Positions 1 through 64,000 of a DNA stretch of 64,000 nucleotides are shown here, one piece after another. This DNA comes from Alphaproteobacteria bacterium (lineage in GTDB: Bacteria > Pseudomonadota > Alphaproteobacteria > MPNO01 > UBA830). Position 1 is the first letter of the stretch, and the number at the start of each line of letters is the position of its first letter. The translations under genes and the position numbers were made by a program. The stretch spans positions 32,001 through 96,000 of the forward strand of contig OZ219791.1 in NCBI GenBank assembly GCA_964291215.2. Reading direction: 5' to 3'. The notes beneath the pieces were generated by a model. The model was not told the DNA's origin and made no database searches. It was given only the letters and a program-made list of their open reading frames with translations.

Positions 1-10783: not shown

Positions 10784-11293
10784 CTACAGCCCGAGCCGTT
10801 CGAACGTCCGAAGCGGCAGGTACAGGCGCAGCGGCCGCAACGGGAACGGCACGAAGCCGTACCGCTCGTAGAAGGCGCTGGCGCGGTCGTGCAGCGCATC
10901 GACCACGACGGCATAGACGCCGATGGTGTCGCCCGCGCGGACGACCCGATGGATCGCATCGAGCAGCAGGGTCTCGCCGAGCCCGCTTTCCTGACTGCGA
11001 AGATCGACGGCCAGCCGCCCGATGACGGCCGCCGGCACGGGATAGTGCGGCAGCCGCCGGGCGAGGTCCGCCGGCAGGTTGTCCTTCTCGAAGCTCGCCG
11101 CGCTCAGCGTGTAGTAGCCGGCGATCCGTTCCGACGGGTCGCCCGGTGCGACTAACACCCGCGCGACGCGCCGCCGGGCGTCCTGGGAAGCTTGCCGGCG
11201 GATGTAGCGGTCGAGCGACGGCTCCCCGCAGGAGAAGGTCGCGCGGTCGTGATGCGGGCCGAGCGGCTCGACCGTCAGCGGCGCTTCATCCAC
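10784..11293 (-). CDS. GNAT acetyltransferase toxin (TacT/AtaT-like)
   Basis: HDRATFSCGEPSLDRY, GYYTLSA, IGRLAVD..QESGLG, VVVDA..AFYERYGF. Overlaps the antitoxin stop. Confidence 0.92.
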   Translation of the reverse strand: MDEAPLTVEPLGPHHDRATFSCGEPSLDRYIRRQASQDARRRVARVLVAPGDPSERIAGYYTLSAASFEKDNLPADLARRLPHYPVPAAVIGRLAVDLRSQESGLGETLLLDAIHRVVRAGDTIGVYAVVVDALHDRASAFYERYGFVPFPLRPLRLYLPLRTFERLGL

Positions 11294-11570
11294 CGATGCG
11301 CTCGCGGTAACGGCGCGCGGCGCGGCGCAGCGCCGCGTTCGGCGCGGGCGGGTTGAGCAGCGCGTCGTGGAAGGCGTCCCAGTCCGTCGCCAGGAGGACG
11401 ATCCGCTCGCGCGCCTCGATCACCCGCTCGGCCTCGGCTACGGCGCTGTGCAGCACGAAACGGCTGACCGTGGTTTCCTCGTAGGCCGCCGCGCGTTCGA
11501 GCTTGCGCTTGCTCCTGGCGTCGAGGCGCAGGTGGACCCGCTCGTGCTTCGTCTCGGCTGTTTCGGCCAT
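11286..11570 (-). CDS. DUF1778 RHH antitoxin (TacA/AtaR-like)
   Basis: MAETAETKHERVHLRLDARSKRKLERAAAYEETTVSRFVL...WDAFHDALLNPPAPNAALRRAA. Confidence 0.92.
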   Translation of the reverse strand: MAETAETKHERVHLRLDARSKRKLERAAAYEETTVSRFVLHSAVAEAERVIEARERIVLLATDWDAFHDALLNPPAPNAALRRAARRYRERIGG

Positions 11571-11602
11571 TACGATGTCTCCCGCGTGAGTTGACGATAG
11601 AC

Positions 11603-11625
11603 ATATGCACCAAATTGGCGTACAT
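11603..11625. promoter_or_regulatory. Imperfect palindrome, probable TA autorepression operator
   Basis: ATATGCACCAAATTGGCGTACAT lies just upstream of the antitoxin and resembles TGTACG-type RHH operators. Confidence 0.55.
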
Positions 11626-13408
11626 TGCAACCGTGTCGGCGGAGGACGCCGGCGAGAGACAGGAGAATCGAGACCCTTCGCTGTGCGCTTTACGCCCGCT
11701 ATTCGTCCGACCAGCAGCGGCCGGCCTCCATCGAGGACCAGTTCCGGGTCTGCCGCGAGCACGCGGAGCGCGAGGGCTGGAAGATCGTCGGCACGTACAG
11801 GGACTCCGCCATCTCGGGAGACAGCGTGATCCTCCGGCCCGGCGTCCAGGCGCTTCTGGAGGACGCGCGGCGGGGCGCGTTCGAGATCGTCGTCGCCCTC
11901 GACCGGATCAGCCGCGACCAGGCCGATGTTGCGACCCTCTACAAGCATCTGCGCTTCGCCGGCGTGACGATCTTCACGCTCGCGGCGGGCGAAGGCGAGA
12001 TCAACGAGCTTCACGTCGGCCTCAAGGGGACCATGAACGCGCTCTTCCTGAAGGACCTCGCGGCGAAGACGCACCGGGGGCTCCGGGGCCGCGTCGAGGC
12101 CGGCAAGTCGGGCGGCGGCATCTGCTACGGCTACGACGTGGTGAAGCTGCACGACGAGGCCGGCGAGCGCATCCGGGGCGAGCGGGAGATCAACGAGGCC
12201 GAGGCGGAGATCGTCCGGCGCATCTTCCGCGAGTTCGCCGCCGGCACCAGCCCGCGCGCCATCGCGCGGCGCCTCAACGACGAGGGCATCCCCGGCGCCA
12301 AGGGCAGGCTCTGGAGCGACTCCGTCCTGCGCGGCCACGCCAGGCGCGGCACCGGGCTGCTCAACAACGAGCTCTATATCGGCCGGCTGGTGTGGAACCG
12401 CCAGCGCTTCCTGAAGAACCCGGACACCGGCAAGCGGGTCGCGCGCGTCAACCCGCCCGAGGAATGGATAATCGCCGAGGTTCCGGAGCTCCGCATTGTC
12501 GACGACGCGCTGTGGCAGGACGCCAAGGCCCGGCAGGGAGAGCTTGCCGAGAAATACGCCATCGCGGCGACGCGGAACGCCCACGCCAACCGCATGAACG
12601 CCGCCCACCGGCCGCGTTACCTGCTCTCCGGGCTGCTCGAATGCGGCGTCTGCGGCGGCCCCTATTCCATGCGCGGACAGGGCCGCTACGGCTGCTCTAA
12701 CCACGTCATGACGGGCTCGTGCGCCAACAGCCGGACCATCCGGCGCGTCGAGATCGAGGAGCGGGTGCTGGCGGGGCTGAAGGACAAGCTGATGGAGCCC
12801 GAGGCCGCCGCCGAAGCGATGAAAGCGTATGCCGAGGAGACCAACCGGCTCAACCGCGAGCGTCGGGCGCGAGCGACCGCGCGGAGCTGGCCGGGATCGA
12901 GAAGAAGATCGCGTCGATGCTCGACGCCATTGAGGAGGGTGGCTACGTGCGGGGTATGTCCGACCGGCTCCGCGAGCTGGAGGCCCGCCAGGACGAGATC
13001 AACGAACGGCTGTCAGCCGCTCCGGTCGACATCCCGGACGTTCACCCCAACATTGCCGGCGTCTACCGCCGCAAGGTGGAGCGGCTCGCGGAGGCGCTGG
13101 CCGATCCCCGCGACCAGGCGGCGGAAGCCATAAGGGGGCTGATTGAGCGGATCGTGCTGACCCCCGGCGCGAAGCGTGGCGAGTTGCACGCCGCGCTCCA
13201 TGGCGACCTCGGCACCATCCTCGAATGGGCCGGGAGCGGCAGGGCGAAGGGAGCGACCGACATCCTGCGAGGCGGAATGTCGGTCTCGGTGGTAGCGGGG
13301 GCACGCAACGGCCGACAGCAGGAGGGCCTTTCCAAGCCGCGGCATGATGGTTTGACGAAGGAGCTGGCCATCCGTTTCTCTGAGTTGGGTCAGACGATAA
13401 CCCGCTAG
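11625..13408 (+). CDS. Large serine recombinase (resolvase + recombinase + Zn ribbon); frameshift ~12870; start uncertain
   Basis: CALYARYSSDQQ, LDRISRDQAD, LLSGLLECGVCGG, IRGLIERIVLTP, SVSVVAGARN. Confidence 0.9.
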
Positions 13409-13419
13409 GCTGCACATTA

Positions 13420-13540
13420 GCTCTATGCGCAACCATTTGCCTAAACGCAACCAGAAGCCGGCTATGCGCAATATTAATTGCGCATTGGATTGATGGTTGC
13501 GTATATACATGCTTTAATTGCGCATATAGTCTATGCGCAA
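13420..13540. promoter_or_regulatory. Array of TGCGCA-core inverted repeats upstream of the Fic gene
   Basis: ATGCGCAAT-ATTA-ATTGCGCAT (13464-13485), TTGCGCATA-TAGTC-TATGCGCAA (13518-13540) and a further CTATGCGCAA near 13423. Confidence 0.6.
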
Positions 13541-13551
13541 GATGGAGTGAC

Positions 13552-14979
13552 ATGGCAAAGCCCATACCAGAGCAGGAATTGAAAGCCATTGAAGCGGTGG
13601 TGTCTGCCCACCCCGAGGGCATCGCAATTCAGGACATCCAGGATAAACTGGAAGAGGAAATAGCTCGTCGTACGCTTCAATATCGCCTCAAGCACCTTGT
13701 CGACGAAGGCCGTCTAGTCACGGAGGGCAAAAGGCGCTGGGCCAAGTATCTACTGCCTACTGCCGCCAAACGTCAGGCAAAGGCTCCCGAAGTATCCGAA
13801 GAGGGGATGGCTGGCGAAGTGCCGCTCTCAAAGCAGGCGGCTAAAGTCCAGAAACATGTCCGCAAGCCTCTCCGCGCCCGAAAGCCCGCCGGTTATCAAC
13901 GCGCGTTCCTTGATGCCTACAGGCCCAACGACACCGTCTACTTGTCAGCGAAGGAACGTGCGCACCTGCGGGAGGTCGGGACCCCGACTTCCGGGGAGCA
14001 ACCCGCCGGAACATACGCGAAGCAGATATTGAACCGACTGCTTATCGATCTGTCATGGAACTCCAGCCGTCTGGAAGGGAACACATACTCGCTGCTCGAT
14101 ACAAAGCGGCTGATTGACTTCGACGAAGTGGCCGAAGGCAAAGAACAACTCGAAGCGCAAATGATCCTGAACCACAAGGACGCAATCGAGTTTCTCGTGG
14201 GTTCGGCGGAAGAGATCGGGTTCAACCGGCACACGATCCTGAACCTGCATGCCCTGCTGGCGAACAATCTTCTAGCCGATCTGGAAGCGATGGGCCGCCT
14301 GCGCCGGATCGCGGTCGGCATAGAAAAATCGGCGTTTCATCCGCTCGAAGTGCCTCAACTCATAGAAGAATGCTTCGATCAAATTCTCGCCACTGCCGAG
14401 GCCATCGAAAACCCGTTCGAACAAGCGTTTTTCGTTATGGTGCAGTTGCCCTATTTGCAGCCGTTCGATGACGTGAATAAGCGTGTCTCGCGCCTTGCCG
14501 CGAACATACCTTTAATCAAGACGAACCTCATGCCGCTCTCATTCACCGACGTTCCAGTCATAACCCACACGGAAGCGATGCTCGGTGTGTACGAACTGAA
14601 CAGGATCGATTTGCTAAAGGACGTTTTCATCTGGGCTTACGAGCGTTCGGCGTTACGCTACGCGGCGGTCAGGCAATCGCTTGGTGAGCCGGATCCATTC
14701 CGCCTGAAGTATCGCGAAGCCTTGCTTGAGATCGTCCAGACTATCGTACTTGAGCGGCTGAACAAGAAAGTAGCCTTCTCCCACATCGCCGCCTGGGCCG
14801 GAAAGAACATCGAAGCCGATGAACAGGACCAGTTCAGGGAAGTTACTGAAAATGAAGTTCTGGGACTCCACGAGGGCAACTTCGCACGCTACCGGATAAA
14901 GCCGTCGCAGTTTAAGGCATGGCAGGACGCCTGGAACTGGCCGGGGAAAGAGCAAACTGCTGCGATGGAGAACGACTAA
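13552..14979 (+). CDS. Fic-family protein with N-terminal winged HTH
   Basis: SWNSSRLEGNTY and variant Fic motif YLQPFDDVNKRVSR. N-terminal ARRTLQYRLKHLVDEGRL. Confidence 0.9.
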   Translation: MAKPIPEQELKAIEAVVSAHPEGIAIQDIQDKLEEEIARRTLQYRLKHLVDEGRLVTEGKRRWAKYLLPTAAKRQAKAPEVSEEGMAGEVPLSKQAAKVQKHVRKPLRARKPAGYQRAFLDAYRPNDTVYLSAKERAHLREVGTPTSGEQPAGTYAKQILNRLLIDLSWNSSRLEGNTYSLLDTKRLIDFDEVAEGKEQLEAQMILNHKDAIEFLVGSAEEIGFNRHTILNLHALLANNLLADLEAMGRLRRIAVGIEKSAFHPLEVPQLIEECFDQILATAEAIENPFEQAFFVMVQLPYLQPFDDVNKRVSRLAANIPLIKTNLMPLSFTDVPVITHTEAMLGVYELNRIDLLKDVFIWAYERSALRYAAVRQSLGEPDPFRLKYREALLEIVQTIVLERLNKKVAFSHIAAWAGKNIEADEQDQFREVTENEVLGLHEGNFARYRIKPSQFKAWQDAWNWPGKEQTAAMEND

Positions 14980-15094
14980 TGAATGATCTGGTTCGCATCG
15001 TTGTGGCCGAACTCGTGCGTTTCCTCGCGATCGATGCGATGATCTTCCTCAAGTAGGAGCGCGGCTGGGATTCTTAAGGAAAACCGCATTCCTC

Positions 15095-15235
15095 CTACCC
15101 GTCCCGCCGATTCCACACGAGCCAAGCGGCCCCATCCTCCTCGAAAAGGGCTGCCCGAACGGGCTCCGGGAATCTCGGATTATCCAGTTGGACGCTAAGG
15201 TCAGACGTCCTGACCTCGGCTTCGATGTTTCCAAA
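15095..15235 (-). pseudogene. DUF736-like protein C-terminal remnant next to IS630
   Basis: Minus-strand translation ...LSVQLDNPRFPEPVRAALFEEDGAAWLVWNRRDG*. Confidence 0.55.
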
Positions 15236-15249
15236 TCAGGGGGATGCTT

Positions 15250-16372
15250 CTAGTGTTATGTCAGCAATGATATGTCGTACATTTGGTGCTAGACTGTCCG
15301 TCCATTCGGGATGGAGGTCGGAGTATGAAACGCTACGTGGTGACCCTGGACGAACGGGCAGAACTTTCGGAGATCAAGGGCTCGCACCTGTCGCAAAAGG
15401 TAATCAACGCCCTGCTTAACTGCGACGAGGGCGCGTTCAATGAATGCCAGATGACCGGGAAGGTCATTGCTGGGATTCTGCGCATCAGCATGCGCAAAGT
15501 AGACCGAGTAAAGAAGCGTTTCGAGGGGCTGGAGGCGGCATTGGGTGGCCGGCGCCGTCCTACCTATATGCGAAAAGCCGACGGCGTCTTCGAGGCGCGT
15601 GGCCCTGAGTTGTGGTGAACCGCCTGAGGGTTACGCGCAATGGTCGTTGCGGCTGCTGGCCGACCGCGTTGTCGAGCTTGGTTACATTGATACCGTGTCA
15701 CACGAGACGGTGCGGCGTGTTCTAAAAAAAACTGCCTCAAGCCATGGCAGCGGGTGGGTGATTCCTCCTCAAGGGAACGCCGACTTCGCCGCAGCGAAGG
15801 TGCTCGATGTCTATCGCCGCCCCGCCGCCTTCCCCGTGGTCTGCATGGACGAAACGCCCCGACCGGCGAGACACGGCAACCGATCGCCATGGCGCCGGGA
15901 CGGGCGTAACGACTACGAGTATCGACGTTGCGGTACCTGCAACGTCTTCACGGAACCCCTGGCCGGCAAGCGCATGACCAAGGTAACCGAGCGCAAGATC
16001 GATTGGGCGCAGTTCCTGGCCGACATCGCCGGGCGCTACCAGGACGCCACCACCATCACCCTGGTGATGGACAACCTCAACACTCCCCGGCGCCTTCTAT
16101 GAGGCCTACCCGCCGGACGAGGCCTTGTGGGACCGCTTCGAGTTCGTCTACACTCCCAAGCACGGCAGTTGGCTGAACGTGGTCGAACTCAACGTCATGA
16201 TCCGCCTGAACCGCCGCATCGACTGCATCGAGGTGCTACGCCGGGAAGTTGCCGCCTGGCAGGCCTCCCGCGACCGCATCCAGGCCAAGGTGGATTGGCA
16301 GTTCACCACCGACGATGCCCGCGTGAAACTCAAACGCCTTTATCCGACATTTGACGAATGACAAGACACTAG
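15250..16372 (+). mobile_element. IS630-family element (two-ORF type with A8 slippery site at 15724-15731), degraded
   Basis: CTAG-flanked ends TAGTGTTATGTCA / TGACAAGACACTA. Motifs VVCMDE, LVMDNLNT, YTPKHGSWLN, VDWQFTTDDARVKLKRLYP. Confidence 0.9.
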
Positions 16373-16406
16373 GCCGAGTTTGCGTGCGTTGTCTGGCCCC
16401 CAGTCG

Positions 16407-17649
16407 GGTACTGTAACTTGATGTCTGGAAATTTGTCTGAGGTTTGCGCTTTGAGGCGTTTCACTGGGGGGGGCTAGCCCCCCAGTGAAACGCGGCGCCA
16501 TCGTGCTATCCCATGGAGTTGGAAAAATTCATGGAGGAAGCGAATGGACCTGCGACACACTACGACGATCGGGACTGTTTTGGAACATCTGATCGCAAAC
16601 GGAGCAACGGATCCGGGGCGGGTCTTTGGCCAGCTCTTCGAGCTTGCGATGCAAATCGAGCGCGAGCAGCACTTGAAAGCGGGCCACCGGACACCGGAGC
16701 GACAGGGCTATGCCAACGGCTACAAGCGGATCGACACCCCCACTGTTACCGTTCAGGTGCCAAAGACGGCCGGTCACGGGGACGATCCGTCCCCAGTCGC
16801 TTGAACGCGGCCAGCGATCTTCTCGCGCCGTGGCTGTAGCCGAGATGTACATCAAGGGTGTTTCCACACGGCAGGATGTAATGCGCGAGTTCGGGAGCCT
16901 GTCCTCTTCTCAGGTCAGCCGGGCCACCAGGTTGCTCGATGAAGAACTCGCCGCGCAACCGGCCCCTGATGAAATACCTGATCCTGGATGCGCGCTACGA
17001 AAAAGCCCGCCATGACGGCGTTGTGCGCGATGTCGCAGTGCTCTCGGCCATTGGAATAGGGGCTGCAGGCACGTTCTGGGGCTCTCTGTGGCGCTCTCCG
17101 AGGCCGAGGTCCATTGGAGAGCCTTCCTGGAAAGCTTGCTAGCCCTGCATGGTACGACCTTCATCGTCTCGGATGCCGGGCTGAAAGCGGCACGGTGCTG
17201 GGCGCGGCGACATGGCAGCGCTGCCAATTCCACCTGGCGCAAAACGCCGTGCACCGAACAACGACATCAGGAAACGTATTGGAAAACAGCTCGGAGCCAT
17301 GCGTCCTCACTCCAAACCGCCGAGGCTGAACTGGGCGCCCTCGTGGCCAGCGACAAGCATCCAGGCTTCCTGGCTGGAAAACAATGCGGGGCTCGCTGTC
17401 TTCACCTTGCCCGATGCTCACCACAAGCGTATGCGAACCTCGAACGGCATCGAGCGACCGATCCAGCAAGAGCTCAAGCGGCGCACCTCCAAAGTCAGGG
17501 TCTTTCCAAACCTCGCCTCGTTGGAGCGCCTCTCAACCGCAGTCCTCATCGACGAAAAATGGGAAACCGAAACCAAGGCATACATCAAATGGGAACAGCT
17601 CGATGACTGAGAGCTTCACGACAATTTCCAGACATCAGGTTGCGTAATC
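16407..17649 (+). mobile_element. IS256-family element, degraded; no matching TSD
   Basis: TIR core TGATGTCTGGAAATT at both ends. Motifs EMYIKGVSTR, YLILDARYEK, WQRCQFHL, RTSNGIER, VRVFPN. Confidence 0.88.
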
Positions 17650-17902
17650 GGCCTTGTGGGATCGATTCGAATTCGTCTACACCCCCAAGCACGGCAGTTG
17701 GCTGAACGTGGTGGAACTCAACGTCATGATCCGCCAGTACCTGAACCGCCGCATCGACCGAGGTGCTACGCCGGGAGGTCGCAGCCTAGCAGGCCTCCCG
17801 CGACCGCATTCAGGCCAAGGTGGATTGGCAGTTCACCACCGACGATGCCCGCGTGAAACTCAAACGCCTTTATCCGATATTTGACGAATGACAAGACACT
17901 AG
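17650..17902 (+). mobile_element. IS630 3' fragment abutting the IS256 right end
   Basis: Near-identical to 16121-16372 and ends in TGACAAGACACTAG. Confidence 0.88.
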
Positions 17903-17936
17903 GGTAGCGAAACAGGAAACCCGGGAGCATTCAGCC

Positions 17937-19264
17937 ATGAATCACCTTGGTGCGCTTGCGGCTCATGCCGCCGAATCTGTCCCTTCAGAGGAGGTGCGCG
18001 CGAAAGCCGCGTTGGTGCTGGCCGATACGCTTGCGCCGATCGTGGGCGGGTCGGTGGAAGCCGAGGTGCAGGCGCTGACGGGACGACTTTGCACGGACGC
18101 GACAGGCGAGGTCTTGATCATAGGGCCGGGGCGGCGCACAGATCCAAAGACGGCAGCGCTTTTGAATGGCACCGCAGGCACAGCGCTGGAGATGGATGAA
18201 GGACACCAGTTCTGCAAGGGACACCCGGCGATCTATGTTATCCAGGCGGTTCTGGCTGCCGCCCAGTACCAACACCCGTCCCGCCAGGCGATCCTGACCG
18301 CAATTGCCGTTGGTTATGAAGCGGCGGCATGGGTCGGCATCGCCACCCAACTGCGTCCTTCGATGCATGGCACATGGGGGCCATCGGCGCGGTGGCGGCT
18401 GTTCTTCGGTTGCAGGGCGCATCACAGGCCGAGATCCGGGATGGCATGAACATGGCGGCAAGCCTTGGGCTGTCGACTTCGCGCCGGACAATGCTGGAGG
18501 GCGGTACGGTCAGAAACCTCTTCGCGGGCGTGTCGAACCAGATGGGTCTACTGGTTGCCGATCTCGTGGCGACCGGGTTTTCAGGCGACACCGAGGGTGT
18601 TGCTCATGTATTTGGACAGGTCGTGTCGGACCGGTTCGATCCAAGCGCGCTGACGGACGACCTGGGTCATCGCTGGGAGATCATGCGCAATTACTTCAAG
18701 CTGCATGCCTGTTGCAGGTTCAATCATGCCGCTCTTGATGCGCTGGACTTGCTGCTTGCGGACGCGCCGGACTTCGTGCCGGAAGACATCGCCGAGATCA
18801 TCGTCGAGACCTATGGGCTTGCCGTCGAATTGGACGATGCCGCACCAAGGAACGTTCTGGCCGCCAAGTTCTCGGTATCCTTCGCGATGGCGGCTCGGTT
18901 GATCACGGGGGTCAGCACGGTCGAGAGTTTCTCGGCAGAGCGCGTGAGAGACGAGGTGATCCAGGCATTGGCCAGTCGCGTGCGGCTGGTCGAGGATCCC
19001 GCGATGACCGCCAAACTTCCCAACCAACGACCTGCGCAGGTGACGGGCGCCTTGCGCGACGGGCGCCGCTTCACCGCATCGACCGAGACAAACCGGGGGG
19101 ACTGGGCCGACCCGTTCACAAAGACCGAGGTGCACGGCAAGTATATGTCTCTCACCGCCCGAGTCCGGTCACGCGAGAAATCGCAGGAGGTTTGGGACGC
19201 AGCACTGGAACTGGACAGCGGAGATGGTGCGGCTTTTCTCGACCTTCTTGCCCGGCCAGACTGA
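17937..19264 (+). pseudogene. MmgE/PrpD family protein, frameshifted at a G5 run (~18376-18380)
   Basis: AALLNGTAGTALEMDEGH..GHP (ORF 17937) continues in ORF 18329 with YFKLHACCRFNH and AAKFSVSF. Confidence 0.85.
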
Positions 19265-19274
19265 TGGGGGTGAC

Positions 19275-19661
19275 ATGACATCGGAAGAACAGATCGCACT
19301 GGTAGAACGCTATTTCACAGCCGTCGATGCAGAGGACTTGCCTGCTCTTTTGGGCACACTCAGCCCCGATTGCATCTTTACCGTGGAAACTCACGGCGTG
19401 CGGCTTCAAGGTCTGGCTGAAATCAGCGGGATGTTCGAGCGGCTCTGGAGCGACCACAAAGCAGTTCGTCATCACAAATTCACCCATGTTCCGGATCCGG
19501 CAGGCGGGCGTATCGCCTCGCGGTTCCAGGTCGAGAACACCGAGTTGGATGGCAGCCTGACACACAAGTCCAACTGCAACTTCTTTGAGGTCAACGGCGA
19601 AAGGTTCTCGTCCATCGCGGTCTACATGGCCGGACCGAACACTTTGGAGGCATCGACATGA
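19275..19661 (+). CDS. SnoaL/NTF2-like protein
   Basis: LVERYFTAVDAED...SNCNFF...VYMAGPNTL, about 128 aa. Confidence 0.8.
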   Translation: MTSEEQIALVERYFTAVDAEDLPALLGTLSPDCIFTVETHGVRLQGLAEISGMFERLWSDHKAVRHHKFTHVPDPAGGRIASRFQVENTELDGSLTHKSNCNFFEVNGERFSSIAVYMAGPNTLEAST

Positions 19662-21028
19662 GTATTCGCCCCTGGCCTGCGGAAGGGTTCGACATCACGA
19701 CGGAAACGCTGATCGTGGGTGCTGGTGCCGCCGGTTTGATCGCGGCCCTGTCAGCGCAGGAGGCGGGACAGGAGGTTTTGGTGTTGGAGGCGGATCCCGT
19801 GCCATCGGGTTCAACCGCGCTTTCCGCCGGGTTGATCCCCGCCCCCGGAACCAGGGCACAGAAGGCCGCCGGGATCGAAGACAGCGCCGCTCTCTTTGCC
19901 GCCGACATCATGCGAAAGGCCAAGGGCGAGAACGACCCCGAGCTGGTCGCCGCAATGACCGAGGGCGTCGGCGAAGCCATCGACTGGTTAAGCGACACCT
20001 ACGGCCTTCCCTTCACCGTCGTGGACGACTTCACCTATCCCGGCCATTCGCGCCGCCGGATGCATGGCCTGCCCTCGCGCGCAGGGATCGATTTGATCAA
20101 CGCACTGCGGGCCACCGCCGAGACGCAGTCCATCCCGATCGCCACCGAACGGCGGGTCGAGGTGCTGTTTGCCGATCCAGACGGCACCATTCGCGGCGTC
20201 GAGGCGGTGCGCCCAGATGGCGGGCGCGAAACGCTGGGCTGCGCGCGCTTGATCTTGGCTTGCAACGGCTATGGCGGCAATCGCGAGATGCTGCGGCGAC
20301 ATATGCCCGCAATCAGCGAGGCGATCTATTTCGGGCATGACGGCAACCGGGGCGACGCGATTTTGTGGGGCGAGGCTTTGGGGGCCGCAACCAAACACCT
20401 CGGCGCCTTTCAGGGCCACGGGAATGTCGCCCATCCCCACGGCATCCTGATCAGTTGGGCGGTGATCATGGAAGGCGGCGTTCAGGTCAATCTTGAGGGC
20501 CACCGGTTCTGGAACGAAACGCAAGGCTACTCGGAAGCCGCGGCGGCGGTTCTGGCGCAACCCGAGGGCGTGGCCTGGGCGATCTATGACCAACGCATCG
20601 CAGGGATTGCGCGTCAGTTCGTTGATTTTCAGGACGCCGAGGCACAAGGCGCGGTGCTGTGGGCCGACAGCTTTGCGGAACTTGCCGAAAAGACCAAACT
20701 CCCCAAAGAGGACCTGGCGGCAACCATGGGCCAAGTCGAGGCTGGGGACTGCCCGTTCGGGCGCGCTTTCGATCCCGCTCAAAGGCTGAAGCCGCCCTTC
20801 GCCGCGACACGGGTAACGGGCACTCTGTTTCACACCCAGGGCGGGCTGGATGTAACGGGCAACGGTCAGGTCAAGTGTCGGGATGGCGGGCTGTTTCCCA
20901 ATCTCTATGCCGTCGGCGGTGCTGCCGTCGGCGTCTCGGGATCGGGCGACGCGGGATACCTTTCGGGCAACGGGCTGATGAGCGCGGTGGTTCTCGGCAG
21001 AAAGGCCGGATTGGCCGGTCAGAGTTGA
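19658..21028 (+). CDS. FAD-dependent oxidoreductase (fumarate-reductase flavoprotein/TcuA-like)
   Basis: GAGAAG, GSTALSAG, LFHTQGGL, YLSGNGL. Confidence 0.85.
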   Translation: MSIRPWPAEGFDITTETLIVGAGAAGLIAALSAQEAGQEVLVLEADPVPSGSTALSAGLIPAPGTRAQKAAGIEDSAALFAADIMRKAKGENDPELVAAMTEGVGEAIDWLSDTYGLPFTVVDDFTYPGHSRRRMHGLPSRAGIDLINALRATAETQSIPIATERRVEVLFADPDGTIRGVEAVRPDGGRETLGCARLILACNGYGGNREMLRRHMPAISEAIYFGHDGNRGDAILWGEALGAATKHLGAFQGHGNVAHPHGILISWAVIMEGGVQVNLEGHRFWNETQGYSEAAAAVLAQPEGVAWAIYDQRIAGIARQFVDFQDAEAQGAVLWADSFAELAEKTKLPKEDLAATMGQVEAGDCPFGRAFDPAQRLKPPFAATRVTGTLFHTQGGLDVTGNGQVKCRDGGLFPNLYAVGGAAVGVSGSGDAGYLSGNGLMSAVVLGRKAGLAGQS

Positions 21029-22977
21029 CGTGCGGCCTCGTGGCCTTCGAACACGGCTTCGAGTGCCGTGCGCGCCGAAAGGCAATCGCCGACCGCGATC
21101 TGGATAGCCGAAGCACTCGCAGCCTTGCGCTGTAGGGTGCGCGGCTGGCCCGCAAGGGGTGCGATTACAGCGGTTGCAGGAACCTCGGTTTCAGTGTCCA
21201 GCGACAGGTCTTTCAGAACCGCTATTCCGCCCGAGTAATCCAACAGTGCGTGATGTCCGATGATCCGCACCTTCTTTTCCCGCAGCCGGTGGCGAAGCGC
21301 AAAAGAGCTGTACATGCTGATCATCCAGCCGGGTGTGCCAGAGGGCGCAATCAACGTGACCCGCTTGCCAAGATCGGCAAGGTGTTCGGCCAGCGAGACA
21401 ACCGACCAGCCGCCCAGATTATCGACCAGAAGCACCTCGTCGCCCAGCTGGGTTGGGGCGGCAAGTGCAGCTTCCATTGTCAGCGCAGCACCGCCCGAAC
21501 GAAGGCCCTGCCCCACCGGATCGGCCCCCGTGGCCCAGACCACGGCATCCGCCGCCGCCAATGCCTCAGCACTCGCCTCGGTCTCGAGCAAGACCCTTGC
21601 GCCTGAGACCTCAAGGCGCGCCTTTTGACGAGAAAGAAGCTTGCCCCAATCCTGCCGAAGCGGCATCTCCGCCGTCCAGTTCAATGCCCCACCAAGCCGC
21701 TCGCTTCCCTCAACAAGCGTCACGGTGTGGCCCCTCTCTGCTGCGGTCGCCGCCGCTTCCATTCCGGCGGGCCCACCACCGACAACCAGCACGCGCTTTG
21801 GAGTATCGGTGCGCTCGTCGGCGGGCCAATCCGCTTCGCGCCCGGCACGGGGATTGGTTAGGCAGGTGATCGCAAGGTTCAGCGCCAGGAAATTCGCACA
21901 GCCCTGATTGCAGCCGATACAAGGGTTGGTCTCGGCCTCGCGGCCTTCCTCAGCTTTCCGGACAACCTCGGGGTCGGCGATATGCGTCCGGGCCATCCCG
22001 ACCATGTCTGCCCCGCCCGAGGCAATCATCTCTTCCGCCTGGGCGACCTGTTGATAGCGGCAGACGGTCATGATCTTTGGTCGATGTTCAACGCCTTCCG
22101 GAGCGGAGCCTATAGAGCGTGTCAGTGGCTGGAATGTATCAAGCTGAAACGCCATATCGGCCATCTGGGTCGAAACGGTGTAGCTGCCGTGATAGGCGGA
22201 ATGCGACACGTTGACGAAATCGACCTGCGTTTCGTTGGTCAAGGTTTGGATGACCTCGCACATGTCGCCCAGTGAAAGCCCGCCTTCCATGAACTCGTCG
22301 GCGCTGATCCGGAGGCCAAGCGTCTGGTCAGGGCCGATCCGCTTTCGCACCGCCTGCAACGTCTCGCGTGCAAAGCGCAGGCGGTTGTCAAACGAACCAC
22401 CATAGCTGTCATCGCGCTTGTTCGAGGCTGGCGAGAGGAACTGTTGAATCAGGTGGCCATGGGCCATTTGCAACTCGATCCCGTCAAGCCCCGCTTCGAT
22501 CAGGTTCTCGGCCACATCCGCGTGGGCTTCGACAACCATGGAAATCTCGTCCAATGTCATCGGGTGTGGCGGCGGCGCGGTGGCTGACCATGGGATCGGC
22601 GAGGCCGACCACGACGGCATTCGGGCATAGTTGCCGTCGATGTGGCGGCCAAGGTGGATGATCTGGCCAAAGAGCCGCCCGCCCTCGCCCTGCACCGCCT
22701 CGGCGATGCGACGAAAGCGCGGGATACAGTCGCGCTCGTATCCGTTCACCCCCTGCTGTCGGCCAAGACTGGAGCGGTGGACACGGATGCCTTCGAAGAT
22801 GATCAGCCCCGCCCCCCCAGCAGCGCGCGCCTGATGATAGGCCAGGTGGCGGTCTGATGGCAGGTTGTTTTCGCCGTAGTTGGTGGTGTGAGCCGGAACA
22901 AAAATGCGGTTCCGGATATCAGTTGATCCAACCCGGATCGGTTCGAATACGTTGGGGTATGTCGCGTGACGGCTCAT
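21019..22977 (-). CDS. NADH:flavin oxidoreductase (OYE/FadH-like multidomain)
   Basis: IRNRIFVPAH, ELQMAHGHLIQQFLSP..N.R.D.YGGS, CIGCNQGC, VVGGGPAG. Confidence 0.9.
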   Translation of the reverse strand: MSRHATYPNVFEPIRVGSTDIRNRIFVPAHTTNYGENNLPSDRHLAYHQARAAGGAGLIIFEGIRVHRSSLGRQQGVNGYERDCIPRFRRIAEAVQGEGGRLFGQIIHLGRHIDGNYARMPSWSASPIPWSATAPPPHPMTLDEISMVVEAHADVAENLIEAGLDGIELQMAHGHLIQQFLSPASNKRDDSYGGSFDNRLRFARETLQAVRKRIGPDQTLGLRISADEFMEGGLSLGDMCEVIQTLTNETQVDFVNVSHSAYHGSYTVSTQMADMAFQLDTFQPLTRSIGSAPEGVEHRPKIMTVCRYQQVAQAEEMIASGGADMVGMARTHIADPEVVRKAEEGREAETNPCIGCNQGCANFLALNLAITCLTNPRAGREADWPADERTDTPKRVLVVGGGPAGMEAAATAAERGHTVTLVEGSERLGGALNWTAEMPLRQDWGKLLSRQKARLEVSGARVLLETEASAEALAAADAVVWATGADPVGQGLRSGGAALTMEAALAAPTQLGDEVLLVDNLGGWSVVSLAEHLADLGKRVTLIAPSGTPGWMISMYSSFALRHRLREKKVRIIGHHALLDYSGGIAVLKDLSLDTETEVPATAVIAPLAGQPRTLQRKAASASAIQIAVGDCLSARTALEAVFEGHEAARQL

Positions 22978-22978
22978 C

Positions 22979-23698
22979 TCAGTCCATCCTCAAACCACCG
23001 TTCACCGCCATGACTGCACCGGTGGTGAAGGCAGAGTCCTTGGACAGAAGAAAGCAGACGGCGGCCGCGATCTCTTCGGGTTTTGCCATCCGTTTCAAGG
23101 GCGTCGCCGCCAACATCGCCGCTTTCTTCTCGGGCGGGTGCGCCGCCAGCATCGGGGTTTCGACGGTACCAGGGGCCACGCAGTTCGCAGTGATCGACCG
23201 AGGTGCAAATTCCTGCGCCATGGATTTCGTTAGGGCCTCGATCCCGCCTTTCGAAGCCGCATAAGCGGTGCCGGTAATCACCCCGCCCGTCCGCCCGGCA
23301 AGCGAGCCGAGGGTGACGATGCGCCCGCCATCGGTCAGCAGGTTCCTGGCCGCATGGCAGCAGAGAAACGGCCCGGTCAGGTTGATCGCGAGGATCTCCT
23401 CCCAACGGTCGGGCGTAAGATCGGCAAGCTTGCCATTATCCACGACGCCTGCAGCAAGCACGAGGCCATAAAGCGCGGGGGCCTTTTGGCGGATGCGGTC
23501 AAACGCCTGGTCGACCGCGCTGGCGTCGGTGAAATCCACCACGACAGCCGTGCCTCCGGTTTCTTCAGCCACAGAGGCCAGCGCATTCTCGTCCCGGTCC
23601 ATGAGGAAAAGCGGCGCATAGCCTTCGGCGGCGGCTCGGCGCGCGATGGCCGCCCCGATCCCGCCAGCCGCGCCGGTGATGGCAAGCGCGCGTGTCAT
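22979..23698 (-). CDS. Short-chain dehydrogenase/reductase
   Basis: TGAAGGIG, YAASK, NCVAPG. Confidence 0.92.
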   Translation of the reverse strand: MTRALAITGAAGGIGAAIARRAAAEGYAPLFLMDRDENALASVAEETGGTAVVVDFTDASAVDQAFDRIRQKAPALYGLVLAAGVVDNGKLADLTPDRWEEILAINLTGPFLCCHAARNLLTDGGRIVTLGSLAGRTGGVITGTAYAASKGGIEALTKSMAQEFAPRSITANCVAPGTVETPMLAAHPPEKKAAMLAATPLKRMAKPEEIAAAVCFLLSKDSAFTTGAVMAVNGGLRMD

Positions 23699-25053
23699 GG
23701 CTTTGTCTCCTTGCGTTTGTCGATGAACCGTGGTGCTTTGAGTGAAGCGTCAGGGTCGTAGATGTCCTGCATCGCGACGATATCAATCTCCGGCCTGACC
23801 CCGACCGCCGATTTCACCGCATCGCAAAGCGCAGCGCCCGGGTCGGCTCCGGCCTTGGGTGCAAGCCGCAGGCGCATCACGTCCATGGAAAGCGCGTCAT
23901 CGGGATTCTCCCGATCGATCACGATCTGGAATTCCTCCACGCGGCCGTCAGCAATCAGCACTTCTGCGACATGCCCCGGATCGATCAGCATGCCCTTCAC
24001 CTTCACCAGATCGTCAGCACGGGACGGTAGCGCGATAAACCGGTCGGTCTCGGCCCCGCAATGCGGGCAAGGCGCGCGGGTCAAGGCGGTCATGTCACCC
24101 AAGGCATAGCGCAACAGCACCGTACCGCGCCGATCCAGATGGGTCAGCACAGCAAGCCCCGTTTCCCCATCGGGAAGCGCTTCGTGGGTTACGGGATCGA
24201 CAACCTGGAAATGGAACTGGTCGGGTGCCGGGTTGTGGTAGCCGGAACCAGGGCAACATTCCACGGAACCGACCTGCATCTCGGTCGCCGCATAGGAAAT
24301 ACTGACCCAGGGATCGTTTGCGCCTAGGTCCACCATCCGCCGTGTCAGATCGGCGCGCATCGCGTCGGTGACGGCTTCTCCGGTGACGAAGGCGAGACGA
24401 ACCGCAGAAAGGTCTGCGCCCATTTCACCTGCGCGCATCAAGACGCGGCGCACATAGCTTGTCACCCCCCAAAGGATCGTGGCGCGATGGTGTTCGACGG
24501 TTCGGATCACCTCGTCAAGGCTGGACGCGTGATGAAAATCAGGGCTCGGGCGGCCAGGCATCGGGCTGACGACGGGGATCTTCATCGCATTGGCCGCGGC
24601 AATGGTGCGGTGAAAGGCACCATAAGGGTAAAGCGTCATGGGGCAGAGATTGGCGACGAGATCGGTCTCGTGCACGCCACGAATCTCCAGCGCCCGGCGA
24701 TTTGCAGTTAGGATGCGGTAGAAATCATGCACCGTGGAGTAGAACGGCGTCGGTTTGCCGCCCGATGTGCCCGTGGTGTGCATCACGTCGAAACCGACCT
24801 GGGCTTCCTCCGGCAACCCTTCTGTTTCCAATCGGAAAATCTCAGGGTCAGCGGCATAGTCAACCTTGGCGATCAGCGGTATCTTTCCGATGTCGGCAAG
24901 GCCGCCGATATCCTCGCGCTTAAGTCCGATGTCTGAGAACACCTGCCGGTAGTACGGGTGGCGTGTGAAGCAAAGGTCCAGCATCTCGGCGAACTTCGCC
25001 TCCTGCACCGCGTCGATTTCGGCGCACGACTGATATGGTAGGTCGGCAGTCAA
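23695..25053 (-). CDS. Phenylacetate-CoA ligase (PaaK)-like acyl-CoA synthetase
   Basis: HTTGTSGGKP, LLRYALGD, RADDLVKVKG. Confidence 0.85.
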   Translation of the reverse strand: MTADLPYQSCAEIDAVQEAKFAEMLDLCFTRHPYYRQVFSDIGLKREDIGGLADIGKIPLIAKVDYAADPEIFRLETEGLPEEAQVGFDVMHTTGTSGGKPTPFYSTVHDFYRILTANRRALEIRGVHETDLVANLCPMTLYPYGAFHRTIAAANAMKIPVVSPMPGRPSPDFHHASSLDEVIRTVEHHRATILWGVTSYVRRVLMRAGEMGADLSAVRLAFVTGEAVTDAMRADLTRRMVDLGANDPWVSISYAATEMQVGSVECCPGSGYHNPAPDQFHFQVVDPVTHEALPDGETGLAVLTHLDRRGTVLLRYALGDMTALTRAPCPHCGAETDRFIALPSRADDLVKVKGMLIDPGHVAEVLIADGRVEEFQIVIDRENPDDALSMDVMRLRLAPKAGADPGAALCDAVKSAVGVRPEIDIVAMQDIYDPDASLKAPRFIDKRKETKP

Positions 25054-25919
25054 GGGTCGAGCCCGAAGACACGCAACGCGTTGTCCCGCAGAAACGCCCG
25101 TTTGCTTTCCGGGCGCAACTGAAGTGCCTCGACCTCGCTCCGATAGCGCTCGAAGGTCAGAACCGGAAAGTCGGTGCCATACATCACCTTGTGCCGGCCA
25201 TAACTGTCGATGAAACGCACGAAACTCTGGGGCCAGTATTTCGGCGCATGGGCGTCAGCAATGATGAAGACGTTTTCGTGCTTGAAGGCCATCGCCGTCA
25301 TCTCGTCCGCCCAGGGGATGCCCACGTGAATGCCAACCAGCTTCAACTCGGGGAAATGGCAGGCGACCGGGTCGAGCGTGATGGGCCGACCGACACTTTC
25401 CAGCGGCCGGTTCGGGTCATAGACCAGCGATTGGCCGACCTGGGTCAGGAACGGAACGCCGAGTTCCACACATTTGGCATAGAAGGGATACCAGCGGGCG
25501 TGGTTCGGTGGCAGTTCGAACCAATGCGGATAGGCATGCGCGCCGATGAAGCCCAACTCGCGGACCGCATGTTCAAGCGCCCTCACACCCGCCATGCCTT
25601 CGGTCGGATCGATCCCGGCGAGCCCATGAAAGCGGTCGGGGTGCTTGGCGACGGCCTCGGCAATCACGTCATAAGGCAAGTGCCACGACCCCGGCAGCCC
25701 GGGTTGCCCGGTCTTGTGCGCCACGAGAAACGCGCGCTCGGTCCCTGCTGCGTCCATCATGCGCAGCATCTCTTCATAGCTGTAGCCCTGAAGTACGCTG
25801 TCGTCGCGCCCGAACTTTCGCTTGTGGAACTTGCCGGACCAATCGGGGCGCATCGCCACGATCTCGGGCGTATGCGGATTGACCACGGTGTCGATGGCAA
25901 GGATGTCAAAGTTACTCAT
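25050..25919 (-). CDS. Amidohydrolase_2 family metallohydrolase
   Basis: FPELKLVGIHVGIPW, KVMYGTDFP, FLRDNALRVF. Confidence 0.85.
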   Translation of the reverse strand: MSNFDILAIDTVVNPHTPEIVAMRPDWSGKFHKRKFGRDDSVLQGYSYEEMLRMMDAAGTERAFLVAHKTGQPGLPGSWHLPYDVIAEAVAKHPDRFHGLAGIDPTEGMAGVRALEHAVRELGFIGAHAYPHWFELPPNHARWYPFYAKCVELGVPFLTQVGQSLVYDPNRPLESVGRPITLDPVACHFPELKLVGIHVGIPWADEMTAMAFKHENVFIIADAHAPKYWPQSFVRFIDSYGRHKVMYGTDFPVLTFERYRSEVEALQLRPESKRAFLRDNALRVFGLDP

Positions 25920-27058
25920 GTCGCAAGCGCCCGTCCAAGGCCCATGTCGAGGGCTATGAGATCAAGCTGTATCTCGCTTGACCCCTCCCCGAATGTGTAA
26001 AGCCGTGCATCCCGCCAATATCGCTGCATGTCGCTGTCAGCGGCATAGCCTGCACTTGCCATGATCTGCATCCCTTCTTCCGTCACCCGTTTCAGCATTT
26101 CGGTGGTGGCCCACTTGGTTTGGGCCGCAAGCCGCGCACAATCCTCGCCCTCGTCAATGGCCCAGGCAAGGTTGCGCAAGAAAAGGCGCGCCTGATCCAC
26201 CTCGGTCTGCATGATTGCCAAACGGTGCGCGATGGCCTGAAAGCCGCCAATGGGCTGACCGAACTGTCGGCGCTCCTTCGCATGGGACACCGCCGCGTCC
26301 ACTGCTGCCTGCGCCGTGCCCACTACGACAGCGGCAAGGCCGGACCGACCGTAGAACAGCGTTTTCTTGAGGCAATCGAAACCTGACCCCTCCTGTCCGA
26401 GAAGCGCGCCTTCCGGCACGGCAACCTCGTCGAAGGCAACCTCGTAGGTCAGCGAGCATCGGTTTCCGATCTTCTCCAGCGGGGTCAGCGAGACACCTTT
26501 TGCATCCGGCGGAACAAGGAACAGAGTGATCCCCTCGTCGGTTTGCGCGGCCACAACCAGGCGAAGCGAGGAAGCGGCACCGCTGATCCAGTGCTTCAGA
26601 CCGGTGATCCGCCATCTCGACCTGTCCCTTGTCGCGCGCGTCGTCAGGGCACCGGCATCGCTGCCAGCACCGGGTTCCGTCAGCGCCAGCGCGAAAGCGC
26701 CCTCGCCTGCCAGCATACGCGGCAGGAATTCGTCGCACTGCACTTCGCTGGCCGAGGTCAAAAGCGTCATGATCCCGAAACAGGTCACCCGATTGAAAAG
26801 GATCGCCGCCATGGTCGCGTGATAGCCCAGCCGTTCTTGCACATGCGACATGGTCTGCCAGTCGCCGCCCTGCCCGCCTTTGGCTTCGGGAACGGCAAGG
26901 CCAAGCAGCCCCATTTCGGCCATCATGGGCAGCAGGTGATCCGGCGGGTTGGCCTCGGCATCCCGGCGGCGAACCTCCTCAGGCGGAAGGTGGCGCGCCA
27001 TCAACCGATCGACACTGTCAAGAAGCAGCCGTTGTTCTTCGGTTATCCTGAAACCCAT
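25916..27058 (-). CDS. Acyl-CoA dehydrogenase
   Basis: LALTEPGAGSDA, GLKHWIS, RRQFGQPIGGFQAIAH, GEGSSEIQ. Confidence 0.93.
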   Translation of the reverse strand: MGFRITEEQRLLLDSVDRLMARHLPPEEVRRRDAEANPPDHLLPMMAEMGLLGLAVPEAKGGQGGDWQTMSHVQERLGYHATMAAILFNRVTCFGIMTLLTSASEVQCDEFLPRMLAGEGAFALALTEPGAGSDAGALTTRATRDRSRWRITGLKHWISGAASSLRLVVAAQTDEGITLFLVPPDAKGVSLTPLEKIGNRCSLTYEVAFDEVAVPEGALLGQEGSGFDCLKKTLFYGRSGLAAVVVGTAQAAVDAAVSHAKERRQFGQPIGGFQAIAHRLAIMQTEVDQARLFLRNLAWAIDEGEDCARLAAQTKWATTEMLKRVTEEGMQIMASAGYAADSDMQRYWRDARLYTFGEGSSEIQLDLIALDMGLGRALAT

Positions 27059-27095
27059 TTTTTAATGCTAGGCGGCAAGGCCTTCCCGGATCAAG

Positions 27096-28679
27096 ATGTT
27101 TCTCGTGGGCAAGGATTCGGAAAGCGATGTTTTGATTGTAGGTGCCGGAGCAGCGGGTGCGGCAGCTTCCTGGCGGTTGGCCTGTCTCGGGTTCCGCGTC
27201 ACCTGCCTCGAACAGGGAGGCTGGGTGCGGCCCGAGAGTTCACCCTCGTCCGATCCGGATTGGGAAGTCTTGCGCCAGGGCCCGTGGCATCCGAACCCGA
27301 ACCTCCGCCGTAGCAGAACAGACTACCCAGTCGACGACAGCGCAAGCGATATCCAGCCCCTGCTTTTCAATGGCGTGGGTGGCAGTACTGTCATGTGGTC
27401 GTGCCATTTCCCACGGCTACACCCCAGCGACTTCGCGACAAGAACGCTTGATGGCGTGGGGGATGACTGGCCGATCCGCTATGGCGAACTCGACCCATAC
27501 TACGAGTTAAACGAACGCATGATGGGCGTGGCGGGATTGGCCGGTAATCCGGCTTATCCGCCGATGAAGGCTCCGCGAACCCCGCCCATCGGATTGTCGC
27601 CGGGCGCGCGGCGCGTGGCCGAGGCGTTCAATCGGTTGGGCTGGTCCTGGTGGCCTGCCGATCTGTCGATGGTTACCGGAACTGGCGATCACTGCTGCAA
27701 CAACTGCGGCCCTTGCGAGTTGCATTGCCCTCGCAAGGCCAAGGGCGCCGCAGACCTGAGCTACTGGCCCGCAGCCCTGTCCAAGGGAGTGTGCCTGATC
27801 ACTGGCGCGCGGGTGGTCGATATCGAAACCTACGAAACATTTGCCACCGGTATCGTTTACGCAAGCAACGGCGCGCACCACCGTCACAAGGCGCCGGTTG
27901 TGATCCTGGCCGCGAACGGCATCGGCACACCTCGGCTCTTGCTGCACTGCGGATTGGCAAACCGCAGCGGGCTTGTCGGGCGAAGACTTATGCTGCACCC
28001 GCTGGCCCGCGTCACCGGGCTTTTCGACGAACCGGTTGATGGCCACCTCGGCATCTCGGCGGGGGCCATCGTCAGCCATCATTTCTACGAAACGGACGAA
28101 ACGCGCGGCTTCCGGCGCGGCGTGAAATTGCAGGGGCTTGGCACCCATGGGCCTGCGTTGACAGCCCTGGGATCGCTTGGCCAACGACTGCCCTGGGGCC
28201 GCCAACATCACGGCGAATTTGCCCGCACTTTCGGGCATGCCTTCAGCCTTTCGATCTGTAGCGACGACATGCCCGATCCTGACAATTGCATTCTCCTTTC
28301 AGACGAGTTGACAGACAGTGACGGACTTCCAGCTCCGAAAATGATCTACCGCGTCCCCGAAAGCGCAAGGAAGGCGCTTGATTTTGGGAGGATGCGCGCG
28401 AAAGAAGTGCTGGAGGAAGCGGGCGCATCGAATTTCATCGCGATGGAAACCGTGGCAAGCGCGGGGTTTCATCTGATGGGCACCGCGCGCATGGGTGACG
28501 ACCCTGAAACCTCGGTGATCGACCGATGGGGCGAAGCGCATGACGTCGCGGGGCTCTTTGTTCTGGATGGCTCGGCTTTCGTGACTGCGACCGCCGCAAA
28601 CCCGACGAATACCATTCAGGCTCTGGCGCTGAGAGGCGCCGACAGGATCGCGGATACCAGACGGATTCGGCAATTCTGA
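27096..28679 (+). CDS. GMC-family oxidoreductase (paralog 1)
   Basis: GAGAAG, GVGGSTVMW, CNNCGPC, HLMGTARMG, ANPTNT. Confidence 0.9.
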   Translation: MFLVGKDSESDVLIVGAGAAGAAASWRLACLGFRVTCLEQGGWVRPESSPSSDPDWEVLRQGPWHPNPNLRRSRTDYPVDDSASDIQPLLFNGVGGSTVMWSCHFPRLHPSDFATRTLDGVGDDWPIRYGELDPYYELNERMMGVAGLAGNPAYPPMKAPRTPPIGLSPGARRVAEAFNRLGWSWWPADLSMVTGTGDHCCNNCGPCELHCPRKAKGAADLSYWPAALSKGVCLITGARVVDIETYETFATGIVYASNGAHHRHKAPVVILAANGIGTPRLLLHCGLANRSGLVGRRLMLHPLARVTGLFDEPVDGHLGISAGAIVSHHFYETDETRGFRRGVKLQGLGTHGPALTALGSLGQRLPWGRQHHGEFARTFGHAFSLSICSDDMPDPDNCILLSDELTDSDGLPAPKMIYRVPESARKALDFGRMRAKEVLEEAGASNFIAMETVASAGFHLMGTARMGDDPETSVIDRWGEAHDVAGLFVLDGSAFVTATAANPTNTIQALALRGADRIADTRRIRQF

Positions 28680-28704
28680 AACCCCGAAACCAGAAGTGGA
28701 CAAG

Positions 28705-28733
28705 ATGGTATATTGATATATCATTAGGCCAAC
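28705..28733. promoter_or_regulatory. 29-bp operator-like site, copy A (candidate GntR site)
   Basis: ATGGTATATTGATATATCATTAGGCCAAC, 28/29 identical to 58974-59002. Contains the palindrome TGATATATCA. Confidence 0.75.
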
Positions 28734-28798
28734 CATGCGGCGTTTTGCAGCGAGAATCGTTGTCTGTGCCGCCGGGAACCGTGTCGGAAGGGGAACGA

Positions 28799-29845
28799 AT
28801 GGCATCGTTGCGTTGTCAGGAGGAGCAAAGTTTGGGGGCTGCTGTCACGCTGCCGACAAACGAGCCTCGGGCACGTCAATGGGATGCCGACGCGCTGCGA
28901 AATGACGACAGGGTGCATTTCTACATTCTGACGCCCGACGCCTTGAATGAGATTCGCACGGCCCTTGATCTCGCCCGGACCAACGGCTTGACAGTGGACA
29001 CGGTCGAGCAAGAGGATTTCCGGGTCCCTTCCTTTGCACGGGATGTCGGAAAACTCCGGGACCGGCTTGATACCGGGCGAGGGTTTCTGGTCATCCAGGG
29101 TTTTGATCCCGAAGCCATTTCCGAGGGCGAAGCCGAGATTGTCGCCTGGGGGCTTTGCAACTATCTCGGACGCCCCATTCGCCAGGGAATCGACCATGAC
29201 CGGCGGCTCTTCACCGTGGCTGACAAAGGTGCGGCCAACACCGACCCGACGCGGATTGGTGCCAGCCCGGCACGGTCGCGCAAGCACACCGACAATGGTT
29301 GCCTGGAGCCTCGCCCCCCCGATTATCTGGGTCTGTTCTGTGTGCGCTCGGCCACCGAGGGTGGCGACAGCACGATCATCTCGGCCCGCACGATCTATGA
29401 CACGGTTTCAGCGGAACGTCCCGATATTCTGCCCATGCTCTTCCAGAGCTATCACTTCAGGGCACCGCAGGCCCATGTCTGGCCCAGTCGCGGTCTAACC
29501 GTTCAAAAACCGATCTTTGACATCAGCGCCGGTGAACTGCGCATCCATTATGCCCGTGTGATGATCGAGCCAGGGATGGAGATGGCGGGCACCCCCCTTT
29601 CCGAGGAAGAACTTGCGGCCTTTGACTACCTCGACGAATTGGTCGAGCGGCCGGAGCTCAACTTCCGTCATGTCCTGCAGCCGGGCGAGCTTTTGCTTCT
29701 GAATAATCGCGTCATGCTTCACGGTCGCGAAGCTTTCCCGCCGGGAACCTCCGGCGGGCGTACGTTGAAAAGGCTCTGGATGTGGCGGCGGCATATCGGC
29801 CCTGGCGACGATCCCGTCGCTCTGGATCTGGAGGAACTGGCATGA
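28799..29845 (+). CDS. TauD/TfdA-family Fe(II)/2-oxoglutarate dioxygenase (start uncertain)
   Basis: KHTDNG (HxD), GGDSTI, LQPGELLLLNNRVMLHGR, RTLKRLW. Confidence 0.88.
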   Translation: MASLRCQEEQSLGAAVTLPTNEPRARQWDADALRNDDRVHFYILTPDALNEIRTALDLARTNGLTVDTVEQEDFRVPSFARDVGKLRDRLDTGRGFLVIQGFDPEAISEGEAEIVAWGLCNYLGRPIRQGIDHDRRLFTVADKGAANTDPTRIGASPARSRKHTDNGCLEPRPPDYLGLFCVRSATEGGDSTIISARTIYDTVSAERPDILPMLFQSYHFRAPQAHVWPSRGLTVQKPIFDISAGELRIHYARVMIEPGMEMAGTPLSEEELAAFDYLDELVERPELNFRHVLQPGELLLLNNRVMLHGREAFPPGTSGGRTLKRLWMWRRHIGPGDDPVALDLEELA

Positions 29846-30579
29846 CACGTACGCTTGCGGCCACCGTGACCCGGCTTGACGGCACAACCTCCAGCGCCGA
29901 TTTCCAGATCCGGCGGATGTACAATTTCGGCTCGGCTACACGTGACCCCGAAACGGCCGTTGCCCATCAGGAAGAGGTCGCCAAGTCCGGCATCCACATT
30001 GCCTTCGATGTCCCTGCCCCGCGCATCTATCCGATCGCGCTACACGCGCTGACCACAGACGACGAGCTTTTCGTGCAATCGCACCGCACCTCGGGTGAGG
30101 TCGAGATCGTCATCTATGTCGGCGACGAGGTCTATGTCGGCGTCGGCTCTGACCACACGGACCGTGCGCTGGAAACCGTGTCGATCCCTGGCTCGAAACA
30201 GGCCTGCGCCAATCACATGCCTCCGGTGTTTTGGCCCTACGAGGAAATCCGCGACAGTTGGGACGACTGCGTGCTTCGCAGTTGGGTCGACGGACGACTT
30301 TATCAGGAGGTCGGCGTCAACGCATTTTTGCGTCCCGAAGACATTGTGGCGCTTCTGCGTGAACGGGTCGACGATGTGCCGGACCGAGATTTCCTGATCT
30401 TCTGCGGCACCATCGTGAGCGTCGACAAGGCGCTCGGGTATGGGTCGGAATGGCGCTACGAAATCGACGCGCCCGGGGTCCGCAAGATCGAGGCGACCTA
30501 CCGCGTCGTGGATATTCTGAAGGAGGTGAAACCGGAGTTTCTCGTGCCCTTCTTCAATCCAAAACCATCTGAAGAATAA
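29842..30579 (+). CDS. DUF2848 family (FAH-fold-like) protein
   Basis: TSGEVE..VGVGSDHTDRALE..SKQAC, LRSWVDG..YQE. Confidence 0.75.
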   Translation: MTRTLAATVTRLDGTTSSADFQIRRMYNFGSATRDPETAVAHQEEVAKSGIHIAFDVPAPRIYPIALHALTTDDELFVQSHRTSGEVEIVIYVGDEVYVGVGSDHTDRALETVSIPGSKQACANHMPPVFWPYEEIRDSWDDCVLRSWVDGRLYQEVGVNAFLRPEDIVALLRERVDDVPDRDFLIFCGTIVSVDKALGYGSEWRYEIDAPGVRKIEATYRVVDILKEVKPEFLVPFFNPKPSEE

Positions 30580-30608
30580 GTGGAAAGTCGAAAACTGGGA
30601 GAAAAGCA

Positions 30609-32177
30609 ATGCGAATGAAACGGACCAATTTCCTGGCAACCACCGCCTTTGCGGCGATGTTGACGGCAGGTGCTGCGACAGCCGAAACGCTGATCGTCGC
30701 CTCGCCGCAGGTGCCCGAAGGCTTCGACGGCGATGCCTTGAAGGCCCACACGCAGAACGTCGTGGTGCAGACCTACGAAAACCTCGTCGTCTACGGCAAG
30801 AAGGAAGTCGATGGCCGGATGGTCAATGACCCTGGAAGCGTGGAACCGCATTTGGCCGAAAGCTGGACCATTTCGGAAGACGGCAAGACCTGGGTCTTCA
30901 AGCTCCGCGAAGGCATTATGAGCCCCCATGGCAACGAATTGACCGCTGATGACGTGGAATGGAGCTGGGCAAAATCCTTCGACCAGAAACGGACCGGCAA
31001 CTTCATCGCGCGCGTGTCCAACGTGACGAGCGTCAAGGCCATATCAAAGTACGAGGTCGAATTCACGTTGAACGCGCCAAGCTCGATCTTCCTGAAGGCT
31101 CTGACGCTCTACGTGCCGGGCATCTACGATTCGACGAAGATGAAGGAACACGCCACCGCTGACGATCCATGGGCGTTGGAGTGGATTCGGTCGAACACTG
31201 CTGGGTTTGGTGCCTATCACCTTGAATCGCTCAGACCCGACGATCAGGCTGTCTTCGTAGCAAACCCGAACTATTTCCTCGGCCAGCCGCACTTCGATCG
31301 AGTGATCTACAAGGAAGTGCCGTCCGAGGCCAGCCGGGTGACGCTCTTGAAGACCGGGCAAGTGCATCTGATCGACCGACCCTCGATCCAGAAGGTTGTT
31401 GATCTTCAAAACGATCCGAATGTGAAAGTCGACAGAGCATCGGGCCGTTCTATCGCTTCGGCGCGGATGAACCCGACCTGCGAACCTTTTGATGACGTCA
31501 GAGTGCGCCAGGCCGTCAACTACGCTGTCGACAAGGATGCCCTGAACATGGCTGTCTTTGCCGGTCAGGCGGACATCGCCAAATCCATCGTGCCGCCGAT
31601 TGTCGACGGCTATAACCCGAATCACTTCAAGTACGACTACAACCCTGAGAAAGCAAAGAAACTCCTGGCGGAAGCAGGATATCCGGACGGTATTGCCGAG
31701 CCGATCCAGCTTCTCTACGCCGACGCCTTCTGGCACCAGGAGCCGGTGGCAATCCAAATAGCCGACCAGTTGAAGAAGGTCGGGATCACCATTCAGCCGA
31801 CACGGGTGACGACATCCGAGATGCGCGCCAAAGGCTCGCCTAAAGAGCAGAGCATGTGCTTTTTCACCTGGGAAGACGGACCCATCGTCCTTGATCCGGT
31901 CTATTCGATGTACCTGATGTCGCACACAAGCGGCGTTTCGAACCGGGCGAAGTACTCCAACGCGCGGGTTGACGAGCTGATCGACAAGTCGCGCGAGGAA
32001 CTCGACGCAACCAAGCGGCTGGCCATGATGGACGAGGCGCAGAAGCTCTGGGTCGAGGACGCACCTTGGGTGTTGACCACCTATCCCGCCACATTCGAGG
32101 CTATGGCTCCCAATGTCTCGGGCTGGGTGCATTACCCGGACGAGCACGAGCGCTGGCGCGAGCTCGTTTCAGAGTAA
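30609..32177 (+). CDS. ABC transporter substrate-binding protein, Dpp/Opp family
   Basis: Signal peptide, PHLAESWTISEDGKTWVFKLREG, PFDDVRVRQAVNYAVD. Confidence 0.93.
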   Translation: MRMKRTNFLATTAFAAMLTAGAATAETLIVASPQVPEGFDGDALKAHTQNVVVQTYENLVVYGKKEVDGRMVNDPGSVEPHLAESWTISEDGKTWVFKLREGIMSPHGNELTADDVEWSWAKSFDQKRTGNFIARVSNVTSVKAISKYEVEFTLNAPSSIFLKALTLYVPGIYDSTKMKEHATADDPWALEWIRSNTAGFGAYHLESLRPDDQAVFVANPNYFLGQPHFDRVIYKEVPSEASRVTLLKTGQVHLIDRPSIQKVVDLQNDPNVKVDRASGRSIASARMNPTCEPFDDVRVRQAVNYAVDKDALNMAVFAGQADIAKSIVPPIVDGYNPNHFKYDYNPEKAKKLLAEAGYPDGIAEPIQLLYADAFWHQEPVAIQIADQLKKVGITIQPTRVTTSEMRAKGSPKEQSMCFFTWEDGPIVLDPVYSMYLMSHTSGVSNRAKYSNARVDELIDKSREELDATKRLAMMDEAQKLWVEDAPWVLTTYPATFEAMAPNVSGWVHYPDEHERWRELVSE

Positions 32178-32210
32178 TGGTGCTGAACGGGGTGGAAATG
32201 GGTTGAACAC

Positions 32211-33224
32211 ATGACGTTCAACCGCTTTCTGCTACGCAGGTTCCTGATGGCGATCCCGCTTCTGGTCGGGATCGTCTTCGTAACCTTCATGCTGGTCCGC
32301 GTTGGCGGGCTGGATCCGGTCGGTCGCCTGGCAGGGCCCACGGCGACCGCCGAAGAATTCGACATGATCCGCGCCGAACTGGGTCTGGACGAGCCGCTCT
32401 GGAAACAGTTCGCGATCTATGCAGGCAACGTGGCGCAGGGCGATCTTGGGGAAAGCTGGCTTTCCAACCGCCCTGTCCTGACCGACCTCAAGGAACGCGC
32501 TTTTATCTCGATCGAACTTTTGTTCTGGGGCGTGGGAATAGGAATCTTGATTGGCGTGCCCATCGGATTGCGCGCCGCGTTCAGACCGAACGGCAAGTTT
32601 GATCAGGTCAGCCGCGTCCTGTCGCTTTTGGGCTTTTCCATCCCGACCTACTGGCTCGGGCTGGTGATGCTGTTCGTCTTCTTCTATCTCTTGAGGTGGG
32701 CACCGCCCGGCATTGGCCGGATCAATCTCATGGTCTCGCCACCCGACTATGTGATCGGCTCCTATTTTATTGACGGTCTTCTGGCCGGCGATTGGCGGGC
32801 TGCGAAATCGGCGGCCACGCATTTGATCCTGCCTGTGGTTTGCCTGGCCATTGTGTCAGCCGCGCCAATCATCAAACAGACCCGCGCCATTGCGCTTGAA
32901 GTGCTGTCCTCCGACGCCGCCCGCTACGCCCGCGCTTCAGGTCTGCCGCAAAAGACCGTGCGCAAACTGGTCCTGAAGAACAGCGCCACGCCGGTCGTCA
33001 CGTTCGTCGGCACCGAGATCACGGGCCTCGTGGGCACCATGTCGCTGATCGAATACGTCTTCGCCTGGGGTGGCCTTGGGCAATACGGGCTGAACGCCAT
33101 CGTCCGGGGCGACTTCACCGCCGTTCAGGGTTATGTCCTGACACTGGCCCTGTTCTCGGTCGTGGTCTTCCTGATCGTGGATATCATCGTGGCCCTCATC
33201 GAACCAAGGTCGGAGCTGACCTGA
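32211..33224 (+). CDS. ABC permease (DppB-like)
   Basis: LGLDEPLWKQF, GDLGESW, ARASGL, IEYVFAWGGLG. Confidence 0.92.
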   Translation: MTFNRFLLRRFLMAIPLLVGIVFVTFMLVRVGGLDPVGRLAGPTATAEEFDMIRAELGLDEPLWKQFAIYAGNVAQGDLGESWLSNRPVLTDLKERAFISIELLFWGVGIGILIGVPIGLRAAFRPNGKFDQVSRVLSLLGFSIPTYWLGLVMLFVFFYLLRWAPPGIGRINLMVSPPDYVIGSYFIDGLLAGDWRAAKSAATHLILPVVCLAIVSAAPIIKQTRAIALEVLSSDAARYARASGLPQKTVRKLVLKNSATPVVTFVGTEITGLVGTMSLIEYVFAWGGLGQYGLNAIVRGDFTAVQGYVLTLALFSVVVFLIVDIIVALIEPRSELT

Positions 33225-34123
33225 TGGCGGATACGGTCGGCGAATTCGGGCATGATCAAGTGGCCGAGCCGTCCTTCAGGTTGAAAAACCGGCTGATCGG
33301 AATTGCCCGTGTCAGCCCCACGATGGCCGCAGGCGTGATCATCATTCTGACCTTCGGTTTCCTGGCAGTCTTTGCCCATTGGCTCATGCCGCACGACCCG
33401 GTGTCTTCGTACCACGACCGTGTGCTCCAATCACCCTCCGCCCAGCACTGGTTCGGCACCGACGGCAACGGCATGGATGTCTTTTCCCGCGTGATCTACG
33501 GCGCGAAATTCGGGTTCGGCATTGCGATCCCGGCCGTGCTGCTGTCGGTGGTAATTGGCATCCCTGTCGGGCTGATTGCTGGTTATCGCGGTGGCTATCT
33601 GGACGAGGCGCTGATGCGTTTCTTCGACGGATTGCGCGTCTTTCCCTCGATCATCCTCGCCCTTGCAGTGGTCGCCGCCACAGGGCAATCGCTTTTGAAC
33701 GTGGTGTTGGTGCTGGGCTTCCTCGATTCCCCCGTCTTCGCGCGCGTGGTCCGGTCCGAAGTGCTGGCGCTCCGCTCCTCGGTCTTCGTGGAAAGCGCAC
33801 GGGCGGCGGGTAATCCGACCTGGCGTATTCTTTTCGTCCATCTCTTACCGAACGCCATTCAAGGGGCCATGGCGCAGACCGCCGTGCGGGCGGCCTGGGC
33901 GGTCAGGATCAGCGCGACGCTCGCTTTCCTCGGGGTCGGCATCCAGGCACCAACCCCGGAGTGGGGTGCGATGATCCGGCAGGGGGCCGAGTTCATAGTC
34001 ACCGGCCAGTGGTGGGTGGCACTGTTTCCCGGCATCGCGCTGATTTTCCTGGTCTTCGGGCTGAACCTCTTCGGCGACGGCCTGCAAGACCTGATGGACC
34101 CGCGATGGAAGGCCGTTAAGTGA
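33224..34123 (+). CDS. ABC permease (DppC-like)
   Basis: HWFGTDGNGMDVFSR, VESARAAG, PTPEWGAMI. Confidence 0.92.
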   Translation: MADTVGEFGHDQVAEPSFRLKNRLIGIARVSPTMAAGVIIILTFGFLAVFAHWLMPHDPVSSYHDRVLQSPSAQHWFGTDGNGMDVFSRVIYGAKFGFGIAIPAVLLSVVIGIPVGLIAGYRGGYLDEALMRFFDGLRVFPSIILALAVVAATGQSLLNVVLVLGFLDSPVFARVVRSEVLALRSSVFVESARAAGNPTWRILFVHLLPNAIQGAMAQTAVRAAWAVRISATLAFLGVGIQAPTPEWGAMIRQGAEFIVTGQWWVALFPGIALIFLVFGLNLFGDGLQDLMDPRWKAVK

Positions 34124-35115
34124 GCCTTCTCAAAGTCGAGAACCTGCGCACTCATTTCATTTCCCGCGATATCGACAACCGAGTTCGCACGGCAGAAGCC
34201 CTGAACGATGTCAGCTTCTCGCTGGACGCCGGCAAGGTGCTGGGCTTCGTAGGCGAGACGGGCGCGGGCAAGTCCCTGACCGCACAATCCATCTGTGGGC
34301 TTCTGCGCCCGCCCGCGCGGATCGTCGGCGGGAGGGTGACATTCGACGGTCATGATCTGACGGCGATGGACCCTGACGAACTGAATGCGCTTCGGGGGGC
34401 CGACATTGCGATGGTGGTGCAGAACCCGCGTACTTCGCTGGACCCGCTGACGCGGATCGGCGACCAACTTGTGCGCATTCATCAGGCCCACAGCGGCGGG
34501 CCCCTGGCCTCGTCGCAGGCGCGCGCTTTGGAGATGATGGAGGCGGTCGGCATCCCCGATCCCAAAAACCGCGCGAAGGCCTGGCCGCACGAGTTGTCCG
34601 GTGGTATGGCGCAGCGTGTGCTGATCGCCATGGCGCTGATGAACGACCCCAAGCTGTTGATCGCGGACGAACCGACGACCGGTCTGGATGTGACCGTTCA
34701 GGCGCAAATACTCGATTTGCTGAAGGACCTGACCGAACGATATTCGATGGCGATGATCATCATCACTCACGATCTGGGCATCGTCGCCCATTACAGCGAC
34801 GAAGTCGCGGTGATGTTCGCAGGCACCATCGTCGAAGCCGGGCCGGTCGGTGCTATCTTTGACGCACCCGCGCACCCCTATACCCGCTCACTGATCGCCG
34901 CGACGCCCGAACGGCTGAAAGTCGGCGGCGGTGCCAAACTCGGCGGCCAACCACCTGATCTTTACAACCTGCCAAGCGGCTGTCCGCTGCGCACCCGCTG
35001 CACTTTTGCGCGCGAGATCTGCGCCTCGCCGCCGCCCAGGCAAGAGATCGGTTCGGATCATTTCGCCATGTGCCACCTTGCCGAGGCCCTGCCCGATGAA
35101 GGAAACGCGGCATGA
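34120..35115 (+). CDS. ABC ATPase (DppD-like)
   Basis: GETGAGKS, LSGGMAQR, IADEPTTGLD, HPYT. Confidence 0.93.
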   Translation: MSLLKVENLRTHFISRDIDNRVRTAEALNDVSFSLDAGKVLGFVGETGAGKSLTAQSICGLLRPPARIVGGRVTFDGHDLTAMDPDELNALRGADIAMVVQNPRTSLDPLTRIGDQLVRIHQAHSGGPLASSQARALEMMEAVGIPDPKNRAKAWPHELSGGMAQRVLIAMALMNDPKLLIADEPTTGLDVTVQAQILDLLKDLTERYSMAMIIITHDLGIVAHYSDEVAVMFAGTIVEAGPVGAIFDAPAHPYTRSLIAATPERLKVGGGAKLGGQPPDLYNLPSGCPLRTRCTFAREICASPPPRQEIGSDHFAMCHLAEALPDEGNAA

Positions 35116-36101
35116 CCGGCCCGATCCTGAACGTCGAGAAACTGGTCAAACGCTTTCCCGCTGGCGGAGGCAGGTTCGTCAACGCCGTCAACGGCATCGA
35201 CCTTGCCATTGCGCCCGGCGAAACCCTGGGGATGGTCGGTGAAAGCGGCTCGGGCAAATCGACCATCGGGCGCGCCATCCTGAGGCTGACCGAGCCGACC
35301 GAGGGCCGGATCACCTTCGATGGACAGGACATCACGCGCATTCCCGAACGCCGGATGCGTCTTTTGCGCCGAGACATGCAGATGGTGTTTCAGGATCCCT
35401 GGAGTGCGCTCAATCCCCGAATGCGAATCGGAGACCTGATTGCCGAACCGATGAAACTTCACCTCGATCTGTCGAAGACCGAGCGTGAAAACAAGACTGT
35501 CGACCTGGCCAAACGCGTCCACCTCAGGCCCGATTTCCTCAGGAGGCATTCCAGCGATCTGTCCGGCGGGCAACTGCAACGGGTCTGCATCGCCCGCGCC
35601 ATCGCCACCAATCCGAAGCTGATCGTTCTTGATGAACCAACGTCATCGCTCGATCTGTCGGTGCGGGCCGAAATCCTCGATCTTCTGGCCGAGATCCGCG
35701 AACAGACCCAGGCGGCGATGCTGTTCATCAGCCACGACCTTGGCACCGTCCGCTTGATCAGCGACCGGATCGTCGTGCTCTATCTCGGGTTCGTAGTGGA
35801 AACCGCGCCAACCGAGGCGCTGTTCTCGGAACCGGCCCATCCCTATTCGCAATCCCTCCTTTCAGCCCATCTGCCTGCCGACCCCTCGGCAACACTGGCC
35901 CGTCACGTTCTTGAAGGCGAGGTTCCCTCCCCCATCAACCTACCCAGGGGTTGTACCTTTCACACTCGCTGCCCGGCGACCGTCGACCGTTGCCGGAAAG
36001 AGGTTCCCGGCCCGGAACAGATTGGCCGCGACGATCATGTGGCCAATTGCTTGCGCATCGCGGAAGGCGGCAACCGCATCAAATCGACGGAGGCGGCATG
36101 A
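35112..36101 (+). CDS. ABC ATPase (DppF-like)
   Basis: GESGSGKST, LSGGQLQR, LDEPTSSLD, GCTFHTRC. Confidence 0.93.
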   Translation: MTGPILNVEKLVKRFPAGGGRFVNAVNGIDLAIAPGETLGMVGESGSGKSTIGRAILRLTEPTEGRITFDGQDITRIPERRMRLLRRDMQMVFQDPWSALNPRMRIGDLIAEPMKLHLDLSKTERENKTVDLAKRVHLRPDFLRRHSSDLSGGQLQRVCIARAIATNPKLIVLDEPTSSLDLSVRAEILDLLAEIREQTQAAMLFISHDLGTVRLISDRIVVLYLGFVVETAPTEALFSEPAHPYSQSLLSAHLPADPSATLARHVLEGEVPSPINLPRGCTFHTRCPATVDRCRKEVPGPEQIGRDDHVANCLRIAEGGNRIKSTEAA

Positions 36102-38092
36102 CAGCCGACGCCTATCCAATCCTCGGCAGCCCGATGAAACTGGGCCCAAAAACCGCGCGCAATCGCATCTGGATGACGGCCCATGCAACGCTCCTGGTCA
36201 AGGACCACCTCTTCACCGAAGCACATCTGGCCTATTACCGCGCACGTGCAAAGGGCGGCGCTGCCGTCATCACGATGGAGGCCATGGCCGCGCACCCGAC
36301 GACCCAGCCCTATAAGGGTAAGGCCTTCGCCTTCGATCCGCGCATGGCGCCCGAATACCGCAAGCTGGCGGATGCCGTTCACGAATACGGCACGCTTCTG
36401 TTGTCCCAGCCTTGGCACCGGGGACGGCAGACCAACAGCGTTACCAACGGGTTGCCGGTCTGGGCGCCCTCCGCCGTGCCTTGCGGGGTCTACCGCGAGA
36501 TGCCCCATGTGATGACCGGCAAGGACATCGCCGAGATCATCGAAGGCTACCGCGCCTCGGCCAAGATATCCCGCGAAGGCAGGCTGGACGGGGTCGAAGT
36601 CCACGGGATGAGCCACGGATACCTGTTGAACCAGTTCCTGTCGCCCGCCACCAATCACCGAAGCGACGCCTATGGCGGTTCGCTGGATGACCGGATCCGG
36701 ATCGTGATCGAAATCCTGGAAGCCACGCGCCAGGAAGTCGGCCCCGACATGATCGTTGGTATGCGCTTGAATTCGGATGACGGGCACGAGGGCGGGCTTG
36801 GCCCCGACGAATGGGCCGAGATCGCCGCGCTCTTCGAGGCAACGGGGCTGATTGACTATGTCTCGCTCAGCCACGGGACCTATATCAACCGGATGCTGAT
36901 TTATCCGACATCGCCCAAAGAGCACGGGTTCCAACTCGACGCCACGGCTCGGGTCAAATCGGCGCTGAAAGTTCCGGTCGTCGGCGTCGGGCGGATCACC
37001 AACCCCGAGGAGGCCGAAGGCTATCTCGCGGATGGCAAGTGCGATTTCGTCGGCATGGCCCGGGCGCTGATCTCGGACCCCCGCTGGGGCGCGAAAGCGA
37101 TGTCGGGCGAGGCCAGGCGCATTCGCCCCTGTGTCGGTGCCAACTGGTGCATGTCGACGATCTTTGCCCAGGCCCCGGTCGGATGCATCCATAACCCGGC
37201 GGCGGGTCAAGAGCTGGAATTCGACGAAGACAACATCGCTTCCTCCGAAGCACCCCGCAGCGTCGCGGTGGTGGGCGGAGGCCCCGCCGGACTACGCGCC
37301 GCCTGGACGGCGGCACGTCGCGGCCATCGGGTGACGCTTTTCGAAGCACGTGAGAAACTCGGCGGGCAGGTCCGCTTCTGGGAAAAGGCCGAAAGCCGTC
37401 GCGAGTTGGTCGCCGTGGTCGATTGGCTGATTGACCGTCTGTCCGAGGAAGATGTCACCCTCCGCCTGAACACCAAAGCCACACCGGATGACCTGACCGG
37501 TTTCGACGCCGTCATCGTCGCGACCGGATCGTCCGGACTGAAACATGGCTGGACCATGCTGCGCCCCGAGAAATGGAAAGGCCCGCCCTTGCCCGGGGCC
37601 GATCTGCCGCATGTGTTCTCATACACGGAACTCTTGGAAACCGAGCCCAAAGTCGGACACCGCGCGGTGGTTTTCGACACGATGGGCGGACGGCAAGGCG
37701 CGGTGACTGCGGAATTCCTCGCACGCCAGGGTGCCGAAGTGATCTTCGTCACGCAACTTGGTCAACCCTCCCCCGATCTCGCCTCCAGCCGCGATTGGGG
37801 CAAGGTGCACGGCATGCTCCGGAAGCTTGGCGTCAGTTTCAAGGTTGACCGGGAGCTCACCGAGATCTCGGAAAGCACCGTGACAATCCGCGATCTCTAC
37901 ACCGGCGAAACCGAGGTTATTCAGAACATCGACACGGTTACCATGATCGTTGGAAGCCAGGCGCAGGACACACTGTTTCATACGCTCACGGCAACCGATG
38001 GCCCCGATTGCCACCTGATTGGGGATGCCATGGCCCCCCGCCGGGTGAACGACGCGATCCGCGAGGGCGAGATGGTCGCCCGCTGTCTCTAA
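36098..38092 (+). CDS. NADH:flavin oxidoreductase (OYE/FadH-like), paralog 2
   Basis: ARNRIWMTAH, HGYLLNQFLSP..N.R.DAYGGS, CVGANWC, VVGGGPAG. Start is ATGA-coupled at 36098. Confidence 0.9.
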   Translation: MTADAYPILGSPMKLGPKTARNRIWMTAHATLLVKDHLFTEAHLAYYRARAKGGAAVITMEAMAAHPTTQPYKGKAFAFDPRMAPEYRKLADAVHEYGTLLLSQPWHRGRQTNSVTNGLPVWAPSAVPCGVYREMPHVMTGKDIAEIIEGYRASAKISREGRLDGVEVHGMSHGYLLNQFLSPATNHRSDAYGGSLDDRIRIVIEILEATRQEVGPDMIVGMRLNSDDGHEGGLGPDEWAEIAALFEATGLIDYVSLSHGTYINRMLIYPTSPKEHGFQLDATARVKSALKVPVVGVGRITNPEEAEGYLADGKCDFVGMARALISDPRWGAKAMSGEARRIRPCVGANWCMSTIFAQAPVGCIHNPAAGQELEFDEDNIASSEAPRSVAVVGGGPAGLRAAWTAARRGHRVTLFEAREKLGGQVRFWEKAESRRELVAVVDWLIDRLSEEDVTLRLNTKATPDDLTGFDAVIVATGSSGLKHGWTMLRPEKWKGPPLPGADLPHVFSYTELLETEPKVGHRAVVFDTMGGRQGAVTAEFLARQGAEVIFVTQLGQPSPDLASSRDWGKVHGMLRKLGVSFKVDRELTEISESTVTIRDLYTGETEVIQNIDTVTMIVGSQAQDTLFHTLTATDGPDCHLIGDAMAPRRVNDAIREGEMVARCL

Positions 38093-38111
38093 CCCAAGGA
38101 AAGGACACCCG

Positions 38112-38528
38112 ATGACCCCGGAAGGAAAGGCCGAGTTGGACAAGATCCGCGAAGTGCGTGGCTATACGCTGCCAGTGCACGAGTACCTCGCCGAGCTTGA
38201 TCCCGAGATGCTAAAACGCTACGGCAACTTGGCCTCGTACACGCTCTTTGGCGACGCCGAGGGGCGTCCGATGGACCTGAAAACGCGGTTCCTCGTGCTG
38301 GTTGGCGTGACCACGGCAGTCAAAGGGGACCGCGAAGGCGTTGAATGGGCCGCCATCCGGGCGATCCAGAACGGTGCCACCTGGAAAGAGGTCTACGAGG
38401 CCGCTTTCATGGCCGCCCTGCCCGCCGGTATCCCCGCTTTCGAGGCCAGTTGCCGCGCCTTCAATGCCATGAAAGAAGGCGACGCCTGGGTAGACCTTGA
38501 GATGCCCGAGGATGATGGCGACGGGTGA
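38112..38528 (+). CDS. Carboxymuconolactone decarboxylase/AhpD-like protein (no CxxC)
   Basis: MDLKTRFLVLVGV...AIQNGATWKEVYEAAFMA..AGIP. Confidence 0.75.
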   Translation: MTPEGKAELDKIREVRGYTLPVHEYLAELDPEMLKRYGNLASYTLFGDAEGRPMDLKTRFLVLVGVTTAVKGDREGVEWAAIRAIQNGATWKEVYEAAFMAALPAGIPAFEASCRAFNAMKEGDAWVDLEMPEDDGDG

Positions 38529-40108
38529 GCGAGAAGGCGGATATCGCCATCGTCGGCGGTGGCGCGGGCGGTCTGGCCTTCGCCTGGGCCGTGGCCGCGC
38601 GCGGGCTGAAGGTCGTACTTTTGGAACGCGGGCGGGCCGTCGATCAGCGTCAGGCGCCAACGCTTGATGACGATTGGGAACTGGCGCTTCAAACCACCTA
38701 TAACGCCAACCCGAACCTGCGCGCAGGGCCTGCCGATCACCCGGTCGACGACAAAGATAGCCCCATCAAGCCCGCCTTCTTCAACGCGCTCGGTGGCAGC
38801 ACCATCCGCTGGGGTGCCCATTTCCCGCGCTTCCGTCCGTCGGACTTCCGACCCCGTGCTCTGGATGGCGTCGGACAGGATTGGCCCCTGACCTACAGTG
38901 ACCTCGAACCCTGGTATGATCTGAACGATGTCATGATGGGCGTGGCGGGACTTGCGGGAGACCCCGGCAATCCGCCCCGCGCGCGACGTCCCTGCCCGCC
39001 CCTGCCACTTTGCCCCGTGACGGAAAAACTGGCCAAAGCCTTCGATAAACTCGGTTGGCACTGGTGGCCTTCCGATGCCGCAATCCTGACCGAAGACCTT
39101 GGCGTGCGCGACAGCTGCAACAATTGCGGCCCCTGCGGCCTAGGCTGCCCTCGCCATGCCCGCGCGAGTGCCGACATCGCCTATGCCGATGCAGCACGCG
39201 CGCGGGGCGTGGATATTCGTACCGGCGTCACCGTGGCCGGGCTCGAGGTGTCCTCCAACGGTGCCCGCGTCGAGGCGCTGCGCACCATCGGGCCAGACGG
39301 TCACGGTCGCCTGAGCCCCGCCGAGACTGTGATTGCCGCCAACGGACTCGGCACCGCACGGCTTTTGCTACCGGAGTCCAAACTGCACCATCCGCTTCTT
39401 GGCCGTGGATTGATGCTGCACCCGACCGCCATTGTCACCGGTCTCTTCCGCGAAACCCTGCAAAGCTATCGCGGTGCCTTCGCTGCCGCCCTCGTCAGCC
39501 AGGAATTCTATGAGACCGACAAGGCGCGCGGATTCGCGCGAGGCTTCCAGATGCAGGCGCTGCGGGGTCAAGGTCCGCTCACCACTGCCCAGGGTGGCTA
39601 TGGAACGCGGCTGCCTTGGGGGCGGCTCCACGCGGAAACCTTCGAACAAACTTTCGGACGCACGCTCAGCCTGACAGTGACCTGCGACGACCTCCCCGAG
39701 GACGAAAACCGGATCGATATCGACCCAACTCGCCAGGACCGGTGGGGGATGCCGATCCCGCGAATGATCTATCGACTTGGCGAGAACACCCGCGCCATGC
39801 GCGACTTCGGTGTCGCCCGCGCCTCGGAAGCCCTCCGCGCCGCCGGGGCCTGGAAGATCGTGGTCACGAGGCTCTCCCATACCGCTGGCTTCCACCTCAT
39901 GGGCACGGCCCGGATGGGACACGACGAATGCACCAGCATCACCGACCGGGATGGCCGTATGCAAGGCGTCGAAAACCTCACCATTGTCGACAGCTCGACC
40001 TTCGCCTCCGCGGCAGCCGTCAACCCAACACCGACTTTGCAGGCCGTTGCCCTACGCGCGGCAGATGCCATGCGGCAACGGCTGGGGCTAGGTGAGGTAA
40101 CCCCATGA
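38525..40108 (+). CDS. GMC-family oxidoreductase (paralog 2)
   Basis: GGGAGG, LGGSTIRW, CNNCGPC, HLMGTARMG, VNPTPT. Confidence 0.9.
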   Translation: MSEKADIAIVGGGAGGLAFAWAVAARGLKVVLLERGRAVDQRQAPTLDDDWELALQTTYNANPNLRAGPADHPVDDKDSPIKPAFFNALGGSTIRWGAHFPRFRPSDFRPRALDGVGQDWPLTYSDLEPWYDLNDVMMGVAGLAGDPGNPPRARRPCPPLPLCPVTEKLAKAFDKLGWHWWPSDAAILTEDLGVRDSCNNCGPCGLGCPRHARASADIAYADAARARGVDIRTGVTVAGLEVSSNGARVEALRTIGPDGHGRLSPAETVIAANGLGTARLLLPESKLHHPLLGRGLMLHPTAIVTGLFRETLQSYRGAFAAALVSQEFYETDKARGFARGFQMQALRGQGPLTTAQGGYGTRLPWGRLHAETFEQTFGRTLSLTVTCDDLPEDENRIDIDPTRQDRWGMPIPRMIYRLGENTRAMRDFGVARASEALRAAGAWKIVVTRLSHTAGFHLMGTARMGHDECTSITDRDGRMQGVENLTIVDSSTFASAAAVNPTPTLQAVALRAADAMRQRLGLGEVTP

Positions 40109-40542
40109 CAGTACAAGACCCGCTCGTTATCCTTCTCGACACCCTCTTGCCCGGCGACGGATCCGATTGGCCAGCGGCGGGCCAGCATGGGCTGGCAAAC
40201 CGCACACGCGAACTTACCGCTCTTTTTCCCGGCGGTTCCGAAGCGCTTGAAACCATTCTGGCCGCCCTGCCAAATGGCTTTGCCGACAAACCGCAGGAAT
40301 TGCGCGAAAGTCAGCTAAAGGCAATCGAAGACACCGAACCCGAAGCCTTCGAAAAAACCGTCTCGGCAGCCTACAACGCCTATTACACCGACCCCACCAT
40401 TCGAGACATCATCGAATGGCTGACCGGATACGAAAACCGCCCGCCCCAGCCCGAAGGCTATGACCTGCCGCCCTTCGACGAAAGCCTGCTCGATCAGGTC
40501 AAGGCACGCGGCCCGATCTGGCGCAAGGTGCCCGAAGAATGA
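40105..40542 (+). CDS. Gluconate 2-dehydrogenase subunit-3-like small partner of the GMC enzyme
   Basis: LDTLLPG..WPAA...AYYTDP...GY..RPPQPEGY; translationally coupled to the GMC gene. Confidence 0.6.
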   Translation: MTVQDPLVILLDTLLPGDGSDWPAAGQHGLANRTRELTALFPGGSEALETILAALPNGFADKPQELRESQLKAIEDTEPEAFEKTVSAAYNAYYTDPTIRDIIEWLTGYENRPPQPEGYDLPPFDESLLDQVKARGPIWRKVPEE

Positions 40543-40737
40543 GCGGATATTCCGGCATTCTGGAACCGCGCCCAGCCATCGGAGCCGGGGCCATGCTCAT
40601 CAATACCGTGCTGATCGTGGTCATGGGAGTCGCGGTGAAGACGCTGGCCCATATGGACGTTGGCACGCTTGAAATGCTGACCTGGCGCGCGGTGCTGATG
40701 TTTGTTCTCCTTCTCCCTTTTCTGATCAAAGTGGAGC

Positions 40738-43700
40738 GTAACTGCTCACCCCCCTGGTTCCGGCTTGATGTCGGGGTAGAGCAACGAACGGGTTTTCGTG
40801 GAGATTTGACACTGCATGCCGATTCGCTTAGTGGTGGTCATCGAGAACGACGGGGACCGCCAGTGGGCTACTTTGGATCGAAGGCGACGAGTGGGCTGTG
40901 CCAGCTGCTTCCGGGGCTCCGGCCCCCGCATGATCTGTATGTGAAAACGCATCTCGGAAGCGGCGCGCTGATGAAGCGCAAGGCCGGGTGATGGCGACGG
41001 GCGGCGCGCGAGGAGTTCGAAGCGGCCAAGACCGCGGCGCTGCCGGCAAGGTGGCGGAAGAGGCCGTCATCCGCGTCTTCGTCATCCTGCTCGACATCCT
41101 CATCGTCGTCCTTCTGGAGAAGACCACGCACGAGCCGGAACTCCGGTCTGCCGCCGTCACAGACGGACAAGAGCGTGCCGGGAGCAAGGGCCCGAAGCCG
41201 AACCGGCAGATGGGCGACAACCTGCGCAAGATCATCGTCGAGGAGACGGTCGCGGCCTGCGACGCCTGCGGCGCCGACGGCCCCGTCGATCGGGAGCGCC
41301 GCACGACATCGTGTTCGAGGTCGTCGAGCGCCGCGCCGAGATCAAGGAATGCCCGAAGTGCAAGGCCCGGGGCCGGTTCCCCGACAACATCCCGTGCAGT
41401 ACGGCATCCAGGCCCTCGTCATCAACCTGCTGGTCGCCCAAATGCTGTCCCTGCGCCGTCGCGCTCGTGCAGGCGATATCAAGCTCTCCGAGGCCTCGGC
41501 TATGCTTTCACGATGCGTCATGGGAGGAGGCCGCCGTGGCGCACCTCCTGCAACGCCCGATGTCGACGATTTCGGATCAACAGTAAGTGGCTTCATGTCG
41601 TGGGACCCTGACGTGCAAGTTCCCGCACCGCAAGCGCGGGCAAGAGATCGGCCCGTGCTACAAGGGCGTCCTGGGCCTCGTACATGGGCCAGTGTAGCCA
41701 CCAGCGGCAGCCACCTGCTGCGCGAACTGACCTTTGTCGTCGAGTCTACCGCGCGACTGATGAAGAGCCTGCTCCCTGCCACAAGATCAACAAGAGCGCA
41801 TCCAAGACCCTGAACGACGCCGGGCGCAAGCGCTACCGCACCATCAGGGCGCCAGGGAACTGCCCGACATCCCGACGAAAGGAAAACGTGGACGCAAGTC
41901 CGACGCGCACAACCTGCACGAACGTCTCGTGAAACACGAAAACCTGCGCTTCACAGACGACCATTGCGGTAGGGAACCGGGTTACCCCCCGCACAGAACC
42001 GGACGTGCGCTGTTCGCATCCGGCTCCTCCCCTGACGACAAGGCGCTGGTTTGGCCACGGATGCTGGCTCAGTGGGCAGCGGCGAGGGTGTCTATGTCCC
42101 CGGTGACGTCCTTTTGGGAGCGTCGCCGAAGGGCACGCAGCCGTTTGCATTGGTGTATGAACCCCTGCAGGGATTGACTGCTTCCCGGGACGGCGTAGTA
42201 GCAGCCGTTGATGACTCACCACTTGGCCGTTTCGTGCCGGTTGTCGTGCCATTGCATGCGCAAGGCCCCCTTGATCCGCCGCAGGGTGCCCGTTTGCGAG
42301 ACGGTTTGCGACCGACCCTGAACCTGCCTTTCCTCGTCTGTTCGCAGAAGTGCGTCATGCCGAGGAAGTCGAACGTCTTGCCCTGCTTCCGGCGGTTCGC
42401 TCTGGCAAACCGACCGAACTCGATGATTGTCCGGGTGCAGTTCAAGTGGGCCAGCCTCTCCCCAAGGTCCCGGAGAAAGCGCTGCGCATCGCCCAGATGC
42501 TGAAAGCCGCACACGAAGTCGTCCGCATAATGATCGTGTCGCCTCCAGCCATCCGCTTGCGCCAGTGGTTCTGGAACCAGTCGCACGTAGTGCAGGTAAA
42601 CGTTCGCGAGGCAGGGCGATACAATCGCCCCCTGCGGTGTTCCCTTGCCCGTATCCGACCAGTCGGTCCCTTCCATGACGCCGGCGTTTAGCCACTTGAT
42701 GATCAGACCCCCCGATCCGTTTCCCGAGCATCGCAATCAGGTGGTCGCGGTCGAGATTGTCGAAGAACCCGCGGGCGTCAACGATCCAGTTGACCTTCCG
42801 CCGTTCCACCGTGACGGCGTCGAGCGCGTGATGCGCCCCGGCCGGAAACCGTAACTAAACCCGAGGAACTCCGTTTCGTAGAGCGGCACCAGAATCACAC
42901 TGCCCGCTGAAGAATCTTGTCCGAGGCAAGCGGTCGTTGCCCTCCATCCTCCTTGGGTATGTAAACCCTGGAGGCGCCCGGTACGCACCCCTGTGCACAC
43001 GGGCGTGCAGGCAGTTCCACACCCTCCGCATACGCTTGCCACACAACGCCCCGCCGCCGCGTCCTTCCTCAAGGAATGGAACGCATCGTGCAGAGCGTCG
43101 ACCGTCACGTGGTGGAGTAAAGACGCTCTTCCGGGTTCCTCTTCGCTACCTGCGTTCAGCCGCCTGTGACCCCCGCTTCTGCGCGCGGCGCGGGCCAACC
43201 GCATTGCCCTTCCCTCCAGCAACTCCGCAGGCTCCGAAGAACCCTTGTTCGCCGCCTTCAACGGTACTATGGCCGGATCTGACTTCTCGTTCATCATCGG
43301 TTTATGGAATAGTTCCTTTCCTCTGCGGCCCCTCCACGACAGAGGGGCAAGACCTCCCAGGTCCCTGCTTCGGCCATGGTTCTCGGACCCCGCGGAGCCC
43401 CCCTCACCAACGCGGCTCGCGGGGTGTTGCCCACTTGGACGACCTCGGCACTCCGGTTTCAAAGCATCTCGTGGCTCAATAGCCCGGCCTGCCGCTCCCC
43501 AACGCTTCGCCTGACGCCTCACGACGCATGGTTCACGGAGAAAGTGGTGGTTAGCCTCTCTTCCTGCCGGGACTTGCACCCGGCAACATTCCACCAGTTA
43601 GCCTGGCGCACCCAACGTCAGCTTCACCAACAATGCCGGAGAACAGAAGATCAGGATGGCAAAGGTCAAGGTGTCCGGATGCTTCCGCTCCACGCAAAAG

Positions 43701-43851
43701 CATGGTGCCGGGGCTCAAGCTACCTCACCTCCATGGCCGCACTCGGCTACAATCATCACGTCGCAACTCAGATCGCCCTCGACGGAAAAGCCGCAGACAT
43801 CATCAACGAGCACTACGACCAATCAGAACCCAACTAGGGGTGAGTAGATAC
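40738..43851 (+). mobile_element. IS66 copy 2 with 8-bp TSD AGTGGAGC, containing a group II intron
   Basis: Same termini as copy 1. TSD at 40730-40737 and 43852-43859. Confidence 0.95.
41963..43611 (-). mobile_element. ltrA: Group II intron (both termini present) with a frameshifted RT/maturase ORF
   Basis: 5' end GTGCG at 43611. 3' end has domain V/VI-like GAGCCGGATGCG...CGGTTCTGTGCGGGGGG...CCCTACCGCAAT. RT motifs SYGFRPGR, GTPQGAIVSP, YADDF, FDFLG. Precise insertion without TSD. Confidence 0.92.
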
Positions 43852-45180
43852 AGTGGAGCATCGCAAGGCAGTCCGCGTCGCTGACATCCGCGCTCATATG
43901 GTGCATGCCATACTCAGTATCTCGACTATGGCCTGTTTCTATTTCGCGCTGCGCACCCTGCCCTTGGCCACCGTCACCACGATCAATTTCACAACACCCG
44001 TTTTCGCCCTGCTTCTGGCTCGTCTGTTGTTCAACGAACGTGTGCCAAGGATCGGATGGCTGGCGATGACCATCGGTTTCACCGGAACCCTGATGGTTCT
44101 GCGCCCCAGTGCCGAGGGCATTGGCATTGACGCGCTCGTTGTCCTGGTGGGTTCAACCATCGCCGCCGCCATGAACCTGACGATCCGGCGCATGCCCGCG
44201 CGCAGCACGAATTTCGCCGTCATCTTTTATCTCAGCCTGTTCGGAGCGGTCTTCTATGCCATCGTAGGCGGCCCGACGCTGGAAACCCCGACGCATCCCG
44301 AAGCCCGGTTGTTCCTGGTCCTGGGCCTCGTCGCCCTGGGGGTGCACACCTGCATGGCCTTTGCCTATCGGTTTGCCTCTTCCATGCTGATCGGAGCACT
44401 GGACTACTTGCGTATCATCTGGGCCATCCTTCTTGGATATGTGCTTTTCGCCGAGCAACCGGATCTGATCGACCTCGTCGGGATCGTTTTGATCGTTTCA
44501 AGTGGTTGGATCGTGATGCGGACATCAAGCGCCGTGGCTCGGAAACAGCCGGTCAAGCCAGAAGGAACGCTTTGAACCGTTCCGCCGTAACACGAGCCGC
44601 CTCGGGCGTGCGGATCCCCGGCAGCACCTCGGCCTCGGCACCGGGAAGCAATGCCCGCGCGTCCTCGAAGGCAGGCCGAACCAGATCGTTCTCGGCAAAG
44701 GTGATCATGGTTGGCTGGGTGATCCCTGGCACATGGTCCGCCATCGAATAGCGGAACGCCGCGCGATAGCTTTGGTGATAGGTCTTCAACGCCTTCAGGA
44801 TTTCCACATAACGGGCATATAGAAACTCGGCATCCGGCAGGTCATGCGGCACACCCCGATCCGCCTCTTTCCGGAACCAGGGAAACCAGATGAACTGATC
44901 GCGGCAGAATTGCCAGGCCTGGAAGGCGAAGGCGCCCTGCTGATCGGGGGTCATCTCGGGCGTGTATTTCTTCAGTATCTCGTCCACATCGCCGGGTGCA
45001 TAGACCCCGAAACCATCCAGGATCAACCGCTCAACCCGGTCCGGGATTGTCAGAGCGATCTCGCAGGCGATCCGCGCGCCGGTATGGGTGCCGTAAAGGC
45101 GAAACCGATCCATACCCAACCTGTCGGCAACGCCCATGACGGCCTCGGCATAATCCTCAATCTCCGGTATCTACTCACCC

Positions 45181-46307
45181 CTAGTGTCTTGTCATTCGTC
45201 AAATGTCGGATAAAGGCGTTTGAGTTTCACGCGGGCATCGTCGGTGGTGAATTGCCAATCCACCTTGGCCTGAATGCGGTCGCCTGCCAAGCGGCAACTT
45301 CCCGGCGTAACACCTCGATGCAGTCGATGCGGCGGTTCAGGCGGATCATGACGTTGAGTTCCACCACGTTCAGCCAACTGCCGTGCTTGGGGGTGTAGAC
45401 GAACTCGAAGCGGTCCCACAGGGCCTTGGCCTCGTCCGGCGGGTAGGCCTCGTAGAGGGCGCCGGGGAGTGTTGAGATTGTCCATCACCAGGGTGATGGT
45501 GGTGGCATCCTGGTAGCGCCCGGCGATGTCGGCTAGGAACTGCGCCCAATCGATCTTGCGCTCGGTTACCTTGGTCATGCGCTTGCCGGCCAGGGGTTCC
45601 GTGAAGACGTTGCAGGTACCGCAACGTCGATACTCGTAGTCGTTACGCGCTGGCCGTCCCGGCGCCATGGCGATCGATTGCCGTGTCTCGCCGGTCGGGG
45701 CGTTTCGTCCATGCAGACCACGGGGAAGGCGGCGGGACGGCGATAGACATCGAGCACCTTCGCTGCGGCGAAGTCGGCGTTCCCTTGAGGAGGAATCACC
45801 CACCCGCTGCCATGGCTTGAGGCAGTTTTTTTTAGAACACGCCGCACCGTCTCGTGTGACACGGTGTAACCAAGCTCGACAACGCGGTCGGCCAGCAGCC
45901 GCAACGACCATTGCGCGTAACCCTCAGGCGGTTCACCACAACTCAGGGCCACGCGCCTCGAAGACGCCGTCGGCTTTTCGCATATAGGTAGGACGGCGCC
46001 GGCCACCCAATGCCGCCTCCAGCCCCTCGAAACGCTTCTTTACTCGGTCTACTTTGCGCATGCTGATGCGCAGAATCTCAGCAATGACCTTCCCGGTCAT
46101 CTGGCATTCATTGAACGCGCTCTCGTCGCAGTTAAGCAGGATCAGGGCGTTGATTACCTTTTGCGACAGGTGCGAGCCCTTGATCTCCGAAAGTTCTGCC
46201 CGTTCGTCCAGGGTCACCACGTAGCGTTTCATACTCCGACCTCCATCCCGAATGGACGGACAGTCTAGCACCAAATGTACGACATATCATTGCTGACATA
46301 ACACTAG
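45181..46307 (-). mobile_element. IS630 copy inserted at CTAG in the IS66 right end
   Basis: Reverse copy of 15250-16372 with CTAG on both sides. The empty site CAACTAGGGGTG is seen in copies 1 and 2. Confidence 0.92.
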
Positions 46308-47526
46308 TTGGGTTCTGATTGGTCGTAGTGCTCGTTGATGATGTCTGCGGCTTTTCCGTCGAGGGCGATCTGGGTGGCGACGAGTGGGTTGTAGCCGAGT
46401 GCGGCCATGGAGGTGAGGTAGCTTGAGCCCCGGCACCATGCTTTTGCGTGGAGCGGAAGCATCTGGACACCTTGACCTTTGCCATCCTGATTTTCTGTTC
46501 TCCGGCATTGTTGGTGAAGCTGACGTCAGGGTCGTCTGTGAAGCGCAGGTTTTCGTGTTTCACGAGACGTTCGTGCAGGTTGTGCGCGTCGGACTTGCGT
46601 CCACGTTTTCCTTTCGGCGGGATATCGGGCAGTTCCCTAGCGCCCTGATGGTGCGGTAGCGCTTGCGCCCGGCGTCGTTCAGGGTCTTGGATGCGCTCTT
46701 GTTGACCTTGTGGCAGACCTCGCGGAGCAGGCTCTTCATCAGTCGCGCGGTAGCCTCGACGACAAAGGTCAGTTCGCGCAGCAGGTGGCTGCCGCACAGC
46801 TGGTGGCTACACTGGCCCATGTACGAGGCCCAGGACGCCCTTGTAGCACGGGCCGATCTCTTGCCTCCCGGCCGCGCTTGCGGTGCGGGAACTTGCACGT
46901 CAGGGTCCCACGACATGGAGCCACTTGCTGTTGATCCGAAATCGTCGACATCGGGCGTTGCAGGAGGTGCGCCACGGCGGCCTCCTCCCATGACGCATCG
47001 TGAAAGCATAGCCGAGGCCTCGGAGAGCTTGATGCCGGAGATCGCCTGCACGAACGCGACGGCGCAGGGACAGCATTTGGGCGACCAGCAGGGACGAGGG
47101 CCTGAATGCCGTACTGCACGGGATGTTGTCGGGGAACCGGCCCCGGGCCTTGCACTTCGGGCATTCCTTGATCTCGGCGCGGCGCTCGACGACCTCGAAC
47201 ACAATGTCGTGCGGCGCTCCCGATCGACGGGGCCGTCGATGTCGGCGCCGCAGGCGTCGCAGGCCGCGACCGTCTCCTCGACGATGGCAGGTTGTCGCCC
47301 ATCTGCCGGTTCGGCTTCGGGCCCTTGCTCCCGGCACGCTCTTGTCCGTCTGTGACGGCGGCAGACCGGAGTTCCGGCTCGTGCGTGGTCTTCTCCAGAA
47401 GGACGACGATGATGATGTCGAGCAGGATGACGAGGACGCGGATCACGGCCTCTTTCGGCACCTTGCCGGCAGCGCCGCGGTCCGGGTCTTGGCCGCTTCG
47501 AACTCCTCGCGCGCCGCCCGTCGCCA

Positions 47527-47721
47527 TCACCCGGCCTCGACGGTCATGATCGTCGCGAGCATCGCTTGGCGCTCGCCCGGCGGCATCTTCCGGTACTCCG
47601 CCTTGCGCTTCATCAGCACGCCGCTTCCGAGATGCGTTTCCACATACAGATCATGCGGGGGCTGGAGCCCCGGAAGCAGCTGGCACAGCCCGCTCGTCGC
47701 CTTCGATCCAAAGTAGCCCAC
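47527..47721 (-). CDS. 64-aa collapsed DNA adenine methyltransferase mini-gene inside IS66, stop overlapping the transposase start (TGATG)
   Basis: (V)GYFGSKATSGLCQLLPGLQPPHDLYVETHLGSGVLMKRKAEYRKMPPGERQAMLATIMTVEAG*. A shorter version is present in copies 1, 2 and 4. Confidence 0.7.
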   Translation of the reverse strand: MGYFGSKATSGLCQLLPGLQPPHDLYVETHLGSGVLMKRKAEYRKMPPGERQAMLATIMTVEAG

Positions 47722-47826
47722 TGGCGGTCCCCGTCGTTCTCGATTACCACCACTAAACGAATCGGCCTGCAGTGTCAAATCTCCACGAAAACCCGTTCAT
47801 TACTCTACCCCGACATCAAGCCGGAA

Positions 47827-48666
47827 CTAGGTTGTGGACTCAAATAATTGGTTTGCGATTCTGCGGAGCAAGAATCGGCTGGCAGCCAGTTGCACGGCGG
47901 AGAGGAAGTTCCTTGTCATAACGGGTGGCGACCCGTCGGAACTCCTTGATCTTGCCGAAGAACCGCTCGACCAGGTTGCGCATCCTGTAGATCTCGCGGT
48001 CAAGCGGCCGGGGCGATGTCCGGTTGGATTTTGACGGAATGACCGCGGTTGCTCCTGCCATCTCGATCAGATGGCGTCGGTGTCGTAGGCCTTGTCGCCG
48101 ACCACCGTCTCGCTCGAGGTCGGCGAGAAGCGCCTGCGCGCAGTCGGCCGCCTGGCCCGGGGTCAGGAACACGGTTTTCACCCTCTCGTTCTCGCCAAGA
48201 TGGACCTTCGTCGTTCGTCCGCCACGGCTCACTGCGAAGGCTCGTCGTCCCGGGACGCCCCGGCTTGTGAACGCGCACCGACGAGGAGTCCACCATGCGC
48301 AGGTGAACCGAGCGAGCCATCGTCGCTCCCGTCATCATCGCTCGTAAGCCTTTGAAGCTTCTCCATGCCCAGGTGCCGTTCTTGCTCCACCGGTTGAAGC
48401 GGTTGAAGCAGACGGACCGTACCGCTCCGGCAGATCGCGCCACGGCGTACCGGTGCGAAGCACGAAGAATATCCCGTTCATGACCCTCCGGTCATGCACC
48501 CGCTCCGGGCCCTGGTGCTTGTCGGGAAGCACCGAGCGGAGAACCTCCCATTCCGCGTCGCTCATGTCGTGTCGGTCGCCGCTCATCCTTCACTCTCCTT
48601 GTGGATCGCTTTTGACAAGACATGGCAAATCGTGCAAAAATGTCAACATTTGGGTACACACCCTAG
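47827..48666 (-). mobile_element. IS5-family element (IS427-like) inserted at CTAG in the IS66 left end, degraded
   Basis: TIRs GGTGTGTACCCAAAT / GTTGTGGACTCAAAT with CTAG duplicated. Motifs MSDAEWE..DRRVMNGIFFVLRTGTPWRDLPERYGP and RNLVERFFGKIKEFRRVATRYDK. Confidence 0.9.
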
Positions 48667-48899
48667 GGGGTGAGCAGTTACAATCTCCGGTTGATCCCCA
48701 ACAGGCGGCATGGAATCGCCATTGCCCATCGTGTCGGGCGCGATGACATGGAAGGACTTGGCCATCTCGGAAATCAGCGGTTCAAGCTGTCGGGACGACC
48801 CCGGCGAGGCATGAAGCAACAGAAGCGGCGGCGCATCTTTCGTGCCCGTATATCGGTAATAGATCTGCCCTCGCTCGAAATCGACGAAGCCGCGCCGGA

Positions 48900-50294
48900 T
48901 CATGGTTTTTCTCCCGCAATGCGATTGAACTCCGGTGTGGCCATTTCATAGGCATGGGCAACCCGCAGCACATCGGCATCGCCAAAGTGCCGCCCGGTTA
49001 TTTGAATGCCCATCGGCATTCCAGCCTTCGAAACTTTGGACCTAACCGATGCTGCCGGAACGCCTGCAACATTGGCCGGAGCCGTGATCAGCGGCGTTTC
49101 CAGGAAATAGAACGGCTTGATCGCATTCACCGGAGGCGGGTCGCCAAGAGCGGCCGGATAGACCAACACGTCAACCTCGGCCATGACCGCTGCCGTCGCG
49201 CGCGCCAGTTCCCGACGCTTTTTCTGGGCGTGGATGTAGTGCTCGGCCCGAATGAACGCCCCCAGTGTGATCCGCGTCCGCGTCAGTTCCGATACGTCAG
49301 AGGCTCGGGCACGGAAATCCTCTCCATGGATCGCAAAGGCCTCGGACATCATGATGGTCGAGTTGCAGATCGTTATTTCCCAGATGTCAGGGAGCGTCAC
49401 CTCGCGCACCTCGGCCCCGAGTTCCGCCATCACCTGCAAGGCAGCCTCGGTCGCCGCGCGCTGCTCGGTGTCAACGGCGGGGTCCTCGGCGAAGGCGCGG
49501 ACATATCCCATGCGCAGACCCGAAAGGTCCTCGGTCAGCGCCGCGGCGGTGGTGGTGGGTCCAGCGGCAACGCTGGACGCGTCGCCCGAATCGTGGCCCG
49601 CGATGACATCCAGCAAAAGCGCGCAGTCCCGGCTCGTGCGCGCCATCGGGCCTGCATGATCCAGCGACTCCGAAAGTGGGAACAAGCCAGACAGGCTGAC
49701 CAGCCCATAAGTCGGCTTGATTCCAGCCACGCCGCAAAAGGTCGCCGGAATGCGGATCGATCCGCCGGTGTCCGAGCCAAGCGCGCCGGGGATCATCCCA
49801 GTCGCTAGGGCCACGCCCGCGCCCGAAGACGACCCACCGGCATAGCGCGACGGATCCCAAGGGTTCAGCGCGTACGGAACAAGCCCGTCTTCCGATGGGG
49901 CGCCCAGGCACAATTCGGTGCATTCCAGTTTGCCCAACAGAACAGCCCCCGCCGCCTGCAGTCGGCCCCAGGCAGCGGCGTCCTTTTCGGGCACCCGGTC
50001 GCCATGCAATCGCGAACAAACTGTCGTCGGGATACCCGCCGTGTCATAAGCGTCCTTCAGGGCAACCGGAACCCCGTGAAGCGGCCCGCGGCGATGCCCC
50101 GCCGCGATCTCGGCATCCACGGCACGAGCCACGGCGCGGGCAAGATCGAAGGTCGGATGCACGAAAGCGTGGTAGGTCGCGTCAAGCTGTTCGATCCGTG
50201 CGATATGCGCCTCGGTCAGTTCCAAGGCGCACACCTCTTTCGCCTGAAGAAGGCCCGACATCTCGAACAGCGAGATTTCTGTTAACTCCCCCAT
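48900..50294 (-). CDS. Amidase-signature family enzyme (GatA/AtzE-like)
   Basis: PLHGVPVALKD, GGSSSG, GSDTGGSIRIPA. Start taken as the ATG coupled at 50294. Confidence 0.92.
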   Translation of the reverse strand: MGELTEISLFEMSGLLQAKEVCALELTEAHIARIEQLDATYHAFVHPTFDLARAVARAVDAEIAAGHRRGPLHGVPVALKDAYDTAGIPTTVCSRLHGDRVPEKDAAAWGRLQAAGAVLLGKLECTELCLGAPSEDGLVPYALNPWDPSRYAGGSSSGAGVALATGMIPGALGSDTGGSIRIPATFCGVAGIKPTYGLVSLSGLFPLSESLDHAGPMARTSRDCALLLDVIAGHDSGDASSVAAGPTTTAAALTEDLSGLRMGYVRAFAEDPAVDTEQRAATEAALQVMAELGAEVREVTLPDIWEITICNSTIMMSEAFAIHGEDFRARASDVSELTRTRITLGAFIRAEHYIHAQKKRRELARATAAVMAEVDVLVYPAALGDPPPVNAIKPFYFLETPLITAPANVAGVPAASVRSKVSKAGMPMGIQITGRHFGDADVLRVAHAYEMATPEFNRIAGEKP

Positions 50295-50476
50295 CAGAGC
50301 GGCTTCCGAGGATCGAAGACCGGCAAGGCCGGCGCCTCCGCACGCGGCTTGCCCGTTTCCAGATGATTGAACAGGTCGTTCAGCCGCTGATAGGCTGCGC
50401 ACAACGCATCCACATCATGATCGTTCGGATCAAGACCGATCTGTCGCATCCGGGCTAGGAACTCATCCTCGCTCAT
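50294..50476 (-). CDS. 60-aa protein coupled to the amidase (GatC/AtzG-like partner)
   Basis: GAGG RBS, MSEDEFLARMRQIGLD...EAPALPVFDPRKPL. Its stop overlaps the amidase ATG. Confidence 0.6.
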   Translation of the reverse strand: MSEDEFLARMRQIGLDPNDHDVDALCAAYQRLNDLFNHLETGKPRAEAPALPVFDPRKPL

Positions 50477-51189
50477 GGCAACCTCTTTTGCAAAAACGGG
50501 CGCGTCCGGGCAGCCTTCTGCGCCAACTGCCGCCAGCGCATTTCGACAACGCGCTCGCTGGCCAGAAAGTCCCGCGCCTGCTCGGCATGGGGCCCCTCCA
50601 GCGACACCACCTTGCCCACCGCCATGGCCGCAAGCTGGATCGCGCAATTTTCTTCATAGATCACGGCGGCGCAAACTGCCTCTTGCAGATCACGCCCCAC
50701 GGCGACGATCCCGTGATTGCGCAGCGCCAGCACCCGTCCGTCGCCCAAAGCCTCGGCCATGCGCGTTCCAACTTCGGCATCCTCAATGATGCCATCGTAA
50801 CGGTCATAAGACCGAACGCCATCAAGCAGCATCAGGGCGCTTTGATACACCGGTTGAAAATCGGCTCCTGCCGCGCCAAGCGCGAGCGCATGAAACCCGT
50901 GGGTATGCACCACCACTCCGATGTCACTTCGTGCGCGGTAGAGCGACACGTGAAAGGCCAAGGACGGGCTGACGCGATCCTCGCTCCCGGTTTCCAGGTC
51001 GAAATCCGCTTCAAGAATGTCCCCCGCACGCACCTCGTCGAAGGCAAGCCCATAGCGATGGCCATGCAACCGTTCGGCCCCCGGAATCCGGGCCGTGATA
51101 TGCCCCGCGATCCCGCTGTTTTGGCCTTCCTCGTCAAGAATGTGAAAGCCGATCAGCAGGTCGGCGCGCAGCCGATCAACGCCGTCCAT
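50473..51189 (-). CDS. Class II aldolase/adducin family protein
   Basis: AGHITAR, FHVSLYRAR..VVVHTH, LRNHGIV. Confidence 0.88.
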   Translation of the reverse strand: MDGVDRLRADLLIGFHILDEEGQNSGIAGHITARIPGAERLHGHRYGLAFDEVRAGDILEADFDLETGSEDRVSPSLAFHVSLYRARSDIGVVVHTHGFHALALGAAGADFQPVYQSALMLLDGVRSYDRYDGIIEDAEVGTRMAEALGDGRVLALRNHGIVAVGRDLQEAVCAAVIYEENCAIQLAAMAVGKVVSLEGPHAEQARDFLASERVVEMRWRQLAQKAARTRPFLQKRLP

Positions 51190-51201
51190 AAGCCCCCCTT
51201 T

Positions 51202-51819
51202 CTAGCTCTCCCTACGCAATTCATCCGCCGCTTCGGCACAGGTAACGACCCGGCAAATGCTGCCAAGATCGGCAACGCTCGCCTCATGCGTCTCACGTTT
51301 GAAGGCCGCGCAACCGTCACTTAACAGCGTAATGCGGAAATCGCGCACATGCGCATCGCGCAGGGCCGAGGCGACACCGCCATTGGTGACGATCCCGCAG
51401 ATATAGAGCGCCTCAACTCCCGCCTTTTTCAAAACCCATTCCATCCGGGTCATGAAAAACGCCGAATAGGCAACCTTTTCCACTGAAATATCAGCCGGTT
51501 GCAATTCATCGACCAGAGCGTTCCCCCAACTTCCCGGCGCGAAATCGCCCTTGGTCAGGAAGGGCCGCAGTTTTTTCAAATGGGGCGAGATGAAGGGCTC
51601 GCCCCCCTTCCCTGGCACCAGCGTGAACTGGGTAGAAACCACCCAGCCACCTGCCGCCCGAATAGCCTCGGCCACCGGCAGCACACGTTCGGGCAAGGCG
51701 GCGATGTCGGGGCTGGACTGACCGCCTCGGGCATAGGCGCCATCAGCGTGCAAAAAGTCGTTCTGCAAATCGACGATCAAGAGCGCCGTCTTTGCCGCCT
51801 CTGTCCCATCCCAAGCCAT
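51202..51819 (-). CDS. Cysteine hydrolase (isochorismatase/maleamate amidohydrolase fold); residue at the usual Cys position appears to be Gly
   Basis: ALLIVDLQNDF, EKVAYSAF, GIVTNGGVASALRDA. Confidence 0.85.
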   Translation of the reverse strand: MAWDGTEAAKTALLIVDLQNDFLHADGAYARGGQSSPDIAALPERVLPVAEAIRAAGGWVVSTQFTLVPGKGGEPFISPHLKKLRPFLTKGDFAPGSWGNALVDELQPADISVEKVAYSAFFMTRMEWVLKKAGVEALYICGIVTNGGVASALRDAHVRDFRITLLSDGCAAFKRETHEASVADLGSICRVVTCAEAADELRRES

Positions 51820-51821
51820 GC

Positions 51822-53861
51822 CTATCCTTTCGTGATGATCAGATTTCCAGAGCGGTCCACCTCGCCCGAAAGACCGGGATCGATGAAAATCGTAGTGTCC
51901 GATTGCTCCAGAAGGGCCGGTCCCTCGATCCGCTCGCCCGCAGCAATTGCCAGACGTTCATAGACCGGCGCTTCGTGCCAGCCGCCCCCAGCATAAAGTC
52001 GGCGTGTGCCGGTGCGGCAATCCTCGCCCGCCTTCCCGCCCTCGGCCACAAGAAGCGCCATGTCGAGCGTGGGCCGCCGTCCGATCACCGCAACGCGGTG
52101 GTTCATAACACGGCGCGGGATGTCATCAAGCAACCGCCCGTAGGAGGCGCGATAGGCCGCGTCAAAGGCCGCGGTGATACTGTCGCGGTCGATCCGGCCC
52201 GCTTCGACCGGCACACTGACGGTGTGGGTCTGGCCGACATACAGCATGTCGAACTCGACCTCGATATCGATCCCTGAGAAACTGACGCCCGAAGCACGAA
52301 TTAGCTCTGTCGCCGCCTCGGCGGTCTGTCCGATCTCATCCGAGAGAGCGTCCATGTCGATCTCGTCCAAAAGACGGTTCACGGTCTGAACCCGGTCGTG
52401 CCGCATATCCGCTACGACACATCCCAAAGCTGAGGTCACCCCCGGATAGCGCGGCACCAGCGCAGACCGCAGCCCGACCTCTTCGATCAGCGCGCCGGTG
52501 TGCAGGGCACCGCCACCGCCAAAGGGCATGGCCGAGAACTTGCCGGGATCGTGGCCGCGTTCGATGGACACCAGTCGGATCGCGCCCGCCATCTTGGCGT
52601 TGGCGACGCGCAAAACCGCTTCGGCGGCATCCTCTGCCGACAAGCCAAGGGGACCACCCACCTCGGCCTCGATGGCCGCCCGCGCCGCTGCAATATCAAG
52701 TGCGTCGAGCTTGCCGCCGATGGGCCGGTCGGGATTGATCCGGCCAAGCACCAGATTGGCATCGGTCACCGTGGGCCTTGTGTTACCCAGCCCGTAACAG
52801 ACCGGCCCCGGATCTGAGCCTGCCGATTCCGGGCCAATCTGCAACAATCCGCTGGCGTCCACATGGGCGATCGAGCCGCCGCCCGCCCCGATCGTCGTGA
52901 TCTCGATCATCGGGGTCCGCACCACCATGCCGAAGTCTATGGCGGTCTGCGCGGCCAGCGCCGCCTCGCCATCCGCTACAAGCGAGACGTCAAAGGACGT
53001 GCCGCCCATGTCGCAGGTGATGATGTTTTCCAACCCGGCCGCCGAGGCAATGGCGCGCGCCGCAATTACGCCGGCGGCCGGACCGGACAAAGCCGTGCGC
53101 ACGGGGTAGCGCTTGGCCACATCAATCGCCATCACGCCGCCGTTAGACTGCACAATCAGGACATCACCGTTGAAATCCCGCGCGCCAAGCCCCTCTTCCA
53201 ACCCGTCGAGATAAGACGAAACCACAGGCTGCAGACAGGCGTTGAGCGTCGCGGTCGACAGCCGCTCGAACTCCCGTATCTCAGGCAGTATCTCGGTTGC
53301 CGCCGTCACATAGGTATTGGGCCAGACGCTGCGCACGGCTTCCACTGCGATCTTCTCGTTCGCATCGTTGGCATAGCCGTTGATGAAGAAGACACAGACG
53401 GCCTCGCAACCTGCCTCAGACAACTTCCGCGCCTTTGCCGCAACCTCTTCCGGGTCCACCGGCGCGCGCAAGGTACCGTCCGCCAAGACCCGTTCGGTCA
53501 CCTCCAGCCGCCGGTTGCGTGGCACGACCGGTTCAAACGCCCCCCGAAGCCCCCAGGTGGTCGGCCGGTCGCGGCGGCGCATCTCAAGCACGTCTGCAAA
53601 ACCTTCGGTTGTGATGATCCCCGTGGGCGCACCCTTCCTTTCCAGAAGCGCGTTCGTGCCCACGGTCGTTCCGTGAATGACAGTCCCTATTTCGCTGAAA
53701 TCAGGCACCTTTTGCTCGATGCCCTCGACAAACCCCCGCGACTGGTCGCCCCGGGTGGAGGGCACCTTGTTCACCAGTATCCGCTTCGAGGCCTCATCCA
53801 GGATGAACACATCCGTAAAGGTTCCGCCCACATCGACACCGATCACATAGCCCGCACTCAC
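51822..53861 (-). CDS. Hydantoinase/oxoprolinase subunit A
   Basis: GVDVGGTFTD, HGTTVGTNALLERKG, LSGPAAG, DMGGTSFD, GAGGGSIA. Confidence 0.93.
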   Translation of the reverse strand: MSAGYVIGVDVGGTFTDVFILDEASKRILVNKVPSTRGDQSRGFVEGIEQKVPDFSEIGTVIHGTTVGTNALLERKGAPTGIITTEGFADVLEMRRRDRPTTWGLRGAFEPVVPRNRRLEVTERVLADGTLRAPVDPEEVAAKARKLSEAGCEAVCVFFINGYANDANEKIAVEAVRSVWPNTYVTAATEILPEIREFERLSTATLNACLQPVVSSYLDGLEEGLGARDFNGDVLIVQSNGGVMAIDVAKRYPVRTALSGPAAGVIAARAIASAAGLENIITCDMGGTSFDVSLVADGEAALAAQTAIDFGMVVRTPMIEITTIGAGGGSIAHVDASGLLQIGPESAGSDPGPVCYGLGNTRPTVTDANLVLGRINPDRPIGGKLDALDIAAARAAIEAEVGGPLGLSAEDAAEAVLRVANAKMAGAIRLVSIERGHDPGKFSAMPFGGGGALHTGALIEEVGLRSALVPRYPGVTSALGCVVADMRHDRVQTVNRLLDEIDMDALSDEIGQTAEAATELIRASGVSFSGIDIEVEFDMLYVGQTHTVSVPVEAGRIDRDSITAAFDAAYRASYGRLLDDIPRRVMNHRVAVIGRRPTLDMALLVAEGGKAGEDCRTGTRRLYAGGGWHEAPVYERLAIAAGERIEGPALLEQSDTTIFIDPGLSGEVDRSGNLIITKG

Positions 53862-55513
53862 GACGATGGTCCTTCGCTCACATAGCCAAGTGCGAGATCA
53901 CGCGACCTTGCCTCGGACGACCGATCCGAAGGATCGCCATAGCCCCCGCCTCCCGGTGTTTTCAGACGCACGCGTTGCCCACGGCTGAGGTGAATGCCGA
54001 CCATCTTCGAAACCATCGGCGGCGAATGCTCGCCGTCGGTTTGCTCGTAGTAAAACCGGTTCAACGCCCCCGGCCCGCCGCCCACCACTCCCGGCGGAGG
54101 GTGTTTGCCGCGCTCGCCAAAGAGGAACGCGTTTGCCTCTTCTTCCAGCAATTCGATCTCGTAAACCGCACCAAGCCCGCCCCGATACTTGCCATCGCCG
54201 CCGCTGTCGGGGCGCAGCGCCCACTTCGTGAAACAGACCGGATAGGCCGCCTCAAGAATCTCCAAGGGCGGAATCGTCGCCGTCGAGATCGGCGCATTGC
54301 CGTGGTTCAGCCCGTCGCCATCGCTATGGGCGCCATGTCCGCCACCAAAGAACGAAAACATCACCCAACGGCGCCCATCCGCCCGGTGCCCCGCCAACGA
54401 CAGCGCGTTGATCGTGCCATAGGCGCAGGCCATCGCCCGTTCCGACGCAAGCTGGGCCACCACCTGAAAGACCACATCGATCAGCCGCAGGATGGTTTCC
54501 GTATAGCCTCCCACCGGCTTCGGCGCTTCCACCGACAGGATCGAGGCAGGGTCGATCCTGAACTCCACCGGTTCCAGCACGCCGGCATTAGCGGGCACAT
54601 CGCCAAAGATGTGCTTCAGCGCCACATAACAGGCCGCCACGGTTGTCGAGCGCGAGATGTTCACCGGCCCCTGGCAGGCAGGCGACGATCGGGTGAAGTC
54701 CATCACCATCCGGTCGCCATCAATTGTCAGATCAAGCGCGATTTTCAGGGGTTCATTCGTGATCCCGTCATTGTCCAGCCAATCCTCGGCGGAAACGGTG
54801 CCTGAGGGCAGGTTTCGAATTTGCGCGCACATCATCGTCGCCGCGCGCTCCTTCAAGGCCGAAAGCACGGTCGAGGCCGTGTCGACCCCATACTCCTCCA
54901 GAAGTTGCCCAACACGCCGTTCGCCCAACTCCAGCGCATTGATCTGCCCGTTGAGATCTCCATAGAGCGACATCGGCAAGCGGCTGTTGGCCGAAAGGAT
55001 ATCGACAATATCCTGACGAAATTCGCCCCGGTCATAAAGCTTCACCGGTGGGATCAGCATGCCTTCCTGAAACGCTTCGGTCGCTGCCGGGTTGTAATTG
55101 CCGGGCACATTACCGCCCACGTCATGCCAATGGCCGACCGAGGCCAGAAAACAGAACAATTCGTCATCGCGAAACACCGGCTTCACCAGCCGGAAGTCCG
55201 ACAGATGGGTACCGCCGTCATAAGGGTCATTGAAAATCCAGACATCCCCAGGGTTCAGCCCGTCCCGCTCGGCCGCCTTGTCGATCACCGCTTTCACCGC
55301 AAAGGCCATGACACCTACAAAGATTGGCAGCCCGGATTTGCCCTGAATCAATGTCTCGCCGGTGACCGCGTCATAGATGCCATGGCTCGCGTCATGCGCC
55401 TCTGCGATGATCGGGTTGAAAGCCGAACGAAACAGCGTGGCGTCCATTTCGTCTGCGATCTGTTCAAAGCGACCCTTCAAGATGGCGGTGGTGACCGCGT
55501 CGACATCTGCCAT
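53858..55513 (-). CDS. Hydantoinase/oxoprolinase subunit B
   Basis: NDPYDGGTHLSD, HWHDVGG, DSGGDGKYRGGLG, TPGGGGYGDP. Confidence 0.93.
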   Translation of the reverse strand: MADVDAVTTAILKGRFEQIADEMDATLFRSAFNPIIAEAHDASHGIYDAVTGETLIQGKSGLPIFVGVMAFAVKAVIDKAAERDGLNPGDVWIFNDPYDGGTHLSDFRLVKPVFRDDELFCFLASVGHWHDVGGNVPGNYNPAATEAFQEGMLIPPVKLYDRGEFRQDIVDILSANSRLPMSLYGDLNGQINALELGERRVGQLLEEYGVDTASTVLSALKERAATMMCAQIRNLPSGTVSAEDWLDNDGITNEPLKIALDLTIDGDRMVMDFTRSSPACQGPVNISRSTTVAACYVALKHIFGDVPANAGVLEPVEFRIDPASILSVEAPKPVGGYTETILRLIDVVFQVVAQLASERAMACAYGTINALSLAGHRADGRRWVMFSFFGGGHGAHSDGDGLNHGNAPISTATIPPLEILEAAYPVCFTKWALRPDSGGDGKYRGGLGAVYEIELLEEEANAFLFGERGKHPPPGVVGGGPGALNRFYYEQTDGEHSPPMVSKMVGIHLSRGQRVRLKTPGGGGYGDPSDRSSEARSRDLALGYVSEGPSS

Positions 55514-56376
55514 CAGCTATTGTCCTCATAGTCCTTGCCCAAGGCCAGCAGGTCTGCCGTCCCGATTAGTTCGTTTAGACCCTGAAAATCGTACATCCGG
55601 TTGCGGAAGGCCGCGTTCGACCCATTGGCCAGAACGTTCTGATAATAGTCGACAGCCGTCGCCGACAGGGCCCGCACGACCCCGCCCGGGAAGATCACCA
55701 GATCGAACCCCAGACTTTCCAAGTCGGCGGCATCGGTTACCGGTGTCTTGCCGCCTTCAACCATATTTGCCATCAAGGGCACCCGGTCGCCGAATGAGCG
55801 CGTGATTGTTTCCATCTCGTCACGCGACTGCGGCGCCTCAACGAAAAGCACGTCGGCCCCGGCCTCAAGATAAGCCTCGGCGCGATGCATCGCGGCATAG
55901 AACCCCTCGACCGCAATGGCATCGGTGCGGGCGATCACAAGGGTTTCGCCGCTGTCTCGCGCATCGCAGGCGGCGCATACCCTGCCCGCCATTTCCTCTT
56001 TCGAGATCAGCGTCTTGCCGTCCAGATGCCCGCAGCGTTTCGGCAGGGTTTGGTCCTCGAACTGAAGCGCATTTGCGCCCATACGTTCGAAGACCCGCAT
56101 GGTACGCTGAACATTCAGGGCATTGCTGAACCCGTTGTCGGCATCGACGATGATCGGCAATGCGATCCGATCGCGCAGAACGGCGATGGTGTCAGACACC
56201 TCGCTCATCGAGACGAGGCCAATGTCGGGTCTGCCAAACCGGGTATAGGCGATGGAGGCCCCTGACAGATAGACGGCGCGCGCGCCCGACTGTTCGGTGA
56301 CCAGTCCGGTAAGTGCGTCGAACACACCCGGAGCCAGCAGGATATCAGATGCATTGAGAAGCGATTTGAGGCTCAT
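55513..56376 (-). CDS. Isocitrate lyase/PEP mutase family lyase (2,3-dimethylmalate or methylisocitrate lyase-like)
   Basis: APGVFDAL, VDADNG, EDQTLPKRCGH, IARTDA, ANMVEGGKTP. Confidence 0.9.
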   Translation of the reverse strand: MSLKSLLNASDILLAPGVFDALTGLVTEQSGARAVYLSGASIAYTRFGRPDIGLVSMSEVSDTIAVLRDRIALPIIVDADNGFSNALNVQRTMRVFERMGANALQFEDQTLPKRCGHLDGKTLISKEEMAGRVCAACDARDSGETLVIARTDAIAVEGFYAAMHRAEAYLEAGADVLFVEAPQSRDEMETITRSFGDRVPLMANMVEGGKTPVTDAADLESLGFDLVIFPGGVVRALSATAVDYYQNVLANGSNAAFRNRMYDFQGLNELIGTADLLALGKDYEDNS

Positions 56377-56855
56377 GGCCGGGCTTTCGCGAAACGTTTT
56401 TTCAGATGCAGAACCAGACCGCCATCGGCAAGCAAGACTTGCAGGTTTGCGGGAATCTGCTCCAAGACAACGTCCTGCCCCCCGACAGTCAGGGTCCCGG
56501 TATCGAGATCAAGTGTGCAGGCATCGCCATCGGAAATGCCGCTCTCATCGGGCACCACCAGAACCGGCAGCCCCAGGTTGATGGCGTTTCGATAGAATAT
56601 CCCGGCAAAGGACTGCGCAATCACAGCCGCCAGACCGAGATGTTTCAACGCCTCCGCCGCCTGCTCGCGCGATGAACCCGCACCGAAATTCTGCCCCGCG
56701 ACGATCACGTCGCCGGGGCGCACGCTACCTGCAAAATCGGGCCGGATCGCCTCAAGGCAGTGGGCGGCAAGCGCTTCGACCCCGCCCCGCATGTATTGCC
56801 CCGGCGCAAGCTGGTCGGTGTCGATGTTGTCACCCAGACGAAAGACCCGCCCCAT
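56373..56855 (-). CDS. LeuD/DmdB-like hydratase small subunit
   Basis: GDNIDTDQLAP, NFGAGSSREQA, SFAGIFYRNAINLGL. Confidence 0.9.
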   Translation of the reverse strand: MGRVFRLGDNIDTDQLAPGQYMRGGVEALAAHCLEAIRPDFAGSVRPGDVIVAGQNFGAGSSREQAAEALKHLGLAAVIAQSFAGIFYRNAINLGLPVLVVPDESGISDGDACTLDLDTGTLTVGGQDVVLEQIPANLQVLLADGGLVLHLKKRFAKARP

Positions 56856-58132
56856 CACGTCACCTGCCTTTCGCTCAGAAACTCTCGCGGGTTCGCAATC
56901 TCTCCGGCGACCGCCGAGGCGGCCACAGTCAGGGGCGAAGCCAGCCAGACCTCGGACGTCGGGTCGCCCATGCGCCCCTTGAAGTTTCGCGCCGTGGACG
57001 AGATGCAACGCGTTCCAGCCTCCAACCGTTCCGAGCCATAGCCCGCACAGATTCCACAGGCATTCGGCAGAATCCGCGCTCCTGCGTTCTCAAAGACGCC
57101 CAGAATGCCATCGGCCGCCGCGCGGTCCTGATCGCGCTTCGATGAAGGGGCCACCAAAAGCGTTATGCCAGACGCCAGCTTCCGGCCCCTCAGAATCTCG
57201 GCGGCGTTTTTCAGATCCTCGTATTTTGCGCCGGTACAGGCACCGATATAGGCAACGTCCAGAGCGGTTTGCGGCGCATCGCCCACGTCCATCGCGTTCG
57301 CGGGCGAATGGGGTGCGGCAACCTGCGGTTCAAGCTGCCCGGCATCAAAGACGTGGTGCTCGCCCAAGGCGGCTCCCCGATCGGTGCAAAGCCGCTCGCC
57401 TTCCGTCGCGTCTGTCCCGGCAGCCCGCAAGAACGAATAGGTCGTTGCATCGGGGGCGATCAAGCCGGCCTGCGCGCCAAGTTCGGCGGCCATATTGGAA
57501 AGCGTCATGCGTTCCTGCATCGAAAGGGCCGAGATCGCCTCGCCGGTATACTCAACTGCCTGATATCTGCCGCCATCCATGCCAAGGCGTCCACAAAGCG
57601 CCAGCATGATGTCCTTTGCCACGACGCCATGCCCCAGCCGTCCGGTCCATTCCAAAAGGATGGTCTCGGGCACTTTCAGCCAGATTTCCCCGGTCGCCAG
57701 CACACCCGCCATCTCCGTTGCGCCGACCCCGAACATATAGGCCCCAAAGGCTCCACCTGTCGGCGAATGGCTGTCGCCGCCAACCACCAACATGCCCGGC
57801 TTCAGGTGCCCGCGTTCCGGCAGGACCACATGGCAGATGCCTTCCCCGTCGTGAAAGGCCACGCCCTTTTCCGCCGCCCACTGGCGGGTCAGCGCCAGAA
57901 TGCCTGCGCCTTCGTCCGTATCACCAGGAACGAAATGATCCGAGATCAACACAACCTTCGACGGGTCCCAAAGACCGACCCCCAACTCCCGAAGGATCGG
58001 TTCGACGCGACGTGGACCGCCGCTATCGTGGATCATGGCAAGGTCAACGCCGACTGTGACCACCTCCCCCGGTTCTACCCGATCGCGGCACGCAGCGCGC
58101 GCAATGATCTTCTGCGCCAGTGTGGCGCTCAT
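56855..58132 (-). CDS. LeuC/DmdA-like [4Fe-4S] hydratase large subunit
   Basis: GICH, GDSHS, IGACTG, CGICAG, STARNFKGRMG. Confidence 0.92.
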   Translation of the reverse strand: MSATLAQKIIARAACRDRVEPGEVVTVGVDLAMIHDSGGPRRVEPILRELGVGLWDPSKVVLISDHFVPGDTDEGAGILALTRQWAAEKGVAFHDGEGICHVVLPERGHLKPGMLVVGGDSHSPTGGAFGAYMFGVGATEMAGVLATGEIWLKVPETILLEWTGRLGHGVVAKDIMLALCGRLGMDGGRYQAVEYTGEAISALSMQERMTLSNMAAELGAQAGLIAPDATTYSFLRAAGTDATEGERLCTDRGAALGEHHVFDAGQLEPQVAAPHSPANAMDVGDAPQTALDVAYIGACTGAKYEDLKNAAEILRGRKLASGITLLVAPSSKRDQDRAAADGILGVFENAGARILPNACGICAGYGSERLEAGTRCISSTARNFKGRMGDPTSEVWLASPLTVAASAVAGEIANPREFLSERQVT

Positions 58133-58905
58133 GACCTTGTGGCTTTCGGTGACGCGGCCTCGCCCGGATCGTGCTCCATGGAGATTTCGAACCGGTAGAG
58201 ATCAGGGCGATAGAGCACGCGAATGAACTGAACCGGCCGGCCTATGTCATCGCGCACCACACGTTCCACCTCGATCAACGGGCTGCCCACCGGAATTCCA
58301 AGCACGCCCGCCACCGGCGGGTCAGCCAGCGTCGCGGTCAATGTCTGGCGCGCCGCCGCAATCGTGACACCCGCCCGCTCAAGCAGCTTGTGAAGCGGGT
58401 TGTTGCCCAGGTCCTTCCGCTTGTAGCGCCGCCCGATATCCTCGGGCACATAGGTGATCAGATGGGAAAACGGCTCGCCGTTCTGTCGCCGAATGCGCAC
58501 GGTGTGCTGCACGGTCTCGCCCGGCTCGATCTCCAACGCCGCAGCCACTTCCACCGGCACCGGCACATAGTCGAACTCCAGCACCTGCGCCGAGGTGCGC
58601 TGTCCCATGGCACTGACATTCTCGCGCCAACCATCGATGGACGCACTGAAAACTGGCGACAGTTGATTGTCCAGCACCCGTGTACCGCGCCCCCGTTCGC
58701 GCGCCACAAGACCGGCCTGAGCCAGCTCGTTCATCGCCCGCTTGGCCGTGATCCGCGACACGCCGTATTCGGCGCAAAGATCGTTCTCGCTGGGCAGATA
58801 GGCCCCGGCGGCAATCGCACCCGACCGAATCCGATTGGTCAGAAGTGCAACCATCTGCTGGTAAAGCGGCATCCCGGCTGCCCGATCGAGCAAGCTCTCC
58901 GCCAC
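58129..58905 (-). CDS. GntR-family regulator (HutC/UTRA subfamily)
   Basis: PLYQQM..LPSENDLCAEYGVSRITAKRA..RGRGT plus a UTRA-like C-terminal domain. GTG start follows GGAGAA. Confidence 0.92.
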   Translation of the reverse strand: MAESLLDRAAGMPLYQQMVALLTNRIRSGAIAAGAYLPSENDLCAEYGVSRITAKRAMNELAQAGLVARERGRGTRVLDNQLSPVFSASIDGWRENVSAMGQRTSAQVLEFDYVPVPVEVAAALEIEPGETVQHTVRIRRQNGEPFSHLITYVPEDIGRRYKRKDLGNNPLHKLLERAGVTIAAARQTLTATLADPPVAGVLGIPVGSPLIEVERVVRDDIGRPVQFIRVLYRPDLYRFEISMEHDPGEAASPKATRS

Positions 58906-58973
58906 TTCTCCGCGTTCCTGTAGAGGCTGCTTGACTTGCACCGTTAGGAATCCTGAATCCAATCGTGGGCAGA

Positions 58974-59002
58974 ATGGTATATTGATATATCATTAGGTCA
59001 AC
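58974..59002. promoter_or_regulatory. 29-bp operator-like site, copy B, between the divergent gntR and dctQ genes
   Basis: ATGGTATATTGATATATCATTAGGTCAAC. Confidence 0.75.
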
Positions 59003-59091
59003 TGGGAATGGAAGCGTCTTCAAAGACTCGACACGGGGAGCATTGGGACAACCATGATCAAGACAACATCGTGTAGTTGCGGGAGTCAGCG

Positions 59092-59553
59092 GTGAATACG
59101 CTGCGGTTGCTGGACGATTGGTTGGAGAAGGCGCTCTTCTACATTTCGGGAATCCTCTTGATGATCATTGCAGGAGCCGTCTTCTATGCGGTGACTATGC
59201 GCTATGCGTTCAACGAACCGCCGCTTTGGGCGGATGAGGCTCCGCGCGCTTTCTTTCTCTGGATGACATATCTCGGAATCGTTGTGGCGACGAAGCGCGG
59301 CCAGAACATTCGGGTTACCCATTTCATCGACAAGGTGCCGGCCTACCCGCGCCTCATCCTCGAAACTTTCATGTATATCCTCGTGTTGATCATGCTGGTG
59401 GCCCTGGTCTGGTACAACATCCCGATCCTGAAACTTCAATCGGGCGGAAGCATGCTATCGACTGGGTGGAGCTTCCTCTGGCTTTATGCCCCTGTTTCTG
59501 TCGGCTGCGGCTTGATGGTTATCTATCAGGCCCGACTGATGGTTCGGTCCTAG
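59092..59553 (+). CDS. TRAP transporter small permease (DctQ), probably cut at its 3' end; dctM/dctP absent downstream
   Basis: VTMRYAFNEPPLWADEAPR..WMTYLG..NIRV. The stop lies inside a CTAG followed by unrelated DNA. Confidence 0.85.
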   Translation: MNTLRLLDDWLEKALFYISGILLMIIAGAVFYAVTMRYAFNEPPLWADEAPRAFFLWMTYLGIVVATKRGQNIRVTHFIDKVPAYPRLILETFMYILVLIMLVALVWYNIPILKLQSGGSMLSTGWSFLWLYAPVSVGCGLMVIYQARLMVRS

Positions 59554-59681
59554 CCTGACTACAAGTCGAAGACCTGAGGAGGCTGACATACTATTCCTGT
59601 AAGTGCGACAGGGGGTGCCTATTGTCCCCTTAGCTACTATAGGACAATGGTTTATAGGGTTTCCACCTCGCCAAACATGGA

Positions 59682-61422
59682 CTAGGCCGAAGTTCCAGCA
59701 CCGATCAGACGTATCATTATGAATGTATTGACGTTTGAAAAAATCGGGTGTGTCGCTACTGAGAACGCTGCAGGCGTACGCCGAGGTAGTCCAGGGCCTT
59801 TTTCTGGAGCGGCGTGGGCCGCGTGGTGACCTGGAAGGGTTTGGCGCCCGCAAGGCGGGGCGCCACGGTGTTGCGGGTGGCGAGATCATCGAGGAGAGTG
59901 CGGAAGCTGTGCCACCTCCGGGCGTCCTCTTCGTTGCCGCCTTGGCCCGGGCGCTCGCCGAGACCTCTGCCGGCGCCACGACGGACGGCCGCCTTCGGCA
60001 TCCTCGTCGTCGAACAGCATGGGCTTCAGTCGCATGTGCCATTCGATGTAGTAGGCGAGCATGCACAGGAAGACGTGGGCCCGGGGCGGTGGTAGACGGG
60101 ACGGACCTTCAGATCCACGGTCTTCAGGCTGCGGAAGGCCCGTTCCACCGAACTCAACCGCTTGTAGGCGCGCACCGCGCCGTCGAGTGCGCTCTGCGGC
60201 AGGCGGATCACGTAGAGGACTCGGCGGCGATGGCAGCCTCATCGCGCCCATAGGTGAAGACACCGTCGTCGTCGATGGACCACGTGAAGTGCTTCGCCAT
60301 CTTGTACTTGCCGATGACCTTCCTCTCCCCGATCTTCCCGGCGCTTGTCGCGCCGTGTCGCTGCTGCGATCGGTTCAAGCCTCGGTGGCCTCGAGCAGTT
60401 CCTGGCGCTTTCGGTCCTCGGCCAGCAGGGGGTTGCGGCAGAGGCGTTCGCCGGGATACGCATCACTGGTGATCTCCACCAGGTCGCTCTCGTCGAAGAG
60501 CGACATCGTCACCCGCCTCCACCAGGGAACGGATGCCCCTCAAGGCGCTGATCCAGGCCCGCAGGCTTCACCTCCTCGCGCGCCTCGGTCCCCCGGTCTC
60601 CCACCACCTTCGCCAGGGAGAAGCGCTCCTGCAGCGTGGTGATCTGTGATGCCACCGTCCCGGGGTCCGCCGTGTTGCCGGGGAACACTTCCACCGACAG
60701 CCGTCCCGATCGCACAGAAGGCCGGCTGCAGCTTGCCCTTCTTGCCATCCCGGGAATGACCCCGTTTGGCCAGGGGACACCCCTCCATCCACACTGAAGT
60801 CAGGAGCACCAGGCAGCCCTCTTCGAGGCGCCGCCAGGGACCGCTCGATCCTCTCCTGACGCTCCAGGAGCTAGGCGCCGTAGAGGACCTCCTCGTCCAT
60901 CTCCGCATCGAGGCCAGGGTGGAGACCGCTGTGGCCAGCCCCCTGGCCAGCTTCGAAGCGGGCTCGAGGATGCGTGCCACGATCATGGCCAGGACCTGAT
61001 CGCGCGAGGGCTTCGGGTCGATCAGCCTGTCCAGCTTCTTCAGGGTTCCCAGCACCGCGGCGACATGGGGAAGGGAGCGGACGATGTCGAAGGCATCGTC
61101 ACCGAGGGGTTCGTTCTTCAAGAGGCGCCGCAGGGTCTCAACCTTCTCCATGGGCCAGGAGGAGAGATTGGTGCGCTTCTTGACCTTGCCGTTCTCGCGC
61201 CATCCTTCGCGCAGGAGGACGGCGGGGGGGGGGGGGGGGAGTTGCGGTTGGGGACGATGTCTACATACATGGCAACGTATATGGGGCATAACGCCCATTT
61301 TTTCAATTTAAAAATTCGGCTTTACATGGTAATACTCACGCGCCATCATCGCACTATCCTGCCAACACAATCAAGCAGTTGTCGTGATTCTGCTGCTGAA
61401 ATCAGCGGGAACTTCGGACTAG
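59682..61422 (-). mobile_element. IS1634-family element, degraded, CTAG-flanked
   Basis: TIRs CTAG(G/T)CCGAAGTTCC. Motifs MYVDIVPNRNSPP..LLREGWRENGKVKKRT, GHSRDGK, VFPGNTAD, YKRLSSVERAFRSLKTVDLKVRPVYH, AHVFLCMLAYY. Confidence 0.9.
61224..61239 (-). repeat. C16 tract (G16 on +) near the start of the IS1634 transposase, out of frame
   Basis: Direct count of 16. AAC-T-C16-GCC-GTC needs C14 or C17 to stay in frame. Confidence 0.85.
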
Positions 61423-61487
61423 GATACGCCCCGGAACGCTCCCTGTGAGTACCTGTACGGTCCCTGTATCGAAACGCTAGGAAACCT

Positions 61488-62960
61488 ATCGCGGTAGGGA
61501 ACCGGGTTTCCCCGGTCCCCCCGCACAGATCCGGACTTGCGCTGTTCGCTCCTCCCCTGACGACAAGGCGCTGGTTTGGCCACGGATGCTGGCCTTAGGC
61601 CAGTGAGCTTCGATGAGGGTGTCCATGTCCCCGGTGCGATCCTTTTGGGAACGCCGCCGAAGGGCACGCAGCCGTTTGCATTGGTATATGAACCCCTGCA
61701 GGCTGCTTCCCGGAACGGCGTAGTAGCAGCCTTTGATCACTCGCCACTTGGCCGTCTTGTGCCGATTGTCGTGCCACCGCTTGCGCAACGCCTCCTTGAT
61801 CCGCCGCAAGGTGCCCGTTTCCGGGATGGTTTGCGGCCGACCCTGAACTTGCCCTTCCTCGTCTGCTCGCAATAGTGCCTCATACCGAGGAAGTCGAACG
61901 TCTTGCCCCCGCTTCCGGCGGTTCGCTCCCGCAAACCGACCGAACTCGATGATTGTCCGGGTGCAGTTCAAGTGAGCCAACCTCTCCCCGAGGTCCCAGC
62001 GCTTCGCATCGCCCTGATCCTGAAAGCCGCACACAAAATCATCCGCATACCGCACGATGATCGTGTCAGTCATCCGTTTGCACCAGTGGTTCTGAAACCA
62101 GTCACGTAGTGCAGGTAAACGTTCGCCAGGCAGGGGCTGCGCCCTGTGGCGAACCAACACCGGTGTCGCTCCATGACGCCAGCGTCACTTGATGATCAGA
62201 CCCCCCGATCCGTCTCTCGAGCATCGCGACCAGGTGGTCGCGGTTGTCGAAGGGGCGTCAACGATCCAGTTGACCTTCCGCCGTTCCACCGTGACTGCAT
62301 CGAGCGCGTTGTGCGTCCCGGCCGGAAACCGTAACTGAACCCGAGGAACTCCGTCTCGCGGTACCAGAATCGTGTCCGTCACTGCCCGCTGAAGAATCTT
62401 GTCCGAGGCAAGCGGTCGTTGCCCTCCTTGGGTATGTATACCCGACGGAGGCGCCCGCCCCTGTGCACACGGCAGGTCGACCAGTTCCACACCTTCCGCA
62501 TACGCGTGCCACGTAACTCCGTCCACGCCCGCTGCCGCGTCCTTTCTCAAGGAGTGAAACGCCGCGTGCAGGACATCACGTGGTGGAGCAACGTCACAAG
62601 ACGCTCTTCCGGATTCCTCTTCGCAACTTGTCGTATGCGCCGCCTGTGACCCCCGCTTCTGCGCGCGGCGCGGGTCAACCGCATTGCCCTTCCCTCCAGC
62701 AACTCCGCAGGCTCCGGAGAGCCCTTGTTCGCCGCCTTCAGCGGTACTATGGCCGAATCTGACTTCTCGTTCATCATCGGTTTACGGAACAGTTCCTTTC
62801 CTCTGCGGCCCCTCCACGACAGAGGGGCAAGACCTCCCAGGTCCCTGCTTCGGCCATGGTTCTCGGACCCCGCGGAGCCCCCCTCACCAACGCGGCTCGT
62901 TGCCTTCGGCCACGACCTCGGCACTCCGGTTTCAAAGCACCTCGTGGCTCAATAGCCTGG
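61488..62960 (-). mobile_element. ltrA: Group II intron, diverged second copy lacking about 130 nt of the 5' end; RT ORF frameshifted
   Basis: 3' end CCCTACCGCGAT. Motifs IIVRYADDFVCGF and RKDAAAGVDGVTW. Similarity to copy 1 stops at AATAGCCTGG. Confidence 0.88.
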
Positions 62961-62987
62961 TCGGGTAGGCTGCTGGCGCGCGCATCC

Positions 62988-63088
62988 TTAAGCGAAGGCT
63001 TTATCCGTCACCGCTCTTTCGATTGCGGGCGGGTTCGCAGAATCGCCATAGACCACGTTTCCAGCAGCCCCCCTAAAATTCCGTACGT
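62988..63088 (-). pseudogene. Possible 3' end of an unidentified gene interrupted by IS66 copy 4
   Basis: Open frame ...VRNFRGAAGNVVYGDSANPPAIERAVTDKAFA* abuts the IS end. Family not recognised. Confidence 0.3.
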
Positions 63089-64000
63089 GTAACTGCTCAC
63101 CCCCTGGCTCCGGCTTGATGTCGGGGTAGAGTAACGAACGGGTTTTCGTGGAGATTTGACACTGCATGCCGATTCGCTTAGTGGTGGTCATCGAGAACGA
63201 CGGGGACCGCCAGTGGGCTACTTTGGATCGAAGGCGACGAGCGGGCTGTGCCAGCTGCTTCCGGGGCTCCAGCCTCCGCATGATCTGTATGTGGAAACGC
63301 ATCTCGGAGGCGGCGCGCCGATGAAGCGCAAGGCCGGGTGATGGCGACGGTCAACGCGGCGCGCGAGGAGTTCGAAGCGGCCAAGACCCGGATCGCGGCG
63401 CTGCGTGCGGCCGGCAAGGTGGCGGAAGAGGCCGTCATCCGCGTCCTCGTCATCCTGCTCGACATCATCATCGTCGTCCTTCTGGAGAAGACTACGCGCA
63501 AAACGAGCCGGAACTCCGGTCTGCCGCCGTCACAGACGGACAAGGACAAGAGCGCGAGGCGCGCCGGAAGCAACGGCAAGGGCCCGAAGCCGAACCGGCA
63601 GATGGGCGACAACCTGCCATCGTCGAGGAAACGGTCGCGGCCTGCGACGCCTGCGGCGCCGACATCGACGGCCCCGTCGATCGGGAGCGCCGCGTCCTCT
63701 ACGACATCGTGTTCGAGGTCGTCGAGCGCCGCGCCGAGATCAAGGAATGTCCGAAGTGCAAGGCCCGGACCAAGGGCCGGTTCCCCGACAACATCCCGTG
63801 CAGTACGGCATCGGCATTCAGGCCCTTGTCATCAACCTGCTGGTCGCCCAGATGCTGTCCCTGCGCCGTGCCGTCGCGTTCGTGCAGGCGATCTCCGGCA
63901 TCAAGCTCTCCGAGGCCTCGGCTATGCTTTCACGATGCGTCATGGGAGGAGGCCGCCGTGGCGCACCTCCTGCAACGCCCGATGTCGATGATTTCGGATC
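63089..64000 (+). mobile_element. IS66 copy 4 (runs off the window)
   Basis: GTAACTGCTCACCCC end. Least-deleted transposase N-terminus: MATVNAAREEFEAAKTRIAALRAAG...RKTSRNSGLPPSQTDKD. Confidence 0.92.

Follow-up and report, generated by a model that had tools for sequence, protein, structure and literature searches.

The short open reading frame (ORF) that precedes the transposase in four IS66 copies of the window (the whole 64,000-nucleotide stretch analysed) is a deletion remnant of a 219-aa gene of the Upf31 family with a Dam fold. This gene likely encodes the transcriptional repressor of the IS66 element itself, and the remnant is now likely functionless. By analogy with Upf31, the intact protein would bind an inverted repeat, shut its own promoter and lower transcription of the downstream transposase. 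The gene of the window lineage lost 450 nt between 11-nt repeats and then smaller pieces, giving 14 alleles. Such a collapse would be one of dozens of microhomology-type deletions, and recurrence together with gene conversion may have made it frequent among the 238 copies. The overlap between the stop codon of the ORF and the transposase start would be passively inherited, since none of the deletions extends as far as the stop codon.

Remnant ORFs in the window

The 195-nt ORF of copy 3 (64 codons) translates into the 64-aa peptide quoted in an earlier, sequence-only reading of this DNA, and its counterparts in copies 1, 2 and 4 are 129 nt (42 codons) long and lack an identical stretch of 66 nt (Table 1). 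Searched alone against Pfam, NCBIfam and PHROGs, the peptide gave no meaningful match; it was identified through full-length genes in the genome itself. Its two halves match residues 12–51 (70%) and 198–228 (55%) of a full-length ORF of the same genome, which argues that the 64-codon ORF is not a chance occurrence.

The sequence-only reading placed an ORF between the left terminal inverted repeat (TIR) and the transposase in all four copies, and held that copies 1, 2 and 4 had kept frame and coupling. An ORF ending in a TGATG stop/start overlap at the transposase start is indeed found in each of them, but the left TIR of copy 3 is separated from its ORF by an IS5-like insertion, and the frame that opens at the coupled ATG is broken in all four, shifting after about 4 codons in copies 1–3 and after about 90 in copy 4. 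The transposase remnants give weak matches to PF03050. Copy 3, whose right end is split by an IS630-like element, extends over 45167–48681 and is flanked by an 8-bp target duplication.

Remnants of group II introns (Rfam RF02005 and RF00029) occur within IS66 copies: one lies on the minus strand within the transposase of copy 2, another within the gene core of a long copy (L002). The flanks of copy 1 encode a 736-aa protein in which 14 stretches of RTX calcium-binding repeats were matched (7117–9327) and a 1317-aa fibronectin-III autotransporter (898–4851).

Table 1. Positions of the IS66 copies, their remnant ORFs and associated features in the window
Feature	Position	Strand	Basis
Copy 3 remnant ORF (codons 1–41 plus last 23 codons of the Upf31-like gene)	47527..47721	-	Sequence; comparison with full-length gene
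Sole remaining KRK-coding 11-nt repeat, the collapse junction (intact copy has two, 450 nt apart)	47600..47610	-	
TTGACA -35 box, then degenerate operator position (4/10 matches to the CATAG-N10-CTATG of relatives); putative promoter	47752..47778	-	
IS5-like element between copy 3 left TIR and leader, CTAG on both flanks	47831..48662	.	Sequence; Pfam DDE_Tnp_1_2 and DDE_Tnp_1 below cut-off
Copy 3 left TIR; 8-bp target duplication same as beyond right TIR	48667..48681	-	
Copy 3 IS66 transposase remnant, frameshifted	46304..47527	-	
IS630-like element near copy 3 right end	45182..46303	-	DDE_3 below cut-off
Copy 3 right TIR	45167..45181	-	
Copy 1 (remnant ORF 5196–5324); flanks without target duplication	5072..6596	+	
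Copy 2 (remnant ORF 40863–40991), with 8-bp target duplication; interrupted by a group II intron remnant (about 41963–43610)	40738..43851	+	
Copy 4 (remnant ORF 63213–63341); continues past window end	63089..64000	+	

The intact gene and its distribution

The source genome (6.15 Mb, two contigs) was searched with the left 246 nt of the IS66 element, which gave 251 matches, 238 of them at ≥80% identity. These 238 left ends comprise 179 with a collapsed gene, 19 with a long but broken gene, two with an open 219-aa ORF containing DPPY, and 38 that are truncated or unclassified. The collapsed set falls into 14 length alleles, the most frequent being 129 nt (112 copies), 195 nt (14) and 203 nt (11). 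Both intact ORFs of this lineage precede truncated or broken transposases. Perfect 8-bp target duplications flank 81 of its 124 complete copies, and its TIRs begin with GTAA. Some left ends (G000:C2:972691 and others) change to another shared sequence just after the putative -10 box, at about position 96; they probably represent a derived non-autonomous or chimeric family with the same TIR and promoter.

A sister IS66 element, B, has 12 left ends in the genome, and its gene is open in 10 of 11 complete copies. These 11 copies (L001:804-3160 and 10 more) are near-identical, 10 of them with perfect, mostly different 8-bp duplications. The transposase is frameshifted in all 11, nine of which share the same ten or near-identical deletions, while 10 retain both the open 219-aa gene and the operator described below. 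An undeleted transposase of element B is present in read run X3, and joints of empty sites were found in three runs.

Outside this genome, 257 loci were confirmed in metagenome-assembled genomes titled Alphaproteobacteria, Dehalococcoidia and Binatia. Among the best 80 of them, 66 combine an intact gene and a -4 overlap with a transposase no shorter than 460 aa, and an 8-bp duplication is present in 50 of the 65 with both TIRs. The transposases of three intact relatives scored 285, 249 and 302 bits against NF033517 (cut-off 180). In the intact element the left TIR is followed by a TTGAC promoter box with its inverted repeat, the Upf31-like gene, one IS66 transposase and the right TIR, and 8-bp target duplications flank the whole. 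That an ancestral IS66 carried a full Dam/D12-like gene ahead of its transposase, as postulated from the window alone, is supported by the two intact gene copies here and by the intact loci elsewhere. In 78 genomes of the order, with six candidates scored per genome, no close copy of the window lineage was found, the best reaching 78% DNA identity. In addition, the Upf31-like gene is 63–74% identical among elements (L087, L088, L139, L003) with transposases only 22–32% identical, suggesting that the cassette moves between IS66 lineages.

A Dam fold below the curated methylase cut-offs

The intact protein (219 aa, with DPPY) was modelled at pLDDT 79, and its best Foldseek match is Escherichia coli Dam (E 2.7e-7, TM about 0.55). 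It shares with Dam and M.DpnII (D12 class, PF02086, TIGR00571) the fold, the order of motifs and DPPY. It differs from them in sequence, at 12–14% identity, and is about 35–60 residues shorter; the remnant ORF lacks DPPY altogether. In a sequence search of solved structures, M.DpnII was the only match (E 0.0016–0.57) besides spurious TPR-like ones. The protein belongs to a large family, with 1182 clusters at E 1e-30 or better in a profile search.

Activity of the full-length protein as an N6-adenine DNA methylase, serving as self-marking or anti-restriction cargo, is doubtful. In its favour, 31 of 37 relatives match PF02086 (at E up to 0.1; best 9.5e-7), and among these 37 the DPPY region is near-invariant and the motif I region conserved, which fits a kept catalytic or cofactor-binding role. 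Purifying selection is also evident in intact relatives, pN/pS over codons 2–41 of B-type genes being 0–0.18 in seven comparisons. Because DPPY is conserved, a methylase role keeps some probability. Nevertheless, both curated cut-offs are missed, with 14.1 bits against 22 for PF02086 (element B protein; P0047 gave no match) and 24.4 against 114.85 for TIGR00571. Moreover, the interval between motif I and DPPY, which in Dam contains the target-recognition domain, is only about 50 residues long. The proposed link to D12-class methyltransferases holds for the fold, DPPY and motif order of the full gene but not at the level of these family cut-offs.

Kinship with Upf31 and a candidate operator

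Over 222 aa, the intact copy shares 45% identity (E 5e-67) with the gene at the upf31 position of an IncP plasmid. Plasmid records matching over 80% of its length number 139, with matches annotated upf31.0. Upf31 of IncP-1beta plasmids showed no methylation, either by DpnI/MboI digestion or by SMRT sequencing (Elg et al., 2025; PMC11997246). The same source describes repression by Upf31 of its own promoter from 4.76 to 0.09 XylE units (about 50-fold), an inverted repeat as its likely operator, and natural internal deletions and truncations that inactivate it (PMC11997246).

In the plasmid, the upf31 leader carries an inverted repeat across the -35 box. At the same place, the IS leaders carry CATAG-N10-CTATG in 42 of the 53 metagenome loci whose upstream sequence was long enough (55 of 71 loci examined); the leader of element B has it as well. 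A consensus promoter scan of window positions 47500–47900 called no promoter. The identity to a protein that autorepresses and for which methylation was not detected, together with the Upf31-like repeat at the -35 box, makes a self-repressor likelier than a self-methylase. The intact cassette would thus most likely be an autorepressor upstream of the transposase, a role carried over from a plasmid protein of 45% identity, and the self-methylating IS of the sequence-only reading appears doubtful in view of its closest tested relative (PMC11997246).

Beyond the full-length identity, the likeness to Upf31 extends to DPPY, a C-terminal KRK-W helical tail and, in element B and most metagenome relatives though not in the window lineage, the inverted repeat over the gene's own -35 box. 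There are also differences: the IS66 gene heads an operon with the transposase behind it, the element encodes no KorB partner, and the window keeps only a remnant of 64 or 42 codons. Autorepression and missing methylation are results obtained with the plasmid protein.

How the gene collapsed

In an intact copy, an 11-nt KRK-coding repeat is present twice, in identical form, 450 nt apart. Comparison with the collapsed copies identifies the collapse as the loss of these 450 nt between the two repeats, which removed DPPY, much as had been proposed from the window alone. A further loss of 7 or 15 nt, both also found in long copies, yields the 203-nt (out-of-frame) and 195-nt (in-frame) forms, respectively. 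The 129-nt form is obtained from the 203-nt form when 74 nt are deleted between 8-nt repeats. Since this explains the 129-nt form better, copy 3, which has the 195-nt form, is likely a sibling of the 129-nt form and not its parent; the same 66 nt are indeed absent from copies 1, 2 and 4, but their proposed derivation from the copy 3 form is probably incorrect.

It is extremely improbable that misassembly of repeats produced the collapse and the small deletions. The copies are mosaics and none is identical to another, which would fit such misassembly. However, in contigs built from reads of two runs (X1, X2) the gene core is skipped, with a joint from 932 to 1394 on L083, and loose ends continue into the stop-proximal KRK codons. 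Several 5–7 nt deletions recur in two runs. The deleted transposase of element B is likewise matched gap-free by X1 and X2, and its missing letters are present in X3. These read-derived contigs rule out an assembler artefact and no more than that, because runs X1–X3 belong to a single study, which may have sampled the source itself.

Is the remnant retained for a purpose?

Retention of the mini-ORF as a translational leader that brings ribosomes to the transposase start, as the sequence-only reading suggested, is very unlikely. The TGATG overlap is shared by all four window copies and the relative L132, and the GTG start is present in 149 of 153 copies, although these were chosen by a motif that includes the start. 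Three features speak against neutrality: 135 of the 179 collapsed copies (75%) are in frame, the 58 substitutions in the remnant codons include no nonsense change, and distinct small deletions are some tenfold scarcer in the first 245 nt, at 0.9 per 100 nt in the leader and codons 1–41 compared with 8–11 in the transposase.

These features are partly explained. One allele contributes 112 of the 135 in-frame copies, and only four of the 14 alleles are in frame, as expected by chance. Furthermore, one study describes an excess of in-frame deletions in bacterial pseudogenes that does not require selection (PMC6054270). The scarcity of deletions in the first 245 nt (window 5072–5317, for instance) is equal in the 19 long copies, which already have a broken frame, and short repeats at 5–7 nt spacing are rarer in this region, so the scarcity does not point to coupling, although it is explained only in part.

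Over codons 2–41 of 153 copies, 37 nonsynonymous and 21 synonymous distinct changes were counted (omega 0.88, P 0.68), so that the remnant shows no selection as a protein, in contrast to the pN/pS of 0–0.18 for these codons in B-type genes. The two intact copies differ by 21 nonsynonymous and nine synonymous changes (omega 0.9). Nor does a full-length transposase follow the remnant. The longest ORF from the coupled ATG among the 124 complete copies has 410 codons, compared with 483–485 in intact relatives, and in each of the four window copies a frameshift interrupts the frame that opens at this ATG. Finally, the overlap is a trait of particular lineages: among the 44 environmental relatives for which a downstream ORF was called, 38 have the two frames separated by 3–36 nt.

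Decay of the copies and the order of events

Relative to a union template, which inflates the deletion count somewhat, 115 aligned IS66 copies bear a median of 36 deletions and 27 substitutions per copy, with a deletion peak at 6 nt. Microhomology of at least 1 nt is found at 28 of 33 frequent small deletions, compared with 51% expected. Several disabling transposase deletions occur in 94–107 of the 115 copies, and the collapse is comparably frequent (179 of 200 classifiable). An IS630-like family has the same deletion spectrum, with 12 deletions per copy in 35 copies. Recurrent 5–7 nt deletions are found throughout the IS copies, with window examples in 5072–6596, 40738–43851 and 45182–46303.

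Loss of the operator in the window lineage opens another reading, in which the operator and then the repressor gene were lost, derepressed transposition carried the element to 238 copies, and the transposase decayed later; the remnant would again be junk, and its loss adaptive for the element. We regard this reading as unlikely. Only 3–4 of the 10 operator bases are matched in 212 of 222 scored leaders of the window lineage, and in L132, the closest intact relative with the same TIR, the repeat is partly eroded (7 of 10 bases), while sister element B keeps repeat and gene and has 12 left ends. Most transposase sites lost elsewhere also survive in some collapsed copies. However, the comparison covers two families only. 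A relative with an intact gene (G036) has at least 22 full-length identical matches, the IS630 family reaches 35 complete copies in this genome, and the common transposase deletions are found in two uncollapsed copies. Recombination has also erased the sequence of events: SNP linkage drops with distance, four gametes occur in 28–48% of SNP pairs, and the 129-nt state takes 22 steps on the SNP tree compared with 27 when shuffled. Because the copies exchange sequence, the order of collapse, burst and transposase death is unreadable from that tree.

A wider proposal can be put forward only tentatively. IS66 lineages may exchange an autorepressor of Upf31 type as a portable cassette, its methylase fold having become a throttle on transposition. 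This genome would then be a natural knockout, in which one lineage lost operator and then gene and reached 238 copies, about twenty times as many as sister element B, which kept both.

Relation to known systems and implications

The element belongs to IS66, in what we take to be the single-transposase (ISBst12-like) organisation. It shares with that group NF033517 scores above cut-off in intact relatives, GTAAC-ended TIRs, the 8-bp target duplication and the lack of tnpA/tnpB, and differs in the Upf31-like cassette of its leader. The window lineage itself lacks the full-length transposase of an autonomous IS66, its best ORF covering 410 of about 485 codons and the four window copies being frameshifted.

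Transporter IS (tIS) with methyltransferase passengers are a known kind, and these also combine an IS with one extra methylase-annotated gene. Here, unlike in tIS, the extra gene precedes the transposase within one operon and has a conserved control site, so that a regulatory role seems likelier than one as cargo. In a literature search on IS66 with a methylase gene (titles and abstract openings, IS catalogues being outside its scope), no description of such an element was found. An IS with a methylase-annotated extra gene is in itself already known; what the window adds to it is the decay series and the lost operator.

The remnant is a product of ordinary decay, and its value is as a pointer to the intact element. 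Judging from that element, a widespread gene with the annotation 'DNA adenine methylase' would be a switch on IS66 transposases that regulates itself. Since this genome spans the range from the intact gene to a 42-codon stub, beside a sister family that keeps the switch, it permits a test of whether loss of the switch raises copy number.
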